Shown piece after piece: positions 1-64,000 of a DNA stretch of 64,000 nucleotides (within the stretch, counting starts at the first letter, position 1; every line of letters begins with the position of its first letter). The DNA lies in IMG/VR virus record IMGVR_UViG_2529292920_000018, positions 1 to 64,000 of that record; one strand, given 5' to 3'. The translations under genes and the position numbers were made by a program. The DNA comes from a virus. Its lineage: Duplodnaviria; Heunggongvirae; Uroviricota; Caudoviricetes. Below the pieces are notes generated by a model. The model saw only the letters and a program-made list of their open reading frames with translations. It was not told the origin of the DNA and did no database searches.

Positions 1-495
1 AAAGACGAAAACGTTGGTTTAGGAGAAGGCTCTGCACTGCCCGTTGGTGTGCCCGTTCCGTGGCCCTTAGCAACACCACCAACGGGCTGGCTGAAATGTA
101 ACGGTGCAGCATTTTCTTCTGAAATGTACCCCAATCTGGCAAAAGCCTACCCCACCAATAAATTACCGGATTTACGGGGCGAATTTATTCGTGGCTGGGA
201 TGATGGGCGAGGAATTGATGCGGCACGCGCTTTATTGAGCATTCAAAACGGGATGTTGGAAAAACATCGCCATATTGTTGTAGCTAACGATGGATATGAC
301 ACAAAAGATGAATGGGAGTTGGCTACGATTTTCAAAAAAACATATACACAAGGCAGGGGGCTTGATGCCACAAATACAGGAGGGAGTTTGATTCCATCAC
401 CAACGCTTCATTCACGAGGAAGTATTGGTAACACAGGTGGTAGTGAAACCCGCCCCCGCAATATTGCATTTAACTATATCGTGAGGGCGGCTTAG
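1..495 (+). CDS. Alternative tail-fibre C-terminal (receptor-binding) segment, silent in this orientation
   Basis: Open frame from position 1; first ~85 aa near-identical to the C-terminal part of the fibre at 1111-2562 then divergent; ends ETRPRNIAFNYIVRAA. Confidence 0.6.
   Translation, partial: KDENVGLGEGSALPVGVPVPWPLATPPTGWLKCNGAAFSSEMYPNLAKAYPTNKLPDLRGEFIRGWDDGRGIDAARALLSIQNGMLEKHRHIVVANDGYDTKDEWELATIFKKTYTQGRGLDATNTGGSLIPSPTLHSRGSIGNTGGSETRPRNIAFNYIVRAA
4..29. other. Din-family (gix/pix-like) invertase crossover site, left boundary of invertible tail-fibre segment
   Basis: gacgaaaacgttggtttaggagaagg; inverted copy of the site at 1559-1584; lies at the constant/variable junction (LGLGE) of the fibre. 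Confidence 0.5.
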
Positions 496-501
496 TTATA
501 T

Positions 502-1111
502 TCAACTGGCTGATGCCAGTGGTATTTCCGGCAAGTTGATATCTGGTGCCATGTTTATATCCATTGCGTTCAGCGCGTCTATATAATCCAGCACGGCATT
601 AAGCCGGGTGGTTTCTGCCTGCGTCAACTTCCGCCCGGCCCGCAACTTCAACTGAATCAGACTTATGGAATCCATTGCCGCATCAGCCAGTGACTGGCGC
701 TTGGTTTCTGCCGCTTCTACTGCGGCACGATGTTGTACCTCAGTATCTGTCACCCATTTTTCACCATCCCATTTATCGTATGGTGTTAACGGGGCGATAG
801 TGGTTGTATTTTCGGGTAGTCACCCAGCGCCGTGATTTCTTCGGTGTTTCCCGTGTCAGTGCTATAGACGGTTTCACCACGATGGTCTGGCGCATACTCC
901 CATGAATTTAAATCCTCCGAACGGCGAATAGCATAGCCAGATTTATGTGCGCCTGGGGCATCTAAACAGGAATTAGCCGGAATACCAACACCCACAGCAA
1001 GATATTCAGTTGATTCGGAAATATATTCCCGTGTCTCACCATCATAGTTATAAACGACGATGTTTCCTGCCTGTACGGCATAAGGTCATCATTTAATATC
1101 GCGTTATTCAT
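502..1111 (-). pseudogene. Tail fibre assembly protein (TfaE-like), disrupted by two frameshifts
   Basis: Homology to the intact Tfa at 43090-43683 is split over three reading frames (ORFs 786-995 and 502-753 plus an 11-codon N-terminal stub overlapping the fibre stop). Confidence 0.55.
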
Positions 1112-2562
1112 TATGCGGTTCTCACAATATAATTGAAGGCAATATTGCGTGGGCGGTTTTCATTCCCATCTGAGGATTCCGTTCTGTATTGACTGGTAAA
1201 TCTACCGTTAATTGCACCTTGCCGGACGGCATTATCTGTCGACAACAGACTATCCCCTCTTTTGTCATTTGGCACCAGTACCGTGTTATCCCACGCATCC
1301 CATGACCGAATATTATGATAATGACTTCCTGTTAACCACCCCTGCATGCTTAAGATGCCCCTTCCGGCATCCACCCCGCGCCCATCATCCCAGCCACGGA
1401 TAAACTCACCGCGTAAATCAGGTAATTTTAACGTTGGGTAAACCTTTGCCAGATTTGGGTACATTTCAGAAGAAAATGCTGCACCGTTACATTTCAGCCA
1501 GCCCGTTGGTGGTGTGGCTGAGGGCCATGGAACAGGCACACCAACGGGCAGTGCAGAGCCTTCCCCCAAACCAAGGTAATTGAGGACTTCTTTTATACTG
1601 CCCATAGCGATAATAGCGCGACCAATAGCTGTAAGGGTTGTCAGTGCTGCGCGGTCTGCTCCGGTAAAATAAGGCAACCGATCTGCTGCAGTGGCAAGTC
1701 CTGCCAGAGCAGTGAGCGTGGCATCTGCCGGTTGTTTTCCGTTTGCCAGATCGTATGCAGCCTTGACCGCTTTCGGTGTGGCGGCCAGTATTTCAGACGT
1801 GCTGTTGATGTCACTGCTCAATTGTACGGTGCCTTTTGCCGTCAGCGAGGCAGCAGGCACTCCCGTTATCTGACTCCACGGGTGAGTGTGGCTGACGGGC
1901 GCCTTGCCGGCTGCAAGGTCGTATGCAGCCTTGACCGCCTTCGGCGTGGCAGCCTCAGTTTCTGATTGACTGTCCGTGGCGCTGCTCAGTTGTACGGTGC
2001 CTTTTGCCGTCAGCGAGGCAGCAGGGACTCCCGTTATCTGACTCCACGGGTGAGTGTGGCTGACGGGCGCCTTGCCGGCTGCAAGGTCGTATGCAGCCTT
2101 GACCGCCTTCGGCGTGGCAGCCTCAGTTTCTGATTGACTGTCCGTGGCGCTGCTCAGTTGTACGGTGCCTTTTGCCGTCAGCGAGGCAGCAGGCACTCCC
2201 GTTATCTGACTCCACGGGTGAGTATGGCTGACGGGGGCCTTGCCGGCAGCCAGGTCATATGCAGCCTTGACGGCCTTTGGTGTGGCGGCCAGCGTTTCAG
2301 AGGTGCTGTTGGTGGCACTGCTCAGTTGGGTGAACCCCTTAGCTGTCAGTGTCGCGTCCGGGTGGTTACGGGAACGTACGTGTTCAGCCAGTGACTGTGC
2401 GGCTTCCTCCGTTTTTTTCTTCAGCCATTTCGTCCTGTTTGCCAGTTGCCGGGGGGCTCGATTTGATATCCCGTCTGCACCACCCAGAACCGGATCTGAT
2501 GTCTCCAGTTGATAGATATTTTCTTCCCACTTTTCTGTTTCATTCAGGTTTCCCATAATCAA
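1111..2562 (-). CDS. Tail fibre protein (Mu S / P2 H-like) with invertible C-terminus
   Basis: 483 aa; 56-aa tandem repeats of the phage tail-fibre repeat type; C-terminus ends NRPRNIAFNYIVRTA. Confidence 0.85.
   Translation of the reverse strand: MIMGNLNETEKWEENIYQLETSDPVLGGADGISNRAPRQLANRTKWLKKKTEEAAQSLAEHVRSRNHPDATLTAKGFTQLSSATNSTSETLAATPKAVKAAYDLAAGKAPVSHTHPWSQITGVPAASLTAKGTVQLSSATDSQSETEAATPKAVKAAYDLAAGKAPVSHTHPWSQITGVPAASLTAKGTVQLSSATDSQSETEAATPKAVKAAYDLAAGKAPVSHTHPWSQITGVPAASLTAKGTVQLSSDINSTSEILAATPKAVKAAYDLANGKQPADATLTALAGLATAADRLPYFTGADRAALTTLTAIGRAIIAMGSIKEVLNYLGLGEGSALPVGVPVPWPSATPPTGWLKCNGAAFSSEMYPNLAKVYPTLKLPDLRGEFIRGWDDGRGVDAGRGILSMQGWLTGSHYHNIRSWDAWDNTVLVPNDKRGDSLLSTDNAVRQGAINGRFTSQYRTESSDGNENRPRNIAFNYIVRTA
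1559..1584. other. Din-family invertase crossover site, right boundary of invertible segment
   Basis: ccttcccccaaaccaaggtaattgag; reverse complement shares core ttggtttgggggaagg with site 4-29. Confidence 0.5.
1700..2350. repeat. 168-bp tandem repeat, about 3.5 copies, inside tail fibre gene
   Basis: Motif tcccgttatctgactccacggg recurs at 1861, 2029 and 2197; encodes the 56-aa unit AKGTVQLSSATDSQSETEAATPKAVKAAYDLAAGKAPVSHTHPWSQITGVPAASLT. Confidence 0.8.
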
Positions 2563-3137
2563 CTGCTCCCGTGGTTATAACTGCCATCATGGATGGCGGT
2601 ATTGTTATAGCGAATGGCCACAGACTGATACTCCAGGCTGGCCAGATGGCAGCGGGCCGGTGCAAATGCAGCCAGCGTCTGACGCAGCATCGCGGCCTGA
2701 TCGTTAGTAATGGGCTGTTTCAGAATAACGCGATAAACTGCCCAGGCGGCTGCATCTCCATGAACAAACAGTCCGTTATAGCTGCGATTGCCGTCGTAAC
2801 TGAGACGACCTGTGCCTTCAATCAGATCCACTTCACCAAAGCCAAAACGGCGGATAACTTCCCGGATTGACCACGGCGTCCCTTTATACCGGTGCAGTTC
2901 GATGGCTGCTTTTATAAGCATGCGGCGAACATCGTCCGATTCCGCCAGCTCCCAGCCATCGCCAGACAGTGAGAACTGCTCGCCCAGCCATGGCAGCGCG
3001 GAACTGTCGACGATATCGACGAGAAAGACCATCAGTACGCTCAGGTCGATGTTATCCAGCCGTCCTGCCAGTCTTCCCAGCGTCCTGAGACTGATATCAC
3101 CCTCAAGCGGTGGCGGGAGTTGTAATGGCTCAGTCAT
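2559..3137 (-). CDS. Tail protein, P2 gpI-like (Mu gp48-like)
   Basis: 192 aa; resembles the gpI-like protein at 45279-45890; position between baseplate J and fibre. Confidence 0.65.
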   Translation of the reverse strand: MTEPLQLPPPLEGDISLRTLGRLAGRLDNIDLSVLMVFLVDIVDSSALPWLGEQFSLSGDGWELAESDDVRRMLIKAAIELHRYKGTPWSIREVIRRFGFGEVDLIEGTGRLSYDGNRSYNGLFVHGDAAAWAVYRVILKQPITNDQAAMLRQTLAAFAPARCHLASLEYQSVAIRYNNTAIHDGSYNHGSS

Positions 3138-4233
3138 CAGACACTCCAGTCATGTTAAGAGTGATTGCCGTACAGTTTGCCCATTCGTTTTCTGCCACCA
3201 CCCGCAGTGCCGGTGTCACCAGTTCAACCTGGTACACCCCGGAAACGGACAATGCACTGATAATCTGGCTGGGGACAATATCGCGCCCCAGCGTGGCGGC
3301 ACGTGATGCCACCCAGTTCTGTATGGCGCTGTTAGCGGCATCTTTTACAGACCTGGCATCCTGATCACGATAGATCGTAATCTTGGCTTCAATGGTGTAA
3401 TCCACCTTCACTGGTGTTTTAGCCCGCACTGTATCAGTGAGTGGCCTGACTTTCTCATCAGAGCAGAAACTCTCTACCAGCGTGAGAACACCGCCGTCCG
3501 GCAGACCGGTACTGAGCAGCGGATACAGATCTACGGTCCCGGGAACCGGGGAAAGCACAGCAACATCGACAATGTTGGGATGGGCCTGCATGGCATGAAA
3601 GCGGTATGCGCCACGGCTTCCGGCATTGGTGAATGACTCCGGGGCCAGCCTGATACGCTCCCGGAGCCTGTCATCGTCTTCCTGTTCTGAACCGCCGGAA
3701 CTGGCCGTCAGATTGCTCACCAGCAGGTCGACGTTATCAATCTCATCGAGTAACTGACTGACCTGCGCAGGTTGCCAGCCGTTACCAGCGGTACCGGGTT
3801 CGGTACAGGTGGACGTGACATTGACCAGCAGCAATCCGGCCTTCAGTACCACATCTGTATCGGTGGCAAAAATAACGCTGTCGGAAGCGCTGACGCGGGT
3901 GCCTGCCGGGATCAGCACATCAATGGCCAGTGCCTCATCTACGGAGAACTGGAGCGTGGTAGTGGCAGGCTGCGCGGCAAGACGGTATACACCGACCAGT
4001 TCACCGAGGTAATCAATCATCGGCTCACGGGCAAAGGCGACCAGATTCTGCTTTGCTGCCTCCTGTACCGCAACCCTGACCAGCATTTCGCGATAGGCCC
4101 ACAGATCAATCAGCAGACGTTCTGCCTGTGCCGGGTACAGCGTTTTGCCGGTATCCGCTTCATACTTCGCAATCATTTCTGCCGTGATTTTGTCGGCATC
4201 GCGTTCAATAAAATCGGGTTCTGTCAGCGCCAT
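3130..4233 (-). CDS. Baseplate J-like protein (Mu gp47-like)
   Basis: 367 aa; synteny and resemblance to the J-like protein at 45883-46791. Confidence 0.75.
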   Translation of the reverse strand: MALTEPDFIERDADKITAEMIAKYEADTGKTLYPAQAERLLIDLWAYREMLVRVAVQEAAKQNLVAFAREPMIDYLGELVGVYRLAAQPATTTLQFSVDEALAIDVLIPAGTRVSASDSVIFATDTDVVLKAGLLLVNVTSTCTEPGTAGNGWQPAQVSQLLDEIDNVDLLVSNLTASSGGSEQEDDDRLRERIRLAPESFTNAGSRGAYRFHAMQAHPNIVDVAVLSPVPGTVDLYPLLSTGLPDGGVLTLVESFCSDEKVRPLTDTVRAKTPVKVDYTIEAKITIYRDQDARSVKDAANSAIQNWVASRAATLGRDIVPSQIISALSVSGVYQVELVTPALRVVAENEWANCTAITLNMTGVSDD

Positions 4234-4571
4234 AGCAGCTCCTGAGTCCGGGTCTGTCCGTCTGAGCCTTTCCAGCTCACCCGGAGCGTAAGATGTTCGC
4301 CGTCGACGGCGGGTTTAACTGACATAAGCTGGCAGCGGGGCTCCCAGCGCCGGATGGCATCGACGGATTCGCGCACCACATGCGGAATGGCCCGGTCTAC
4401 AGGCCAGTCGATATAAAGATGCAGATTGCTGCCGAACTCCGGGCGATGCGGGTCGCTGCCGCGGGGAGTCCGCAGGATAATTTGAATCGCCTGCCGGATA
4501 TCATCCAGCCCCCGGACAATTTCGCCGGGAGCCTGCAGGGTCGGTTGCCAGAATACTGAGGTTGTTTTCAT
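4224..4571 (-). CDS. Baseplate protein, GPW/gp25-like (Mu gp46-like)
   Basis: 115 aa; pattern similar to the gpW-like protein at 46796-47143. Confidence 0.7.
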   Translation of the reverse strand: MKTTSVFWQPTLQAPGEIVRGLDDIRQAIQIILRTPRGSDPHRPEFGSNLHLYIDWPVDRAIPHVVRESVDAIRRWEPRCQLMSVKPAVDGEHLTLRVSWKGSDGQTRTQELLWR

Positions 4572-4625
4572 GGGGGCAGTATTGCCCCCGTGCGGGAACG
4601 CTGATATTAAAGGCGTTTAAAAAGC

Positions 4626-5222
4626 TCAGTGGGAGTGGTGGCTGGAGTTTTCGCCATCAGACAACATACTGCCCGTGGCATGGGCATTCCCTTTAATCTC
4701 GATATTGCCATGGATGGTCGCGGTAACACCTTCACCACCAGAACCCGCCATGCCTCCTTCGTAAATCAGCTTACCCCTGACACGCAGATCTCCGGTAAGT
4801 TCGGTTTCCGGTGCGTCAATCGTGGCTTTCTGTGTTTTCAATACCACATCAGCACCACACTCAATGACAATATGCTCAATGCCGCCCCGGATGGTCAGAG
4901 TGTGCGTCTTCCGGTTGTAGCTGTACTCTGCACCATCAGCAAACCGGGTTCCCCGGATATTTTTGTCACTGAACGGTGGTTTATCGACGTCTGAATACAC
5001 CGCGCCCAGAATAACACCATCCTCGCCGTTGGCATCGAGCAGTACCTCAACCTGCTCCCCCACGTCAGGGAGCCAGTAATCTTTGTTATCCTGGGTATTG
5101 CGCTGCAGCACGTTAAGCCAGTTTGTGCGCAGGTTATCGCATTCAGGCAGACGAACGCGGGCCTGAACCCTGTCGGCATCAACGGCACTGACCGTACCGA
5201 CCTGACGAGTGACACCAGTCAT
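4626..5222 (-). CDS. Baseplate assembly protein V-like (spike)
   Basis: 198 aa; synteny; resembles the V-like protein at 47140-47775. Confidence 0.7.
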   Translation of the reverse strand: MTGVTRQVGTVSAVDADRVQARVRLPECDNLRTNWLNVLQRNTQDNKDYWLPDVGEQVEVLLDANGEDGVILGAVYSDVDKPPFSDKNIRGTRFADGAEYSYNRKTHTLTIRGGIEHIVIECGADVVLKTQKATIDAPETELTGDLRVRGKLIYEGGMAGSGGEGVTATIHGNIEIKGNAHATGSMLSDGENSSHHSH

Positions 5223-6373
5223 TTTTTCTTCTCCTTAATCACCGTCGATGTACTGCCATCCGGGTGATAAACCGTGAGTTTCTGAGTTTTTTGTTTTTTC
5301 CCTCTTGTGACTGGCCCCCGTGCCACTTCCAGCTCTGTGGTGTAGCCGCTGTTACGGTCAAACGCATGGCGGGCAGTGGTTATGAGCCATGGCCCGGATA
5401 ACTGCCCAAAACCCACCAGTTCAATTTTGTTGCCTGCTGTCAGTTGAGGTGTTCCCGTCAGCGTCAGGGAGCCGTTCTGCTGGTATTCGTTATGTCTGGC
5501 CAGTGCTGAATCCGCTTTAATCCGGGCACTGTCCGGGTCGCTGACGCGGCTGTTAACTTTAAGTGAGTCAGCGCTGGTAACCTTACCACCTTTGAGCTTT
5601 TTGTCGCTTTCACGGGTACCACCATCAGCTTCGTAGACGATCAGTTTTTTACTGCTGCTTTTCTGGTGTTTTACCTTTGCAGATTTATAGACCCGGTTGA
5701 TGGTGTCACGCAGGGAAAAGCGGGCCACATCCTGCGGTTTTAACTGCCTGACCGGCTCCTGACTGCGCAGTGTGGCCAGATGAGAAAAAATCAGCTGGTC
5801 ACTGACCACTTTCACTGCATAACCATACTCGCTGGCCAGCCGGCGCAGAAAACCCACGTCGGTTTCAGCATACTGGGTCACCCGGTCGATTCTGATGGAC
5901 TCAATGCTGCCCACCAGTTTCAGTCGGTGCTTTCTGGCAATCCGCCCCGCAACAGCTGCCAGCGTGGTGTTCTCAAAACCACGACTGGTTTTAGTCCGCA
6001 GGGCACTGTTAACCGAGGTGGCCACCCCACGGATAGAAACAACGGAAGCGGGCGAACTCACTTCGATCTCGTCTATAGAGAACGTACCGCAGGACAGCAG
6101 CTTCTCGCCCTGATAGCCCATTTTCAGCGTCAGCGTGTCACCCTTGCCCGGATACCATTTATCCAGCCAGCGGCCATCGGTGTCGTCCAGCTCCACCTCA
6201 ATGGTATCGGACTCATTTTTGATGTTATCGCTCCAGGTCACACGGGTGACATAAGGCGCGATATCAGAGGTGATGTTTTTCTGCAGATACCACAAAGTGA
6301 ACACCGGTGTCAGCACATCGCTGACGCCGGTTAACGCTGATGTGACTTGCGCAGTGCTGTTTATCTCAGCCAT
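5219..6373 (-). CDS. Tail protein, gpD-like (Mu P / gp44-like)
   Basis: 384 aa; N-terminal 230 aa align by eye with the truncated D-like ORF at 35994-36698. Confidence 0.7.
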   Translation of the reverse strand: MAEINSTAQVTSALTGVSDVLTPVFTLWYLQKNITSDIAPYVTRVTWSDNIKNESDTIEVELDDTDGRWLDKWYPGKGDTLTLKMGYQGEKLLSCGTFSIDEIEVSSPASVVSIRGVATSVNSALRTKTSRGFENTTLAAVAGRIARKHRLKLVGSIESIRIDRVTQYAETDVGFLRRLASEYGYAVKVVSDQLIFSHLATLRSQEPVRQLKPQDVARFSLRDTINRVYKSAKVKHQKSSSKKLIVYEADGGTRESDKKLKGGKVTSADSLKVNSRVSDPDSARIKADSALARHNEYQQNGSLTLTGTPQLTAGNKIELVGFGQLSGPWLITTARHAFDRNSGYTTELEVARGPVTRGKKQKTQKLTVYHPDGSTSTVIKEKKK

Positions 6374-6576
6374 GGGGCAATATCCTCTTCTGTACGGGCT
6401 TCTTCAGCCTCAATCACCGGGATCAGTAACAACAGCCCGGAGGGCAGCACCGGCGTGATGGCCACGTGCGGATTGGCGGCAATAATCCGGGGATAGCCCA
6501 GCGGGTCACCGTAGTACTGCCATGCCAGCGAATCCCAGCGCTCTCCGTCACGGGTAACATGTTCAAGAAACATCAC
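6361..6576 (-). CDS. Tail protein X-like (LysM-like)
   Basis: 71 aa; motif WQYYGD...IIAANP resembles the P2 gpX-like protein at 50497-50700. Confidence 0.5.
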   Translation of the reverse strand: MMFLEHVTRDGERWDSLAWQYYGDPLGYPRIIAANPHVAITPVLPSGLLLLIPVIEAEEARTEEDIAPWLR

Positions 6577-7457
6577 ACACTCCTCGTCAGTATTCTGGCG
6601 GCCATTGCACTTAATCCCGGAGACATGCGGTTGAATGCTGTGCCGGCGGCGTTAAGCTGCCCGGAAACGGTATCCAGAGCACCTGCAATATTTCTTTTGT
6701 CCACACCACTCAGCGCAGACTGTGCCTGCTGTACATACGTGGCTGCTTCGCTGGCTGTTCTGGCCAGACTGATGGCATCGGGCATGGATTCAGAGAGTGC
6801 GTTAAACGCCGGAACACTTTTCCCCAGAGCCCCGGAGATATTACCCAGTCCGCTCATCAGCCCCGGCACACGGGTCAGTGCGACAACGGGGTTATCCTTC
6901 ATTTTCTGTGTCACCCGAACGGCGCTGATAGTGGTCTGGAGTACAGACTGCGCCTGTTTCGCATAGTTGACGCCGTTGCGGATGAACTGCGCCACCCCTG
7001 AAGGTGAAGGTATGGCACCGGAGACCGCCCCGACACCCGGGAGCTTCGTGCGTATTGCCGGTGGTTGCAGAGGATTTTTCGGGTCACCGGTGTATTCCCG
7101 GAGAGACACGGTGGCACTGACAGCCAGCACGTTGCCGGTACTGTCAGTCTGCTCGCTGGTTGCAGTCACATCGGTAATCACGAACCAGCCGCGATAGTCA
7201 CCGTTGCCGAAGACCAGCGCCAGTGCCTGATGGGCTTTCATGGCTGTTCGCAGTCTCGCCAGCTCCACATCGGGTACACAATAATGCTGATGGAAAACCA
7301 GAGTTATCTGGATTTCGTCCAGCCTGTCGCCGACGAACTGCAGGCCAGGCTTACCCCCGATGCGGGCATGCTCCGCATAATCGACGCCGAACGTGGCCTC
7401 GAAGCCGTCCCAGTAGGTAATCAGCTCAAACTCAATATCACCCAGTACGGCAAACAT
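6573..7457 (-). CDS. DNA circularisation protein N-like (gpU-like N-terminal domain)
   Basis: 294 aa; N-terminus resembles the gpU-like protein at 36698-37177; located after the tape measure. Confidence 0.6.
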   Translation of the reverse strand: MFAVLGDIEFELITYWDGFEATFGVDYAEHARIGGKPGLQFVGDRLDEIQITLVFHQHYCVPDVELARLRTAMKAHQALALVFGNGDYRGWFVITDVTATSEQTDSTGNVLAVSATVSLREYTGDPKNPLQPPAIRTKLPGVGAVSGAIPSPSGVAQFIRNGVNYAKQAQSVLQTTISAVRVTQKMKDNPVVALTRVPGLMSGLGNISGALGKSVPAFNALSESMPDAISLARTASEAATYVQQAQSALSGVDKRNIAGALDTVSGQLNAAGTAFNRMSPGLSAMAARILTRSV

Positions 7458-10408
7458 CAGCGGTACTCCTTACGTTGTTTCTGAGCCAGCAGACGCTCCA
7501 GCATTTTTTCCAGCTCATGCAGACTCATATTCAGGGCACCAGTCAGTCCTGCAGGCGCTGTGGTTTCCCTGCCATTGAGGAAAAACTGAGGATTAAAGCT
7601 GACCTGGATACCACCAGACGTTCCACCGCCGGTTGCAGCTGCACCACGGCCTGAATATCCGGCAGCCAGGATTTCAGGCGAGGGGATACGGGGAACATCC
7701 GGTGTCATCTCATTTGCCAGACGTTGCCCTGGTAAAATCGATGCCCGGGTGGAGAGCGGAATAGCGGGCATGGAAGACAAACTATTGATTACGGCTCCGA
7801 TCGCATTTTTAGCAGACGACATAAACCCATTGATATCGGGCAACGGCATACTGAAGCGAACACCTGAAGTGTTATCCCGTATTTCTGGCCCCTGGATGCT
7901 CACGGGCATTCTGGGGAGCAGTTCACTGGCCATTCGCTGCCCGGCCAGAGCTGCAAGCGGAGTGGTCCGCTGCAGGCCAATGGCGGCCCCCTGCGCGATA
8001 TTGTCACCAAAGCCCATAAACACGCGGCTCGGCGAATGAATGCCCAGCTTTTCGCTGAACCAGCCACTGATGCTGTCACCCATTCCGGTTACACTGGATT
8101 TGAGCGACTCCCATTTGTTTTTGATACCGTTAATCAGACCATCGACAAGATGGCCACCGAAGTCGGTAAACTTTGCCGGCAGATCAACACCAAGATATTT
8201 CAGCGCAGCTGCAAAGGCTTTATAGAGCAGACCTGCCGGCGACCAGTTAATCAGCAGCTTACCAGTTCCCGCGATACCGCCGTTAAAGGCTTCCTGAATG
8301 TCAGCCCAGCACTGTTTAAACCAGCTACTGATGCTGTCACCCATTCCGGTTACACTGGATTTGAGCGACCCCCATTTGTTTTTGATACCGTTAATCAGAC
8401 CGTCGATAAGATGGCCACCGAAGTCGGTGAACTTTGCCGGCAGAGCAACGCCGAAATATTTCAGCGCAGCCGCAAAGGCTTTATAGAGCAGGCCTGCCGG
8501 CGACCAGTTAATCAGTAACTTACCAATTCCCACAATGCCGCCGTTAAAGGCTTCCTGAATGTCTGCCCAGCGCTGTTTAAACCAGCCACTGACTGCCCCC
8601 CAGTTGCGGTAGATAAGGTAAGCTGCTGCCGCGACAGCGGTGATAACGAGACCGATGGGATTCATCATCAGCGCACGTCCAATCCAGAGAACAGCACGTC
8701 CGGCGAGCATAATTCCGCGAACCAGCCCCCCGGAGAGCACGCCACTCAGTGTTCTGGCTCCTCTGGCGACGGCGCTAAATCCGGTCACCAGCCAGCGGAG
8801 CTTACCGCCTTGCCCCAGTGCGAGCGACAGACGAAGCCAGTTGGCCCGAAGTAAAACAGCATTTTTCCAGACACTTACAAAGGGGGAAATAAGGAGATTC
8901 AGCCCCAGTTTGAGACCAACAGTCGCTATCTTAATCGCAAGGAGCGCACTGATGAGCTTAAAAGCCCCACTGACAAATTGCGGGTGAGTCGCTACCCAGT
9001 GTTTTGCCCCCTGAATGAGTGGAAGCAGTTCCTGAGTCAAAGAAATAAAAGATGGAGCTAATTGATCGCCCAGCGTAATTGCCAGATCGCGACTGCTGAC
9101 CATAAGTGTTTTAGTGGCTTCAAGGGGAGATTTCAGCCGCTGATCATAAGCACTGGCAAGCAAATCGTTATCCGCAGCCCTGAGAGCACCGGCACGGATC
9201 TCTCGATATCTGTCCATGTTGGCCAGCATCGGGCGGATAAATGCCATGACCTGCATATCCGCGAACATATCGCCCAGACCAAAGTTTTTCGCCAGAGCCT
9301 GAAGTGCCTCATCTCTTGCCGTATCATTCTTTATTTTCATGGCTGATTTGAAGCCGGCCAGCGCTTCGGGGCTTTTGGCATTGAGGTAACGTTCTATAAC
9401 ACTCAACATCCCTTCAATCGGAGAGATCCCCGCAGCTTTATAACTCGCAATAGATCCCTGCAAATCAATACCCAGATCAGCAAACTGTTTCTGAGTATCG
9501 CGGGCAAAAATTTTGGTAAGAAAGTTTTTAAAATTATTGGCTGCTTCGTCGGTGGAACCTGCACCGATTTTTGCTATCTGGAGACTGGCCCCTATTTCAG
9601 CAACAGCCTCTTTTCCACTGGCAATACCCGCCATCATTGGGGCCAGGGACTGCATCCACTTGACCTGATCCGGGATTTCAAATGACCCCTGGTCACCGGC
9701 ATAAGCCATAATATTCTGAACGGCACCAAAATCTCTGGCCGCACCTTTCAGGGAGTTTTGCCAGACTGCGGCCACTTTTGCCCAGTCCTGAGCAGACGTG
9801 CGTGTTGCCGTTGCCGCGCGGGCAATATCCGGCATCAGAAAACCGATATCTGACACATTATCAATATTGTCGCTGATGAGTGAACCCACCGCCTCCTGCA
9901 GCTCATCCTGATACTGATTGTATTTAAGCGCCCAGCCTTTTATCTGTCCGGCAAGTGCATCCCGCGTTTTATTGTCATATTTTGCGGTGATCGACATATC
10001 AATCATTTTGTCCTGAAAAGACATGGACTGCTGAACGGCAGGGGAAACCGTATGATAAACAGTCTGTGCCATGCCATACGCTTCAATCCCCTGACCATAC
10101 AGCGCCATGCGGTTAGCTTTCAGCGCATCACTGGTAGCGGATGCCGCTGACAGACGGCGCTGCTGGCGCTCAATTTGCTCCATGGTGCGGCTTACCCGCA
10201 GCAGCTCGCTGTTGAGATGCTGCATCCGGGAAGAACCCAGTTGACCATAACGTTCTGTTGCACGGGTTAAAGCGTTCTGACGTTCCTGCAGGCGGCGTGA
10301 GGTATCGCTCAGGGAATCAAGCGCACGGCGGGTACCGCTCATTGCAGAACGGAATGTGCTACCAATCATCCCGCCGATAACAACGCCGACTGAAAACTGT
10401 CCCGACAT
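7457..10408 (-). CDS. Tail tape measure protein
   Basis: 983 aa, helical Ala/Gly-rich protein between chaperone and baseplate genes; contains an internal 87-aa tandem duplication. Confidence 0.85.
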   Translation of the reverse strand: MSGQFSVGVVIGGMIGSTFRSAMSGTRRALDSLSDTSRRLQERQNALTRATERYGQLGSSRMQHLNSELLRVSRTMEQIERQQRRLSAASATSDALKANRMALYGQGIEAYGMAQTVYHTVSPAVQQSMSFQDKMIDMSITAKYDNKTRDALAGQIKGWALKYNQYQDELQEAVGSLISDNIDNVSDIGFLMPDIARAATATRTSAQDWAKVAAVWQNSLKGAARDFGAVQNIMAYAGDQGSFEIPDQVKWMQSLAPMMAGIASGKEAVAEIGASLQIAKIGAGSTDEAANNFKNFLTKIFARDTQKQFADLGIDLQGSIASYKAAGISPIEGMLSVIERYLNAKSPEALAGFKSAMKIKNDTARDEALQALAKNFGLGDMFADMQVMAFIRPMLANMDRYREIRAGALRAADNDLLASAYDQRLKSPLEATKTLMVSSRDLAITLGDQLAPSFISLTQELLPLIQGAKHWVATHPQFVSGAFKLISALLAIKIATVGLKLGLNLLISPFVSVWKNAVLLRANWLRLSLALGQGGKLRWLVTGFSAVARGARTLSGVLSGGLVRGIMLAGRAVLWIGRALMMNPIGLVITAVAAAAYLIYRNWGAVSGWFKQRWADIQEAFNGGIVGIGKLLINWSPAGLLYKAFAAALKYFGVALPAKFTDFGGHLIDGLINGIKNKWGSLKSSVTGMGDSISSWFKQCWADIQEAFNGGIAGTGKLLINWSPAGLLYKAFAAALKYLGVDLPAKFTDFGGHLVDGLINGIKNKWESLKSSVTGMGDSISGWFSEKLGIHSPSRVFMGFGDNIAQGAAIGLQRTTPLAALAGQRMASELLPRMPVSIQGPEIRDNTSGVRFSMPLPDINGFMSSAKNAIGAVINSLSSMPAIPLSTRASILPGQRLANEMTPDVPRIPSPEILAAGYSGRGAAATGGGTSGGIQVSFNPQFFLNGRETTAPAGLTGALNMSLHELEKMLERLLAQKQRKEYR
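8041..8590. repeat. 261-bp near-identical tandem duplication (2 copies plus about 20 bp) inside tape measure gene
   Basis: tttaaaccagc motif recurs at 8058, 8319 and 8579; protein shows FKQRWADIQEAFNGGI...DSISSW twice. Confidence 0.8.
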
Positions 10409-10483
10409 AGTGGTTAACCTCCGGGGAAGGTGAAAAGACGTGAGGGGATAACGCAGAACAGCCGCTACTGGCGGCTGTCTGTA

Positions 10484-10741
10484 CTATGATTTGTCGCCGT
10501 ACTCGCTTTTTATTTGCTCTTCAGCCTGCTCCAGCCACATCTCCAGATCGTCAGTATCGAGGGCATCAATCTCCCCCGGCTGAAACCGGAACCATCTCGC
10601 CAGCAGCCCCTGCGCCTGCGTCAGCGCCCTGGTTGCTCTCACCCATCCCCGTGATGAGCTGAAATCGTTTCTGTAACTGCAGGTAATCAGCCAGATCCAT
10701 ATTGTCGAGATCTTCCGGGAGAAGACCAGTACTGCGGGCAA
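10484..10741 (-). CDS. Tail assembly chaperone frameshift extension (GT-like), reached by recoding from 10566-10901
   Basis: ORF overlaps the chaperone 3' end in the +1 frame and extends 27 codons beyond its stop. Confidence 0.45.
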   Translation of the reverse strand: MPAVLVFSRKISTIWIWLITCSYRNDFSSSRGWVRATRALTQAQGLLARWFRFQPGEIDALDTDDLEMWLEQAEEQIKSEYGDKS

Positions 10742-10901
10742 TCAGCGGTTCGTCCCAGTCTGCCGGGTTTTTGCTGATTTTGCGCACCTGCTTCAGGTCT
10801 TTTACCGTCAGGCGTTTCAGTTCAACCAGCTCAATTCTGGTGCCTGCAGCAGTGGTGAAGGGATAAGACAATTTAAAAGTATCGGATGGGGTCTGTGACA
10901 T
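10566..10901 (-). CDS. Tail assembly chaperone (lambda G-like / Mu gp41-like), zero-frame product
   Basis: 111 aa acidic protein directly upstream of the tape measure; overlapping second ORF 10484-10741. Confidence 0.6.
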   Translation of the reverse strand: MSQTPSDTFKLSYPFTTAAGTRIELVELKRLTVKDLKQVRKISKNPADWDEPLIARSTGLLPEDLDNMDLADYLQLQKRFQLITGMGESNQGADAGAGAAGEMVPVSAGGD

Positions 10902-10998
10902 GATTGTGCTCCTGTGTAAGTTCAGGGCAGTATGTCGGGAGAAGCGCGTGACGGATATTAAAGGAGATTAAGAAGAAGGGGCCGGAGCCCCTGTGATG

Positions 10999-11280
10999 TC
11001 AGCAAGTGCGAAACCCCTTGCAGTTACGCAGGAAAGCGATGAGAAGCGTCTTTCCCTCAGATTTGCCGATGCCGGAGAACCAGTGGTCGGGAGGCTCCCA
11101 TGCTTCAATCAAATCCGCCAGTTTGCGGGCCTTTGAACGTGTGCAGTCAATCGGGTCATTGGTTTTACGGGTATTAAAAAGGGTTTCCACCCCCGGAATA
11201 TCAAGGAGGGTAAACCACGTACCATTTGACATGCCCAGTGCCGCACATCGTCCTCCTTTATCCGTCAGTTCAACACTCAC
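10999..11280 (-). CDS. Hypothetical protein (extra ORF between tube and chaperone)
   Basis: 93-aa ORF; start overlaps the tube gene stop; no recognised family. Confidence 0.4.
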   Translation of the reverse strand: MSVELTDKGGRCAALGMSNGTWFTLLDIPGVETLFNTRKTNDPIDCTRSKARKLADLIEAWEPPDHWFSGIGKSEGKTLLIAFLRNCKGFRTC

Positions 11281-11282
11281 CG

Positions 11283-11804
11283 TCAGCCCCCGATATTGAT
11301 ACGGTAGTCAGTCAGTTGATCAACACCGCCGACCCGGAAGATGTTGGCCAGATAGTCCAGTTGCAGCAGCTCTTCACCATCCAGTACCTGTCTGATATAC
11401 GTGCAGGTGAAGCTACTGGAGAACTCGGCGTTCTCGTGCTGTTTGAACGTCCCCAGCGGGTTCTTCTTGAACATAATCGTCAGGAAGGTGACCAGCGGGA
11501 TTTCGTCAATCAGCCCCTGCGAGCTGTAGCGCTGGACGCTGGAACGACACTGCAGTGCCAGCGACCTGTACGGGTTCGCGGCAGACAGCATCGCATCGCG
11601 GTAAAAGCTGTTCCATTTGATTTCGCCTTCCAGTTTGTCAAAACCAGCCGGGAGTTCCACCTTACCCACCATCCCCAGCGCCTTGTGTTCCTGCATAATC
11701 ATGGAGACATCGGGGAGTTTAACTTCCTCAGCCCGTCCCAGCAGGTTAGTACCATCCAGATAGATGTTGGCATTCGTGATGCGGTTTATCTCAATCTTTG
11801 ACAT
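11283..11804 (-). CDS. Tail tube protein
   Basis: 173 aa; follows sheath; resembles the tube protein at 40116-40634. Confidence 0.8.
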   Translation of the reverse strand: MSKIEINRITNANIYLDGTNLLGRAEEVKLPDVSMIMQEHKALGMVGKVELPAGFDKLEGEIKWNSFYRDAMLSAANPYRSLALQCRSSVQRYSSQGLIDEIPLVTFLTIMFKKNPLGTFKQHENAEFSSSFTCTYIRQVLDGEELLQLDYLANIFRVGGVDQLTDYRINIGG

Positions 11805-13231
11805 CAGTTGCCCCCTTTCAGGGTTAACAGGTATTCCGAGGTGATCTCAGTCTCAAACGTCAGTCGCTCCAGCGGCGGTGGTGGCGTATATTTGTAGCTC
11901 AGCAACAGGTGCCCGGCGGCCAGCTCCGTCTCCGGATTGCGGGCCGGATCAAACCAGCAACGGAAGCCCAGTACCGCACCATCACCAGTCATTTTGCGAC
12001 CGTAGGCGTTGACCGACTCCGTCAGTGCATCAATCAGCGCCTGAGTAATCGGCATGTCGATGTACTGCTGGCTGAAATAACGAATGGACTCGTTGATCAC
12101 ATCACCGGTGCGGCGAACGTTCTCAAAGTTACGCATATGGGTGACCGTTGGCCATGCTGCCGTCCGGTTACCCCACAGACGAAGGCCGCTGCCGTAACTG
12201 CTGAATACCGTGGTGATCCCCTGTTCGTTAAGCAGGTTCACCTCACTCTGCGGGTCATCAATCATCGCGGACAGCTGGCGCTCCACGCCGGTGATCCCCA
12301 GAATCTCCTGATTGGAGGATGACCACCAGTAGCCCTTGTCCAGATCGACTCTGGCACGCAGACCTGCTGCACGCTGGCTGAGCGGCTCCAGACGCTCTGT
12401 GTTTGTCACCGGGTCATATACCTTCACATGCGGATAGCACAGACGGACGCGGTCGGAGCTGGTATTGAAGTTGATGGTGCCTTCCGGGCCACGACCTGCC
12501 AGAGCCTGTGCAAAGGTGGTACCGACAGGCGCATCAATGTAGGTTACCGCGCCCAGCTTCTCTGCCATGGCGATAAGCTCAACTGCGACACTCTTCTGGG
12601 TGCAGAACACCGGCGCAATCAGAATTTTGGCGAAATAGCCGTACAGGTTGAAGCTGTCGTTAAGCAGCTTCATGCCGGTTCGGTTTCCGGCGCTGTTCAC
12701 CCCGCCGATGATGTCCGCCGCAGTCACCTTCGACGGGTCCGCGTACTCATAGCTCACCTTCACGCTGCCACCGGCCTCAATAGCCTTGCCCAGGTTCGTG
12801 AGCACACCCGCCTGCGCATCAACACGGTAGTCCGTGTTCGCCGTGTGGGTGGTGCTGCCTTCACTGTTTTTCACCACCACATTAGCGACAACCGGATGCG
12901 CCAGTCTGGCCTGCCCTGTCGATTTGTCAAAGGTAACCACCTCATCCTCGATCGCCGTTTTATGTTTCGCCGGGTCGAGGACGTTAATGACCAGAACGGT
13001 GCCTGCACCATGGTCATAAATCGCATCCAGCGCCTGCGGAATGGTAAAGCCGGTGAACTGGCTGCCAAATGCCGCTGCGTCTTTCTCAGACAGGCACTGT
13101 ACCAGCGTATTGACATCCCCCATCGGGGCGGTACCAATCAGGCCAATAACGGCAGATTTCACCGTTTTAACCGGGCGGGCTCCGTTTTCCACCTCAATGG
13201 TTTCGGGACCATGCAGATAGTTAGCTGCCAT
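11804..13231 (-). CDS. Tail sheath protein
   Basis: 475 aa; contractile-tail sheath position and size. Confidence 0.85.
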   Translation of the reverse strand: MAANYLHGPETIEVENGARPVKTVKSAVIGLIGTAPMGDVNTLVQCLSEKDAAAFGSQFTGFTIPQALDAIYDHGAGTVLVINVLDPAKHKTAIEDEVVTFDKSTGQARLAHPVVANVVVKNSEGSTTHTANTDYRVDAQAGVLTNLGKAIEAGGSVKVSYEYADPSKVTAADIIGGVNSAGNRTGMKLLNDSFNLYGYFAKILIAPVFCTQKSVAVELIAMAEKLGAVTYIDAPVGTTFAQALAGRGPEGTINFNTSSDRVRLCYPHVKVYDPVTNTERLEPLSQRAAGLRARVDLDKGYWWSSSNQEILGITGVERQLSAMIDDPQSEVNLLNEQGITTVFSSYGSGLRLWGNRTAAWPTVTHMRNFENVRRTGDVINESIRYFSQQYIDMPITQALIDALTESVNAYGRKMTGDGAVLGFRCWFDPARNPETELAAGHLLLSYKYTPPPPLERLTFETEITSEYLLTLKGGN

Positions 13232-13475
13232 GGGCGTCCTCCGTTTTCACTTCGCTGTCACTGCTGCTTCTGCGCTTTGGTGACTGCACAGCCGGTGTGA
13301 CGGCGGGTTTAGTCTCTTCAGGTACCGGCGTCAGATGTTTCAGCGCCACCAGTACCTTCACGTAGTCATGCTCCTCCGGCAGGGAAACCGTCTTCCCCGG
13401 CCAGAGCAGGATTTCGGTTCCGTCCGACAGCGTGACGCCGCTGGCCGGGCCGGAATAGCGGTATTCTTTCATCAC
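13221..13475 (-). CDS. Hypothetical protein (Mu gp38-like position)
   Basis: 84-aa ORF upstream of sheath. Confidence 0.45.
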   Translation of the reverse strand: MMKEYRYSGPASGVTLSDGTEILLWPGKTVSLPEEHDYVKVLVALKHLTPVPEETKPAVTPAVQSPKRRSSSDSEVKTEDAHGS

Positions 13476-13936
13476 TCGCTTTCCTCATAGTTCACTTCGG
13501 TTAACAGCGGGCCGGACGGTAAATCGCTGTCTTCGATAAAGACGCTTTCAGTCACGAAGTCGAGGGCGTACTGCCACAGCCCCCTGACTTCACCGATAAA
13601 CACCTCGCGGGTCAGCCAGATACGGCGGCGGCAGCCGGGCGGGGTGTGGCCACCGAGAATGCGGCGGACAGCATCCAGGACATTAATCGCCCCTTTTTTA
13701 CCGTTGAGCTGGCGGAAGACCACCGTGACGCAGAGCTGGATAGTCTGAGACTGGATCACCGCACCGGTATCATCCGGCCTGTCAAAGCGCGAACCGGCAT
13801 AGCTCAGCAGCAACGCGCCAACCGGATGGTTCAGGCGATATTCAGCCGGTTTCTCCGGGAAGTACTCCACCTGCAGTTGCGGCAGCTTCTCGCGTAACCG
13901 GGCCAGTACCGCATCAAGGACGGGCAGAACGTTCAT
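13472..13936 (-). CDS. Mu gp37-like tail/neck protein
   Basis: 154 aa; synteny between head completion and sheath genes. Confidence 0.5.
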   Translation of the reverse strand: MNVLPVLDAVLARLREKLPQLQVEYFPEKPAEYRLNHPVGALLLSYAGSRFDRPDDTGAVIQSQTIQLCVTVVFRQLNGKKGAINVLDAVRRILGGHTPPGCRRRIWLTREVFIGEVRGLWQYALDFVTESVFIEDSDLPSGPLLTEVNYEESE

Positions 13937-14382
13937 CAGTATTTCTCCAGTAAACCGTCACGACCGCCGAAAGTGGCCGGGCGACTGCGTACACGAAACT
14001 CGCCAGGCTCAGGCACATCTTTCTGAGTGGACGGCAGCCCCAGCGTGAGCCTGTTATCACGTAACTCCCTGAGTTGCCGCAGCGCTTCTTTGTGGTCATC
14101 CTTCACCGTATCCGGGAGGTCACCTTCCGGGCGGCGGGCGTAGAGCCGGTAACGGACCAGCGTGATGGCAATGTCCCGCAGAACAGTCGGTATCTCTGCC
14201 AGTGGCAGGATATAGCGTCCGCGCAGATGGGCATCAATCAGCTCGTCGGCATAGCGGATACAGCTGTCCACCACACGGGTATTCACTGTTGCAGGCGAGT
14301 CGAAGTCCATCTCTTCACTGGTGAGCTCGATAAGCGTCCGCTCCGGCACCTGCGCAAGCAAATCCTCCAGGGTGCAGTACAT
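13936..14382 (-). CDS. Mu gp36-like head-tail joining protein (DUF1320-like)
   Basis: Start placed at internal Met (MYCTLEDLL) to abut the upstream gene; the longer ORF would overlap it by 160 bp. Confidence 0.55.
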   Translation of the reverse strand: MYCTLEDLLAQVPERTLIELTSEEMDFDSPATVNTRVVDSCIRYADELIDAHLRGRYILPLAEIPTVLRDIAITLVRYRLYARRPEGDLPDTVKDDHKEALRQLRELRDNRLTLGLPSTQKDVPEPGEFRVRSRPATFGGRDGLLEKY

Positions 14383-14383
14383 G

Positions 14384-14722
14384 TCACACCCCGCGCAGGA
14401 TACGAATGACGTCGCCTTCACCCCCGGCTTCATCAAGTGCAATACCACAGGATTTACCGTCGCCGGACTGCGGCACGGCTCTGGCCTGAGCATCTGACTG
14501 AACAGCCACACCACGGCTGACAGCGGCCCCGGCCTCGACAGCAATAATGCCCAGAACGCTCACCGGCGTGCTGTCGCCGGTAACAGCATCCACTTCGGCA
14601 ACCCCGAGCGCTGCGGCACCGGCTTTACAGGGGGTATTATCTGCCCCGACAAAACGCTGCTGTGCCAGTGCTGCCCCTGCCGTTACGGTTGTGATCAGAA
14701 TGACCTGCTGAGTGGTTCCCAT
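14384..14722 (-). CDS. Mu gp35-like small Ala/Gly-rich head protein
   Basis: 112 aa, immediately downstream of the major capsid gene. Confidence 0.5.
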   Translation of the reverse strand: MGTTQQVILITTVTAGAALAQQRFVGADNTPCKAGAAALGVAEVDAVTGDSTPVSVLGIIAVEAGAAVSRGVAVQSDAQARAVPQSGDGKSCGIALDEAGGEGDVIRILRGV

Positions 14723-14731
14723 AACGCCTCC

Positions 14732-15685
14732 TTATTTACTGATACCGGTAATGAGATACCCGGCATCGCCACCAACCACGGCGACTTTGTAGATATCGGT
14801 ATAACGGCAGTACTTCACCTTGCCACCGGCTCCGTCGTATTTGTCGGCAACAGGCATCCCCTTACGCCGCAGGGTGTAGCCGAAGGACGGCTCGTTCTCG
14901 TCCGCGCTGTCCGCCCCCGGCTGCGGTTTGCCGACATAGTGCAGCATCAGATTGTCTCCCCAGATATCCGCCGGCACGCTGTTCTTATCCATTGCCGCTT
15001 TCATGGACGGCAGGGAGACTGGGGCACCGATGACGATCTCTTCGATCTGAAAGAGGTCCTGCAGGATTTCTTTGGTGATGCGCTTGCGTTCGTTGGCTCC
15101 GATGGCGGCCTGAATCGCCGGGTGGAACTTCAGCAGCGCCATCACGCCGGCCCCCATGGTCATCAGGTTAGGACGCAGCCCCGTGGCCGTACGGACCGCT
15201 TCCATACCGGCTTCAATCACCCCGATGGGGTCCCCCTTACCACCGGCCCAGCGATCACTGGCTGTCAGTTTTTTGACGTGCCCGGTACGGTAGACCTTTT
15301 CATCCTGAGCCAGACGGGCAGCGATAAGTTCACGGCGCAGGTTCACGCCATTCGTGGCGCGACGGATGGCCTTGCTCTCTTCGTTAAACATGGACTCCGC
15401 CTGCTCGCGATAGTCCACCGGCGCAGCCAGATCGTGTTCACCCAGCACCAGGTCCAGCGTGCCTGTTTTTTCACGGACCAGAACATTGCTGTCCGCCCCG
15501 ACGGCACGCTCGGTGTCATATTCCACAAAGGCGGTTTTCCCGAAGGTCGGTACACGCACGCCTTCCTTGTCCGTCAGCACGACGGGGAAAATACGTTCGC
15601 CGATGAATGCGGCATTTTTATAGCCACGGGCGATACTGGTCAGTACCGGATCAACGACACGTTTACCTTTTAAGTAATCAGACAT
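14732..15685 (-). CDS. Major capsid protein (Mu T-like)
   Basis: 317 aa; follows protease/scaffold gene. Confidence 0.8.
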   Translation of the reverse strand: MSDYLKGKRVVDPVLTSIARGYKNAAFIGERIFPVVLTDKEGVRVPTFGKTAFVEYDTERAVGADSNVLVREKTGTLDLVLGEHDLAAPVDYREQAESMFNEESKAIRRATNGVNLRRELIAARLAQDEKVYRTGHVKKLTASDRWAGGKGDPIGVIEAGMEAVRTATGLRPNLMTMGAGVMALLKFHPAIQAAIGANERKRITKEILQDLFQIEEIVIGAPVSLPSMKAAMDKNSVPADIWGDNLMLHYVGKPQPGADSADENEPSFGYTLRRKGMPVADKYDGAGGKVKYCRYTDIYKVAVVGGDAGYLITGISK

Positions 15686-15699
15686 GCTCTCTCCTTAAA

Positions 15700-16815
15700 T
15701 TACAGGCAGCGTGCGACAGCAGCCTCATAGCTGATGCCTTCTTTTTTGGACAGGGCCACTGCTTTCTGATGCAGGGCCAGACGCTCAGGATCGGCTTCCG
15801 CAAACTCTGCCACATCCACCTTCACCGTGTCGCCGACACGCTCTTTTGTGGCCTGTTCGGCGAAATTCATCACCGGCTCCCCGTCGGAGAGCAATGAACG
15901 AAAGGCGGTGGCCAGCGGTGTGCGGCTTTCCCCCTCAGCAAACTCCACCGGCTTGTCGCCACCGGCAACGGCATCCAGCAGGGCAACCACCACGGAGGAG
16001 GCGCGGGGAGCCAGACGGCCCTCTGCGACCAGTTTTTCTGCAAAGGCCACATTGTCCTTATGCAGTTGCTCCTGTCTGACCTGTGCATCACGCGCATCGC
16101 GATCAGCAGCCTGCTGCTTCAGGCGGCGGTTCTCCTCCTGAAGGGCTTCAATCTCTTCTTTTGTCATCGATGATTCCTCGTTACTTGCGGAAGACGGCCC
16201 CGGGCCTGTCTCACTGAATTGTGCACCTGCTGCATCCTGCGACAGTGTGTCGCGGTACGCCTCTTCGCGCAGACTGTTGAGCTGCCATTCCGGCAGGACT
16301 TTTTCTGCCTCGTCCAGACTGAAGCGGGCGATCAGAAAATCGCGCAGCTTTCCCCACAGGGAGGCATTCGTGATGGCCTGCCAGTCGGCGAACTCCACCA
16401 CACCTTCTTCCTGCTCACTGAAGGACACCTGTTTCAGCCCCTTGACGGAAGGTGGCTGTGCCCCGAGAAAGCCCACATGGCGAAGGTAGAGCACGCCGGG
16501 CTTCGGATTGGACGGTGAATCCGGGAGGTAGAAAGAGGCGGACACTTTTTTGAATCGTCCGTCGGTGACCATCTCAGCAAACTGCGGGTCCAGCTGGGCA
16601 GGCTCTGCCATCAGATCGACGCCGCTGAGCGACAGGGCTTTCACCCAGCCCCACGCCGGGTCTTCCGTTCTGGGATGACCAATCACGAGTGGTGCTTCAT
16701 GGACGGACGGGTCATAGGCTTTCACGCAGGCGGCAAGATCGTCTGGCGTGAACGGCAGTTTTTTGCCGTGCATATCGGTATGAGTACCGGCTTTAAAAAT
16801 GTGAATGGCTGACAT
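15700..16815 (-). CDS. Head maturation protease / scaffold (Mu I-like)
   Basis: 371 aa; charged coiled-coil C-terminal region typical of a scaffold. Confidence 0.7.
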   Translation of the reverse strand: MSAIHIFKAGTHTDMHGKKLPFTPDDLAACVKAYDPSVHEAPLVIGHPRTEDPAWGWVKALSLSGVDLMAEPAQLDPQFAEMVTDGRFKKVSASFYLPDSPSNPKPGVLYLRHVGFLGAQPPSVKGLKQVSFSEQEEGVVEFADWQAITNASLWGKLRDFLIARFSLDEAEKVLPEWQLNSLREEAYRDTLSQDAAGAQFSETGPGPSSASNEESSMTKEEIEALQEENRRLKQQAADRDARDAQVRQEQLHKDNVAFAEKLVAEGRLAPRASSVVVALLDAVAGGDKPVEFAEGESRTPLATAFRSLLSDGEPVMNFAEQATKERVGDTVKVDVAEFAEADPERLALHQKAVALSKKEGISYEAAVARCL

Positions 16816-17029
16816 TTTGCTGTCCCGCGTTATGTTGTCGGAGACAGTTTGTGAGAAATGCAGGCCCGGCGATTTTAATCTGCTTTAGAAAACATCAGGG
16901 GAGAAGGACAGGGAAAGCAATACGGTGAACCGGAGGCGGTTATAAAACAGAGGCTGTAAAGCCTTTATAAAGGTAATACAGCCCCTCATTCGCTGGCAAT
17001 GATAAATCACCCGCCTGAAGAGAGAAAAC
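16816..17029. promoter_or_regulatory. Intergenic region between G-like and I-like genes: candidate late promoter and/or strong gyrase site
   Basis: The only sizeable non-coding gap in the late module; Mu's strong gyrase site lies between G and I at the genome centre. Confidence 0.3.
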
Positions 17030-17488
17030 TCAGCGACGGGCCGCTGATTCAAGATGGCGGACAATGGTATCGAGGATGGGGATTACCACTTCAGGCTGTA
17101 GTTCTCCATCCCCCGTCACCGGCAGGAACGGGCGGGCCGGAAGTTCAACAGACTCATTACGCCCCGTTTTACCCCCGAACTGGTGAATGGCACCGTAAAC
17201 AACGTTGGTCCCCACAACAGCCTGCCGGTCGTCATGGTCGGTTGATACTGACCCCATCAGACGCCCGGTATCCTGCAGTGTCTGCCCGTCACGTTCTTCC
17301 GCTGCCAGCGAGGGCATCCACCCCGGACGCCCCTCATCAAGAAAGTTAAACTGTGTTTCCGCCAGCAGGGTTCCGGCGATTTTGCGCATCGCGGGCTCCA
17401 GGTCTGTGGCAGCAAGATCCAGCGCACGGAGGCTCCGGCGCAGGGATTTATCGTTAATGGTGATACTGACCAGGTTATCGGAAGCCAT
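17030..17488 (-). CDS. Virion morphogenesis protein (Mu G-like)
   Basis: 152 aa; motif HQFGGKTG...LPARPFL shared with the P2 gpS-like protein at 47842-48294. Confidence 0.7.
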   Translation of the reverse strand: MASDNLVSITINDKSLRRSLRALDLAATDLEPAMRKIAGTLLAETQFNFLDEGRPGWMPSLAAEERDGQTLQDTGRLMGSVSTDHDDRQAVVGTNVVYGAIHQFGGKTGRNESVELPARPFLPVTGDGELQPEVVIPILDTIVRHLESAARR

Positions 17489-17490
17489 TG

Positions 17491-18312
17491 TTATCCTCTC
17501 AGTTCCTGTTGTGCCAGTGGCTGAAGCGTACCCTGATAGCGGGCCAGGTCGGGACGGTATGCTGCCCCCGGTGCATAAGACCAGCCGACGTCGGTGGTCA
17601 CCTTCGTGGTGCCGGTATTAAAGGTGGCCACGTTCCGCATTTCGCCGGTTTTCTCTGAGACCAGTTTCAGTTCCTGGCCCATGGCAGAGCCGGAGCTGAT
17701 AACCTTCAGGCCACGGGCACGTACATCCGCCGCACTCAGGGCAATCACACTACAGCGGCAGCGCCAGCCGTTCGGCGGGTAAAATGCCTGCCAGAACGGG
17801 TCATCCCAGCGCAGCACCAGACCATGCAGCGCCAGATGGCTCCTGCGGGTATGGCTGTCGTTGATGCCGGTATACATCCAGTACGGCCTGTCGTCGACGT
17901 TTTCCATCTGTTCCGCCCAACGACCGGCGCTGTAGAGTACGGACATATTGGTGCGAAAGATGGTATCGAGCCGCCACGGACTGCCCTGCTGAATGGTGAC
18001 CGGCTTACCCGTTACCGGGTCAGTCGTGTCACGTGGTCCCCACCATCCCTTACGCTTCAGCACCGGCTCCAGCTCCTGCCGGAACCAGCGATCGGTTTTT
18101 CCTTCATCGACAGCCTGCTGCAGTGCCCCGCGAATATCTTCCAGGATATCCAGGCGGGTCACTTTAGCAACGGTAAAGGCGCGGGCATGGGCCTCCTGCC
18201 ACATTTCTTCCCAGTCCCAGGTAATCTGATACCCTTTGGACTTCAGGTAACTGACTGCCCGCTTCGGGGGAAGCGTCATGCAGTACGCCAGTTCAGCCGT
18301 TGTCACGCTCAT
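17491..18312 (-). CDS. Head morphogenesis protein (Mu F-like)
   Basis: Downstream of portal; start taken at MSVTTAELAY. Confidence 0.7.
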   Translation of the reverse strand: MSVTTAELAYCMTLPPKRAVSYLKSKGYQITWDWEEMWQEAHARAFTVAKVTRLDILEDIRGALQQAVDEGKTDRWFRQELEPVLKRKGWWGPRDTTDPVTGKPVTIQQGSPWRLDTIFRTNMSVLYSAGRWAEQMENVDDRPYWMYTGINDSHTRRSHLALHGLVLRWDDPFWQAFYPPNGWRCRCSVIALSAADVRARGLKVISSGSAMGQELKLVSEKTGEMRNVATFNTGTTKVTTDVGWSYAPGAAYRPDLARYQGTLQPLAQQELRG

Positions 18313-19789
18313 GCAGACGTCCCCGGATATTTGCCACAAAGAGAATACGGGCCAGCCGTTCCTGCAGATCGTCCGTGTTCATCTGAGGGTAGAGCTCCGC
18401 CAGTTCGCCCAGCAGCTCAGTCGGGTTAACCCCGTTTTCGACCCGCTTAAACAGAGGTGCCAGGACGGGTTCCAGCGTGCCATTTAACACACCTCCGTTC
18501 ATCAGAATGTCCAGCGCGTCGTCAAGCTGCTGCTGAGCCTGAATATCGGCATCAATCGCCTCGGCAAATGACAGCGGCAGCATGTTATTCTGGCGTTCCG
18601 ACGGTGGTGTCTCGTCAATATCGCCGTCCTGCAGCTGGTACTCACGCTTAAAGTATTGCGGGGTCAGACGCAGACCCGCCCGGGTGAGTTTTTCGTCGCG
18701 GGTGGCGCGGGTGTCATCAATGGTCTCCTGTTCCCACATGGCCCAGACCGGACACGGCACATCGCCGAAGTTCAGGGTGACCACCGTTCTGATAACCTGA
18801 TTCACTGCTGCCTGAATGATGTCCGCATCCGCATCGCGGATATCAGCCGTTACCTCCAGCCCGGCCTGTGCAGAGGCCTTGTTACTGTTCGCTTCCGTGG
18901 TCTGATTCTGACCAAGTAATGCAATGGAGATCTCACTGCGTGACAGTGTGATCAGCTCGCGGAATACCTCGCTGCTGTCCGCCTTACCATCCGCGGCTTT
19001 GAGTTCGATGCTGCTGTCATCGGGGATGGCGGCCACCGCGTCCTCCACCATCTGCTCCATGGAGTCCAGCAGTTTTTCAATCTCTGCATCATTTGCACCC
19101 CTCGGGTGCTTACCGATCACCCACGGGGAGCCAAACTTTTCGGCAAAGCGGAGCCAGAATTTCATCCCGCCTTTCTTGAAGGCGACCGGCCAGAAGCACA
19201 TGGACAGGTCCGGGAAACCGTAAGGATTGTCATACGAGGCATCCTGTGCCGGCACCACGAATTTTGACGGTGACAGCAGCTCACCCTCCACACCCGCATC
19301 ACGCGCCCGGAAGCGCAGGCAGTTGTCCGTATCAAACTGAAACCACTCAGGCGGTTTGCCGACAATATCCGTCACTGCCCACGCCCTGACCGAACGGCCC
19401 CACATGATTTCACAGGGCTGATACCCGTAGAGCACGGCATCACTCATCTCACCGATGATGCGGGACAGATCCAGATCGTCGAGCATGTCGCGGATGAAAC
19501 GGAAGACCCGGGCAGAAGCGTGACCGCGCTCCAGTCCACGCTCCAGTGATTTGAGCGCTGCTTTACGTCTGCGGATACAGCCCCCGACCAGCGGGTCGGT
19601 GCGCAGTTCGCGGTAGATACGGATATCCCGTCCCTGAGCCTTGAGAATGGGATCAGGATTGGGCAGATACATGCCCAGTCCGTAAAAGTCGATCGCGCGG
19701 CTGCGGGAGGCAATCTGCGCGGTCAGTGATTTCTGAGGCTCAGAAAAAGCAACAAATTCATCGGGTGAAACCCAGATACCCCTCGCCAT
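18293..19789 (-). CDS. Portal protein (Mu gp29-like)
   Basis: 498 aa, immediately downstream of terminase large subunit. Confidence 0.8.
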   Translation of the reverse strand: MARGIWVSPDEFVAFSEPQKSLTAQIASRSRAIDFYGLGMYLPNPDPILKAQGRDIRIYRELRTDPLVGGCIRRRKAALKSLERGLERGHASARVFRFIRDMLDDLDLSRIIGEMSDAVLYGYQPCEIMWGRSVRAWAVTDIVGKPPEWFQFDTDNCLRFRARDAGVEGELLSPSKFVVPAQDASYDNPYGFPDLSMCFWPVAFKKGGMKFWLRFAEKFGSPWVIGKHPRGANDAEIEKLLDSMEQMVEDAVAAIPDDSSIELKAADGKADSSEVFRELITLSRSEISIALLGQNQTTEANSNKASAQAGLEVTADIRDADADIIQAAVNQVIRTVVTLNFGDVPCPVWAMWEQETIDDTRATRDEKLTRAGLRLTPQYFKREYQLQDGDIDETPPSERQNNMLPLSFAEAIDADIQAQQQLDDALDILMNGGVLNGTLEPVLAPLFKRVENGVNPTELLGELAELYPQMNTDDLQERLARILFVANIRGRLHERDNG

Positions 19790-21384
19790 CAGAATCCCTC
19801 CAGCATACGGGCCGCCTGACGACGACGGCGTGAGCTTGCCTTCACCGGCCCTTTGTTAATTTCACGGCTGGCGAAATACGCCAGCGCCAGTGCGATGGCT
19901 GAATCCCCGTGGCGTTTACCACCGTCAGCCTTTGCTTTTGAGCGTTGCTCCGGTACGCGGGGGACACCGTTCACCACCTGAACGGCCCGCAGGTCATCCA
20001 GTGTGTCTTCATCCTTTGGTAAGTCCACCAGGTTACCGTCTTCCAGTGCAGCTTTGACCGGAGGCATATGCTCCCGGTACCAGCCTTCGGTTGGCATCAC
20101 CTGCTGAACCCGGCCGGAGCCGTAGCGCTGCATGGCGTATTCAGCCAGATAGGCACCATTACCACGGGCATCAAACGCTGCACCCAGCAGACCGGGCAGG
20201 CCATCCATCAGATACCAGGTGATTTGCTCCTGCTGTCTGAACGGCACGTTACGCAGCTCCAGTACGAATGGCACGCGTCGTACCAGGTTCTTCTCCTGCA
20301 GCAGGGGATAGTCCACCGACAAATCACCGCTACGGCCAAAGTCGCGCCCCAGGAAAGAGCGGGCATCAGTGGGGAGTGCCTCCAGCAAGGGTTTCAGATA
20401 CTCATCAAGCCAGTCCTGCGTCTCGCGGAAGCGAACCTCATCAGACAGCAGTTCATAACCTTCCTTGCAGGTCAGACGCAATACCGGCGTATCAGCGGAC
20501 ATGCGGGACTCTATCAGGGCACGGGACAGCCAGGCACCGCCACCGTTGGCCGGAATACAGTCAAGCTCTTCGGATGCGCCGGCACCGTAGAATTTGTACA
20601 CCGATGCCATCCAGGCCTGCTCGGATGCCTCCGACCATTCCTTCCCGGTGCGCAGACAGACGCGCCGGAACAGCCCCTCAGATACGGCTTCCCGGAAAGT
20701 GATGCGATGTATGCTGCCTCCCTGACGTCCGGCACGGATATCCCCGATAAGTGTATTGAACGGATTGTCGTCACCGTCATGGGTGGAGATAACGCGTACC
20801 TTTCCCCCCCAGATAAGCATCGCCAGCGCCGCTTTCAGCAGTTCGTCCAGTTGCTCATGGAACGCCGCTTCGTCGATAACAATAATACCCTGACGGCCAC
20901 GCAGGTTAGACGGGCGGCTGGAGAGCGCAACAATACGAAAGCCGGAGTCAGGAAATTTGATGGTGTAAGTCCTGATGTGTTTGTCGTCGTCGTCCTCTTC
21001 CCAGAATCCTTCTTCAATTTCACTGGCCGCATAGTTGAATGCCCGTGCCCACATCGCACACGCCTGAATGTATTCGACGGTCATGTCCTGGTTATAAGCG
21101 ATGTAATACACATTCATCCCGCCTGCTGGCGCAGAAGAGGCGGCGGTCAGTACGTTATCGGATGCCTCAGCCCATGTAATACCGGTACGACGGCTCTTTT
21201 CTATCACCTTAAGCGGAGAGGTGTCTGCCACCCAGCGCTGCTGGTAAGGCAACAGAACGGGAGGAGCATCCAGCGCCGAGGTATCAGGCAAAACGGGAGC
21301 AAGGTTATTCCTCCCGTCCATGGGACTCATCCCTTCGGGGCCACCGCCAGCGGCGTTTAAAATCACTCCGGATGATTTTGTCAT
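19789..21384 (-). CDS. Terminase large subunit (Mu gp28-like)
   Basis: 531 aa; position and size. Confidence 0.8.
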   Translation of the reverse strand: MTKSSGVILNAAGGGPEGMSPMDGRNNLAPVLPDTSALDAPPVLLPYQQRWVADTSPLKVIEKSRRTGITWAEASDNVLTAASSAPAGGMNVYYIAYNQDMTVEYIQACAMWARAFNYAASEIEEGFWEEDDDDKHIRTYTIKFPDSGFRIVALSSRPSNLRGRQGIIVIDEAAFHEQLDELLKAALAMLIWGGKVRVISTHDGDDNPFNTLIGDIRAGRQGGSIHRITFREAVSEGLFRRVCLRTGKEWSEASEQAWMASVYKFYGAGASEELDCIPANGGGAWLSRALIESRMSADTPVLRLTCKEGYELLSDEVRFRETQDWLDEYLKPLLEALPTDARSFLGRDFGRSGDLSVDYPLLQEKNLVRRVPFVLELRNVPFRQQEQITWYLMDGLPGLLGAAFDARGNGAYLAEYAMQRYGSGRVQQVMPTEGWYREHMPPVKAALEDGNLVDLPKDEDTLDDLRAVQVVNGVPRVPEQRSKAKADGGKRHGDSAIALALAYFASREINKGPVKASSRRRRQAARMLEGF

Positions 21385-21926
21385 GTGGCAATCCCCAGAA
21401 TCTCGCGACGAAGCGCCTGTACTGCGTCGCTTGACAGTCCCCCCTTACGGGCAATTTTCTCGGCGTTGCTGGCTGCCTGCTGCGCTCTGGCCCGTACTTC
21501 AGACTGGAACTTTTTGAGGTTGACGGACGCGCGGGACAGCGTAGCCACATTCTTCGCCACCTTCGACAGCAGGGCCACGCGTTCTTTAGGATCGACTTCG
21601 CCTTCTTCCGCCTCCTGCAACTGGACAATACTCTCGAACAGCTCGGTCTGAATAAGGGCTATCACAGCCTCCGAACGCGCATCCTGATCGTCTGCTGCGC
21701 CTTCGGTCAGCATGCGGGCCGCTTCTGTTGCCGCACGGATAGCACCATAGCGGCGCTCAATCTTCTGTCCATAGCGATGGATAGCGGATTTGCTGATGAC
21801 GTACCCCCGCTCACGCAGCAGGGACTCCAGCTCGTTATACCCGCTGAAGCCGGATTCAGTCAGCGCCCGTTCAAGCCAGCGGCGCACATCTTCCGGCAGC
21901 TTTTCTATTGTGCTGCGTCTGGCCAT
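21381..21926 (-). CDS. Terminase small subunit-like protein (Mu gp27-like)
   Basis: 181 aa, helical and charged, directly upstream of the large subunit. Confidence 0.55.
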   Translation of the reverse strand: MARRSTIEKLPEDVRRWLERALTESGFSGYNELESLLRERGYVISKSAIHRYGQKIERRYGAIRAATEAARMLTEGAADDQDARSEAVIALIQTELFESIVQLQEAEEGEVDPKERVALLSKVAKNVATLSRASVNLKKFQSEVRARAQQAASNAEKIARKGGLSSDAVQALRREILGIAT

Positions 21927-22237
21927 TATTCACTCCAGTACTTTTCCGGGCGGGCAATACCCGGACCACATTCCACGGTGTATTCCACCAGGTCTACGCC
22001 GAGGCGGGTCAGGTCAGCAAACCAGTCGCCAGAAGGTTTTTTCTCCAGATCAACCATTTTACGGTCAGCCAGATAATCCAGTTCGCGGCGCAGTTCCAGC
22101 GGTGTGGTGTCCGGGTAGATGGCACGGGACACATCCAGCAGCAGCGTCTCGCTGGCGGTGTAAGGGCGGGTCTTGTTCAGGGCAACCAGCAGACTCCAGC
22201 GCAGGGATTCGCGGCGTACCCGGGTAATATCGACCAT
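21926..22237 (-). CDS. Hypothetical protein (Mu gp26-like position)
   Basis: 103-aa ORF with translationally coupled boundaries. Confidence 0.45.
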   Translation of the reverse strand: MVDITRVRRESLRWSLLVALNKTRPYTASETLLLDVSRAIYPDTTPLELRRELDYLADRKMVDLEKKPSGDWFADLTRLGVDLVEYTVECGPGIARPEKYWSE

Positions 22238-22563
22238 TATTGACCTCCGGTATTGCGGTACTGCTGTACCACTTCCAGTTTGTTATAAAGCGCGTCCAGT
22301 TTGGCCTCAATGACTGTCTGGCCACGGATATAATCCTCTCGACGGACATAATTCAGCGGTAAATCCGCTTTAAATCGCATAAATTCTTTTTCCAGCTCGC
22401 CCCAGTTGGAGGCGGATTGTTGCAGGGCCTGTTCAAGGGAGGCGAATCGTGCCGCCTGGCGTTCTTCTGTTTTACTGAACAACCATTTGGCGAGCCCTCC
22501 CACAAACCCCATGAAGGTGAGCAGAAAACTCACCACCGTCCAGAATTCAACCTGCAGTGTCAT
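22237..22563 (-). CDS. Small membrane protein (Mu gp25-like position)
   Basis: 108 aa with N-terminal hydrophobic helix. Confidence 0.45.
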   Translation of the reverse strand: MTLQVEFWTVVSFLLTFMGFVGGLAKWLFSKTEERQAARFASLEQALQQSASNWGELEKEFMRFKADLPLNYVRREDYIRGQTVIEAKLDALYNKLEVVQQYRNTGGQ

Positions 22564-23210
22564 TTCTGTAATCCTTCCCGTTCATCCAGTAACGCGTTTA
22601 TCTGGTTCCGCCAGCGACGACATTGTCCTGCGTTGTCGATGATGTTGGCGAGAACGTCACGCTGGGAGACACCCGAATCGCGTAACCGGGTGTCAGTGGT
22701 TTCAGGTTGCCCGGTCGCTGTGCCAGAGCGGGTGCCAGCGGCGGCAACTGAGTCTGAATGACCGGTGTCGACGGATGCGTTGTCATATCCGAGTGCGGCG
22801 TTGTACTGGCGCACGAAACCGCGAGTAAACACGCACTCAATGGGATGGCTCTTACCTTTTTCATCAATCCAGCGCTGTGTGACATCGTTAATTTGCCCCT
22901 GTAGTTGTTTATTCCGGCTCTCCAGTTGAGCAATCTGCTCAAGATAACCGGCTTCAGCCCGCTGCCCGGCGGCCACCTGCTCCTGATACCGTCTGGCCCA
23001 GGCCCGCAGCGCAGCATTCTCAAGCGTTGCCTGCTCCGTTTTGTACGCGTCAAATGCTGACTGCAACTGACTGAGCGCGGTATCACCGTCACGCTTTGCA
23101 GAGTCATGACCACTTCTGTATCCCATGGCATACAGGCCGACCAGAAAGGCATTGATAAGAATGGCCAGCAGAATGCCGCGCCACGGCAGCTTTTTAACCA
23201 GATGCCACAC
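22560..23210 (-). CDS. Inner-membrane spanin (Rz-like)
   Basis: N-terminal TM helix then coiled-coil; follows endolysin; GTG start at 23210 with GGGGAGG upstream. Confidence 0.55.
   Translation of the reverse strand: MWHLVKKLPWRGILLAILINAFLVGLYAMGYRSGHDSAKRDGDTALSQLQSAFDAYKTEQATLENAALRAWARRYQEQVAAGQRAEAGYLEQIAQLESRNKQLQGQINDVTQRWIDEKGKSHPIECVFTRGFVRQYNAALGYDNASVDTGHSDSVAAAGTRSGTATGQPETTDTRLRDSGVSQRDVLANIIDNAGQCRRWRNQINALLDEREGLQK
22598..22864 (-). CDS. Outer-membrane spanin (Rz1-like lipoprotein), embedded in the Rz-like gene in another frame
   Basis: MKKVRAIPLSAC lipobox-like LSAC followed by a Pro-rich sequence. Confidence 0.45.
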   Translation of the reverse strand: MKKVRAIPLSACLLAVSCASTTPHSDMTTHPSTPVIQTQLPPLAPALAQRPGNLKPLTPGYAIRVSPSVTFSPTSSTTQDNVVAGGTR

Positions 23211-23934
23211 AACTGCTGCCTCCCCATGTGAGATATCGCGGTGCCAGTTCGCGCAGGATGCGCTGCGGATAATGGCGGTTCTCCCGCCAGCTGGCCGCAT
23301 TGCGTCCGGCATTCACCGTGGCGACATGTCCGAACCAGCGGGTGCTGTCCAGACCTTTCTGTGATGCAAGCCGCCTGTCCCGTTGTACCCAGCCCAGACC
23401 ACCGTTATAGCCCGACAGTGTCATGGCCATACGCTCGCAGTCACTGGCGGCGCTGACACGCTGCCACAGCCAGCGGTCATAGCTGACCAGCGCCCGGATA
23501 GCCCATGCCGGATTAAACGGCTCACGACTGCTCAGCATCGGTATCAACTGGCTTATCCAGTCGGCAGTGGCAGGCATGAACTGCGCCAGTCCCTGAGCGC
23601 CAGCCGGCGAGATCGCATCAGGTCGCCAGCCGCTTTCCTGATGCAGTTGCGCGGCGAAATCGGCCACCGGCGCAGACAGTCCCCATTCAAGCCGGGCATT
23701 ACGGATCACATCATCGCGATACTGCAGCGCAGCCTGCGGAGGTTGTGCTGCGCATGCCTGGCTGAAAAAGCCGCCACACCAGAGCAACATTGCGACAAAG
23801 AATACCCATGCCACATGAACCAGAAAGGTCCCGGCGCGGACTGACAGGCGTTCGGTTCTGATGAAGACCCGAAAGGCTTCGAAAGCCAGTTTCAGGGACA
23901 TGCATACAATCCAGGTGATCTGCGGCCAGTTCAT
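23194..23934 (-). CDS. Endolysin, soluble lytic transglycosylase (SLT) domain with N-terminal signal-anchor
   Basis: SLT signature AAQLHQESGWRPDAISPAGAQGLAQFMPATA; hydrophobic N-terminus. Confidence 0.75.
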   Translation of the reverse strand: MNWPQITWIVCMSLKLAFEAFRVFIRTERLSVRAGTFLVHVAWVFFVAMLLWCGGFFSQACAAQPPQAALQYRDDVIRNARLEWGLSAPVADFAAQLHQESGWRPDAISPAGAQGLAQFMPATADWISQLIPMLSSREPFNPAWAIRALVSYDRWLWQRVSAASDCERMAMTLSGYNGGLGWVQRDRRLASQKGLDSTRWFGHVATVNAGRNAASWRENRHYPQRILRELAPRYLTWGGSSCVASG

Positions 23935-23936
23935 GA

Positions 23937-24287
23937 TTAAAGCCCCATCGCAACAGCCAGGCAGACCGCTGCAACAATCAGTGCACGGCGGATTAACGCA
24001 GCAGAAAACACCAGGTGAAGGCCGGTCTGTACCGGGAAACGCCCTTCAGCCATCAGCCTGTCGTCATGTTTCAGGTACTGACCGGGACGGGCTTTGGGGA
24101 AGAGCGAACGGTCAAGCCAGTAACCCAGCACTGCTGCCAGCGTGATGAGTGCCAGCTTGTAGATCACAACAGGCAGCTGCTGTGGTGAGACCAGAGCGAT
24201 GGTGCCCAGCAACAGCACTGAGGTCAGCAGCCAGCCGCTGAGGCGAGGTTTTTTAACAGGGGGAATGAATTTTTTCAGGTTTTTCAT
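23937..24287 (-). CDS. Holin-like membrane protein
   Basis: About three TM helices; start at MKNLKKF with AAGGAGA upstream; directly upstream of endolysin. Confidence 0.5.
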   Translation of the reverse strand: MKNLKKFIPPVKKPRLSGWLLTSVLLLGTIALVSPQQLPVVIYKLALITLAAVLGYWLDRSLFPKARPGQYLKHDDRLMAEGRFPVQTGLHLVFSAALIRRALIVAAVCLAVAMGL

Positions 24288-24417
24288 GTGTGTCTCCTTA
24301 TCTGGTGGAGACAGCATCACAAATACAGGGCGCGAAGGATTTTAAAGCGCGTTAAGAGAGCCGGGGATACGGGATGTGCAGGATAAACGATGAATTATTC
24401 ACAGAGGAGAATACGAT

Positions 24418-25146
24418 ATGACGCAGACACTGAATCCGGTCATCACTGTCACCGTGTCCGGTCCTGTGGGCAGCGGTAAAAGTTACATATTGGCGCGAAT
24501 AGAGGAAGTGGTGAAACAGGAATTCGGAAACAGCGTCATTGTCGACGCCGCAGACGTGGACGGTGAGCGCCGTATGAGTGGGGATGATCTGAGCACATGG
24601 CAGAAACCACGGGCTGGCACAGTGATCAGGCTGGAGGAATACACGGGACAGGGCCTGTTGTCATACGGCGAGGAGCGTATCTGTCGGACGAATGAGCTGC
24701 TGGATGTTATATGCCCCACGGGCCGGCAACCCTGGATACTGCCCGATGCACTGCATGCCACCATTGCGGCACTGATGACAGTTTACGATCAGGAGCTGCT
24801 CATGAAGGAGTTACGTAAACTCACTGGTCAGTCAACAGAATGTTGTTCGTCCCCGAAGTACGGCAAACAGGAACACATCCCGATTAACCAGCCTCCCCGG
24901 TTCTTCGACGAATACCTTCTGACACCGGAAAATAAAGCTGAGCATGAAGAGATCAAAGCGGCGTTGTTCCGGGAAATCAGGAAGATTGCTGAAATGCAAC
25001 TGGAGGGCGGGCTGGACAGAGTGATGGCGAGAGGAGAATGGGCATCGCTGTTTGAAAGAGTTTCCCCGGAATTACTTCCCCTCGCACTGGCTATCGGGAT
25101 TATGCAGACAGCGGATAAACCTCACTTACGTTCATTAAACACGTAA
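24418..25146 (+). CDS. P-loop NTPase of unknown function
   Basis: Walker A GPVGSGKS at residues 15-22; no further recognisable family. Confidence 0.5.
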   Translation: MTQTLNPVITVTVSGPVGSGKSYILARIEEVVKQEFGNSVIVDAADVDGERRMSGDDLSTWQKPRAGTVIRLEEYTGQGLLSYGEERICRTNELLDVICPTGRQPWILPDALHATIAALMTVYDQELLMKELRKLTGQSTECCSSPKYGKQEHIPINQPPRFFDEYLLTPENKAEHEEIKAALFREIRKIAEMQLEGGLDRVMARGEWASLFERVSPELLPLALAIGIMQTADKPHLRSLNT

Positions 25147-25526
25147 CGCATAATCCGGGATACGCATTCAGCGATGACTGCATTTTCACCGGTTTTTACT
25201 GCATCCAGAAGTGACTCTTTAAATGGTACGGGCCGGGGCTGCAGAAAGGTCGGCATGGCATTGAGCAGACAGAGCGTTTTTTCCGTGAGGACGACATCAG
25301 CCGCTCCCACAGCCAGCAACTGAGAGTAACGAATATAGCTGTTATCCCGAAGCCATATCAGCGTATCAATAAAACACCGGCACTTTTTCTGGTCGTGATC
25401 AACCTGGTCCGGGATATCGAAAAAACCAGAATAAATCAAAACCTGAGGTGCCGGATGCGTGTTCAGTAATCGGCAGAATATTTTGCCGGTGAGTACATAA
25501 AAATCATCATTTAAGGAGTGCATCAT
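25122..25526 (-). CDS. Hypothetical protein
   Basis: 134-aa ORF convergent with the P-loop gene; start codon overlaps that of the divergent ORF at 25525. Confidence 0.35.
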   Translation of the reverse strand: MMHSLNDDFYVLTGKIFCRLLNTHPAPQVLIYSGFFDIPDQVDHDQKKCRCFIDTLIWLRDNSYIRYSQLLAVGAADVVLTEKTLCLLNAMPTFLQPRPVPFKESLLDAVKTGENAVIAECVSRIMRYVFNERK

Positions 25527-25740
25527 GAATCCCCGATTAACGTTAACAGAACATCAGCGCCGTGCTGAAGCAGTGAACAATGTTCTGGAAGATATTATCC
25601 GGTTATACCGCGGAGAACTGAGTGTCTGTCGTGCCGCTTTTCATTTTCAGGGAATACAAAAGCAGTTTGATACTTCTGTTTTTGCAGAAGGTATTACTTA
25701 TGCCCTGGACCGGATAAGGTCAGAAAATCGCCCCGGATAA
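25525..25740 (+). CDS. Hypothetical small protein
   Basis: 71-aa ORF with AAGGAG 6 nt upstream of ATG. Confidence 0.4.
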   Translation: MNPRLTLTEHQRRAEAVNNVLEDIIRLYRGELSVCRAAFHFQGIQKQFDTSVFAEGITYALDRIRSENRPG

Positions 25741-25794
25741 TCCCTAAACCACATTAACAGAAATCCCGCCATCCCTGCCGCATCATGAAAGAAC

Positions 25795-25826
25795 GACCAG
25801 CCCGGCACCCGAAAGCCGGGCTGGTC
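25795..25826. other. Perfect 12-bp stem-loop (stem gaccagcccggc, loop acccgaaa)
   Basis: Read directly; no U-tract on either strand, so function (terminator, RNA stability or other) is unclear. Confidence 0.35.
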
Positions 25827-25930
25827 ATCGCCCCACAGGAATGCGCTGTGAGCCGACCAAGGTTCAGTCAGTCTCGCGAGACCTGACCAGACTGCCATAT
25901 TTTTTAATAATTGTAAAAGGCTTACAGATT

Positions 25931-26695
25931 ATGAAAATGCAGACATTACCCATCGTGCCGTGGATTGGTGGCAAACGCCGCCTTGCAAAACACATTCTGC
26001 CGCTGTTTCCGGCGCATGAATGTTATGTGGAGCCGTTTTGTGGGGCAGCAGCGCTCTATTTTCTTAAGACACCCGGCAAGATCGAAGTCATCAATGATAT
26101 CAACGGTGAACTGGTGAATCTGTACCGGGTGGTAAAGCATCACCTGGAAGAATTTGTCCGCCAGTTCAAATGGGCGCTGGTCAGCCGTCAGATCTACAAA
26201 TGGCTGCAGATCACCCCGGAAGAAACACTGACGGATATCCAGCGTGCGGCACGGTTCTACTACCTTCAGAAGCAGGCGTTTGGCGGCAAGGTGGCAGAGC
26301 ACAGCTTCGGTACCTCCACCACATCCCCGCCACGCTTCAACCTGCTACGTATTGAAGAAGAACTGTCAGCGGCACACCTGCGGCTTTCCAGAACAGTCAT
26401 AGAACACATGGACTGGCAACAGTGCATTGAGCGTTATGATCGTCCGCACACGCTGTTCTACTGCGACCCACCGTACCTGGGTACGGAAGGCTATGGTGTG
26501 GATTTTCCTGAAGGGAACTACTCGCGGCTGGCAGAGCTGGCCCGGTGCATCAGAGGAAAAATGATAATTTCGGTGAACGACATCCCGCAGATGCGCGAGG
26601 TGTTCACTGGACTGAACATACAGACAGTGAATATCAACTACAGTCTGGCGGGTAAACCCACGCCGCGCCGTGAACTGCTAATCTGCAACTTCTGA
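25931..26695 (+). CDS. dam: DNA adenine methyltransferase (Dam family)
   Basis: N-terminal WIGGKRR and catalytic DPPY motifs. Confidence 0.8.
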   Translation: MKMQTLPIVPWIGGKRRLAKHILPLFPAHECYVEPFCGAAALYFLKTPGKIEVINDINGELVNLYRVVKHHLEEFVRQFKWALVSRQIYKWLQITPEETLTDIQRAARFYYLQKQAFGGKVAEHSFGTSTTSPPRFNLLRIEEELSAAHLRLSRTVIEHMDWQQCIERYDRPHTLFYCDPPYLGTEGYGVDFPEGNYSRLAELARCIRGKMIISVNDIPQMREVFTGLNIQTVNINYSLAGKPTPRRELLICNF

Positions 26696-26700
26696 AACAA

Positions 26701-26727
26701 AACCGGAAAGCACAATGCTTTCCGGTA
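26701..26727 (-). terminator. Rho-independent terminator downstream of the repressor gene
   Basis: 10-bp stem ccggaaagca/tgctttccgg followed on the minus strand by TTTTGTTT. Confidence 0.5.
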
Positions 26728-26811
26728 AACCAAACAACTTCCACTATGTCACTGGCGATGTTTTCTGAAAGCATCCAGATCAACCACCTGTCCTTTGTGT
26801 CCGGGTCAGTA

Positions 26812-27168
26812 TCAGCCTGCGATTTTTCCTGGTTTTGGCTGAGTATAGAATCGCCCAATCTCAAGAAATGAGCGTTGTTGGTCTGGTGTCATGTCGTCAA
26901 AAGTATCTATTAGTTTTTGTTTTTCTGGGGAAATTTGATTCTGGTTTCTAGTCATACCATCTGTGCTCATTCCAGTGAGCAACCAATTTACATCAACATT
27001 AAACTCTTGATGCATCTTTAACAGAAACTCCCCTCCAGGCATCGCCTTTCCATTTTCAATCTGACTGATACCACCATTAGAAATACCTAAACGAGCTGCA
27101 AATTCTCTCTGGTTCAACCCTGCTTTCTTCCTCACAGAAATAACGCGCTCTCCTATATCTTTGCTCAT
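26812..27168 (-). CDS. Phage repressor, XRE-family helix-turn-helix
   Basis: HTH motif LNQREFAARLGISNGGISQIENGK; divergent from the ner-like gene. Confidence 0.7.
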   Translation of the reverse strand: MSKDIGERVISVRKKAGLNQREFAARLGISNGGISQIENGKAMPGGEFLLKMHQEFNVDVNWLLTGMSTDGMTRNQNQISPEKQKLIDTFDDMTPDQQRSFLEIGRFYTQPKPGKIAG

Positions 27169-27191
27169 AAAAGTGAATCTCTATCTTGATA

Positions 27192-27209
27192 TGCTCATAA
27201 TTATGAGCA
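27192..27209. promoter_or_regulatory. Operator-like 18-bp perfect palindrome in the divergent repressor/ner promoter region
   Basis: tgctcataattatgagca is its own reverse complement; 24 bp from the repressor start, 53 bp from the ner start. Confidence 0.5.
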
Positions 27210-27261
27210 ATAATCTAACACATATAAGGCAAACATCATTGCATCAACAAAGGAGACAACG

Positions 27262-27450
27262 ATGACTGCAGAACAAGTCAAAGCTCTCTTCCGCCAGCGC
27301 GGGATCACTTTCACCCGCTGGGCAGAAGAAAACGGCTACAACCGCAATGAGGTATACCGCGTTCTCAACGGGCAGACCAAAGCCCGTTACGGTAAATCCC
27401 ATGAAATCGCCGTGAAGTTGGGACTGAAATCAACAGCTCAGGCGGCCTAA
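27262..27450 (+). CDS. ner: Ner-like DNA-binding protein
   Basis: 62 aa; first gene of the early operon; RBS AAGGAG. Confidence 0.7.
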   Translation: MTAEQVKALFRQRGITFTRWAEENGYNRNEVYRVLNGQTKARYGKSHEIAVKLGLKSTAQAA

Positions 27451-27496
27451 ATATTTTGAGTCTTTGTAAAAGGTTATCACATATCGCAAAAGAGGT

Positions 27497-27811
27497 ATGC
27501 AGATGAGTAAGACGAATGTTTCAAGCTCCGGCAGTCGCATCCTCCGGGTACTCAAAGCGCTGCGCGGTCATGCCCTGAACGGTATTTCTAACGGTGAACT
27601 GGCGACAGCACTGCACGAGTCACCGGCAAACATCAACCGGGCACTCAACACCCTCATTGAAGAAGGGCTGGCTCTGAAACTGGAGAACGGACGTTTTGCA
27701 CCGGGCATCCAGTTACTGCAGATCGCCATGGCCCACAGTAACGAGATGGCACGTGCACAGGATCGTATTAACGAAATTAACCAACGTGTCATTTCAGGTA
27801 GTCGTTTGTAA
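27497..27811 (+). CDS. Winged-helix DNA-binding protein
   Basis: 104 aa with wHTH-like region RILRVLKALRGHALNGISNGELATALHESPANINRALNTLIEEG. Confidence 0.4.
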   Translation: MQMSKTNVSSSGSRILRVLKALRGHALNGISNGELATALHESPANINRALNTLIEEGLALKLENGRFAPGIQLLQIAMAHSNEMARAQDRINEINQRVISGSRL

Positions 27812-27821
27812 GGAGTAATCA

Positions 27822-28742
27822 ATGGGACGTACCAAATCACCGATTAACACTGAACTGAACGCCGATGTACCGCTGTCGGATGATCTCAACGTCAGCCTGA
27901 ATGCCATGACACAGCATCGCATGGAGATCATGCAGCAGTTTGGTGATGGACTGCCTTATGAACGTGAACGCATCGTTCACGAAGCACGTTTTTATATGGC
28001 GCAGAGTGCTGAATCTATGTTGGAAGCGGGTAAGCGGCTGATCATCTTAAAAGAAAATGAACCGCATGGTGATTTCACAAATATTCTGGAAAACGACCTC
28101 GGATTAGCACCACAGGTAGCTCGTCGCATGATGCAGGCCAGCGTGAAATTTCTCGGCAATGGAGATGAACAGCCAAAACGCTCAGCGCTGAGCGTTTTGG
28201 GAAAAACCAAGTTATATGAACTGATGGTTCTGGATGACGAAGAACTCGACGCATTAGCTGATGGTGGAACCGTCGCCGGTGCAACGCTTGATGATATTGA
28301 TCGCATGACCAGCCGCGAACTGAAGGCCGCCCTGCGTGAAGCGCGCGAAACCAACGCAGCTCAGCAACAGGTGCTTGCCGGAAAGGACGAAAAAATCAAC
28401 GAACTGGCCACAAAACTGGAGAAGAAATCGCGCCTGCAACCTCCGCCGCCAGACGAAGAACTGAAAAAATTGCGGGCGGAAGTGACGGCATTAGCGGTTG
28501 AGGCCGAATCGGCTATCGCCGTCCGGCTGTCCAGTGTTTTTGAGACCCTGTGTGAATACTGCACCAAAAACATGATCGATACCCCCAGAGATTTCATGGC
28601 CGGTCTGGTCTGCCAGATTGAACGCAGTGTTCATGCATTACGTGAGACGTTTGACCTTGAGGCCGCTCCATCGGGTAACGATGCCCCCGCCTGGCTGACC
28701 GAACCGGAACCTGAAATCAACCGACCGGAGGATATGCAGTAA
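27822..28742 (+). CDS. Hypothetical early protein (possibly DUF3102-like)
   Basis: 306-aa helical, charged protein between ner and the transposase. Confidence 0.4.
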   Translation: MGRTKSPINTELNADVPLSDDLNVSLNAMTQHRMEIMQQFGDGLPYERERIVHEARFYMAQSAESMLEAGKRLIILKENEPHGDFTNILENDLGLAPQVARRMMQASVKFLGNGDEQPKRSALSVLGKTKLYELMVLDDEELDALADGGTVAGATLDDIDRMTSRELKAALREARETNAAQQQVLAGKDEKINELATKLEKKSRLQPPPPDEELKKLRAEVTALAVEAESAIAVRLSSVFETLCEYCTKNMIDTPRDFMAGLVCQIERSVHALRETFDLEAAPSGNDAPAWLTEPEPEINRPEDMQ

Positions 28743-29059
28743 TGAATACGAATAACACACAAAATACCCTGATGGACAGCCCGGAGGCACTGGGGCACGC
28801 ACTGTGTAATCTGCTGCCGGAGATGGTGCAGGGTTTCCGCGTGGTGACCCCTTCCGGTGAAATCTGCGTACCCGCACAGGAGACGCACCCGTTTGTACTG
28901 ACGATGGAGGTGATGCTGATGCAGCAGATAAGACGTCTGCAGAATCAGTCAGCATTACGCCCGGTAGTTGCACCGCAACCGGTAAATACCGTGGTGAAAA
29001 CCTGCGATGGCGAAACACTGTGCGACCTCGCCAGAAAAATTGCCGCCAGAATCGGATAA
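28742..29059 (+). CDS. Hypothetical protein
   Basis: 105-aa ORF translationally coupled to neighbours. Confidence 0.4.
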   Translation: MNTNNTQNTLMDSPEALGHALCNLLPEMVQGFRVVTPSGEICVPAQETHPFVLTMEVMLMQQIRRLQNQSALRPVVAPQPVNTVVKTCDGETLCDLARKIAARIG

Positions 29060-29074
29060 CAGGGAAGACAAGCT

Positions 29075-30844
29075 ATGACCCCGGCACTGACTGAAAAACT
29101 GGTTGAAACAGCCCGCGCGGCACGTGACGCGGGGCATGGTAAACGCGGTGCAATATACGACGCTGCCTGTGCTGAACTTGGCATGTCCCGCGCCACTCTG
29201 CTGCGCAGGCTGAAGGAGGTATCTGTGACTGATAAACGCAAAAAACGCGCCGATGCCGGGCGCAGCGCCCTGACCCGCGACGAAGCCGCGCTGATATCTG
29301 CCACACTGCGTGAGGCCACCCGCAAGAACGGTAAGCGTCTCTATTCCATCGCAGATGCAGTGGAAACCCTGCGGGCTAACGGCTTTATCACCGCAGGCAG
29401 AACAGATGAAACCACCGGTGAGTTTTTCCCGTTGTCTGAAGATGCCATCAGCCGTGCTCTGCGTAACTATGGCCTGCACCCGGAACAACTGGATGCCCCT
29501 GCACCACATACCGAAGTGGCCAGTCTGCATCCCAATCATGTCTGGCAGATTGACGCCTCACTCTGCACGCTTTACTACCTGAGCAATGGACATAAAGGGC
29601 TGCAGGTGATGGACAGCGCGAAGTTCTACAAGAACAAGCCCGCTAACCTTGCCCGTATCGCCAGTGACCGCGTGTGGAGTTACGAGATTACCGACCATGC
29701 CAGCGGCTGGATTTACGTTGAGTATGTGACGGGCGCGGAATCAGGTGAGAACCTGTGTTCTGTGCTTATCAACGCCATGCAGGAGCGTGGCGGCGCAGAC
29801 GTGCTGCACGGCGTGCCGAAAATACTCTATCTCGACCCCGGCTCGGCAAACACCGCGGGTATGACGAAAAACATGTGCCGCTCACTGGGCATCGACCTGA
29901 TAGCGCACAAGCCGCATAACGCCCGCGCCACCGGACAGGTGGAAAAGGCGCGTGACATTATCGAACGCAAGCTGGAGCCGGGTCTGAAGTTCCGGCCGGT
30001 TCACAGTCTGGAAGAACTCAACGCGCTGGCCGCGAAATGGCGCAGCCACTTTAACGCCACGGCTGTTCACAGCCGCCACGGTAAAACCCGCACGGATATC
30101 TGGCTGAAGATTACTGCTGAGCAGCTGAAAAAAGCGCCTTCCGTTAAGGTATGTCGTGAACTGGCTGTGGCGGCACCAGAACTCCGCAAAGTCACGCCAA
30201 AACTTCGTGTCTCGTTCCGGGGCACTGAATTTGACGTATCAACGGTACCGGGCGTACTGGTTGGTGAAAAACTGATGATTACCCGTAACCCATGGCGCAG
30301 CGATGTGGCACAGGTGGTTCTGACTGGTGAGGACGGCCACGAGACGTTCTTCCTGGTCGAAGAGGTCAGAAAGAACGAGTTTGGCTTTGCTGAAGGCGCG
30401 GCGGTATTTGGCGAAAGTTACAAAGCCCTGCCGGAAACCCCGGCACAGATGGCGGCAAAAGAAACCGAAGCGCTGGTTACCGGTACAGACAACGCCGCAG
30501 ATGCAGCCGCCGCACGCAAGGCGAAGGCGCTGCCGTTCGGCGGGCGGCTTGACCCGTATAAACATATCGACGACACCACACTTCCGGCCTATATGCCGAA
30601 GCGTGGTCAGGCCTCTGACGTACGCGGGCCGCGCACTGAACAACGTCCCATGACTCATGTGGAGGCCGCGAAAGCCCTGCGCGATAAGTTCAGCACCGAC
30701 GGCCTTACCTGGACGCCGGAACATTACCGCCAGTTAACGGCACAGTACCCGGACGGCGTACCGGAAGCCGCACTGGATGAAGTCATGGCCACGCTGACCA
30801 CACCGGCCCGCAGCAGTGTTATCAGCATTGTTAACGGCAACTGA
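29075..30844 (+). CDS. DDE transposase (transposable-phage A protein)
   Basis: 589 aa; candidate DDE residues at HVWQIDAS, YLDPGSANT and ATGQVEK; followed by a MuB-like ATPase. Confidence 0.75.
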   Translation: MTPALTEKLVETARAARDAGHGKRGAIYDAACAELGMSRATLLRRLKEVSVTDKRKKRADAGRSALTRDEAALISATLREATRKNGKRLYSIADAVETLRANGFITAGRTDETTGEFFPLSEDAISRALRNYGLHPEQLDAPAPHTEVASLHPNHVWQIDASLCTLYYLSNGHKGLQVMDSAKFYKNKPANLARIASDRVWSYEITDHASGWIYVEYVTGAESGENLCSVLINAMQERGGADVLHGVPKILYLDPGSANTAGMTKNMCRSLGIDLIAHKPHNARATGQVEKARDIIERKLEPGLKFRPVHSLEELNALAAKWRSHFNATAVHSRHGKTRTDIWLKITAEQLKKAPSVKVCRELAVAAPELRKVTPKLRVSFRGTEFDVSTVPGVLVGEKLMITRNPWRSDVAQVVLTGEDGHETFFLVEEVRKNEFGFAEGAAVFGESYKALPETPAQMAAKETEALVTGTDNAADAAAARKAKALPFGGRLDPYKHIDDTTLPAYMPKRGQASDVRGPRTEQRPMTHVEAAKALRDKFSTDGLTWTPEHYRQLTAQYPDGVPEAALDEVMATLTTPARSSVISIVNGN

Positions 30845-30854
30845 GGAGGGAAAC

Positions 30855-32021
30855 ATGCTGGTACTGAAGCAGCAACTGAAAGAGGCCCGTATTCCACAGG
30901 CGGTGGTGGCGAGAGCTGTCGATGTTTCTGAGGCCACGCTGGCCCAGATTGTGAATCATAACGCGTGGCCCCGCACCAGCCCCGGAGAAGTGCGCCGGCG
31001 TCTTGCGTCCTGGCTGGAAAGTCAGGGGATTGATACAACGAAGAGTTTTGATGCTGTACAGGGCGCGGCCACGCCCCGTACAGCGGGTACCACAGATAAA
31101 ACGAGCCTCAGTGAGGAAGAGAATATGTTACTCAAAAAACAGGTGTTATTTCCAGCAACCAAAAAAGCGTTTGGTCTTTTCCGTGACCCGTTCGCCGACG
31201 AAGCCATGCAGGGTTCTGATGATGTGTTCACCACCCCGGATATTCGCTACGTGCGTGAGGCGTTGTACCAGACAGCCCGTCATGGTGGGTTTATGGCCGT
31301 CATCGGTGAGTCCGGTGCGGGTAAATCCACGCTGCGCCGCGACCTGACTGAACGTATCAACCGCGAGAATGCGCCGGTAATTGTTATCGAGCCATACATC
31401 ATCGCTATGGAAGACAACGATGTGAAAGGGAAAACCCTGAAGGCAGCAGCGATTGCCGAAGCCATTATCAGTACCATCGCACCACTGGAAAGCATCAGAC
31501 GCAGTCAGGACGCCCGCTTTCGCCAGTTGCATCGCGTCCTGAAAGACAGCAGCCAGGCGGGGTTCAGCCACGTTCTGGTGATTGAGGAGGCCCACAGTCT
31601 GCCCATTCCGACACTGAAACACCTCAAACGCTTTTTTGAGCTGGAGTCCGGTTTCAAAAAACTGCTGTCCATCGTGCTGATTGGCCAGCCGGAACTGGCG
31701 ACAAAACTGTCTGAACGCAATATGGAAGTCCGTGAAGTCGTTCAGCGCTGTGAGGTGGTCGAACTTCTGCCTCTGGACAATAACCTTGAAGAGTTTCTGA
31801 CGTTCAAACTGCAACGGGCCGGTAAACAACTGACGGACATTATGGACGCCAGCGCAGTGGATGCCATACGTGCCCGCCTGAGCAATCCGGGAAGTCATCG
31901 TAAAAATATGGTCAGCCTGCTGTATCCGCTGGCCGTCAGTAACCTGGTAATAGCCGCCATGAATCTGGCCGCTGAAATCGGGGTTCCACAGGTCAACGCT
32001 GACGTTGTCAAAGGGGTTTAA
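30855..32021 (+). CDS. Transposition ATPase (MuB-like, AAA+)
   Basis: Walker A GESGAGKST; start at MLVLKQQ with GGAGGG upstream. Confidence 0.75.
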   Translation: MLVLKQQLKEARIPQAVVARAVDVSEATLAQIVNHNAWPRTSPGEVRRRLASWLESQGIDTTKSFDAVQGAATPRTAGTTDKTSLSEEENMLLKKQVLFPATKKAFGLFRDPFADEAMQGSDDVFTTPDIRYVREALYQTARHGGFMAVIGESGAGKSTLRRDLTERINRENAPVIVIEPYIIAMEDNDVKGKTLKAAAIAEAIISTIAPLESIRRSQDARFRQLHRVLKDSSQAGFSHVLVIEEAHSLPIPTLKHLKRFFELESGFKKLLSIVLIGQPELATKLSERNMEVREVVQRCEVVELLPLDNNLEEFLTFKLQRAGKQLTDIMDASAVDAIRARLSNPGSHRKNMVSLLYPLAVSNLVIAAMNLAAEIGVPQVNADVVKGV

Positions 32022-32023
32022 TA

Positions 32024-32293
32024 ATGAAATCCACCACAGGTATCAACCAGCAAATCAGCAAAGTGCAGTCAGCCATTATGGCGCTTAAGGCGACGAACAC
32101 GGATGTACAAAGCATCACCATCAGGGGTAACAAACCTGTCATCCGCGTTTCCCGGAGTGCGCATTGCATGCGCATGCTTGAGCAGGGAAAGGCCTGTTAT
32201 CTGTATACCGGTCATGACCACAGGGGACATTTCCGTCAGGGCGTTTTCGAACTGCACGGCTGTCGCGTCGTGTGGCCGGAATCTTTGTGGTAA
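32024..32293 (+). CDS. Hypothetical protein
   Basis: 89-aa ORF in the early accessory region. Confidence 0.4.
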   Translation: MKSTTGINQQISKVQSAIMALKATNTDVQSITIRGNKPVIRVSRSAHCMRMLEQGKACYLYTGHDHRGHFRQGVFELHGCRVVWPESLW

Positions 32294-32320
32294 TCAGCAC
32301 AACAGGAGGAGTCATAAAAT

Positions 32321-32851
32321 ATGGCAAAAAGTACAAAAGGGGCAAAACGTATCAAAGCCGCAGCAGCACTCTGGGTGCCGGGGACACGCGAAGAGGTCAT
32401 TGAGGGAATCAGACTGCTTGGTGACGCGCAACGTGAACTGGTCAGGGCTGAAACAGAAATGAATGACACCATTGGCGACATCACTGCACGTTATGCCCCG
32501 CTCACCGAGAGCCTGAAAAAACGCATGGCCGAACTGCAGTCCGGTATCCAGACATGGTGTGAGGCGCACCGTGATGAACTGACCGGCAACGGGAAGGTGA
32601 AGTTCGCTAACCTCACCACCGGCGAGGTGCAGTGGCGAAACCGTCCGCCGTCAGTCAGCATTCGCGGGGCGGATAATGTCATTGAACTGCTGAGACGTCT
32701 GGGGCTTGAGCGCTTTATTCGTGTAAAGGAGGAAATAAATAAAGATGCCATTCTGAATGAAAAAGAGGCTGTGAAAAATATTCCCGGTATTACCATAAAA
32801 AGTGATATTGAGGATTTTTCAATAATTCCTTTTGAGCAGGATGTGCAGTAA
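32321..32851 (+). CDS. gam: Host-nuclease inhibitor Gam-like protein
   Basis: 176 aa; Mu Gam-like size and position after the B-like gene. Confidence 0.55.
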   Translation: MAKSTKGAKRIKAAAALWVPGTREEVIEGIRLLGDAQRELVRAETEMNDTIGDITARYAPLTESLKKRMAELQSGIQTWCEAHRDELTGNGKVKFANLTTGEVQWRNRPPSVSIRGADNVIELLRRLGLERFIRVKEEINKDAILNEKEAVKNIPGITIKSDIEDFSIIPFEQDVQ

Positions 32852-32948
32852 ACACACCACGTTAATTATTTAATAAAAACATTTTCTTTTTTATTCCGGC
32901 GTCAGCGCCGCGGGCTTCTGCACGCCGGAAACAGAGGAGAATTAAATT

Positions 32949-33143
32949 ATGATATTTAAATGTATTCAGTGCGAGAGGGATATAACAGCCCTGCGTTTTC
33001 ACAGCGCCATCGCCGTGATGTCCGGTAAGTATCACATACCTGCAGTACGTGTCACCCTGGTCTGCCCGTACTGCAGCCAGCATTTTTCGGCGGACGTGCC
33101 CGTCATGGAATTCTCCCGCCCTGACAGGGAGGACGCGCAATGA
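32949..33143 (+). CDS. Small zinc-ribbon protein
   Basis: 64 aa with two CxxC pairs (CIQC, CPYC). Confidence 0.4.
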   Translation: MIFKCIQCERDITALRFHSAIAVMSGKYHIPAVRVTLVCPYCSQHFSADVPVMEFSRPDREDAQ

Positions 33144-33412
33144 TTACCCCACAGGAAGCACGACAGCGCACCCGAACTCTTGTTGAACACTATGTCAACG
33201 AGTGTGAATGCCGCGACCTCACCGATGTGAAGCACGTCCTGACGGCGCTAATCAGCATGGTCACACAGGCCATTGTGGCGACCAACGGAAAGGAGGCTGC
33301 CCTGCAGGTACTGATGAACACACTCACCCACACGGCAGAGCATGAGGTGCCGTACCGGATGGAAACCACTGCAGAAGGCGGCCTGCACATCACCGTCAGC
33401 CGGAAGCACTGA
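33140..33412 (+). CDS. Hypothetical protein
   Basis: 90-aa ORF translationally coupled to neighbours. Confidence 0.4.
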   Translation: MITPQEARQRTRTLVEHYVNECECRDLTDVKHVLTALISMVTQAIVATNGKEAALQVLMNTLTHTAEHEVPYRMETTAEGGLHITVSRKH

Positions 33413-33421
33413 GGGCGCGGC

Positions 33422-33718
33422 ATGACACGAAACACCGAACTCACCCGCACCGCCCTCTACCGTCTGGCCCTGCAGCGTTTCGGGCCGGACGCACAGGCCC
33501 TGAAACTGGCAGAAGAGGCCGCTGAACTGGCGGCCAGTGCCGCCCGCAACCTGAACGGACAGGGCAGCGAAAGTGACCTCGCGGCAGAGCTGGCAGACGT
33601 GGAAATCATGACAGAGCAACTGCGCCTTCAGGGGATGGACCGGCTGATTGACTTCCACAAACAGAAAAAACTGGAACGTCTGGCTGCACGACTGGGCGTG
33701 ATTTACACGAACGAGTAA
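33422..33718 (+). CDS. MazG-like nucleotide pyrophosphohydrolase (small, tentative)
   Basis: 98 aa, acidic helical EAAELAA...ELADVEIMTEQL pattern. Confidence 0.4.
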   Translation: MTRNTELTRTALYRLALQRFGPDAQALKLAEEAAELAASAARNLNGQGSESDLAAELADVEIMTEQLRLQGMDRLIDFHKQKKLERLAARLGVIYTNE

Positions 33719-33732
33719 CCGGGAGGCATTCA

Positions 33733-33948
33733 ATGGCTGACATACTCAGGGAAATCACCGCATGGACACTGATTCTTACTGGCCTGGCGACATGCCTCAG
33801 TGCGGGGGCAGCCCTGGCTGCCCTGCTGATGCACATAACAACACAGTGGTTATGGGAAAAGCTTAAAGCAGCATACAGCCTGAAAGAGCTGTCCGACGCT
33901 GTCCGGGCATGGAAACGGCAGAAAAATACCGGAGATACAGAACAATGA
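33733..33948 (+). CDS. Small membrane protein
   Basis: 71 aa with one hydrophobic helix. Confidence 0.35.
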   Translation: MADILREITAWTLILTGLATCLSAGAALAALLMHITTQWLWEKLKAAYSLKELSDAVRAWKRQKNTGDTEQ

Positions 33949-34628
33949 CAGACCAGAATAAACACATTGAGAAACTGAAAAAGTTGCTGGCGCTGGCCGC
34001 ATCCGGCAACCCGCACGAGGCCGCTCTGGCACTGCGCCGAGCCCGTAAACTGATGGATGTTCACGGCATCACACATTCCGACATTGCTATGAGTGATATT
34101 GATGAAACCATCAGTCACTACTGGCCGACAGGCAGTCTCCGTCCACCGCGCTACATGCTGGGCCTGATGAACATCATCCGCGAGGTATTTGGTGTTAACT
34201 CCATCATTCACCCCGGCACGCATCCGTCTGTGGGGTTCTACGGCAACCGGGAACGTGCGGCACTGGCTGCATACACCTGGGAAGTGCTGGCCCGTCAGCT
34301 GAAAAAGGCGCGTCAGCAGTATATCAGTGCACAGAACAAAAGAATAAAAACCGCCACCCGCACCAGCCGTGGAGACCAGTTTGCCGAAGGCTGGGTGCTG
34401 GCCGTTATCAGTGAAATACAGTCCTTTGCCCTGACCGATGATGAGCGTGAACTGATGCAGCAGTGGCTGGAACATAAATACCCGCAGACGCAAACCACCA
34501 GGGCGCGTAAACCGGGAAGAAGCCGCAATGGCGACGCCTCGCGCTATGCGGGGTTTCGTGAAGGGCAGAACGTCAGACTGCACCGCCCGGTCAGTGGGCA
34601 GGAACAACAGAAACTGGAGGCCAGATGA
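33945..34628 (+). CDS. DUF2786-like protein
   Basis: N-terminal KLLALAASGNPHEAALALRRARKLM motif; start at MTDQNKH. Confidence 0.45.
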   Translation: MTDQNKHIEKLKKLLALAASGNPHEAALALRRARKLMDVHGITHSDIAMSDIDETISHYWPTGSLRPPRYMLGLMNIIREVFGVNSIIHPGTHPSVGFYGNRERAALAAYTWEVLARQLKKARQQYISAQNKRIKTATRTSRGDQFAEGWVLAVISEIQSFALTDDERELMQQWLEHKYPQTQTTRARKPGRSRNGDASRYAGFREGQNVRLHRPVSGQEQQKLEAR

Positions 34629-34855
34629 TTACGCTATCAGGTAAAAGCCGGAAATTAAAAGCCTGCCGAATATCTGCCAGATACCTTTTTGCCCGCGCCT
34701 TTTTTAAGAACGTCAGGCCGGGGATCACAATTGGTGTTATTGCCGGACGCGAACAGGTTGAAAAATACATGTCAGGTGCATGGTGGAATAACGACCCTGT
34801 CATTGCTGCCCGTAATATTCATATCGAATGGGGAGGTATTCAGAATGACTACTGA
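34625..34855 (+). CDS. Hypothetical protein
   Basis: 76-aa ORF. Confidence 0.35.
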   Translation: MITLSGKSRKLKACRISARYLFARAFFKNVRPGITIGVIAGREQVEKYMSGAWWNNDPVIAARNIHIEWGGIQNDY

Positions 34856-35051
34856 AACCATTGTCTGTTTTCTTTTCTGGTATATGTACGCAGGATCATG
34901 CAGCGCAAGACTTCATCGTTCCCTGGGCTATGGCAGGCACTACGACACCGCGCATTACATCCTGTACATGACCGCCGTCATGTTGTTCTGGCCAGTCACC
35001 CTGCCAGCTGCAACCGACATTGTTGCCGACAGACTGAAAAAAAGGAGATGA
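34845..35051 (+). CDS. Small membrane protein
   Basis: 68 aa, two hydrophobic helices; GGGAGG 8 nt upstream of ATG. Confidence 0.35.
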   Translation: MTTETIVCFLFWYMYAGSCSARLHRSLGYGRHYDTAHYILYMTAVMLFWPVTLPAATDIVADRLKKRR

Positions 35052-35052
35052 T

Positions 35053-35502
35053 ATGCAGAAAAAACGCCTGATACAGCTTATCCATATTGCCCGTAATGAA
35101 CTGGGTATGGATGAAGACACCTACCGCCAGATGTTACAGGGGCTGACCGGTAAAGCCTCAACCAAAGGAATGGATACCACACAACTAAACTGCGTGCTGG
35201 AATCCATGAAAAAGAAAGGCTTTCGCGTTAAACCAGCCAGAAAAGCCAGCTCCGGTTTACCGCTGGATAACCATCCGCAGTCCAGGAAAATTCGTGCGCT
35301 ATGGCTTGAAATGGCTGCTGCCGGCATTGTTCGTGACCGTTCAGAAAATGCATTAGCGAGGTGGATCAAGCGGGAAACGGGCATCAGCGCCCTGCGCTGG
35401 CTCAGTACTGAACAGGCAAGCAGTGTTATTGAGAAACTGAAGAAGTGGCAGCGCAGAGCTGCGGGAGTCAAACATGAGCGACCTGAATCAGTTTCGAAGT
35501 AA
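35053..35502 (+). CDS. gemA: GemA-like protein (Mu gp16-like)
   Basis: 149 aa; immediately upstream of the Mor-like gene as in Mu. Confidence 0.6.
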   Translation: MQKKRLIQLIHIARNELGMDEDTYRQMLQGLTGKASTKGMDTTQLNCVLESMKKKGFRVKPARKASSGLPLDNHPQSRKIRALWLEMAAAGIVRDRSENALARWIKRETGISALRWLSTEQASSVIEKLKKWQRRAAGVKHERPESVSK

Positions 35503-35863
35503 GGGGCCGGAACTCCTGGTGGAACTGGCACAGCATACCTCTGAGACCGTTCGCGAGATTATTGATATTGAGCCCGAAGTTGCCGACCAGATTGGTCAGG
35601 CCGTCGCGAACCGAATGATGCAGGTCTGGGGCGGGCAAAACGTTTATTTCCCGATGGGCATGGTATGGAAGGTCAGTCAGCGCGACCGGGAAATCTTCAG
35701 GGAGTTTAACGGACGCAACCACCACGAACTGGCCCGCAAATTTGGTGTTTCGCTTCAGTGGGTCTACAGCGTGGTTAAGCGGGTAAGAAAAGAAGAACTG
35801 GATCGGATGCAGGGCAAGCTATTTGCTGATGAACCCGATGCAGATACGGAGAAAAAAGAGTAA
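35474..35863 (+). CDS. mor: Mor/C-family transcription activator
   Basis: 129 aa; C-terminal HTH region REIFREFNGRNHHELARKFGVSLQWVYSVVKRV. Confidence 0.7.
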   Translation: MSDLNQFRSKGPELLVELAQHTSETVREIIDIEPEVADQIGQAVANRMMQVWGGQNVYFPMGMVWKVSQRDREIFREFNGRNHHELARKFGVSLQWVYSVVKRVRKEELDRMQGKLFADEPDADTEKKE

Positions 35864-36697
<834 letters not shown>

Positions 36698-36698
<1 letters not shown>

Positions 36699-37177
36699 TA
36701 TCCCGCCCCCGTCATACCCGTGAATTTAGTCGCCATACTGCCAGCCTTACCGATGAGCGATTCCGCCTGTTTACCGATATCGCCATAAAGCGCGGCCAGT
36801 GATTCATCAACGCGGGTGAGCGACAGCGTAAAATCAATTTTCCGGGGTGTGCCATCTGCAAAGAAAATACTCCCTGTTTCACTCACCTTGCTGATGACAT
36901 ACATGCCGTAAATCATGCCGGTGCCATCCAGCAACGGCCACGCCCGCCCCTCCTCTGCCATCAGCCTGAGCGTGGTCATCGTCAGCTTGCCGCCGGTCAG
37001 TTCGGGATAAAGCACACCGGCAAGCGTGATGTTTTCCTCACCCACACCGAGAAACTGAAAAGCGTCCCGTTTACCGATACGGGAATTTGACGGCCAGCGA
37101 TAATCTGATTCACGCTGCATGGTCTGGTGTGGCAGCGTCTGGCGCATAAAAACAAACATACCTAACGCGAGCATCAT
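36698..37177 (-). CDS. U: Tail protein gpU-like
   Basis: 159 aa; P2 order between T and D. Confidence 0.75.
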
Positions 37178-37191
37178 TTTTCGTCACCTCC

Positions 37192-39639
37192 TTAACCGTC
37201 ATGCATCATGCTGGCACGGGCGCGCGCACGTTTATCCCGCTCGTATTTTTCGAGCGCATCCTGTAACTGGCGGTCGAGCTGTGTCCCCGGCGCAGTACCA
37301 CCCGTCAGGCTGATGTGATATTCGTTTTTACTCTGGTCTACATAAGAGCGGCCAGCCGGTGCCGTGACCGGCTGATAAGCCTGATAACCTGCATAAGAGC
37401 TGGTCGCCGGAATATAACCACCGCTGCCATACGTGGCGGCTTGAGTTCTGGCGGCGGTCTGGTCAAGTGTGTCTGACTCTTTGTTGATAACACCGAGTTT
37501 TTCCAGTACCCAGTCAATACCACTGCGCAGTTTGTTGAACGCATTAAGCGGCAGCATCAGCGCGTCAGCCAGTGCCTGCCCAAACATGACGCCCGTGTCA
37601 CGGCAACGGTTCAGGGTGTCCTGGGTGGCTTTGACCGGGGCAATCAGGTTTTTAAACCACTGCCACGCGGCCTGTAACTTTTCACCCAGCCAGTCAAACA
37701 CCGGTTTAAGTGGCGTGAACAGTTCCCCCACCGGCGCAAATGCCGCTTTCAGCCCTTCCACCACACCGCCAAAGAATGCGCTGACAGGCTCCCAGTATTT
37801 ACGGATAAGCAACGCCCCGGCGACAATTGCAGCCACCACGGCCACAACCGGCCAGCTAATCGCCCCGATGGCGGTTATAACAGCACTGCCAACCGTCGTG
37901 AAGATTGCCCCCATTGCGCCTGCTGCCGCGATGATGGCATTGATGCCGGTGATAACCGGCCAGGCTACGAGGCCAATGGCACCGATGACACCAATCAGTG
38001 CCAGTGCACCACCGACAATGATGCCGATGGTTGACGCCAGTGATTTGTTTTTCTGGATCCAGCCGTCGAGTTTTAACACATACTTTGTGGCCGTCTGCGT
38101 GAGATTACGCAGTGCGCCTTCCTGCTGGTCAAACAGGTCAGTCCCCACCGCCTCATAAGCGGACTGAAACTCCTTAAAGTCACCGCCGAGGTTGTCCTGC
38201 ATGATATTTACCAGCTCTGCGGTCTTCCCGTCTGAGGCTTTAAACGCAGCGGTCAGTTTGTCCAGCTTTCCGGTTGAGGCGGCAGTCATCAGCACAGCGG
38301 CGGCTGAGCTGGCCTCCTCCCCGAAAATGGTTTTCATGTATTCAGCCTGCTGGGCAGTACCGAGCCGGTTTTTCTCAAAACTGGCCTGCATTTCTTTCAG
38401 AATGGTAAATATTGGCCGGGTGTTTCCCTTGCTGTCTGAGGTTTTCACTCCAAGCTCTTTGAGTGCATCCCATGCTTTTCCCGTCGGTGCCTGCAGGCGG
38501 CTTAACACGGCACGGCTTCCCGTCCCCGCCATTGAGCCTGTGATTTTTGCATCATGCAGCGCCCCGACCATTGCGGCAGTTTCTTCAATGCTGACACCGG
38601 CATTTTTTGCCACAGGTGCGGCATAGGTCAGCGCATCGCTCATGCCGTCAAAATCGGCGGCGGTTTTGTTCATCGTCATGGAGAGAACATCCCCGATATG
38701 AGCGACCTTATCGTTTGAAAGCTGAAAGGCGGATTTCATCCCCATCAGCAGGGCGGCGTTTTCTTCCATCGTGCGGCGGTTCGCCAGCGCCATATTCAGC
38801 GTGACCGGCGTTGCCGCCTGAATGGCATCAACATCCCCACCCGCTTTCGCGATGATTATCTGTGCACCGGCCGCATCATCCGCCGAGGCGGCGGTATTGT
38901 CGCCGAGCTGGCGCGCCTGTTTGCGTAGTGCGGTCATTTCGGCGGAGTCTTTTGCCACTCCGAGCACGGCCTGCAATTCTGAGTTTTTCTGCGCAAACTC
39001 ATAACCGGGCATCAGCAACTTAACTCCGGTCATCGTTCCCGCCGCCGCAATCCCCACACCGGCAGCGCCTACTGAGGCCATATTTCCGGCCAGTTCCTTT
39101 CCGGCCTGATAACGCTGTTTGACTGCGTTAAGTTTTGCCTGTTGCGCACTGACACGCGCCAGCGCGTCGCGCTGACGGTTAAGCTGTGCGGTGGTTTCAC
39201 TGATACGGTTTTTCAGTCCCTGCTCATCATGTGCAAGATTGCGGGTATTAATTCCCACAGCGGCCAGTTCCCGCTGCTGGCGTTTAACGGAATCTGTCAG
39301 GCGGTTATATTTCGCCTGTAAGTCCTCCGCCGCACGCTTTGCGGATTCCAGCACTTTCGCCTGACCACGGGTCGGACGTTCGGTGTTTTTAAACTGTGTG
39401 GCAAGGGCTTCGGCCTCCTGCCGTGCCTTTTCAAGTGCATGACCAGTCACGGCGAGCTGTGCACTGGTCTTGCGGAATCCCTCAATACGGGATGCCTGAC
39501 CGTTCAGCTCGCGCAGTGATTTTTGTGTTTCCCGGATATCCCCCGACAGCGATTTGCTCGCTGTGCGGATGGATTTAAACGGACGGGATGCCTGGTCAAC
39601 AGCCCTGAGCAATACCTGTAATTTTACATTGTTACTCAT
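37192..39639 (-). CDS. T: Tail tape measure protein (gpT-like)
   Basis: 815 aa; follows the E/E' chaperone. Confidence 0.85.
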   Translation of the reverse strand: MSNNVKLQVLLRAVDQASRPFKSIRTASKSLSGDIRETQKSLRELNGQASRIEGFRKTSAQLAVTGHALEKARQEAEALATQFKNTERPTRGQAKVLESAKRAAEDLQAKYNRLTDSVKRQQRELAAVGINTRNLAHDEQGLKNRISETTAQLNRQRDALARVSAQQAKLNAVKQRYQAGKELAGNMASVGAAGVGIAAAGTMTGVKLLMPGYEFAQKNSELQAVLGVAKDSAEMTALRKQARQLGDNTAASADDAAGAQIIIAKAGGDVDAIQAATPVTLNMALANRRTMEENAALLMGMKSAFQLSNDKVAHIGDVLSMTMNKTAADFDGMSDALTYAAPVAKNAGVSIEETAAMVGALHDAKITGSMAGTGSRAVLSRLQAPTGKAWDALKELGVKTSDSKGNTRPIFTILKEMQASFEKNRLGTAQQAEYMKTIFGEEASSAAAVLMTAASTGKLDKLTAAFKASDGKTAELVNIMQDNLGGDFKEFQSAYEAVGTDLFDQQEGALRNLTQTATKYVLKLDGWIQKNKSLASTIGIIVGGALALIGVIGAIGLVAWPVITGINAIIAAAGAMGAIFTTVGSAVITAIGAISWPVVAVVAAIVAGALLIRKYWEPVSAFFGGVVEGLKAAFAPVGELFTPLKPVFDWLGEKLQAAWQWFKNLIAPVKATQDTLNRCRDTGVMFGQALADALMLPLNAFNKLRSGIDWVLEKLGVINKESDTLDQTAARTQAATYGSGGYIPATSSYAGYQAYQPVTAPAGRSYVDQSKNEYHISLTGGTAPGTQLDRQLQDALEKYERDKRARARASMMHDG

Positions 39640-40059
39640 TCGTGTTTCCGCTTCGCCGGAGCGCCTTTTCGTGCCATGTGATGAGTTCGGTCAGGCTCAT
39701 GGGATACAGTTCTGATGGCGGCCAGTGAAATATCACTGCCACATCCGCCATCAGGTCATCGACCGAGAGATTTTTCGGAAACGTCACTGCACCGAGTTCG
39801 GCGACAAAAAACCGACCACCTTACCGGCCAGCGCCACAAGGTCAGGCAGTTCCAGCGCGGCGACTTCCTGCTCGGTCAGCATCGGTGCCGTCATGCGCGG
39901 CAGCACTTTAATCAGTGCATCGACTTCGGAGTTCGCGACTGCAGCCAGACTGACACCGCGCAGCGTCCCGGCATTGGGTTTCATCAGCGTGACCTGTTCG
40001 ATAACCTGCTCACCACGTTTGACCGGATTGTCCAGGGTAATGACGTTTTCTTTGTTCAT
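39632..40059 (-). CDS. E: Tail assembly chaperone E and E+E' (programmed -1 frameshift)
   Basis: E is ORF 39784-40059; slippery T7G (ggttttttg) at 39805-39813; the -1 frame runs to a stop at 39632 overlapping the T start. Confidence 0.7.
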
Positions 40060-40115
40060 GGTTTTCTCACTTCTGAATCGGGGTTAACCGGTCAGCCAGG
40101 CTGACCGGATGAAAA

Positions 40116-40634
40116 TCACAGGCCGATATTGCGGCGGTGTTGCTCCAGCCGGTCGACGCCGTTCACCTTCTCAATCATGTTGATGGTGTCGATTTCGACC
40201 AGCTCCTTACCGTCTATCGTCAGCCGGAAATAGGTGCAGACCACGGAGATTTTCGACTCGGTGTCTTCTCCCTGTTTACCCTCGCCGGTGTCGATTTCTT
40301 TCTGACGTCCACGCATGACCACTTCAACGGCCACCGTTTCGCCGGTATCGTCACGCTGGTAAGAGCCTGCAAAACGAATCGGCACAGCATCCACACCGGT
40401 TGCGGCGTAAAGCTCCCAGATAACCGAATCCGGGAAACCACCGAGCGACCACTCCATTGACAGCGCATCGTCATCAAGGCCGAGGTCTACCGGTGCGCTG
40501 CCGTTCATCCCCGCACCGCGATAGTTTTCGAGCTTACGGGTCAGTTTTGGCAGCGTGACGGACTTCGCGACGCCCTGATAGCTGTAGCCGTTCAGAAAGA
40601 CGTTCATTAACTTGAGTTTGCGCGGCATTGCCAT
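40116..40634 (-). CDS. FII: Tail tube protein (FII-like)
   Basis: 172 aa; P2 order. Confidence 0.85.
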   Translation of the reverse strand: MAMPRKLKLMNVFLNGYSYQGVAKSVTLPKLTRKLENYRGAGMNGSAPVDLGLDDDALSMEWSLGGFPDSVIWELYAATGVDAVPIRFAGSYQRDDTGETVAVEVVMRGRQKEIDTGEGKQGEDTESKISVVCTYFRLTIDGKELVEIDTINMIEKVNGVDRLEQHRRNIGL

Positions 40635-40646
40635 CGGTCAGGCTCC

Positions 40647-41837
40647 TTAATTGCTGTTAACCGAGGTGACCAGATTTGCCAGGTATTTATCAGTAATACG
40701 CTGGCGCAGGGTCAGGTTTTCAAGAGGAGGCACCGGTGTATAGTCGTAGTCGATATACAGTTTTCCGGCCTTGAGGGTTTCCGCATCGTTGGATTCTTCG
40801 CTGAACCAGCAGGTCGCATCCACGATATAGCCGTTTGTTTTCAGCTCACGGAATTTGGCATTGATGCCGTCAACGATGTCGCGAATCAGCGTTGCGGTGA
40901 TGGGCTTGTCCACCGCCCACATGTGCGCCTCAGCCATCGTGTCGGCCAGCACCTGCGCGGTGCGGGTGTAGTTTTCAAAGAGGAACAGCGGGTCATCAGA
41001 GCAGGTACGGTTACCCCAGAATCGGAAACCGTCGCGGCGAATCAGCGTAGTGACACCTGACTCGTTAAGCAGGTCAGCATCGGTGCCGGACTCCTGCAAA
41101 TCCCAGAATACAGATGCGCTGATGCCGGTAACACCGTTTACCCCGACGTTGGACAGCGTTTTATGCCAGCCCTGCTCCTGGTCGATTTTAGCGCGCAGAC
41201 CCAGCGCACGGGCGGTGGCATACGCGGTGGCGGTGGTACTGGTGACCGTATCCCATGCGAGGAAATCCGGCCAGATGACCATCAGCTCACGCTGGCTGAA
41301 ATTCTGGCGGTAGGCTTTCACCTCGGAAATGGTCTTACAGCCCCATGCGCTGATATATCCGAAAGCACGCAGCTTCTGACAGACTGATGCCAGTGCAACA
41401 GCCACCTCTTTGGTATCCAGTCCCGGCACGCCGAGAATACGCGGTTTAACACCGGTTACCGACTCCGCCGCCAGCAGGGCTTTCAGTCCGGTGTACTGAC
41501 CGTTTTCGTCGGTGGTGCCGATGATATTGGAAACGGTCTGCGCGAGTTTCGTTTCCTCGTCGTCGCCGGTGCCGTCTTCCACACGTACGACAACGGTGAC
41601 CGGTTTTGACTGGTCGGCGATGGCCTGCAACGATGCCGCCAGCGTGCCTTTTTTACCGGCCTTTGCAATTGCACTCTGCACATTGGTAATCAGCACCGGT
41701 TTATTGAGGGGGAAGGTTTCCGCATCCGCATCGCTGGCCGTGCAGACCATGCCGACAATGGCAGTGGATACGGTGGAAATGACGCGGGTGCCGTCGTTAA
41801 TCTCCAGCACCTGCACGCCGTGATGATAGTCACTCAT
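40647..41837 (-). CDS. FI: Tail sheath protein (FI-like)
   Basis: 396 aa; P2 order. Confidence 0.85.
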   Translation of the reverse strand: MSDYHHGVQVLEINDGTRVISTVSTAIVGMVCTASDADAETFPLNKPVLITNVQSAIAKAGKKGTLAASLQAIADQSKPVTVVVRVEDGTGDDEETKLAQTVSNIIGTTDENGQYTGLKALLAAESVTGVKPRILGVPGLDTKEVAVALASVCQKLRAFGYISAWGCKTISEVKAYRQNFSQRELMVIWPDFLAWDTVTSTTATAYATARALGLRAKIDQEQGWHKTLSNVGVNGVTGISASVFWDLQESGTDADLLNESGVTTLIRRDGFRFWGNRTCSDDPLFLFENYTRTAQVLADTMAEAHMWAVDKPITATLIRDIVDGINAKFRELKTNGYIVDATCWFSEESNDAETLKAGKLYIDYDYTPVPPLENLTLRQRITDKYLANLVTSVNSN

Positions 41838-41896
41838 CCGTTTAACTCCGTGGTTAATGGGTGAGTGGTATTTTCAGTTGTGCCGGAGATGTCAGG

Positions 41897-42496
41897 CTAT
41901 TTGTCCCGGTTGGCTAAGGGATGACACAATTTATTCTTTGTCGCTGATGAGGGAAATTTTTTATAGAGCGTGGACAGGCCAATATCAAAAATCAGTGCCA
42001 CGCGTTGACGTGACTCCCCTGCAGCCAGCAAACGCCCGGCCTGCTCCCACTCACTCGCGGTGAGTTTCGGTCGTCTGCCACCAATACGACCTTTGGCTCT
42101 GGCCGCTTCCAGTCCGGCGCGTGTCCGCTCGACAATGAGTTCTCGCTCCATTTCAGCCAGGGCACCCATCACATGAAAGAAAAAACGCCCCATCGGTGTG
42201 CTGGTATCAATAGCATCCGTCAGGCTGCGAAAATTAACGCCGCGTTCGCGCAGTTCCTCAACCAGAATGACCAGATGCCGCATACTACGCCCCAGCCGGT
42301 CCAGCTTCCAGACCACCAGTGTATCCCCCTCCGATAATGTCCTGAGCAGTTTTTTCAGTCCCGGTCGGTCGGACTTCGTGCCGCTGATTTTATCCTCAAA
42401 AATCAGCTCACATCCTGCGCACTCCAGCGCGTTACGCTGCAATTCCGTATTCTGGTCATTTGTTGACACGCGTACATAGCCAATAAGCATGAGCAT
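41897..42496 (-). CDS. Serine DNA invertase (Gin/Pin/Hin/Cin family)
   Basis: N-terminal catalytic motif IGYVRVSTNDQ and C-terminal HTH; adjacent to the invertible fibre segment. Confidence 0.9.
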   Translation of the reverse strand: MLMLIGYVRVSTNDQNTELQRNALECAGCELIFEDKISGTKSDRPGLKKLLRTLSEGDTLVVWKLDRLGRSMRHLVILVEELRERGVNFRSLTDAIDTSTPMGRFFFHVMGALAEMERELIVERTRAGLEAARAKGRIGGRRPKLTASEWEQAGRLLAAGESRQRVALIFDIGLSTLYKKFPSSATKNKLCHPLANRDK

Positions 42497-42547
42497 CCCC
42501 CTGAATAAAAACCGGAGATGATGCCAGTTAGCCGTAATCTCTGCATT

Positions 42548-42573
42548 TTCTTAAACGTTGGTTTGGGAGAAGG
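42548..42573. other. Din-family invertase crossover site, left boundary of P2-type invertible segment
   Basis: ttcttaaacgttggtttgggagaagg; core is the inverted copy of the site at 44441-44468. Confidence 0.55.
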
Positions 42574-43090
42574 TGCTCCAGCTATTGGCGTTCCGTTCTT
42601 CTGGCCGTCCGCAGCAATGCCAGATACCGTAATCGATAGCTGGTCCAGCATGGTGTTTTTGAAGTTCAACGGCGCGAAATTCTCTGCCACTGATTACCCT
42701 GTGCTGGCGAAAGTGTTTCCGGCGCTGGCATTACCTGACGCACGCGGTGATTTCATTCGTATCTGGGATGACGGGCGCGGGATTGATGTCGGACGTACCC
42801 TACTTTCAGGGCAATCACACACAATTATGGATCATGCGCACAATATGGAATTGTGGACGGGGGACGGGCTTGCCGCAGGAAGTGCACGGGAAGGAGTAAA
42901 CCCAGGAATACTGGCTACATATGGTGACGGGGGAATAGTTAAAACGGACGAACCCGGTCTTAGGGTGCCTTCCTCACTACGAGCTCTTAGCTCTCGTAGT
43001 GTTAAACGTTATGGTGAAATTAGTGGAAATGTAGGTACAGAAACCCGTCCACGAAATATTGCATTTAACTTTCTGGTGAGGGCTAAATAA
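42553..43090 (+). CDS. Alternative tail-fibre C-terminal segment, silent in this orientation
   Basis: Begins at the LGLGE crossover; contains DDGRGID and ends ETRPRNIAFNFLVRAK, like the Mu-like fibre tips. Confidence 0.65.
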
Positions 43091-43683
43091 TGAAACCTGT
43101 TTTTGATGAAAATGGGCTGGCTACAGTACCGGGTAATATGCGTTGTTTTTATTATGATGCTGAAACATCTGAGTATACGGGCTGGTCTGATGAATATATT
43201 AATACTGGTGTAAGTATGCCCGACTGTTCCACTGGTATTGACCCTGGCGAATACATTCCGGGGAAAGTGGCAGTATTTACGGGTAAGGGATGGAGCCATG
43301 AAGAAGACCACCGCAATGAGACTGTTTACTCAATCGAAAATGGCGCAGCTGTTACAGTGGATTATATCGGTGCCATCAAAGACGGTTATGTCACGCTTTC
43401 ACCGTTAACGCCATACGATAAATGGGATGGTGAGAAATGGGTGACGGATACCGAGGCACAGCATAGCGCCGCACTAGACGCGGCAGAAGTAAAGCGCCAG
43501 TCGCTGATTGATGCTGCAATGGCTTCCATCAGTCTGATTCAACTGAAATTACAGGCCGGGCGGAAGCTGACGCAGCCAGAAAACACCCGACTTAACGCTG
43601 TGCTGGATTATATTGACGCGGTGACGGCAACAGATACCAGCACCGCACCGGATGTCATCTGGCCTGAACTGCCGGAGGCGTAG
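43090..43683 (+). CDS. Tail fibre assembly protein (TfaE-like), partner of the alternative fibre tip
   Basis: 197 aa; C-terminus TSTAPDVIWPELP. Confidence 0.8.
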   Translation: MKPVFDENGLATVPGNMRCFYYDAETSEYTGWSDEYINTGVSMPDCSTGIDPGEYIPGKVAVFTGKGWSHEEDHRNETVYSIENGAAVTVDYIGAIKDGYVTLSPLTPYDKWDGEKWVTDTEAQHSAALDAAEVKRQSLIDAAMASISLIQLKLQAGRKLTQPENTRLNAVLDYIDAVTATDTSTAPDVIWPELPEA

Positions 43684-44095
43684 GCCATTCAATATCTGGC
43701 GCACCGGAAGTATCGACCAGTTCCAGTGCGTCCAGATAATCCAGCCACAAATTATATTGCACCAGTTCCTCACCTTTCAGGCGACCAATCGCCGCTTTAC
43801 CAGGCCATTGCTTACTGTTTATGTATTCGTTGACCTGATTAATCAATTGCTGCTTTTTCAGTTCGGCTGCGGCAATTTGTTCCTCATGAGTTGGCGGTGG
43901 AATATCAATCCATGCAGGCATTCCGTCGATGACACCTCTGTATTTTCCTTCTGGTGCTTCCTTCATAAATTCGGCAGCAACAGTGTCGTCAATTTCGATT
44001 CCATCATCGGGCCATTCGCCGGATTCCTGATAAGCGATTTTAAGCTCCACAGGGAAAAACGCATTTTTATCGGCACTGAAAATATATTTCTGCAT
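43655..44095 (-). CDS. G: Tail fibre assembly protein (gpG-like), partner of the expressed fibre tip
   Basis: 146 aa; C-terminus TSGAPDIEWPTPP; immediately after the H-like gene. Confidence 0.75.
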   Translation of the reverse strand: MQKYIFSADKNAFFPVELKIAYQESGEWPDDGIEIDDTVAAEFMKEAPEGKYRGVIDGMPAWIDIPPPTHEEQIAAAELKKQQLINQVNEYINSKQWPGKAAIGRLKGEELVQYNLWLDYLDALELVDTSGAPDIEWPTPPAVQAR

Positions 44096-44097
44096 TT

Positions 44098-45282
44098 CTA
44101 CCGTCCTATCGAAATATAACTGAATCTGTATTGCTGTGAGATATCACTGGTTGCCACACGCCACGCTGAATTACTGATATGTTCAAAATTTACAGACAAA
44201 ACCTGCGGGGCAGGAATCGACGGGTCTGACTGAACGGCATCAGACATAACACTGACTGAAACCATCGGCTGATTAGGGAATGGTATAGGGAAGTGTCCAC
44301 TGATAAAGCGGGTCGTGTTTCCTGCAAAAGTGCCAAACTGAACAATATATCCACCTGGTAGCCTGAACCATCCCGAACCAGAAGCGAATGCTCCCATATC
44401 CGGTATCTGATTATCTCCTGTGCCCACATTCCGTTTTGCCGCTTCTCCCAAACCAAGGTATGCGAGAAGACCGGCAACATCCTTTCCACTCAAATGAGTC
44501 AGCGTATTGTCCAGCGGTTGTTTACCTGCCAGCGCATTGTTAATGGTAGTGCTGAATTTCGGGTCATTGTTAATGGCCGCGGCAATTTCTTTCAGTGTGT
44601 CCAGCGTGGCTGGCGCGCCGTTAATCAGAGCGGTAATAGCAGCCTGAACAAACTCAGTGGTCGCAATCCGCGTGGTGTTATTTCCTGCGGCAGGCGTCGG
44701 CGCTTTTGGTTCTCCGGTAAATGTCGGATTATGTTTCTGTGCATACTGGGTATGAGGATCCTGTGCGGCAATGTGGTTTCTCATCTGGTCATCCACATAC
44801 AGCTTTAATTCCAGGACTTTATCATCCACGTATTTACGGGTCGCCAGTACCACCGACGGGTCGATTTTCAGCGTGATGGCTTCGGTATTCGTGACAACCA
44901 GAATCATGCGGATAGTCTGGGTACGACCACTGCCTTCCTGCAACTGCGGTTTGTACGTTTCCGGGCAGTTCGCCACCGCAATGAGTACGCCTTCATCATC
45001 ATAAAGCCCAATCTCACGGATCCAGAATCCGCCCTCGTTCTCAGGGATGATTTGCTCCGCAATAATCTGGCTCTGGTTGTTCGGGTCAACACTCAGAAGA
45101 TTCAGCGGCGCGATGCGTTTCTGGTTAATCAGTTTTGTCTGTGCCGGGTCTGGTGTCGGCAAGACACCATTCGCATCACCAACGGCCATTTGCGTCAGAT
45201 TCAGCTTACTGCCGAGCATCGTCGCGTTAGCCAGCCGTGCTGCGCCCTGATTAGTCAGAATGGCGTAGTATTTCACTGTCAT
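44098..45282 (-). CDS. H: Tail fibre protein (gpH-like) with invertible C-terminus
   Basis: 394 aa; conserved H-like N-terminus; crossover site at codons LAYLGLGE. Confidence 0.85.
   Translation of the reverse strand: MTVKYYAILTNQGAARLANATMLGSKLNLTQMAVGDANGVLPTPDPAQTKLINQKRIAPLNLLSVDPNNQSQIIAEQIIPENEGGFWIREIGLYDDEGVLIAVANCPETYKPQLQEGSGRTQTIRMILVVTNTEAITLKIDPSVVLATRKYVDDKVLELKLYVDDQMRNHIAAQDPHTQYAQKHNPTFTGEPKAPTPAAGNNTTRIATTEFVQAAITALINGAPATLDTLKEIAAAINNDPKFSTTINNALAGKQPLDNTLTHLSGKDVAGLLAYLGLGEAAKRNVGTGDNQIPDMGAFASGSGWFRLPGGYIVQFGTFAGNTTRFISGHFPIPFPNQPMVSVSVMSDAVQSDPSIPAPQVLSVNFEHISNSAWRVATSDISQQYRFSYISIGR
44441..44468. other. Din-family invertase crossover site, right boundary of P2-type invertible segment
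   Basis: gcttctcccaaaccaaggtatgcgagaa; reverse complement shares core ttggtttgggagaag with site 42548-42573. Confidence 0.55.
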
Positions 45283-45890
45283 GCGTTTACTCTCAGGTTA
45301 TCAATTAAATGAATGGCCGAGGCCGGGAAATAATCCCCTCCGACAATAATGGCCTCCGGGGTGTAGGGATAAACCGTCAGGGCGTCGCCGTGATAGCATC
45401 CCGCACCGGCAAAAATGTTGCCGTTTGTACTTAAACTGATAGCCAGTCCCGTCAGATGGCGGCTTGCCGGTTTTGCATCAGCAACGAGGCGCTCCAGCTC
45501 CTGATACATTTCTTCGGTAATACCCTGCTCAAGCACGCCAACAACGATACGGAACGTCCCCGGCTCCTCGTTGAGCTGCCACCACTCCCTTACCTCAATC
45601 AGATAGCCGAGCGGCTCCACCACACGCCGGATTGCGCCTATAGTGCCCTTATGGCAGTGAATGAAATACGCATCGCGGATAACAGCGCGTTTTGTCGCTT
45701 CCGGCCACTTATCATCCCAGCGGTCAACCGAAAATGACCACGCCAGCCACGGCAGCAGATTTGCCGGGCAGGTGTCCGGGTTCCACAGTTCACGAATACT
45801 GACCGGTGTTTTTTCAATTTCCGCACAGGCTTTTGCGGCGGCAACTTCAAGCGGTGATGAGCCGGTCGGCAGCAGTCGCGAATCACTCAT
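45279..45890 (-). CDS. I: Tail protein gpI-like
   Basis: 203 aa; P2 order. Confidence 0.75.
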   Translation of the reverse strand: MSDSRLLPTGSSPLEVAAAKACAEIEKTPVSIRELWNPDTCPANLLPWLAWSFSVDRWDDKWPEATKRAVIRDAYFIHCHKGTIGAIRRVVEPLGYLIEVREWWQLNEEPGTFRIVVGVLEQGITEEMYQELERLVADAKPASRHLTGLAISLSTNGNIFAGAGCYHGDALTVYPYTPEAIIVGGDYFPASAIHLIDNLRVNA

Positions 45891-46791
45891 CCGAGCCTCC
45901 GGTCACGACGCGGTATTCGGTACAGAAAGACGCCTGCGTACTGTTGAGCACGATGTCGGCCAGTGGTGCTGCCAGCTCGACACGCTGCACGCCTTCCACA
46001 TGCAAAGCGGCATAAATGGCAGACAGACGGATGTCGCGCCCCAGCCGGTGCTGTGCCGTGATGTACGCTTCCAGCTTTTTCACGGCGGCGGCGCGAATGG
46101 GTTCGCTTTCGGGACCAGGGTAAAGATACAGCGTGGCGTTTATCTGGTATTCAACGATGGCGGCAGACTGCACGGTCACGCGGTCGGCCACCGGCCTGAC
46201 GTCCTCGCCATTAAGGGCGTTACGCACCACGGCCAGCAGGTCTTCGGATGCGACGCCGTTATTTTCACGTGACAGCACGGAGATGGTGACGCAGGCCGGA
46301 GACGGACTGGTGACAGAGATATCCGCGACACGCCCGTCAGCACTGCGACCATGATACTGATAGGCCCCCACCGACCCGGCGACGCTTAAGCCCTCAAACG
46401 CCTGCTGAATACGCAGACGATAATCGGTGTCAGACTCCATCACTGCCGGTGTCGGCGGGATAGTCGAATCATCTGCCGGGGTGATAATCAGGCGCGTGGT
46501 GTTGTAATTGGCACCAATCACATCAAGGTCATTACCGGCGGCACAAGCCAGCATCACCGCCCGTGCGGCCTCATTCACACGCTGACGCCAGATAAGCTCA
46601 CGATAAGCATTTTCCTCCAGCAGTTTGACGAGAGGCTCAGATTCCAGCGTCAGGGTACGGGCGACCGCCTCCTGCTGGTCTTCCGGGTAAAGGGAAATCA
46701 GTGTCGCCTTGCGTTCGGCAAGAATGGTTTCAAAGTCCAGCTCCTCGACCACATCCGGTGCGGGTAGCTGGTTCAGGTCGATAATCGGCAT
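45883..46791 (-). CDS. J: Baseplate protein gpJ-like
   Basis: 302 aa; P2 order. Confidence 0.85.
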   Translation of the reverse strand: MPIIDLNQLPAPDVVEELDFETILAERKATLISLYPEDQQEAVARTLTLESEPLVKLLEENAYRELIWRQRVNEAARAVMLACAAGNDLDVIGANYNTTRLIITPADDSTIPPTPAVMESDTDYRLRIQQAFEGLSVAGSVGAYQYHGRSADGRVADISVTSPSPACVTISVLSRENNGVASEDLLAVVRNALNGEDVRPVADRVTVQSAAIVEYQINATLYLYPGPESEPIRAAAVKKLEAYITAQHRLGRDIRLSAIYAALHVEGVQRVELAAPLADIVLNSTQASFCTEYRVVTGGSDE

Positions 46792-46795
46792 GGTT

Positions 46796-47143
46796 TCAAC
46801 TCACAGGGATGATTAACGAAAGTAGCTGGCCGGTGTCGTTGTGCTGACCGGTTAACGTGACCGTCATTCGCCCGTCAAAACTGCGCGCCGTGGTGACGGA
46901 TGACAGGGTGACGCGGGGTTCCCATTTCAGCACTGCCATGTAACAGGCGACCTTAATCTGCAACTCAAGCGCCGGAGTCTGCGGCTGGTCAATCATTGAC
47001 GCCAGCAACGAGCCGTAATCACGACGCATCACCCGTGAGCCGACCGGTGTGCGCAGGATATCGCCGATACTCTGGCTGATATGCTCAAGGTCAGTGACCG
47101 TCAGGCCATCACTGCGATTCATTCCGAGATAACGCGCTGTCAT
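46796..47143 (-). CDS. W: Baseplate protein gpW-like
   Basis: 115 aa; P2 order. Confidence 0.8.
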   Translation of the reverse strand: MTARYLGMNRSDGLTVTDLEHISQSIGDILRTPVGSRVMRRDYGSLLASMIDQPQTPALELQIKVACYMAVLKWEPRVTLSSVTTARSFDGRMTVTLTGQHNDTGQLLSLIIPVS

Positions 47144-47775
47144 AAAGGACTCCCGGTTGTGCCGCCGCTGTCGCCGGGGTGTTTGTGGGTATGCAGTACC
47201 TTACCGTTTGATGAGAGTTCACCGCCGGTGTGTTCAATGTTGCCGCGCATCGTCCCGCCCTTCTGCACTTCCAGCGTGCCGGTAGTCAGTTTGTTAGTGC
47301 AGACCACTTCCGGTGTGTCCAGGGTGACACGGGTTGACGCTTTCACCATGACCACCGGTACCGTGGCAGTAACAGAATCAGAAGCCGTCACGCTGGCCGT
47401 TTTAATTCCGCTTACCGTGAGTGCACTGGTTTCGGGTTCATACTCAATCACCGCCCCGTCAGGGAAACGGATATGCAGGGCATCCGCCGACGCAGACGGC
47501 GCGCGGTTATCGCCGGAATAAATCCCCGGCAGAACGAACGCCGTGTCGAGTTCACCGCCCACGGCCAGAATCAGCACCTGTTCCCCCACGGAAGGTGCCC
47601 ACCATGTGCGCGAACGTCCGGCGCGATGGGTCAGCCACTGAAGCCAGTCGGTGCACATGCCGCCGGTCTGCACACGGCAGCGACCGGCGTTAAGGTCGGT
47701 TTCGACGATAATGCCGGTGCGGATCATGTTGCGCAGTGCGCGCGCGAGTTCCTGAATATTTGCGAGAGTGTTCAT
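47140..47775 (-). CDS. V: Baseplate spike gpV-like
   Basis: 211 aa; P2 order. Confidence 0.8.
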   Translation of the reverse strand: MNTLANIQELARALRNMIRTGIIVETDLNAGRCRVQTGGMCTDWLQWLTHRAGRSRTWWAPSVGEQVLILAVGGELDTAFVLPGIYSGDNRAPSASADALHIRFPDGAVIEYEPETSALTVSGIKTASVTASDSVTATVPVVMVKASTRVTLDTPEVVCTNKLTTGTLEVQKGGTMRGNIEHTGGELSSNGKVLHTHKHPGDSGGTTGSPL

Positions 47776-47841
47776 AACGGGAAGGATGCCGCCGGGTCAT
47801 ACCGGCGGCAATGTGACGATGAGGTGTCGGGAATGGCACAA

Positions 47842-48294
47842 CTAACGGTCGAGGTGAGCCAGGATAATCTCTTCAATCATCTGCACATCCTCACAGGTAA
47901 AGCCGAGCAGAGGACGCGCCGGATAATCAATTTTCTTACCGTCTTTCCGGTTTTCTTCCGACAGACCGAACTGATGCACACTGGCGATTTTCGGCGACTT
48001 CCCGCCGTAAAATTCCATTGATGCCTGCTCCGGGCTGGCACGGATATGCAAAAAACGACTGGTGATAAGTTTCGCAAACATTTTTCGCTTAACACGACCG
48101 GTCTTTTTTCTGGCGCTCTGCTGCTGGCGTGGCGCGTAGGGTGTGCCGTCCGGGGCTTTCTGAGCCATCACCCGACGCTGCTGACTCTGCCGCAGACGTT
48201 TCGCCAGTTCGGCGCTCAGTCGCCGACGCCCTGACGGTGACAGCGATTCAATCAGTCCGGTCAGCCGGTCTTCAAAACGCTTAAACTCATTCAT
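47842..48294 (-). CDS. S: Tail completion protein gpS-like
   Basis: 150 aa; P2 order. Confidence 0.7.
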   Translation of the reverse strand: MNEFKRFEDRLTGLIESLSPSGRRRLSAELAKRLRQSQQRRVMAQKAPDGTPYAPRQQQSARKKTGRVKRKMFAKLITSRFLHIRASPEQASMEFYGGKSPKIASVHQFGLSEENRKDGKKIDYPARPLLGFTCEDVQMIEEIILAHLDR

Positions 48295-48754
48295 CCCACT
48301 TGCTCACCAGTTCGCCATTGATATAAAGCTCCACCGGGCGGGTGACCGGCTCCGGCGGCGTGGGTTCCGGGATATTCTTCACATGCAGTGCGCCGTCCAC
48401 CTCACTGACCAGCGTGCGCTCGGTCAGCATCAGGCTGATGCTGATATCAAAGCTGCTGTCATTGTTGATGTCTGCATAAAACGTGAAGCCCTTTTTCTGG
48501 CCTGCGTCGGTGGTCATGATGTCGGGCTGATTTTCCCGCAGCCACGCCAGCACCGGCACGATGAGCAGGTCAAAATCACCGGTAAAGTCGGTCACAATCA
48601 CATTGAGCGTGTAACGCTTTTCGAATGACAACGACGTCGCCAGCGTGGAGGCAATACTCCCGTTATCAACGAATATCCGCAGCATCTCGGGACTGGTTTT
48701 CAGCACCGTGACGGCATCAGTCAGCGCCCTGCGCAGGCTGTCGGGTTTGAGCAT
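48287..48754 (-). CDS. R: Tail completion protein gpR-like
   Basis: 155 aa; P2 order. Confidence 0.7.
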   Translation of the reverse strand: MLKPDSLRRALTDAVTVLKTSPEMLRIFVDNGSIASTLATSLSFEKRYTLNVIVTDFTGDFDLLIVPVLAWLRENQPDIMTTDAGQKKGFTFYADINNDSSFDISISLMLTERTLVSEVDGALHVKNIPEPTPPEPVTRPVELYINGELVSKWDE

Positions 48755-49007
48755 CGTTTTCGTCCTGACAGTGTTTAATCATTTTTACCTGGCTGGCACA
48801 GCGTGCCAGCGCGTTCTCAAGCTGCCGGATATCGGCACTTAAATCGCCGTTCGTCTCCGGGTCACTGCCCGGCATCGGGCAAAGACTCACTTTCGGGCAG
48901 GCGTTGTGGACAATCACTGGCGTCAGTGCAGGCCGGGCGCTGGTGCAACCGGCGCACAGCATCAGGCAGGTCAGCACCGTACCAGCGGCGAAAATCCTCG
49001 TTTTCAT
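48717..49007 (-). CDS. lysC: Outer-membrane spanin (LysC-like lipoprotein), overlapping the LysB 3' end
   Basis: MKTRIFAAGTVLTCLMLCAGC signal/lipobox-like N-terminus, Pro- and Cys-rich. Confidence 0.45.
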   Translation of the reverse strand: MKTRIFAAGTVLTCLMLCAGCTSARPALTPVIVHNACPKVSLCPMPGSDPETNGDLSADIRQLENALARCASQVKMIKHCQDENDAQTRQPAQGAD

Positions 49008-49287
49008 TAAGTAACCTCGTGATGGTTTTCTCGCGCTGTGCTTCACGTTTCGCGGCGTTCTCCAGTTCCTGACGCAGTGCCACCTGCGCCAGCTCGTTTT
49101 TGTCTGCCCTGGTGAGGGCAACATGAAGCTGATTTTTCAGCATGGTGATGGTCGTCTGCTGTTCACTGGCGACGTTATTCGCCCTGTCCAGCGAGGCGCG
49201 CAGGCTGGCATTTTTGTGTTTCACCAGAAACAGACCGGCCACCGCCAGTGATAACAACACAACCAGCACAGTCATCAGCTTTGACAT
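48862..49287 (-). CDS. lysB: Inner-membrane spanin (LysB-like)
   Basis: N-terminal TM helix then coiled-coil; P2 lysis cassette order. Confidence 0.6.
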   Translation of the reverse strand: MSKLMTVLVVLLSLAVAGLFLVKHKNASLRASLDRANNVASEQQTTITMLKNQLHVALTRADKNELAQVALRQELENAAKREAQREKTITRLLNENEDFRRWYGADLPDAVRRLHQRPACTDASDCPQRLPESESLPDAGQ

Positions 49288-49700
49288 GGTTCCCGCCCCT
49301 CAAAACGCTGACGGCAGGCCGTACGTATCAGCCGGAAAAACAGCGACGCCACAAGATAAATCAGCGCAGTAAAAATCCACCCGGCAGCGACCAGCGAGAT
49401 AAACGTCACCACCATCACCACCAGAGCCGCCGCCCGTCTGCGCCACGGCACCGGCTGCAAAAACAGCGACGTGACAATCTTCACGGCCAGCGATTCCGGC
49501 GGCAGCTCCCGCCCGTAGCGTTCCAGTACATACTCCGTGGCATACACGCCGACACCACCGGCAACCACACAGATAACCGTCGCCAGAATCGCCCAGGTGG
49601 CGACAAAACTGACGGCCACGCTCTGCGGGTAAGTCAGGGACAGTGCCAGCATCAGCGTCAGCGACACGTTCAGCATCAGTGAAAGGGATAATTTCTTCAT
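49275..49700 (-). CDS. lysA: LysA-like membrane protein
   Basis: 141 aa, multiple TM helices; between lysozyme and spanins. Confidence 0.5.
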   Translation of the reverse strand: MKKLSLSLMLNVSLTLMLALSLTYPQSVAVSFVATWAILATVICVVAGGVGVYATEYVLERYGRELPPESLAVKIVTSLFLQPVPWRRRAAALVVMVVTFISLVAAGWIFTALIYLVASLFFRLIRTACRQRFEGREPCQS

Positions 49701-49714
49701 GGTGTTTACTCCGT

Positions 49715-50212
49715 TTAAGCCGGTACGCCGCCAGCGGTACGCCAGACGGTGACCAGTTTTTCCAGTGAATGCTCACGCTGACCGTAACCGGCACCCGGCA
49801 GGGACGCCCAGATATTGCGACAGCGTGAAATGGCGCGCTCAATGCGTCCCGCCCGGATGTCGTCCAGTGCACCGCGTTCGCGGATCAACTGAATGGCGAG
49901 CCTGTCCTGTGACAGCGGACTGAAATCCGGCAGGGCAAGCTGTTTGCGGTAGTGCGGCCAGAACAGGTAAAGCTGCTGATAGCGACCGGAGGCCGTGGAT
50001 TTTTCACCGCGACGGTTAAACACCTTCGCCGGTCGGCCATGCGCGAACGGGTGGTCACTGTAGTCAGTGAAGATTTCCGGCTTTCCGTCCAGTCCGGTGA
50101 CTATCACGTCATAGCCCCGGTTTTTCGTCAGCGGATGGTTCGCCGTCCCTTCGGACACGGCCAGCATGTCGAGAAAGGCCGCGATATTCTGGTGCGTGTT
50201 AATTACCGGCAT
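49715..50212 (-). CDS. K: Endolysin (lysozyme, gpK-like)
   Basis: 165 aa; follows holin. Confidence 0.8.
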   Translation of the reverse strand: MPVINTHQNIAAFLDMLAVSEGTANHPLTKNRGYDVIVTGLDGKPEIFTDYSDHPFAHGRPAKVFNRRGEKSTASGRYQQLYLFWPHYRKQLALPDFSPLSQDRLAIQLIRERGALDDIRAGRIERAISRCRNIWASLPGAGYGQREHSLEKLVTVWRTAGGVPA

Positions 50213-50493
50213 TACTGTTTCCCCCTGCCCTTAAAACGGCGCTGAATGGCAATCTCAATCACCTGATAACCGGCGATACCCAGCATGGAGCCGATGCCGC
50301 ACACCGCAGGCAGTGACAGGTCAGGAAACTGCACCAGAACAACACCGGCGACCATCGAGACAAAACCACCGAGCAACATGCGCCCGATAAACAGACGCGG
50401 GGTGATGGGTTCACCACCGGCAAGCACCTTGCCGACAACAATCAGCACCCCAATCATGAAAAGCGACAGGACGCTTTTTTCTTCTGCTGTCAT
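50212..50493 (-). CDS. Y: Holin (gpY-like)
   Basis: 93 aa with three hydrophobic helices and charged C-terminus. Confidence 0.7.
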   Translation of the reverse strand: MTAEEKSVLSLFMIGVLIVVGKVLAGGEPITPRLFIGRMLLGGFVSMVAGVVLVQFPDLSLPAVCGIGSMLGIAGYQVIEIAIQRRFKGRGKQ

Positions 50494-50496
50494 GCG

Positions 50497-50700
50497 TTAC
50501 TCCCACAGATTGACAGTTTCAGCCACGGGCGCGGTCTGAACGTCGGGCAGTTCGACGGCGGTGCCGTGTGGCAGCACCGCACCCAGTTCAGCCAGTCCCG
50601 GATTTGCGGCGAGCACGGTTTCAACCACGCCCTCAGTGCGCCCGTAATACCGGACACAAATGGCGTCGAGCGTGTCGCCCTGTAGCGCAAAGGTCTTCAT
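50497..50700 (-). CDS. X: Tail protein X
   Basis: Start at MKTFALQGDTLDAICVRYYG; LysM-like. Confidence 0.7.
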   Translation of the reverse strand: MKTFALQGDTLDAICVRYYGRTEGVVETVLAANPGLAELGAVLPHGTAVELPDVQTAPVAETVNLWE

Positions 50701-51209
50701 CAGATTTGACTCACGATGCAGCGCGGCTTGTCCTGGATGCGCGCCACTGCCCAGCGCATATCCCGCCACAGTTCATCAATGGTGCTGTCAATGCTGTCGG
50801 CCTTCTTGTCGCCTTTCGCACTGGCATCCACGCCGCGATAACGCTCATAAAGCGATGCGGTCGCCATCGCACACACGGCGCGCTCGTAGTAAAAAACTTT
50901 GATGCTTTCACCGTCGATGTCGTCCGCCGGGACGTCAGCCAGACGCGTAAAACCGGCGGCAATTTTCTGTTCGCGGTACTCGTACAGCTCCGCATTCGTT
51001 TCAGCCATGCCTGACTTGATGGCCTCACGCAGACGGGCGGGGGCGACGGTCTGCTCAAGGCGCATACGTTCCCGGACGCGCTTCGGGTCGATATTGGGAA
51101 AAAAGAACGTGTTTTTAATCACCGGCTCGTCGCCTGCCGGTTGCGGGATGACCACCGTACCCTCACCGGATACGGGAGCCTCCTTTCGCGGAATAATCAG
51201 CGTCATCAT
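50700..51209 (-). CDS. L: Head completion protein gpL-like
   Basis: Start at MMTLIIPRKE; P2 order. Confidence 0.75.
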   Translation of the reverse strand: MMTLIIPRKEAPVSGEGTVVIPQPAGDEPVIKNTFFFPNIDPKRVRERMRLEQTVAPARLREAIKSGMAETNAELYEYREQKIAAGFTRLADVPADDIDGESIKVFYYERAVCAMATASLYERYRGVDASAKGDKKADSIDSTIDELWRDMRWAVARIQDKPRCIVSQI

Positions 51210-51308
51210 GACTACCTCTGAAAAGTCGGGCGGTGGACGCCGGTGCAGTGTCAGATGATTCACCCTCACTGACCGGCGTGCCGCCCTGGCGCGGGGCGCA
51301 TTCGGTTG

Positions 51309-52052
51309 TTAACTGGCTTTCTTTTTCGGGCGTCCACGTTTTGCCGGTGTCGCACTCCGGGTCTTACGCGGGGCGCGGGTGGCCGCTTTGGGCTGCGGCT
51401 CCGGCTTCGGTTTCAGCTCCCGCTCCAGTCGTTCAATCTCTTTTTTGACGCCTGCCTGACAGTCGAGCTGTGTCGCACGTTGCAGGTGAGCCAGCGCACC
51501 GGCGGCATCACCAGCGTCACGCAGAAACAGACCGGTGATTTTGTGCAGCTTTGCGCGCACTTCATCAGGCATGTCAGCCGTGGCGGTCAGTTCAAGGGTG
51601 TCCGTCAGCAGGCGGGTATCCACAGACTCACCGGCAGCGTGGGCACGCATGGCCGCGAGTGCCACCTCCTCGGTGAACATGTACGGCGGGGTACGGCGGT
51701 GTTTGCCCGGCATGGTCAGACCGTACTTCAGGGCATAACGGGCAATCTCCAGCGCACCGGCAATATCGCCGGTATCCAGACGCCACAGCATGACCGTCAT
51801 CAGAATGTCATCCTGTGCACCTTTGCCCTGCTCCAGCACGCCGTTCACCCACGGCAACCAGAACGGCAGCAGTTCGCGCTTTTTCGCGGCCTTAAGCTCT
51901 TTTGAATAAATCGCTTTCAGTGTGCGCTGGTCTGCGGCCAGCTTGACCAGCATCTGCTCATAGACAGTTGCATGTCGCAGCGGGGCGGCTTCCCGCTGCG
52001 CGGTCATCGCTGCCGAGACCCGCATCATGTGGCGCTGTGCGGGACTCGTCAT
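51309..52052 (-). CDS. M: Terminase small (endonuclease) subunit gpM-like
   Basis: 247 aa with basic C-terminus; P2 order. Confidence 0.8.
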   Translation of the reverse strand: MTSPAQRHMMRVSAAMTAQREAAPLRHATVYEQMLVKLAADQRTLKAIYSKELKAAKKRELLPFWLPWVNGVLEQGKGAQDDILMTVMLWRLDTGDIAGALEIARYALKYGLTMPGKHRRTPPYMFTEEVALAAMRAHAAGESVDTRLLTDTLELTATADMPDEVRAKLHKITGLFLRDAGDAAGALAHLQRATQLDCQAGVKKEIERLERELKPKPEPQPKAATRAPRKTRSATPAKRGRPKKKAS

Positions 52053-52055
52053 CGG

Positions 52056-53129
52056 TTACGCTCCCGGCTCTGCGGTCGCCTTAGCCGGTGTGGAGAAATC
52101 ACCGACCTTGATTTTTTCCACCAGACAACCGGCGGCGTAGTCTTCCACCACATAATCAATGTTCATTGACTCGTAGTTCTCCACGCGGTCGAGTTTCGGG
52201 TTTTCCTCAATCACGCGGCGATGGCTGTCATCCATGTAGTAGATGGACAGGTTTTCCAGCTTCGTGATGAGCATCGCATCCGCCGGGAAGTACGGGACGC
52301 GTACCGCCGGCAGGTTACCGATGCGTTTCTGGCTGATGATGACGTCAGCGGCCAGCATTTCGCTGTTGTCCTGCTCCCTGTTGACGATGGGGAAATACTT
52401 GTCCGCCAGTAGCTGACGTCCCACAATCACCACAAGGTCATGGTCTTCCTGATACCACGGCTCAATCAGGTTATTGGTCGCATCCATCACCAGTGCGTCA
52501 AGGCTGGCATAATCACCGCCCTTGCCCACGCGGATGACCTCAGAGGTCGTGTGCCCTTCCTCGTCAGTGACCTTGCTCATCACGCGCGCCGGTGCTTCAT
52601 TGCGGTATTTCTGCAGCCAGCCGACCGCCACATCCTGCAGCATCGGATTACTGCTGCGGTCAGAGGTTTCGGCACGCCTCACGCCGTTAAAACCGGCCAT
52701 GATTAAATCAAGGGACTGGCGTTTGATAATGGCGTTACGGACACGGAGCTGGAAATCCTGATAACGCGCCCACAGGTCCAGCGTTTTGTAGCGGATATAA
52801 AAATCGAAGTTAATCTGGTCGCATTCGTACTTGTTTGACGCCAGCTTCGAGAAGTCCTTCGGCTGACGCTCGGTGCCACCGGCGGTGTCGGTGGTGCTGG
52901 CGATGGAGCCGGTGACACCGATGCCAATTTTTTCCCCTTTCATTTCGCTGACCGGCACAATGTTGATGCGGGTCAGAAAGTCAGAAGACTCCTGCATAGT
53001 GTTCATCAGGGTCTGGGTGACCGACGGTTCAACGGTGAATTTTTTCGACACATCACCGGCGTCGATGCCGTTCAGTTCGGCAACACGGGACAGGTAGGCA
53101 TTAAATTTAAAGCGGGTTTCCTGGCGCAT
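52056..53129 (-). CDS. N: Major capsid protein gpN-like
   Basis: 357 aa; P2 order. Confidence 0.85.
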   Translation of the reverse strand: MRQETRFKFNAYLSRVAELNGIDAGDVSKKFTVEPSVTQTLMNTMQESSDFLTRINIVPVSEMKGEKIGIGVTGSIASTTDTAGGTERQPKDFSKLASNKYECDQINFDFYIRYKTLDLWARYQDFQLRVRNAIIKRQSLDLIMAGFNGVRRAETSDRSSNPMLQDVAVGWLQKYRNEAPARVMSKVTDEEGHTTSEVIRVGKGGDYASLDALVMDATNNLIEPWYQEDHDLVVIVGRQLLADKYFPIVNREQDNSEMLAADVIISQKRIGNLPAVRVPYFPADAMLITKLENLSIYYMDDSHRRVIEENPKLDRVENYESMNIDYVVEDYAAGCLVEKIKVGDFSTPAKATAEPGA

Positions 53130-53187
53130 AGTTTTTCCTGAAATTAAGGGTTAATCGTGAAGGTTTTCCCGGACTGACTGACGCCGG

Positions 53188-54042
53188 TCAGCAGTTCGTC
53201 ATCAGGGCGTCACCGCCACCGCCGGTGGCCTTGCTGCGGCGCTGCTGGGTCAGACTTTCGGTGTGGTCGAGACTGTTTTTCAGGCGGGTGAATGCCTGAC
53301 TGGTTTCATCCGCCCTGTCAGTCACCTCCTGCTTAAGTGCGGAAAAGGCGGTTTCCATCTCAGCAAGGCGCTGCTCAGTAGCGCTCAGTTTTTCCTGCAC
53401 ATGCTCAGCGACAGCGGTCACCGCTTCATGCACGTCATTCAGACGGGCGTCATCGCTGGCCTGTTTGCGGCCAAAAATGGATTTCACCTTTTCGGTCAGG
53501 GCTGTGAACACGGTTTCAGGCAGGTCTTCAAATTCCAGCTCAACAGGCGTTGCCACTGAAATCAGGTTTTCAGGGCTTAATTTGAAGCGATTCAGGGGGT
53601 TGTGTTTTGCCGTGCGGCAGAATTCCAGGTATTCCGTGCCGAGGCTTGCCGGGTCATCGGTGACGGCCAGCCCCACCAGATAACATTTGCCGGTGTTGGC
53701 AAAGTTCGGCTCAATTTCCATTGAGGTGTAGACCTTCTGCGCGGCCTTGTTCATCGCGATAAGGTCATCGGTCGGGGTGATTTTCGCAAACAGCGCCCAT
53801 TTGCCTTTCAGCGCCGAATCATCGTCAATCTTTTCGGCCTTCAGTTCGGCCACATCGCCATAACGTTTAAAAATACCGTCAGGCAGGATGCCGCGCAGAT
53901 GTTCCAGGTTAATGCGGCAACCATAGACGCGCGGGTCAAAGGTTTCGGCCATTTCCTGAATATCCTGCGCACTGATGACACGCCCGTCACAGGTGTCACC
54001 CTCAACGCCGATACGAAAGAATTTTGAGACTTTTTTTGCCAT
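53188..54042 (-). CDS. O: Capsid scaffold protein gpO-like
   Basis: Start at MAKKVSKFFRIGVEG; P2 order. Confidence 0.8.
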   Translation of the reverse strand: MAKKVSKFFRIGVEGDTCDGRVISAQDIQEMAETFDPRVYGCRINLEHLRGILPDGIFKRYGDVAELKAEKIDDDSALKGKWALFAKITPTDDLIAMNKAAQKVYTSMEIEPNFANTGKCYLVGLAVTDDPASLGTEYLEFCRTAKHNPLNRFKLSPENLISVATPVELEFEDLPETVFTALTEKVKSIFGRKQASDDARLNDVHEAVTAVAEHVQEKLSATEQRLAEMETAFSALKQEVTDRADETSQAFTRLKNSLDHTESLTQQRRSKATGGGGDALMTNC

Positions 54043-54215
54043 TGTCAGGAGTCCTGAATAGTGATTAGAGGAGTCACATGTCGGCATCAGTTTCCCGACG
54101 ATGCGCATCCTCCGCCATCAGTCCCGGATGGCTTATCACTGACACAACAGCACCTTAGCGAATCGCGTGGCGCGACTCAGTAGCCTTGCCGTGTATTCAT
54201 CACGGCGAGGTATTC

Positions 54216-55988
54216 ATGACCATCACCACAGACACCACTCTTTTACACGACCCGCGTCGTCAGGCGGCGCTGCTGTACTGGCAGGGATTTTCCGTGCCGC
54301 AGATTGCCGCCATGTTGCAGATGAAACGCCCGACGGTGCAGAGCTGGAAACAGCGCGACGGCTGGGACAGCGTTGCCCCCATCAGCCGTGTCGAAATGAG
54401 TCTGGAAGCGCGGCTGACCCAGCTCATCATCAAACCGCAGAAAACCGGCGGTGACTTCAAGGAAATTGACCTGCTCGGACGCCAGATTGAACGACTGGCA
54501 CGGGTCAACCGTTACAGTCAGACCGGCAACGAGGCAGACCTTAATCCGAACGTCGCTAACCGCAACAAAGGCGGGCGTCGCAAACCGAAAAAGAATTTTT
54601 TCAGTGACGAGGCCATCGAAAAGCTGGAGCAGATTTTCTTTGAGCAGTCTTTCGACTATCAGTTGCACTGGTATCGCGCAGGGCTTGAGCACCGCATCCG
54701 CGATATCCTGAAATCCCGCCAGATTGGCGCGACGTTTTATTTTTCCCGCGAGGCGCTGCTGCGCGCCCTGAAAACCGGTCATAACCAGATTTTTCTGTCG
54801 GCCAGTAAAACGCAGGCGTATGTGTTCCGCGAATACATCATCGCCTTTGCCCGGCTGGTTGACGTTGACCTGACCGGTGACCCGATTGTCCTGGGCAATA
54901 ACGGCGCAAAACTGATTTTTCTCGGCACCAACTCCAACACCGCGCAGAGCCATAACGGCGACCTGTACGTCGACGAGATTTTCTGGATCCCGAATTTTCA
55001 GGTACTGCGTAAGGTGGCATCAGGTATGGCCTCACAGAGTCACCTGCGCTCGACCTATTTCTCCACCCCGTCCACACTGGCGCACGACGCCTACCCGTTC
55101 TGGTCGGGTGAACTGTTTAACCGGGGACGCGCCAGCGCCGCCGAACGCGTGGAAATCGACGTCAGTCATAACGCCCTTGCCGGTGGGCTTCTCTGTGCGG
55201 ACGGCCAGTGGCGGCAGATTGTCACCATTGAGGACGCCCTGAAAGGCGGCTGCACGCTGTTCGACATTGAGCAGCTCAAACGTGAAAACAGCGCCGACGA
55301 TTTTAAAAACCTGTTCATGTGTGAATTTGTTGACGACAAGGCGTCGGTGTTCCCGTTCGAGGAGCTGCAACGCTGCATGGTCGACACGCTGGAAGAATGG
55401 GAAGACTATGCGCCGTTTGCCACGAATCCGTTCGGCTCCCGCCCGGTCTGGATTGGTTACGACCCGTCACACCGTGGCGACAGTGCCGGATGCGTGGTGC
55501 TGGCACCGCCGGTGGTGGCCGGTGGCAAATTCAGAATACTTGAGCGTCACCAGTGGAAAGGCATGGACTTTGCCACCCAGGCAGAATCCATCCGCAAACT
55601 CACCGAAAAATACAACGTCGAATACATCGGAATTGATGCCACCGGCCTCGGTGTCGGCGTGTTCCAGCTCGTTCGCTCGTTCTATCCCGCCGCGCGCGAT
55701 ATCCGCTACACGCCGGAAATGAAAACCGCAATGGTGCTCAAGGCAAAAGACGTTATTCGCCGTGGCTGTCTGGAATATGACGTCAGCGCCACCGACATCA
55801 CCAGCTCGTTCATGGCTATCCGCAAGACCATGACCAGCAGCGGACGCAGCGCCACCTATGAGGCCAGCCGCAGCGAGGAAGCCAGCCACGCCGACCTCGC
55901 CTGGGCGACCATGCACGCCCTGTTAAATGAGCCACTCACCGCCGGTATCAGCACTCCGCTGACATCCACCATTCTGGAGTTTTACTGA
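54216..55988 (+). CDS. P: Terminase large (ATPase) subunit gpP-like
   Basis: Start at MTITTDTTLL; divergent from O as in P2. Confidence 0.85.
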   Translation: MTITTDTTLLHDPRRQAALLYWQGFSVPQIAAMLQMKRPTVQSWKQRDGWDSVAPISRVEMSLEARLTQLIIKPQKTGGDFKEIDLLGRQIERLARVNRYSQTGNEADLNPNVANRNKGGRRKPKKNFFSDEAIEKLEQIFFEQSFDYQLHWYRAGLEHRIRDILKSRQIGATFYFSREALLRALKTGHNQIFLSASKTQAYVFREYIIAFARLVDVDLTGDPIVLGNNGAKLIFLGTNSNTAQSHNGDLYVDEIFWIPNFQVLRKVASGMASQSHLRSTYFSTPSTLAHDAYPFWSGELFNRGRASAAERVEIDVSHNALAGGLLCADGQWRQIVTIEDALKGGCTLFDIEQLKRENSADDFKNLFMCEFVDDKASVFPFEELQRCMVDTLEEWEDYAPFATNPFGSRPVWIGYDPSHRGDSAGCVVLAPPVVAGGKFRILERHQWKGMDFATQAESIRKLTEKYNVEYIGIDATGLGVGVFQLVRSFYPAARDIRYTPEMKTAMVLKAKDVIRRGCLEYDVSATDITSSFMAIRKTMTSSGRSATYEASRSEEASHADLAWATMHALLNEPLTAGISTPLTSTILEFY

Positions 55989-57022
55989 TGAGTAAGAAAA
56001 AAGGGAAAACACCGCAGCCAGCGGTGAAAACAATGACTGCCAGCGCCCCGAAAATGGAGGCATTCACCTTTGGTGAGCCGGTGCCGGTACTCGACCGCCG
56101 TGATATTCTGGATTACGTCGAGTGCATCAGTAACGGCAGATGGTATGAGCCACCGGTCAGCTTTACCGGTCTGGCAAAAAGCCTGCGTGCTGCCGTGCAT
56201 CACAGCTCACCGATTTACGTCAAACGTAATATTCTGGCCTCAACGTTTATCCCGCACCCGTGGCTTTCCCAGCAGGATTTCAGCCGCTTTGTGCTGGATT
56301 TTCTGGTGTTCGGTAATGCGTTTCTGGAAAAGCGCTACAGCACTACCGGTAAGGTCATCAGACTGGAAACCTCACCTGCAAAATATACCCGCCGTGGCGT
56401 GGAGGAGGATGTTTACTGGTGGGTGCCATCCTTCAACGAGCCGACACCTTTCGCGCCCGGCTCCGTGTTTCACCTGCTGGAGCCGGATATCAATCAGGAG
56501 CTGTACGGCCTGCCGGAATATCTCAGCGCCCTTAACTCTGCCTGGCTGAATGAGTCAGCCACACTGTTCCGCCGCAAGTATTACGAAAACGGCGCGCATG
56601 CCGGATATATCATGTACGTCACCGATGCCGTGCAGGATCGCAACGATATCGAAATGCTTCGCGAAAACATGGTGAAGTCGAAAGGCCGCAACAACTTTAA
56701 AAATCTGTTTCTCTATGCCCCACAGGGAAAAGCCGACGGCATTAAAATTATCCCGCTCAGTGAAGTGGCGACGAAGGACGATTTTTTTAATATCAAAAAA
56801 GCCAGTGCCGCAGACCTGCTGGACGCGCACCGCATCCCCTTTCAGTTGATGGGCGGCAAGCCGGAGAACGTCGGGTCGCTGGGTGATATTGAGAAAGTGG
56901 CAAAGGTCTTTGTCCGCAATGAGCTTATCCCGTTACAGGACAGGATCCGCGAGATAAACGGCTGGCTCGGTCAGGAGGTCATCCGCTTTAAAAACTACTC
57001 ACTGGACACTGACAACGGCTGA
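55988..57022 (+). CDS. Q: Portal protein gpQ-like
   Basis: 344 aa; downstream of P, next to cos. Confidence 0.85.
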   Translation: MSKKKGKTPQPAVKTMTASAPKMEAFTFGEPVPVLDRRDILDYVECISNGRWYEPPVSFTGLAKSLRAAVHHSSPIYVKRNILASTFIPHPWLSQQDFSRFVLDFLVFGNAFLEKRYSTTGKVIRLETSPAKYTRRGVEEDVYWWVPSFNEPTPFAPGSVFHLLEPDINQELYGLPEYLSALNSAWLNESATLFRRKYYENGAHAGYIMYVTDAVQDRNDIEMLRENMVKSKGRNNFKNLFLYAPQGKADGIKIIPLSEVATKDDFFNIKKASAADLLDAHRIPFQLMGGKPENVGSLGDIEKVAKVFVRNELIPLQDRIREINGWLGQEVIRFKNYSLDTDNG

Positions 57023-57027
57023 ACATC

Positions 57028-57049
57028 GCCGCCTGCGGGCGGCTTTTTT
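57028..57049 (+). terminator. Rho-independent terminator after the portal gene
   Basis: gccgcc-tgcg-ggcggc hairpin followed by tttttt. Confidence 0.6.
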
Positions 57050-57191
57050 ATACCCCGTCATCACGCCCTCACACGCTCACCACCGCACAAAACAGCCCGC
57101 ATACACACCAACGCCCCGGCGGACAATCTAAACGCCATCACGACGCGCTCAGACGCTGAAAAAATAAAATCAGCACCACCGCCAGCGCGCA

Positions 57192-57210
57192 GTGCTTTCC
57201 CCGCCTCGCC
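57192..57210. other. P2-type cos site (19-nt cohesive-end sequence)
   Basis: gtgctttccccgcctcgcc is the reverse complement of GGCGAGGCGGGGAAAGCAC, the P2 cohesive end as I recall it. Confidence 0.6.
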
Positions 57211-57370
57211 CGCCCGCTTCATGGGGCGGTTTTAATGCAGTTGCATTACCATACAGAAGTACTGCCACGTCTGACAATTCATAGCTAGAATGTATAGCAT
57301 ATGTTGCATGCAAAATAATGCATATAAAGAATGCTTTTCACTCAATACTTCATCATACGATTTTGTTGGC

Positions 57371-58153
57371 TCATTTTAGAAGCCCTATTATAGCTGCAAT
57401 CATACTTCCTACGCCGCCGACTGCTGCGAAAAAAGTAGCCCAAAACATTTTCTTCTGAGTACTCAAATTCTCTCTGTACCGCACCTCATCTTTATTGAAT
57501 GTAGATATTGTGTTCAGTGCCTTTCCTGTTGGCCTAAATCCACTACTTGTTTCAACAAGATCTCCATTCTGAACAAGAGAATTCAGGCATAAACGAAGCT
57601 CTTTACGCATCCTGTTTTTATCGTCATGGTATACCCATAAACTACCAGCGACTTCGGTCATTATTGAAAACTCACTAAACACAGTTTGAGCATCCCATTC
57701 ACGATACATTCTTATAATCGTTGAGAGAACAAACATCACATCAGTTATTTCTTTTTTTTGCTGTCGATAAATATATTTTTCACGACTAAATTTTATATTT
57801 TCATAATTAGACCTTACTCTAAAGAACAACTCCCTTAAAAATGTTAAATCATTTAAAGAGTTAAATCGCAACTCATGCGCACGGTAGTAGTAAACACCAA
57901 AAAAAGAATCAGGCGTAACCTCAGAAATATCCAAGCATGAACTTATATGAAATCTACGCTCCTCATCATCCCATTTAAAAGCCTTTATCTTCCCATCAAC
58001 CAAACAGTCAAAGAGGTATTCTGTATCATTTTTATCTTTAATATATACAGAGTACATATCATACTTAATCGCGTTTTCATATAACAAACTAATACGGCCA
58101 TCATCTGGCGTTCTTTTCTTATCAAACTTCTTAAGTTGGTTTATAACTTTCAT
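57371..58153 (-). CDS. Hypothetical tail-anchored membrane protein (cargo gene B at tin/old hotspot)
   Basis: 260 aa; single C-terminal TM helix MFWATFFAAVGGVGSMIAAIIGLL; AT-rich codon usage; no recognised family. Confidence 0.5.
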   Translation of the reverse strand: MKVINQLKKFDKKRTPDDGRISLLYENAIKYDMYSVYIKDKNDTEYLFDCLVDGKIKAFKWDDEERRFHISSCLDISEVTPDSFFGVYYYRAHELRFNSLNDLTFLRELFFRVRSNYENIKFSREKYIYRQQKKEITDVMFVLSTIIRMYREWDAQTVFSEFSIMTEVAGSLWVYHDDKNRMRKELRLCLNSLVQNGDLVETSSGFRPTGKALNTISTFNKDEVRYRENLSTQKKMFWATFFAAVGGVGSMIAAIIGLLK

Positions 58154-58212
58154 AACATTCTCGCAGTGCTAATCTCATACGCAACAAATCTCGGCTCTGC
58201 CGCTCTAATAGT

Positions 58213-58253
58213 CAAAAAATGCCGACACCCAATTAAATATTCAGCGTCGGCAT
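58213..58253 (-). terminator. Possible terminator between the two cargo genes
   Basis: Stem atgccgac/gtcggcat with long loop, followed on the minus strand by TTTTTT. Confidence 0.35.
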
Positions 58254-58262
58254 TGTAAGATA

Positions 58263-58994
58263 TCAATTATCTATGATTGATATCACCTTACCAGTTTTTA
58301 TATCAACACGCGCAGCAATCGTCTGTTTCACCACTCCGCCATAAGCATTTTTTCCGCGAAACGTGGTTTTCACAATGGCATGAGGGTCTTTATTCAAAAC
58401 CAGATGATATACCGTTGACACATGTTTATAAGATGAATCATCGTTCATATTATCTTTAATTAGTTTTTCCAATGGACGATAAGAACCATCCCAACCACTA
58501 AAATTACTCTGAAATGTATCAAGATTGATTTTATTGTTTAGTGAATTCGGGTCATTTTCATAATCATTAAAGCACCACCCAAGAACATCACCGAGTTTCA
58601 ACTCATCATCTTTGGTAAATGTATATTCACTCATGCAGGCATAAAACGCATCTGACGCGGTGGCTGGAACTTCCTTAAAATCAATGTAACTATTCACAAT
58701 ATCGTGTCGTGTTTTCTTTGACTCGTTCCGATATTCCTTGAGTGTTTTTTTACCATATTTGAATGTTTTTTGGACTTTATGTTCTGCAACGGTTGATGTT
58801 TCAGTTTTATCAACTGGCTGGCTTTTTTCTGTTGGATAGAGTATTGAACCAATTATGCTCAATACAAAACCTCCTCCGAGATAAACCGCACTTGCACGTT
58901 TGCGGTTTGGCATTCGCACCAGTGATGGCTTGATTAACCCGATGAAGAAAGCAACGAAAAAAGCGAGTGATAGAAAAGCGATTATAGTATCCAT
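58263..58994 (-). CDS. Hypothetical membrane protein with two N-terminal TM helices (cargo gene A at tin/old hotspot)
   Basis: Start at MDTIIAFLSL with AAGGA 7 nt upstream; about 170-aa C-terminal soluble domain; AT-rich; no recognised family. Confidence 0.5.
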   Translation of the reverse strand: MDTIIAFLSLAFFVAFFIGLIKPSLVRMPNRKRASAVYLGGGFVLSIIGSILYPTEKSQPVDKTETSTVAEHKVQKTFKYGKKTLKEYRNESKKTRHDIVNSYIDFKEVPATASDAFYACMSEYTFTKDDELKLGDVLGWCFNDYENDPNSLNNKINLDTFQSNFSGWDGSYRPLEKLIKDNMNDDSSYKHVSTVYHLVLNKDPHAIVKTTFRGKNAYGGVVKQTIAARVDIKTGKVISIIDN

Positions 58995-59217
58995 AGCTAT
59001 CCTTTTTGCATCATCCACATAAAAAATCGACCTCATGTTAGCAACAGGATGCTTACTTTTGAATATTTGTAAGTTGTTAGCTCTCCAACCTAACTCCTTT
59101 CAACCGTCAAAAACCGGCACCAACGCAGTAAAAATATGTCTGTCAACTAACGCCTCGCTACGCTCGTTGTTCAACCCCGCCAGCCCTGAAAACAAGTTTC
59201 ACGACTGGCGGCGTTCT

Positions 59218-59436
59218 CTATCGTCTTCGTGGTGGTGGCGCAACTCTGGACTGACCGATATAGTTAAGCCGCCCGTAATTATCCCGAACTATTTCGGCAC
59301 ACCCGACCAGCTCATCGGGCGTCAGATTTTCGTTGACCATAATCCGCTGTAAACGCTGAACAATAGCCATCAGCTTGATATTTTTAGTTTTATGGTGCGG
59401 TATCTCGCCTGGTATTCTGTGCATTATCCAAGCCAC
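59218..59436 (-). CDS. Hypothetical small protein
   Basis: 72-aa ORF between the cargo island and the ASCH-like gene. Confidence 0.3.
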   Translation of the reverse strand: MAWIMHRIPGEIPHHKTKNIKLMAIVQRLQRIMVNENLTPDELVGCAEIVRDNYGRLNYIGQSRVAPPPRRR

Positions 59437-59879
59437 CCGTTTTGCTTTGCACGCTCCACCTGTTCATCTGAATAGTTCCATATCCCATCCGCAGCAACCA
59501 CTGCCCCGCCAGACAGCCCCGTCTCTGGTTCATACATAACAGCAAGGCCGAGCTGATGCATAATTTCATGATTAATTCTGAATACCAGACCACGTTCACT
59601 AAGTTCTTTCCAGTTCACAATCTTATATGCGCCCGTATTAAGCAGCTCAATACTTAGCAAGACATAATCTTCCAGCCAGTCTGACAGGTCAGTAACATCT
59701 GTTATCCGGGCTTCAACCTTTCGCCCCGTAAACACACCCTGCACCCATTCATGCAAAATCAACGTGTCCCCGCGCTCATAATTACGGTCATTTTTCCGAA
59801 ACTCTGCGCGTTTTTTTCCTTCCAGTACAAGGTCGAAATATTTTGCGTGCAGCTTTACCTCGTGAATTTTTGCCATCAT
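59424..59879 (-). CDS. ASCH-domain (DUF3850-like) protein
   Basis: N-terminal KIHEVKLHAKYFDLVLEGKKRAEFRKNDR pattern; start overlaps the A stop. Confidence 0.5.
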   Translation of the reverse strand: MMAKIHEVKLHAKYFDLVLEGKKRAEFRKNDRNYERGDTLILHEWVQGVFTGRKVEARITDVTDLSDWLEDYVLLSIELLNTGAYKIVNWKELSERGLVFRINHEIMHQLGLAVMYEPETGLSGGAVVAADGIWNYSDEQVERAKQNGWLG

Positions 59880-62203
59880 GTCCACTCCATTACTGTTGAG
59901 AATCCCGGCCACTCATCAGCGACCGGATACGTGAATTTTTTCCCGTCATAATTTACGGTTGCCCCACGCGCCAGCGCCTCAAGCTCCCATCGCTGCGGCC
60001 TGATACCGTTCTGAGCAAGGTCAACGCGGATACGGGTAATTTGCATTCGTTCCGACCGGGTCAGTCTGGCCGATGGTGCCATTTCATGCGGTTTTAACGG
60101 GCTTCCGTTTCTTTGCTGGCGATTTGGTGTTCTCAGGCCATGTTTTAATGCACCTCTGAGCGCCCTCACGACCTCCGGGTCATTCCATTCGATGACACCG
60201 TCATCAACCAGATTAAGCACTGCTGCGGCGTGCTCAGAAGGTGTGGGAGCTGGTAACGAAGTATCACCACCGGTGAGCTTTCCACAGTTATTGACAGGAC
60301 TCCGAGGCGCGGCGATGCCGCTTTTTAAAGTCAAAGGCTCAACGACCGGAACTTTCGGCACAATGCGCCAGTCCGTCGTTCTGGTGATATGAATATGACG
60401 CGCGCCGAGATGCGGCGCGTAAATGCCGACCACTCTCTCGACTTCTTCCTCGTACTCGTTAACGTCATCCGACGGGCTACGGGCAACCCTGACAGTCTGA
60501 CAATCGCGCGGGACATTTGCCCCACCCTGCGCGCTGATATACAACGCAAAATCACCACTGTCTGCGGCAGCGCGAGCAGCCTCGACGCGTTCGTCAAACT
60601 CATCAGCAATACTGACGCCGCGAGGCAATTTGCGTAGTTCACGGTAAGCCCCCATTGTCGGCAGTCCAACCGTTTTAAATTGCGGGATGCGCCACGTTGA
60701 CGCCCATGCGGTAACAGCCGCGGCAGTATCTTTAAGCGGCTTACCGGTATCGTTATCGAGCTGACCATCCAGTGCATAGCCGTCGATATTTTTTGAAATG
60801 TATTTCGCGATATATCCCGCAGCACCGCCCCGGTTAAGGTGCTTTGCCTGAAAACGGTTTCGCGCTGCTCCTCTTTCGTCGCCATCCTCTTTGAGCGCAT
60901 AGCGACGCATGATTTCAATAATCTGGTTACGCTGGCGTGGATTACAAAAAAGCATCATATGCCAGTGCGGCGTTCCGTCGTGGTGTGGCTCAACGACACG
61001 CAAACCGTAGGCCTGTAAATCATTATCCTTGAATGCCGTGCGCATCAGGCTCCAGATACGGCAGAGATAACGCTGCGCATCCTTTGGATTAAATGCCTCA
61101 TGGTTCCAGCCGTGATTAAGCTGGACGGTTTTACTTTCGCCTTTTCCGACCTGACGTGTCGGGTGATACTTTGACGGCGCGGTCAGCGTGATAAACATCC
61201 CCACATCACCCTCTGCGGCGGCGTAACGCTCAATTCCGGCGATGGTGTTCATCAGCTCCATCCGGCGAATTTCTGGATTAGAAATACTGCCCATCACCTT
61301 ACTGATAAGGTCGATGCGTTCGCCGGTTTCCCTGTTTTCAAGGTCACACGATTTAAGAAATTCCAGATTTGCCTGGCGGCGCGCACGCACATCACGAATA
61401 GCATGTTTACTGGCATAAGGTGAACGGTCTTTATTGACCTCCCCGACAGCAATCAGTAACGCCTCATGCCAACGCATACGCTGGCCTTTAAGCTGATGAG
61501 TCCACCACTCATCGTTAAACAGACGGGCAATGGCAGAATATGCCTGCCTCGTGGTCATCTGCCCTTTACGGTATTTTTTCCAGTAGAGAGGGGAAATATT
61601 GAAAGCACGTGCAGCGCCAGCAACATGACCATACAGGTGAGCCTGCGCCTCATCCGTAAACAGCGATTCTTTTTCGCCATGCGCATCCACCCAGGCATCG
61701 CAGAGTTCCTCATACATCATGAAAAGCTGCGATGAGATACGGGCGGCAAACTTTTTCAGCTCCTTGTCATTCATTCCCGGCAGGCGTGCATAGTGGTCAC
61801 GCTCTGCCAAAAACAGCAACGACGCGTCGGTGTTCATTTCATGGCGCTGATTCACACGCTCAATACGCGGCCATAAACGACGCTGAAAAGTGGATGTGAG
61901 GAAATAAAACCCGTGCACCGGGCTTTTATTGCGCCGGATGTAGTCATAGCGTGAAGTAAACAGCGAGCGCAAAAAATAAGGCAGGCGATTTATCGTGGAT
62001 AAAACACCTTGCACCTGACGCATCTCGTCACGTGTAAGGGGTCTTTCGCGCCCGACGGCCTCGCGTGGCGCGTTCCATGCATAAGCACCGGTAAACGCCT
62101 TACCGGTGCCTGCAGCAAATGCTGAAGGAGGGACAAAACGCCCGGAGGCTTTAACGGCCATATGAGCCAAAAGCCTCTGAACAACGCCTGCTGAGTTGCT
62201 CAA
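59876..62203 (-). CDS. A: Replication initiation endonuclease gpA-like
   Basis: 775-aa ORF containing GYIAKYISKN active-site-like motif; true start may be the internal Met at 62161. Confidence 0.85.
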   Translation of the reverse strand: MSNSAGVVQRLLAHMAVKASGRFVPPSAFAAGTGKAFTGAYAWNAPREAVGRERPLTRDEMRQVQGVLSTINRLPYFLRSLFTSRYDYIRRNKSPVHGFYFLTSTFQRRLWPRIERVNQRHEMNTDASLLFLAERDHYARLPGMNDKELKKFAARISSQLFMMYEELCDAWVDAHGEKESLFTDEAQAHLYGHVAGAARAFNISPLYWKKYRKGQMTTRQAYSAIARLFNDEWWTHQLKGQRMRWHEALLIAVGEVNKDRSPYASKHAIRDVRARRQANLEFLKSCDLENRETGERIDLISKVMGSISNPEIRRMELMNTIAGIERYAAAEGDVGMFITLTAPSKYHPTRQVGKGESKTVQLNHGWNHEAFNPKDAQRYLCRIWSLMRTAFKDNDLQAYGLRVVEPHHDGTPHWHMMLFCNPRQRNQIIEIMRRYALKEDGDERGAARNRFQAKHLNRGGAAGYIAKYISKNIDGYALDGQLDNDTGKPLKDTAAAVTAWASTWRIPQFKTVGLPTMGAYRELRKLPRGVSIADEFDERVEAARAAADSGDFALYISAQGGANVPRDCQTVRVARSPSDDVNEYEEEVERVVGIYAPHLGARHIHITRTTDWRIVPKVPVVEPLTLKSGIAAPRSPVNNCGKLTGGDTSLPAPTPSEHAAAVLNLVDDGVIEWNDPEVVRALRGALKHGLRTPNRQQRNGSPLKPHEMAPSARLTRSERMQITRIRVDLAQNGIRPQRWELEALARGATVNYDGKKFTYPVADEWPGFSTVMEWT

Positions 62204-62426
62204 CCTGCGCGTTTAAATCAGCAAAAGACTTTGCGCTTCCGGTCAGAATATCGTGATGCATCAGGCCGGAAACGAGCTGGCTTAATTTCGGATAATAACC
62301 AACCACTGCCAGCCATTCCTGACCGGCGTTTTTACCGCTTTCCGCTCTCTTTTTCTCGTGGAGAATAAACTGAAAGCTGTCACTGGTAACGACATAACGT
62401 TCGCCAATTTCAATACGAATACTCAT
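62151..62426 (-). CDS. Hypothetical protein (P2 orf83 position)
   Basis: 91-aa ORF. Confidence 0.4.
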   Translation of the reverse strand: MSIRIEIGERYVVTSDSFQFILHEKKRAESGKNAGQEWLAVVGYYPKLSQLVSGLMHHDILTGSAKSFADLNAQVEQLSRRCSEAFGSYGR

Positions 62427-62647
62427 GCCGTTCTCCGGTAATGTTTGTTTTTTGCTTCAAAGACTGACTGGCAGGAAACACAACGCGTGGCTGACGGATA
62501 AGCCGCACGACGGGCAGCAGGTATTGGCGCGTCACACTCTTCGCAAACCAGCGCAGAAGCACCGCAATGTTTTACCCTTGCCGCGTTAATCTGACGCTCC
62601 AGTAATTCAGCCTGTTGTTCCTGAATAAAATCTACGTTGTCCGGCAT
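62423..62647 (-). CDS. TraR/DksA-family zinc-finger protein
   Basis: 74 aa with C-x2-C...C-x2-C (CEEC, CVSC). Confidence 0.6.
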   Translation of the reverse strand: MPDNVDFIQEQQAELLERQINAARVKHCGASALVCEECDAPIPAARRAAYPSATRCVSCQSVFEAKNKHYRRTA

Positions 62648-62952
62648 TACCAGCTCCTTTTGTCGTTAAGTTTTTTAAATTCATCAGCGCAATAGCTGGC
62701 AATTTCTGTCGTTAATTTCGTCAGTTCATCCACGGAGGAGATTTGCTTGTGAAATACAGCGCGTTTAACAAGTAAATTGACCACATCAGACAGGAGGTTT
62801 AATTCATTCTGATAAATCGCGATAACAGATTCAGTGATGTCGCGTTTTTCTTTATCAAGACAAAGTTGAATAAGAGACAAATCGCCATTTTTCATAACGG
62901 CGATTTTTAAGGCGTTATTCAGTAATACAACTGAATGAGAACAGGACATCAA
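62647..62952 (-). CDS. Hypothetical protein
   Basis: 101-aa ORF in the P2 early operon. Confidence 0.4.
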
Positions 62953-63173
62953 AGCACCTCCCCGCGAGACAATCCGATATTGTGAAATTTTTCCGACTCC
63001 TGACTGAGCAGCTCGACTATCTCCACGCGGGATAACTCCGCCTTTGTGATGTGGCGAATCATGGTGTCAAGATGAGAAGAAAAGCGCGTCGCAGCGTCAG
63101 CCTGTGCTTCGGTTCTGGCCTGTTGCAGCAGTAATGCGTATTTACCGCACTGATTTTCAGAAACTGTATGCAT
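62949..63173 (-). CDS. Hypothetical protein
   Basis: 74-aa ORF in the P2 early operon. Confidence 0.4.
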
Positions 63174-63236
63174 GACTTTCTCCAGGCAAAAAGAAGCCCC
63201 GCACGATTAAGTGCGTTAAAAACTCTGGTTAATTAT

Positions 63237-63737
63237 TTAATGCAGATATTGCTCTGGTTTTACCGACGTCAGAATTGTCGGTGCATACTCAAACAGGCTG
63301 AATAATTCACGTAATGCACGGAATAAAGCATCACGCCAGTAACATGATTCTTCATTAATTCGCCAGTATGGCTGGTTGAATTCTTTTTCAGTCAATCCGG
63401 CATGCATAAATAAAGTACGACGCTGACTGACTGTTAAAAAACTAATATATGCATACTCACTTGCGCCAACCTGACGGCGTTTTGAGAATGCCCCACGCAA
63501 TTCATCAATTGCACAAACCAGCCGTTCACGTTCGACGTCGTTCATTTCTTCAAAACGCATCGTTGCGTGACGCTGTTTTAACTGCGCATGGAAGCAAACC
63601 GTTAACCGTTCGCGCTCCATCATCTGATTATAATAATCACATGTATCCTGCCAGCGAGGAACGGCAAGATGCTTACCAATTATCCGGCGCATAGCTGCTG
63701 GCTGTTTTTCAACGAGATTGAGCGTCATCACTGTCAT
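63237..63737 (-). CDS. B: Replication protein gpB-like
   Basis: 166 aa; position upstream of A. Confidence 0.6.
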   Translation of the reverse strand: MTVMTLNLVEKQPAAMRRIIGKHLAVPRWQDTCDYYNQMMERERLTVCFHAQLKQRHATMRFEEMNDVERERLVCAIDELRGAFSKRRQVGASEYAYISFLTVSQRRTLFMHAGLTEKEFNQPYWRINEESCYWRDALFRALRELFSLFEYAPTILTSVKPEQYLH

Positions 63738-63928
63738 TTCCAGACCCTCCGGCTTTTCAGAAAGGTCAGAGCCTTTTTTAACGGACTCTGTTTTTTGGTG
63801 CGGATAATGATTCCCTTACGCCCCTTACCGTGGGTGATGGTGAAGTCAATCGCCCTGGGGCTTTCGTTACGCAATAACTGAGCAATACAACGAGGCTCAT
63901 TCATACGGTTCTCCTTAACGTGGTTCAC
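63734..63928 (-). CDS. Hypothetical small basic protein
   Basis: 64-aa ORF upstream of the B-like gene. Confidence 0.35.
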   Translation of the reverse strand: MNHVKENRMNEPRCIAQLLRNESPRAIDFTITHGKGRKGIIIRTKKQSPLKKALTFLKSRRVWK

Positions 63929-64000
63929 CGAGACCTAACCACATCAACCAGCCGTCACGAATCTCTTTAGGACGGCTTTCATAAGCCAGTTTTAGTCCGT

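Follow-up and report, generated by a model that had tools for sequence, protein, structure and literature searches.

The stretch of DNA analysed here, called the window in the following, comprises 64,000 nucleotides of a caudoviral record (IMGVR_UViG_2529292920_000018) and carries an AT-rich island between a P2 cos site and the ASCH and gpA genes, the very slot that in P2 itself is occupied by tin and old. This location raises a question: What do the two genes of the island, both encoding predicted membrane proteins, contribute to their carrier, and do they act as one system or as two? The most likely answer is that the island combines one gene for exclusion at the level of the envelope with one independent candidate gene for defence. 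Considered as a whole, the locus can with fair probability be read as two single-gene cassettes, each exchangeable independently of the other, lodged in the cargo hotspot that a P2-like prophage has between gpA and cos.

The island stands out clearly from its surroundings, since its GC fraction is 0.32-0.39 over positions 57250-58900 versus 0.50-0.60 in the flanks. One of its edges is defined by the cos sequence GGCGAGGCGGGGAAAGCAC, which was compared with the annotated cosR of P2 (AF063097, 33575-33593) and has a single zero-mismatch site in the window and none in shuffled sequences. The two genes lie on the minus strand and are separated by a strong terminator hairpin (Table 1), which none of 200 shuffles could match in folding and which a consensus terminator scan had missed solely through its loop-size limit. 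In these respects the preliminary description of this sequence was accurate: The AT-rich composition, the cos site, the position in the known hotspot of tin and old, the terminator and the membrane architecture of the two products (two N-terminal helices in one, a single C-terminal anchor in the other) all agree with the composition, the folding, the open reading frames, the hydropathy and the AlphaFold2 helices reported here. Experiments have shown that P2-like phages concentrate defence genes in the gpA-cos hotspot, and the unannotated cargo of such a proven reservoir of anti-phage functions is a good source of new ones. Six of eight unknown loci of P4 that were picked at random protected against phages, while machine-learning scoring in a 2026 preprint flagged only 15-32% of the unknown proteins of the P2 hotspot as antiviral.

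Table 1. Features of the cargo island and its edges (positions in the window)
Feature	Positions	Strand	Remarks
P2-type cohesive end (cos)	57192-57210	-	one edge of the hotspot; exact 19-nt match to P2 cosR, GGCGAGGCGGGGAAAGCAC
Cos-proximal cassette: 260-aa gene with its upstream terminator/promoter region	57260-58262	-	delimited by homology edges
Gene for 260-aa tail-anchored protein	57371-58153	-	phrog_7611; Rousset Table S5B no. 68
C-terminal transmembrane tail anchor (predicted), 260-aa protein	57377-57433	-	residues 241-259; hydropathy
Winged helix-turn-helix domain (predicted), 260-aa protein	57527-57748	-	residues ~136-209
N-terminal six-stranded beta domain (predicted), 260-aa protein	57854-58063	-	residues ~31-100; AlphaFold2
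Intrinsic terminator hairpin between the cargo genes	58213-58253	-	folds as RNA with -21.6 kcal/mol (z = -4.5); UUUUUU follows
Gene for 243-aa homologue of coliphage 186 Orf97	58263-58994	-	phrog_3403; Rousset Table S5B no. 12
Predicted periplasmic domain, Orf97 homologue	58266-58772	-	residues ~75-243; HdeA-like helical part, then helix and four-stranded sheet
Two N-terminal transmembrane helices (predicted), Orf97 homologue	58839-58988	-	residues 3-21 and 34-52, joined by basic loop KPSLVRMPNRKRAS
Leader of the orf97 cassette	58995-59144	-	Shine-Dalgarno, degraded remnant of 186 terminator t95a, invariant TTGACA
Hairpin element (~72 nt) bordering the hotspot towards gpA	59145-59215	-	RNA fold -37.1 kcal/mol, z = -4.7

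The claim that the two genes match no family did not survive. The gene nearer to gpA almost certainly belongs to the family of coliphage 186 Orf97: Its open reading frame spans 58263-59036, but the real start is the ATG at 58994, because an AAAGGA Shine-Dalgarno lies 7 nt upstream and all homologues begin with MDT. The resulting product of 243 aa has the same length as 186 Orf97 (U32222, 29604-30335), to which it is 75.3% identical from end to end (residues 1-243, tblastn E = 4e-115), and it matches profile positions 1-243 of 243 in phrog_3403 (E = 3.9e-146). The other gene encodes a member of phrog_7611 (E = 5.9e-164, 260/260 positions). Both proteins also appear in Table S5B of Rousset et al. 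(2022), each as a single-gene entry of its own, unnamed and untested: no. 12 (210 loci) and no. 68, an uncharacterised "1 TM" protein (62 of 18,150 P2-like loci); the string printed for the latter differs by one residue from the protein of the window. Their N-terminal strings are present only in this catalogue and absent from Tables S2A/B, which list the validated and tested systems. Both are real genes under purifying selection, with dN/dS values in diverged pairs of 0.07-0.13 for the 243-aa gene and 0.14 for the 260-aa gene. The reality of the genes, their family membership and predicted architecture, as well as the modularity and context considered below, can be regarded as established. Carrier strains include extraintestinal pathogens, for example IHE3034 and APEC O78.

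What could the Orf97 homologue do? For 186 orf97, the GenBank record notes that "expression from plasmid blocks 186 infection". The open literature yielded no further description of this phenotype. The observation reportedly dates from 1996, when it was made by Brumby et al. Structurally, the two hydrophobic segments of the protein coincide with AlphaFold2 helices at residues 2-21 and 31-52, and the basic loop between them is conserved throughout the family, P23, V26, M28 and R31 being invariant; by the positive-inside rule, this conserved loop would imply a topology with the N-terminus out, the loop in and the C-terminus out. The C-terminal domain, in which the family has an invariant pair of cysteines (Cys120 and Cys141), is modelled behind two transmembrane helices and is most likely periplasmic and disulfide-stabilised. 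Its confident model has the periplasmic chaperones HdeA and HdeB as best fold matches, the beta subdomain being left without a match. We do not assign it to their family, from which it differs in having no sequence or Pfam similarity, in being tethered by two transmembrane helices and in possessing an extra beta-sheet subdomain; indeed, none of 49 members of the Orf97 family matches Pfam HdeA.

The topology, mechanism and phenotype that we infer for the alleles of the window are as follows. The Orf97-like protein would sit in the inner membrane and display a disulfide-stabilised periplasmic domain, formed by an HdeA-like helical part and then a small part of beta sheet. Its homology to the plasmid-expressed counterpart of 186 suggests that it would probably exclude phages, blocking infection by those related to its carrier. 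Such a protein would exert its effect at the envelope, and the entry of DNA is the step that it would most plausibly disturb, although this last step is proposed only tentatively. The earlier suggestion of superinfection exclusion thus gains direct support for the 243-aa gene, through its homologue in 186, and not for its 260-aa neighbour.

The 260-aa protein (AlphaFold2 model with pLDDT 86) models as a cytoplasmic beta domain followed by a long helix, a winged helix and, at the C-terminus, a tail anchor. The strands of the beta domain are placed at residues 32-39, 45-52, 55-62, 67-75, 84-90 and 93-97; the domain has no structural match among the top matches listed, and its column entropy of 2.85 bits is among the highest in the deep family, with a gap fraction of just 0.02, a variability that would suit a possible sensor. 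The next domain has the fold of a winged helix-turn-helix and resembles MarR, although the matches are generic and neither the protein nor its family members match Pfam MarR. The anchor has a Kyte-Doolittle 19-mer mean of 2.2, and all 79 sampled members of the deep family have their most hydrophobic 19-mer at the C-terminus. Scans with Pfam, NCBIfam and PADLOC returned nothing meaningful for this protein and these 79 relatives, nor for the 243-aa protein and its 49 relatives; in PADLOC-DB v2.0, at E < 0.01, there was no match for either protein or any of the 49, and none that recurred consistently among the 79. Profile searches of PDB sequences with each family gave no match at E <= 1, and Foldseek gave none for the 260-aa model in BFVD at E <= 0.001. 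For the family of the 260-aa protein, nothing apart from the generic winged helix emerged from Pfam, PADLOC, the PDB or BFVD.

Neither tblastn against 50,697 deposited phage genomes nor a profile search of genome contigs with the family alignment found relatives of the 260-aa protein; its family comprises 637 clusters at 50% identity. Its distant relatives lie in the slots of HicAB, YafO, Macro and antirepressor genes in lambdoid-type prophages, as well as in a ParA/HigB/ParE region; for several others, the contigs were too short to be informative on context. The family is large and uncharacterised, and its genes stand alone in the accessory regions of prophages or of plasmid-like elements. 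Within the window, the protein would be cytoplasmic and held at the inner membrane by its tail anchor, and its most likely role, advanced here with reservation, would be that of a second, independent determinant against phages or other mobile elements. At the membrane, the N-terminal domain and the winged helix may sense a nucleic acid or another protein, while the anchor may either localise the molecule or serve as effector. A bolder extension, which we consider rather doubtful, is that the protein defines a new and widespread family of single-gene anti-phage or anti-plasmid determinants, in which the variable beta domain and the conserved winged helix would detect, at the inner membrane, incoming nucleic acid or phage protein and the C-terminal helix would anchor or act as effector; this architecture is absent from PADLOC-DB v2, the tested sets of Rousset et al. 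and the PDB.

The folds just described also bring to mind a function unrelated to phages, namely that one or both genes are cargo of lysogenic conversion contributing to the fitness of the host, for instance as a membrane-tethered HdeA-like periplasmic chaperone in envelope or acid stress and as a membrane-sequestered winged-helix regulator. This alternative, which we judge unlikely, would accommodate the acid-stress chaperones that are the best structural matches of the soluble Orf97 domain, the MarR-like winged helix of the 260-aa protein, the presence of partition systems and of the cytolethal distending toxin (cdt) among the non-defence cargo of the same hotspot, and the extraintestinal pathogens mentioned above among the carriers. 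It is harder to reconcile with the infection block attributed to the 186 homologue, with the neighbours in the same slot, most of which are known defence systems or candidates for such, with the lack of Pfam HdeA matches among 49 members of the Orf97 family and with the generic nature of the winged-helix matches.

In evolutionary terms, the central issue is whether the two genes travel together. Homology to other P2-like phages ends on the cos side at 57246-57259, and the phages that have orf97 in common diverge from the window at 58262-58272, that is, at the orf97 stop codon; the terminator hairpin falls on the 260-aa side of this breakpoint. Among 5,426 complete E. coli genomes, 84 have orf97 and six the 260-aa cassette, so that 78 of the 84 have orf97 without its present neighbour and show diverse genes instead, including PDC-S31 and PDC-S15. 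Conversely, about 15 loci lack orf97 and have the 260-aa gene either alone or beside retron VI or an AbiL-like pair. In other phages, genes of retron VI, AbiL-like or PDC type replace one cargo gene beside the other. A common architecture for the variable genes that follow orf97 was considered and rejected, as some belong to a 2-TM family while others are soluble and unrelated; profile comparison likewise rejected a relationship between the 243-aa and 260-aa proteins.

The two cassettes are very probably independent, as had been surmised for two single-gene functions from the terminator between them, and the idea of one two-gene system, voiced in the same preliminary description, is not supported. 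It is improbable that they constitute a two-component system of exclusion or abortive infection, in which the periplasm-facing Orf97-like protein would cooperate with the cytoplasm-facing anchored winged-helix protein. Some evidence does point that way: Both products are predicted inner-membrane proteins, and the genes are adjacent and co-oriented, in constant order and with a gap of 113-159 bp, in about 25 loci, some of them in diverged Klebsiella and Enterobacter prophages of 186-like type (55-62% identity for the 260-aa and 67-78% for the 243-aa protein); moreover, all six E. coli genomes having the 260-aa gene also have orf97. However, these six represent one lineage with 98-99.7% DNA identity, and orf97, being part of the SOS operon of 186-like phages, may be so common in them that co-occurrence in such phages would be expected by chance. 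Besides the many phages with one cargo gene alone, a strong intrinsic terminator separates the genes and the stop codon of orf97 marks the cassette breakpoint; the 186 record credits the infection block to orf97 alone, and Rousset et al. curated the two proteins as separate systems. Least probable of all is that the 260-aa gene acts for the phage and not in defence of the host, be it in packaging close to cos, DNA anchoring, timing of lysis or regulation of the lytic switch, for although it directly precedes cos in almost every peduovirus locus examined (not in L017, where an AbiL-like pair follows), encodes a putative DNA-binding winged helix and co-resides with complete defence systems that fill the variable slot proper, its rarity among both E. 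coli genomes (6/5,426) and P2-like loci (62/18,150) shows it to be dispensable for peduoviruses, it is AT-rich with sharp breakpoints on either side, and its distant relatives are located not near cos but in accessory slots, both on unrelated prophages and on plasmid-like elements.

Two exchangeable cassettes in this position invite comparison with tin and old of P2, an analogy that holds only in part. Tin and Old are likewise non-essential, AT-rich cargo of the hotspot between gpA/orf91 and cos, and independent genes in the same slot; they differ in their strand, opposite to A, and in sharing one mRNA that starts near cos, whereas the island of the window is co-directional with A, like tum-orf97 of 186. 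The P2 record annotates no membrane feature for Tin or Old. Homology was rejected as well, since hhalign probabilities against Tin were 0.2% for the 260-aa family and 0.05% for the 243-aa family, and against Old 0.25% for the 260-aa family.

Functional parallels for the Orf97-like protein are offered by T4 Imm, P22 SieA and HK97 gp15, small phage proteins of the inner membrane that stop phages at or before DNA entry. It resembles them in predicted location and in the infection block of its homologue. To our knowledge, none of the three features a periplasmic domain of 170 aa with an HdeA-like and a beta-sheet part, and a sequence relationship with Orf97 is not to be expected. As to the 260-aa protein, the hotspots of P2 and P4 also harbour defence systems with small membrane proteins as proposed effectors, for example RT-nitrilase + 1TM, hydrolase + 3TM, 2TM + 1TM + TIR (phage AC1) and gop-beta-cII; unlike these, it stands alone, with no enzymatic partner.

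These comparisons connect entry no. 12 of Rousset et al., so far a widespread but nameless item with 210 loci, to the 1996 observation on 186 orf97, and thereby provide it with a testable exclusion phenotype as well as a structural hypothesis, that of a periplasmic, disulfide-bonded, HdeA-like domain. The 260-aa protein emerges as part of a large uncharacterised family of tail-anchored winged-helix proteins on mobile elements and as a concrete cloning candidate. Only a new mechanism would make either gene alter current concepts.

A separate point is the control of orf97 outside phage 186. In 186 it is the second gene of the LexA-controlled p95-tum-orf97 SOS operon; the window has no tum, p95 or LexA box, so the regulation must differ from that of 186. 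In particular, orf97 is preceded by neither tum nor a gene with a DinI domain, and the stretch from the 68-aa gene to the orf97 start contains no LexA box, while the nearest one-mismatch LexA sites (59460-59516) fall inside the ASCH gene and matches to LexA across the window are at chance level. Membership of a LexA-repressed operon is a trait of the 186 operon and not of the Orf97 protein family, and the SOS control by LexA and tum has been lost here. The DNA homology to 186 reaches no further than ~60 nt upstream of the orf97 ATG; the Shine-Dalgarno and the t95a remnant are common to both. The leader is 96% conserved among P2-like carriers, too uniformly to reveal a promoter, and a sigma-70 scan identified none for either gene, its 10 hits being no more than chance would give (8.0 +/- 2.8); hence we claim no promoter.

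The setting of orf97 differs also in the type of host phage, P2 here and 186 there, and in its immediate neighbourhood: The gene sits between gpA and cos in both peduoviruses, as it does in prophages of Serratia, Klebsiella and Enterobacter, but in 186 it is the last gene, whereas in the window a further cassette intervenes before cos. The hairpin element at the gpA-side edge, which is probably a cassette linker or terminator, lies upstream of orf97 in the window versus downstream of it in 186 and 186-like phages. As a cassette with this conserved element at its border, orf97 has passed between phages of the 186 and P2 types without taking its SOS control along; in one locus (L047), the element forms a direct repeat on both sides of the gene.

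The AT-rich cargo between cos and the replication gene consists, we conclude, of two independent cassettes, of which the 243-aa gene is, to judge from its sequence, a member of the Orf97 family of coliphage 186, an already known kind of gene. The preliminary description had drawn the anatomy correctly: the ORF list returns its two minus-strand genes, GC content is 0.32-0.39 over 57250-58900 vs 0.50-0.60 on both sides, the cohesive end occurs only once and is the same as the annotated cosR of P2, and the slot is the one that tin and old occupy in canonical P2. The terminator it had proposed between the genes also holds, since six U come directly after the hairpin (-21.6 kcal/mol, z = -4.5, 0 of 200 shuffles as stable). 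Purifying selection acts on both genes, with dN/dS values from diverged pairs of 0.14 (260-aa gene) and 0.07-0.13 (243-aa gene). The most likely start of the latter is the ATG at 58994, because it has an AAAGGA Shine-Dalgarno 7 nt to its 5' side and coincides with the MDT/MEL position at which nearly every homologue starts.

Features of the island, its flanks and its two predicted proteins
Feature	Position	Strand	Basis
Portal gene Q	55988-57022	+	Island flank
53-aa ORF overlapping cos	57061-57222	-	
P2 cohesive end GGCGAGGCGGGGAAAGCAC	57192-57210	-	Zero-mismatch occurrence
End of cos-side homology to other phages	57246-57259		
260-aa gene	57371-58153	-	ORF list
Terminator hairpin	58213-58253		
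Breakpoint at orf97 stop codon	58262-58272		Divergence of orf97-sharing phages from the window
243-aa gene	ORF 58263-59036, likely start ATG 58994	-	ORF list, Shine-Dalgarno, homologue starts
Leader with t95a remnant	58995-59050	-	
Restart of P2-wide conserved sequence	59145		
Hairpin element (about 72 nt)	59145-59215	-	
68-aa ORF	59218-59424	-	
DUF3850/ASCH gene	59424-59912	-	Island flank
Replication gene A	59876-62203	-	Island flank
243-aa protein: TM segments	Residues 3-21, 34-52		Hydropathy
243-aa protein: two N-terminal helices	Residues 2-21, 31-52		AlphaFold2
243-aa protein: disordered linker	Residues 57-74		AlphaFold2
243-aa protein: helical subdomain	Residues ~85-163		AlphaFold2
243-aa protein: helix packed on four-stranded antiparallel sheet	Residues 173-242		AlphaFold2
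260-aa protein: short N-terminal helix			AlphaFold2
260-aa protein: six-stranded beta domain	Residues 32-97		AlphaFold2
260-aa protein: long helix	Residues 105-131		AlphaFold2
260-aa protein: winged helix	Residues 139-208		AlphaFold2
260-aa protein: long C-terminal helix, TM segment at its end	Residues 210-259		AlphaFold2
260-aa protein: TM segment	Residues 241-259		Hydropathy

Neither protein has a match in Pfam, NCBIfam or PADLOC, but the island is not unrecognised, as had been thought: in PHROGs the 243-aa protein matches phrog_3403 over its full length and the 260-aa protein matches phrog_7611 end to end, while both appear in Table S5B of Rousset et al. 2022 (PMC9122126). The 243-aa gene carries the label "Orf97" in phages 9W and P22H4, and tblastn against deposited phages gives 75.3% identity to 186 orf97 across all 243 residues. 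In the 186 record, orf97 is the second gene of a LexA-controlled SOS operon (p95, tum, partial terminator t95a, orf97, terminator t95b, cos) and its product is annotated "expression from plasmid blocks 186 infection", the source paper being Brumby et al. 1996, as cited in PMC5322425. DNA homology between the window and 186 extends from about 60 nt 5' of the ATG to the stop codon, spanning the Shine-Dalgarno and a degraded remnant of t95a; upstream there is neither a tum gene nor a LexA box, and therefore the transfer of orf97 into a P2-type phage left its SOS control behind. The remnant retained in the leader (CATCCTG...CATGAGG, then a T-run) is the mark of the point of excision from a tum-orf97 operon. 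The family comprises at least 171 clusters (90% identity) from Klebsiella, Enterobacter, Serratia, Yersinia, Photorhabdus, Pectobacterium and Erwinia, with farther relatives in Vibrio phage VHML and Aeromonas phages.

The membrane architectures proposed earlier for both proteins are reproduced by hydropathy. For the 243-aa protein, the AlphaFold2 model built on 49 sequences has a pLDDT of 83 overall and >90 for most of residues 80-243. Among these sequences, several positions are invariant in the strongly basic inter-TM loop (PNRKR), which by the positive-inside rule would be cytoplasmic and leave the C-terminal domain in the periplasm; C120 and C141, present in 49/49, are compatible with a periplasmic disulfide. 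Combined with the phenotype annotated for 186 Orf97, these predicted features are most simply read as those of a superinfection-exclusion protein acting at the envelope. For the window's own alleles we infer the phenotype, topology and mechanism, as well as expression in the lysogen.

How, then, are the two genes related? That they form one two-component system seems to us improbable, even though about 25 of the fetched loci have them side by side, on one strand and in a constant order, including diverged 186-like Enterobacter and Klebsiella prophages (tum, orf97, 260-aa gene, cos). As a gene of the SOS operon, orf97 may be near-universal in 186-like phages, and if so its co-occurrence there with the 260-aa gene weighs little. 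Against a single system, each gene is found without the other, and there is a sharp breakpoint at the orf97 stop codon. Homologues of the 260-aa gene stand alone between gpA and the portal gene in three loci (L029, L031, L032); in another, L020, a type VI retron (6519-7767; HTH_VI E = 2.5e-31, RT_VI E = 2.4e-106) lies directly upstream, and the same two ORFs recur by sequence in L024, L027 and L035, the HMM scores being from L020 only. An AbiL-like ATPase and RloB pair lies directly downstream in L017 (2655-4534). Conversely, of the 84 complete E. coli genomes with orf97, all but 6 lack the 260-aa gene, and those 6 represent a single lineage (98-99.7% DNA identity). In other loci the gene after orf97 encodes a member of a 2-TM family (217-232 aa), a 429-aa protein or DUF2971/PDC-S31, or a 198-aa protein that is accompanied by FRG/PDC-S15. 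Rousset et al. 2022 (PMC9122126) curated the two proteins independently as single-gene entries, no. 12 (243 aa, "2 TM", 210/18,150 loci) and no. 68 (260 aa, "1 TM", 62/18,150 loci), both without a Pfam label and absent from the cloned systems. The earlier suggestion of two single-gene functions thus stands, and with it our preference for independent cassettes.

The 217-232 aa family follows orf97 in many E. coli P2-like prophages (L001 266-964, L002 143-841, L047 2221-2877, L049 1014-1667); its members are predicted to carry one or two TM helices at the N-terminus, share 24-31% identity and match nothing in Pfam or PADLOC. In L049 an IS5 transposase gene separates the two.

The 260-aa gene is a catalogued member of a large tail-anchored winged-helix family. 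A word-index search recovered 30 clusters only, every one from Enterobacterales. When the family profile was run in a full HMMER scan, the number rose to 637 representatives (50% clustering; 233 with E <= 1e-10), which with few exceptions are 250-300 aa long and align end to end. There is no sequence relative in the PDB, nor any meaningful Pfam or PADLOC match among 79 sampled members. The AlphaFold2 model (pLDDT 86), the C-terminal hydrophobic helix in 79/79 sampled members and the pattern of conservation together lead us to predict a cytoplasmic, tail-anchored protein with a more variable N-terminal half: conservation peaks in the winged helix and the juxtamembrane helix (L143, H176, L190, Y206, T215 and the TGKA motif, to which A212 belongs) and is lowest in the beta domain and long helix, while the full length aligns almost gap-free. 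Distant relatives stand alone in accessory slots of lambdoid-type prophages, with HicAB and an antirepressor on one side and YafO/Macro/Rrf2 on the other, and one lies in a ParA/HigB/ParE region. In some, a short gene without annotation (121 or 197 aa) follows 3-6 bp downstream (L044 6001-7181, L052 285-2021), perhaps an operon partner that these lineages have and the window lacks.

With hhalign probabilities <1% for the 260-aa family against Tin and Old, for the 243-aa family against Tin and for the two families against each other, we reject a relationship in each of these comparisons. Moreover, old-tin of P2 lies on the strand opposite to A, as one mRNA starting near cos, whereas the island is co-directional with A, like the 186 operon. 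Besides validated defence systems, the literature has partition systems and the cdt toxin among the cargo of this hotspot. According to a 2026 preprint, the locus holds nothing but unknown genes in 19% of P2-like elements; of 8 unknown P4 loci picked at random, 6 gave protection, and 15-32% of the unknown P2 proteins received an antiviral score. The initial guess of defence or exclusion is reasonable considering the infection block annotated for 186 Orf97; the 260-aa gene, already catalogued, is a candidate only, and the part of the island worth cloning.

The gpA-side edge of the hotspot bears a very stable hairpin element (-37.1 kcal/mol, z = -4.7), found also in L047 (2879-2950 and 3851-3922), phage 186 (L051, 4241-4309) and L039 (6884-6954). 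Its place relative to orf97 varies: upstream in the window, downstream in 186 and phages like it, and on either side in one E. coli prophage, where the two copies form a direct repeat with 74% identity. The element may act both as a terminator and as a linker through which cassettes are exchanged by recombination. The 53-aa ORF across cos, whose equivalents are annotated as hypothetical in some records (such as L050 1269-1454 and phage 9W 6-152), is probably an annotation artefact of the GC-rich cos region. Immediately before the hairpin element stops the conserved 68-aa ORF (hypothetical in RefSeq, WP_000554770 in IHE3034), common to P2-like phages regardless of cargo. Its start directly adjoins the 3' end of the DUF3850/ASCH gene (E = 1.2e-17; DUF7415, E = 7.3e-14), the PHROG relatives of which are labelled 'RNA-binding protein' and in place of which P2 has the shorter orf91.
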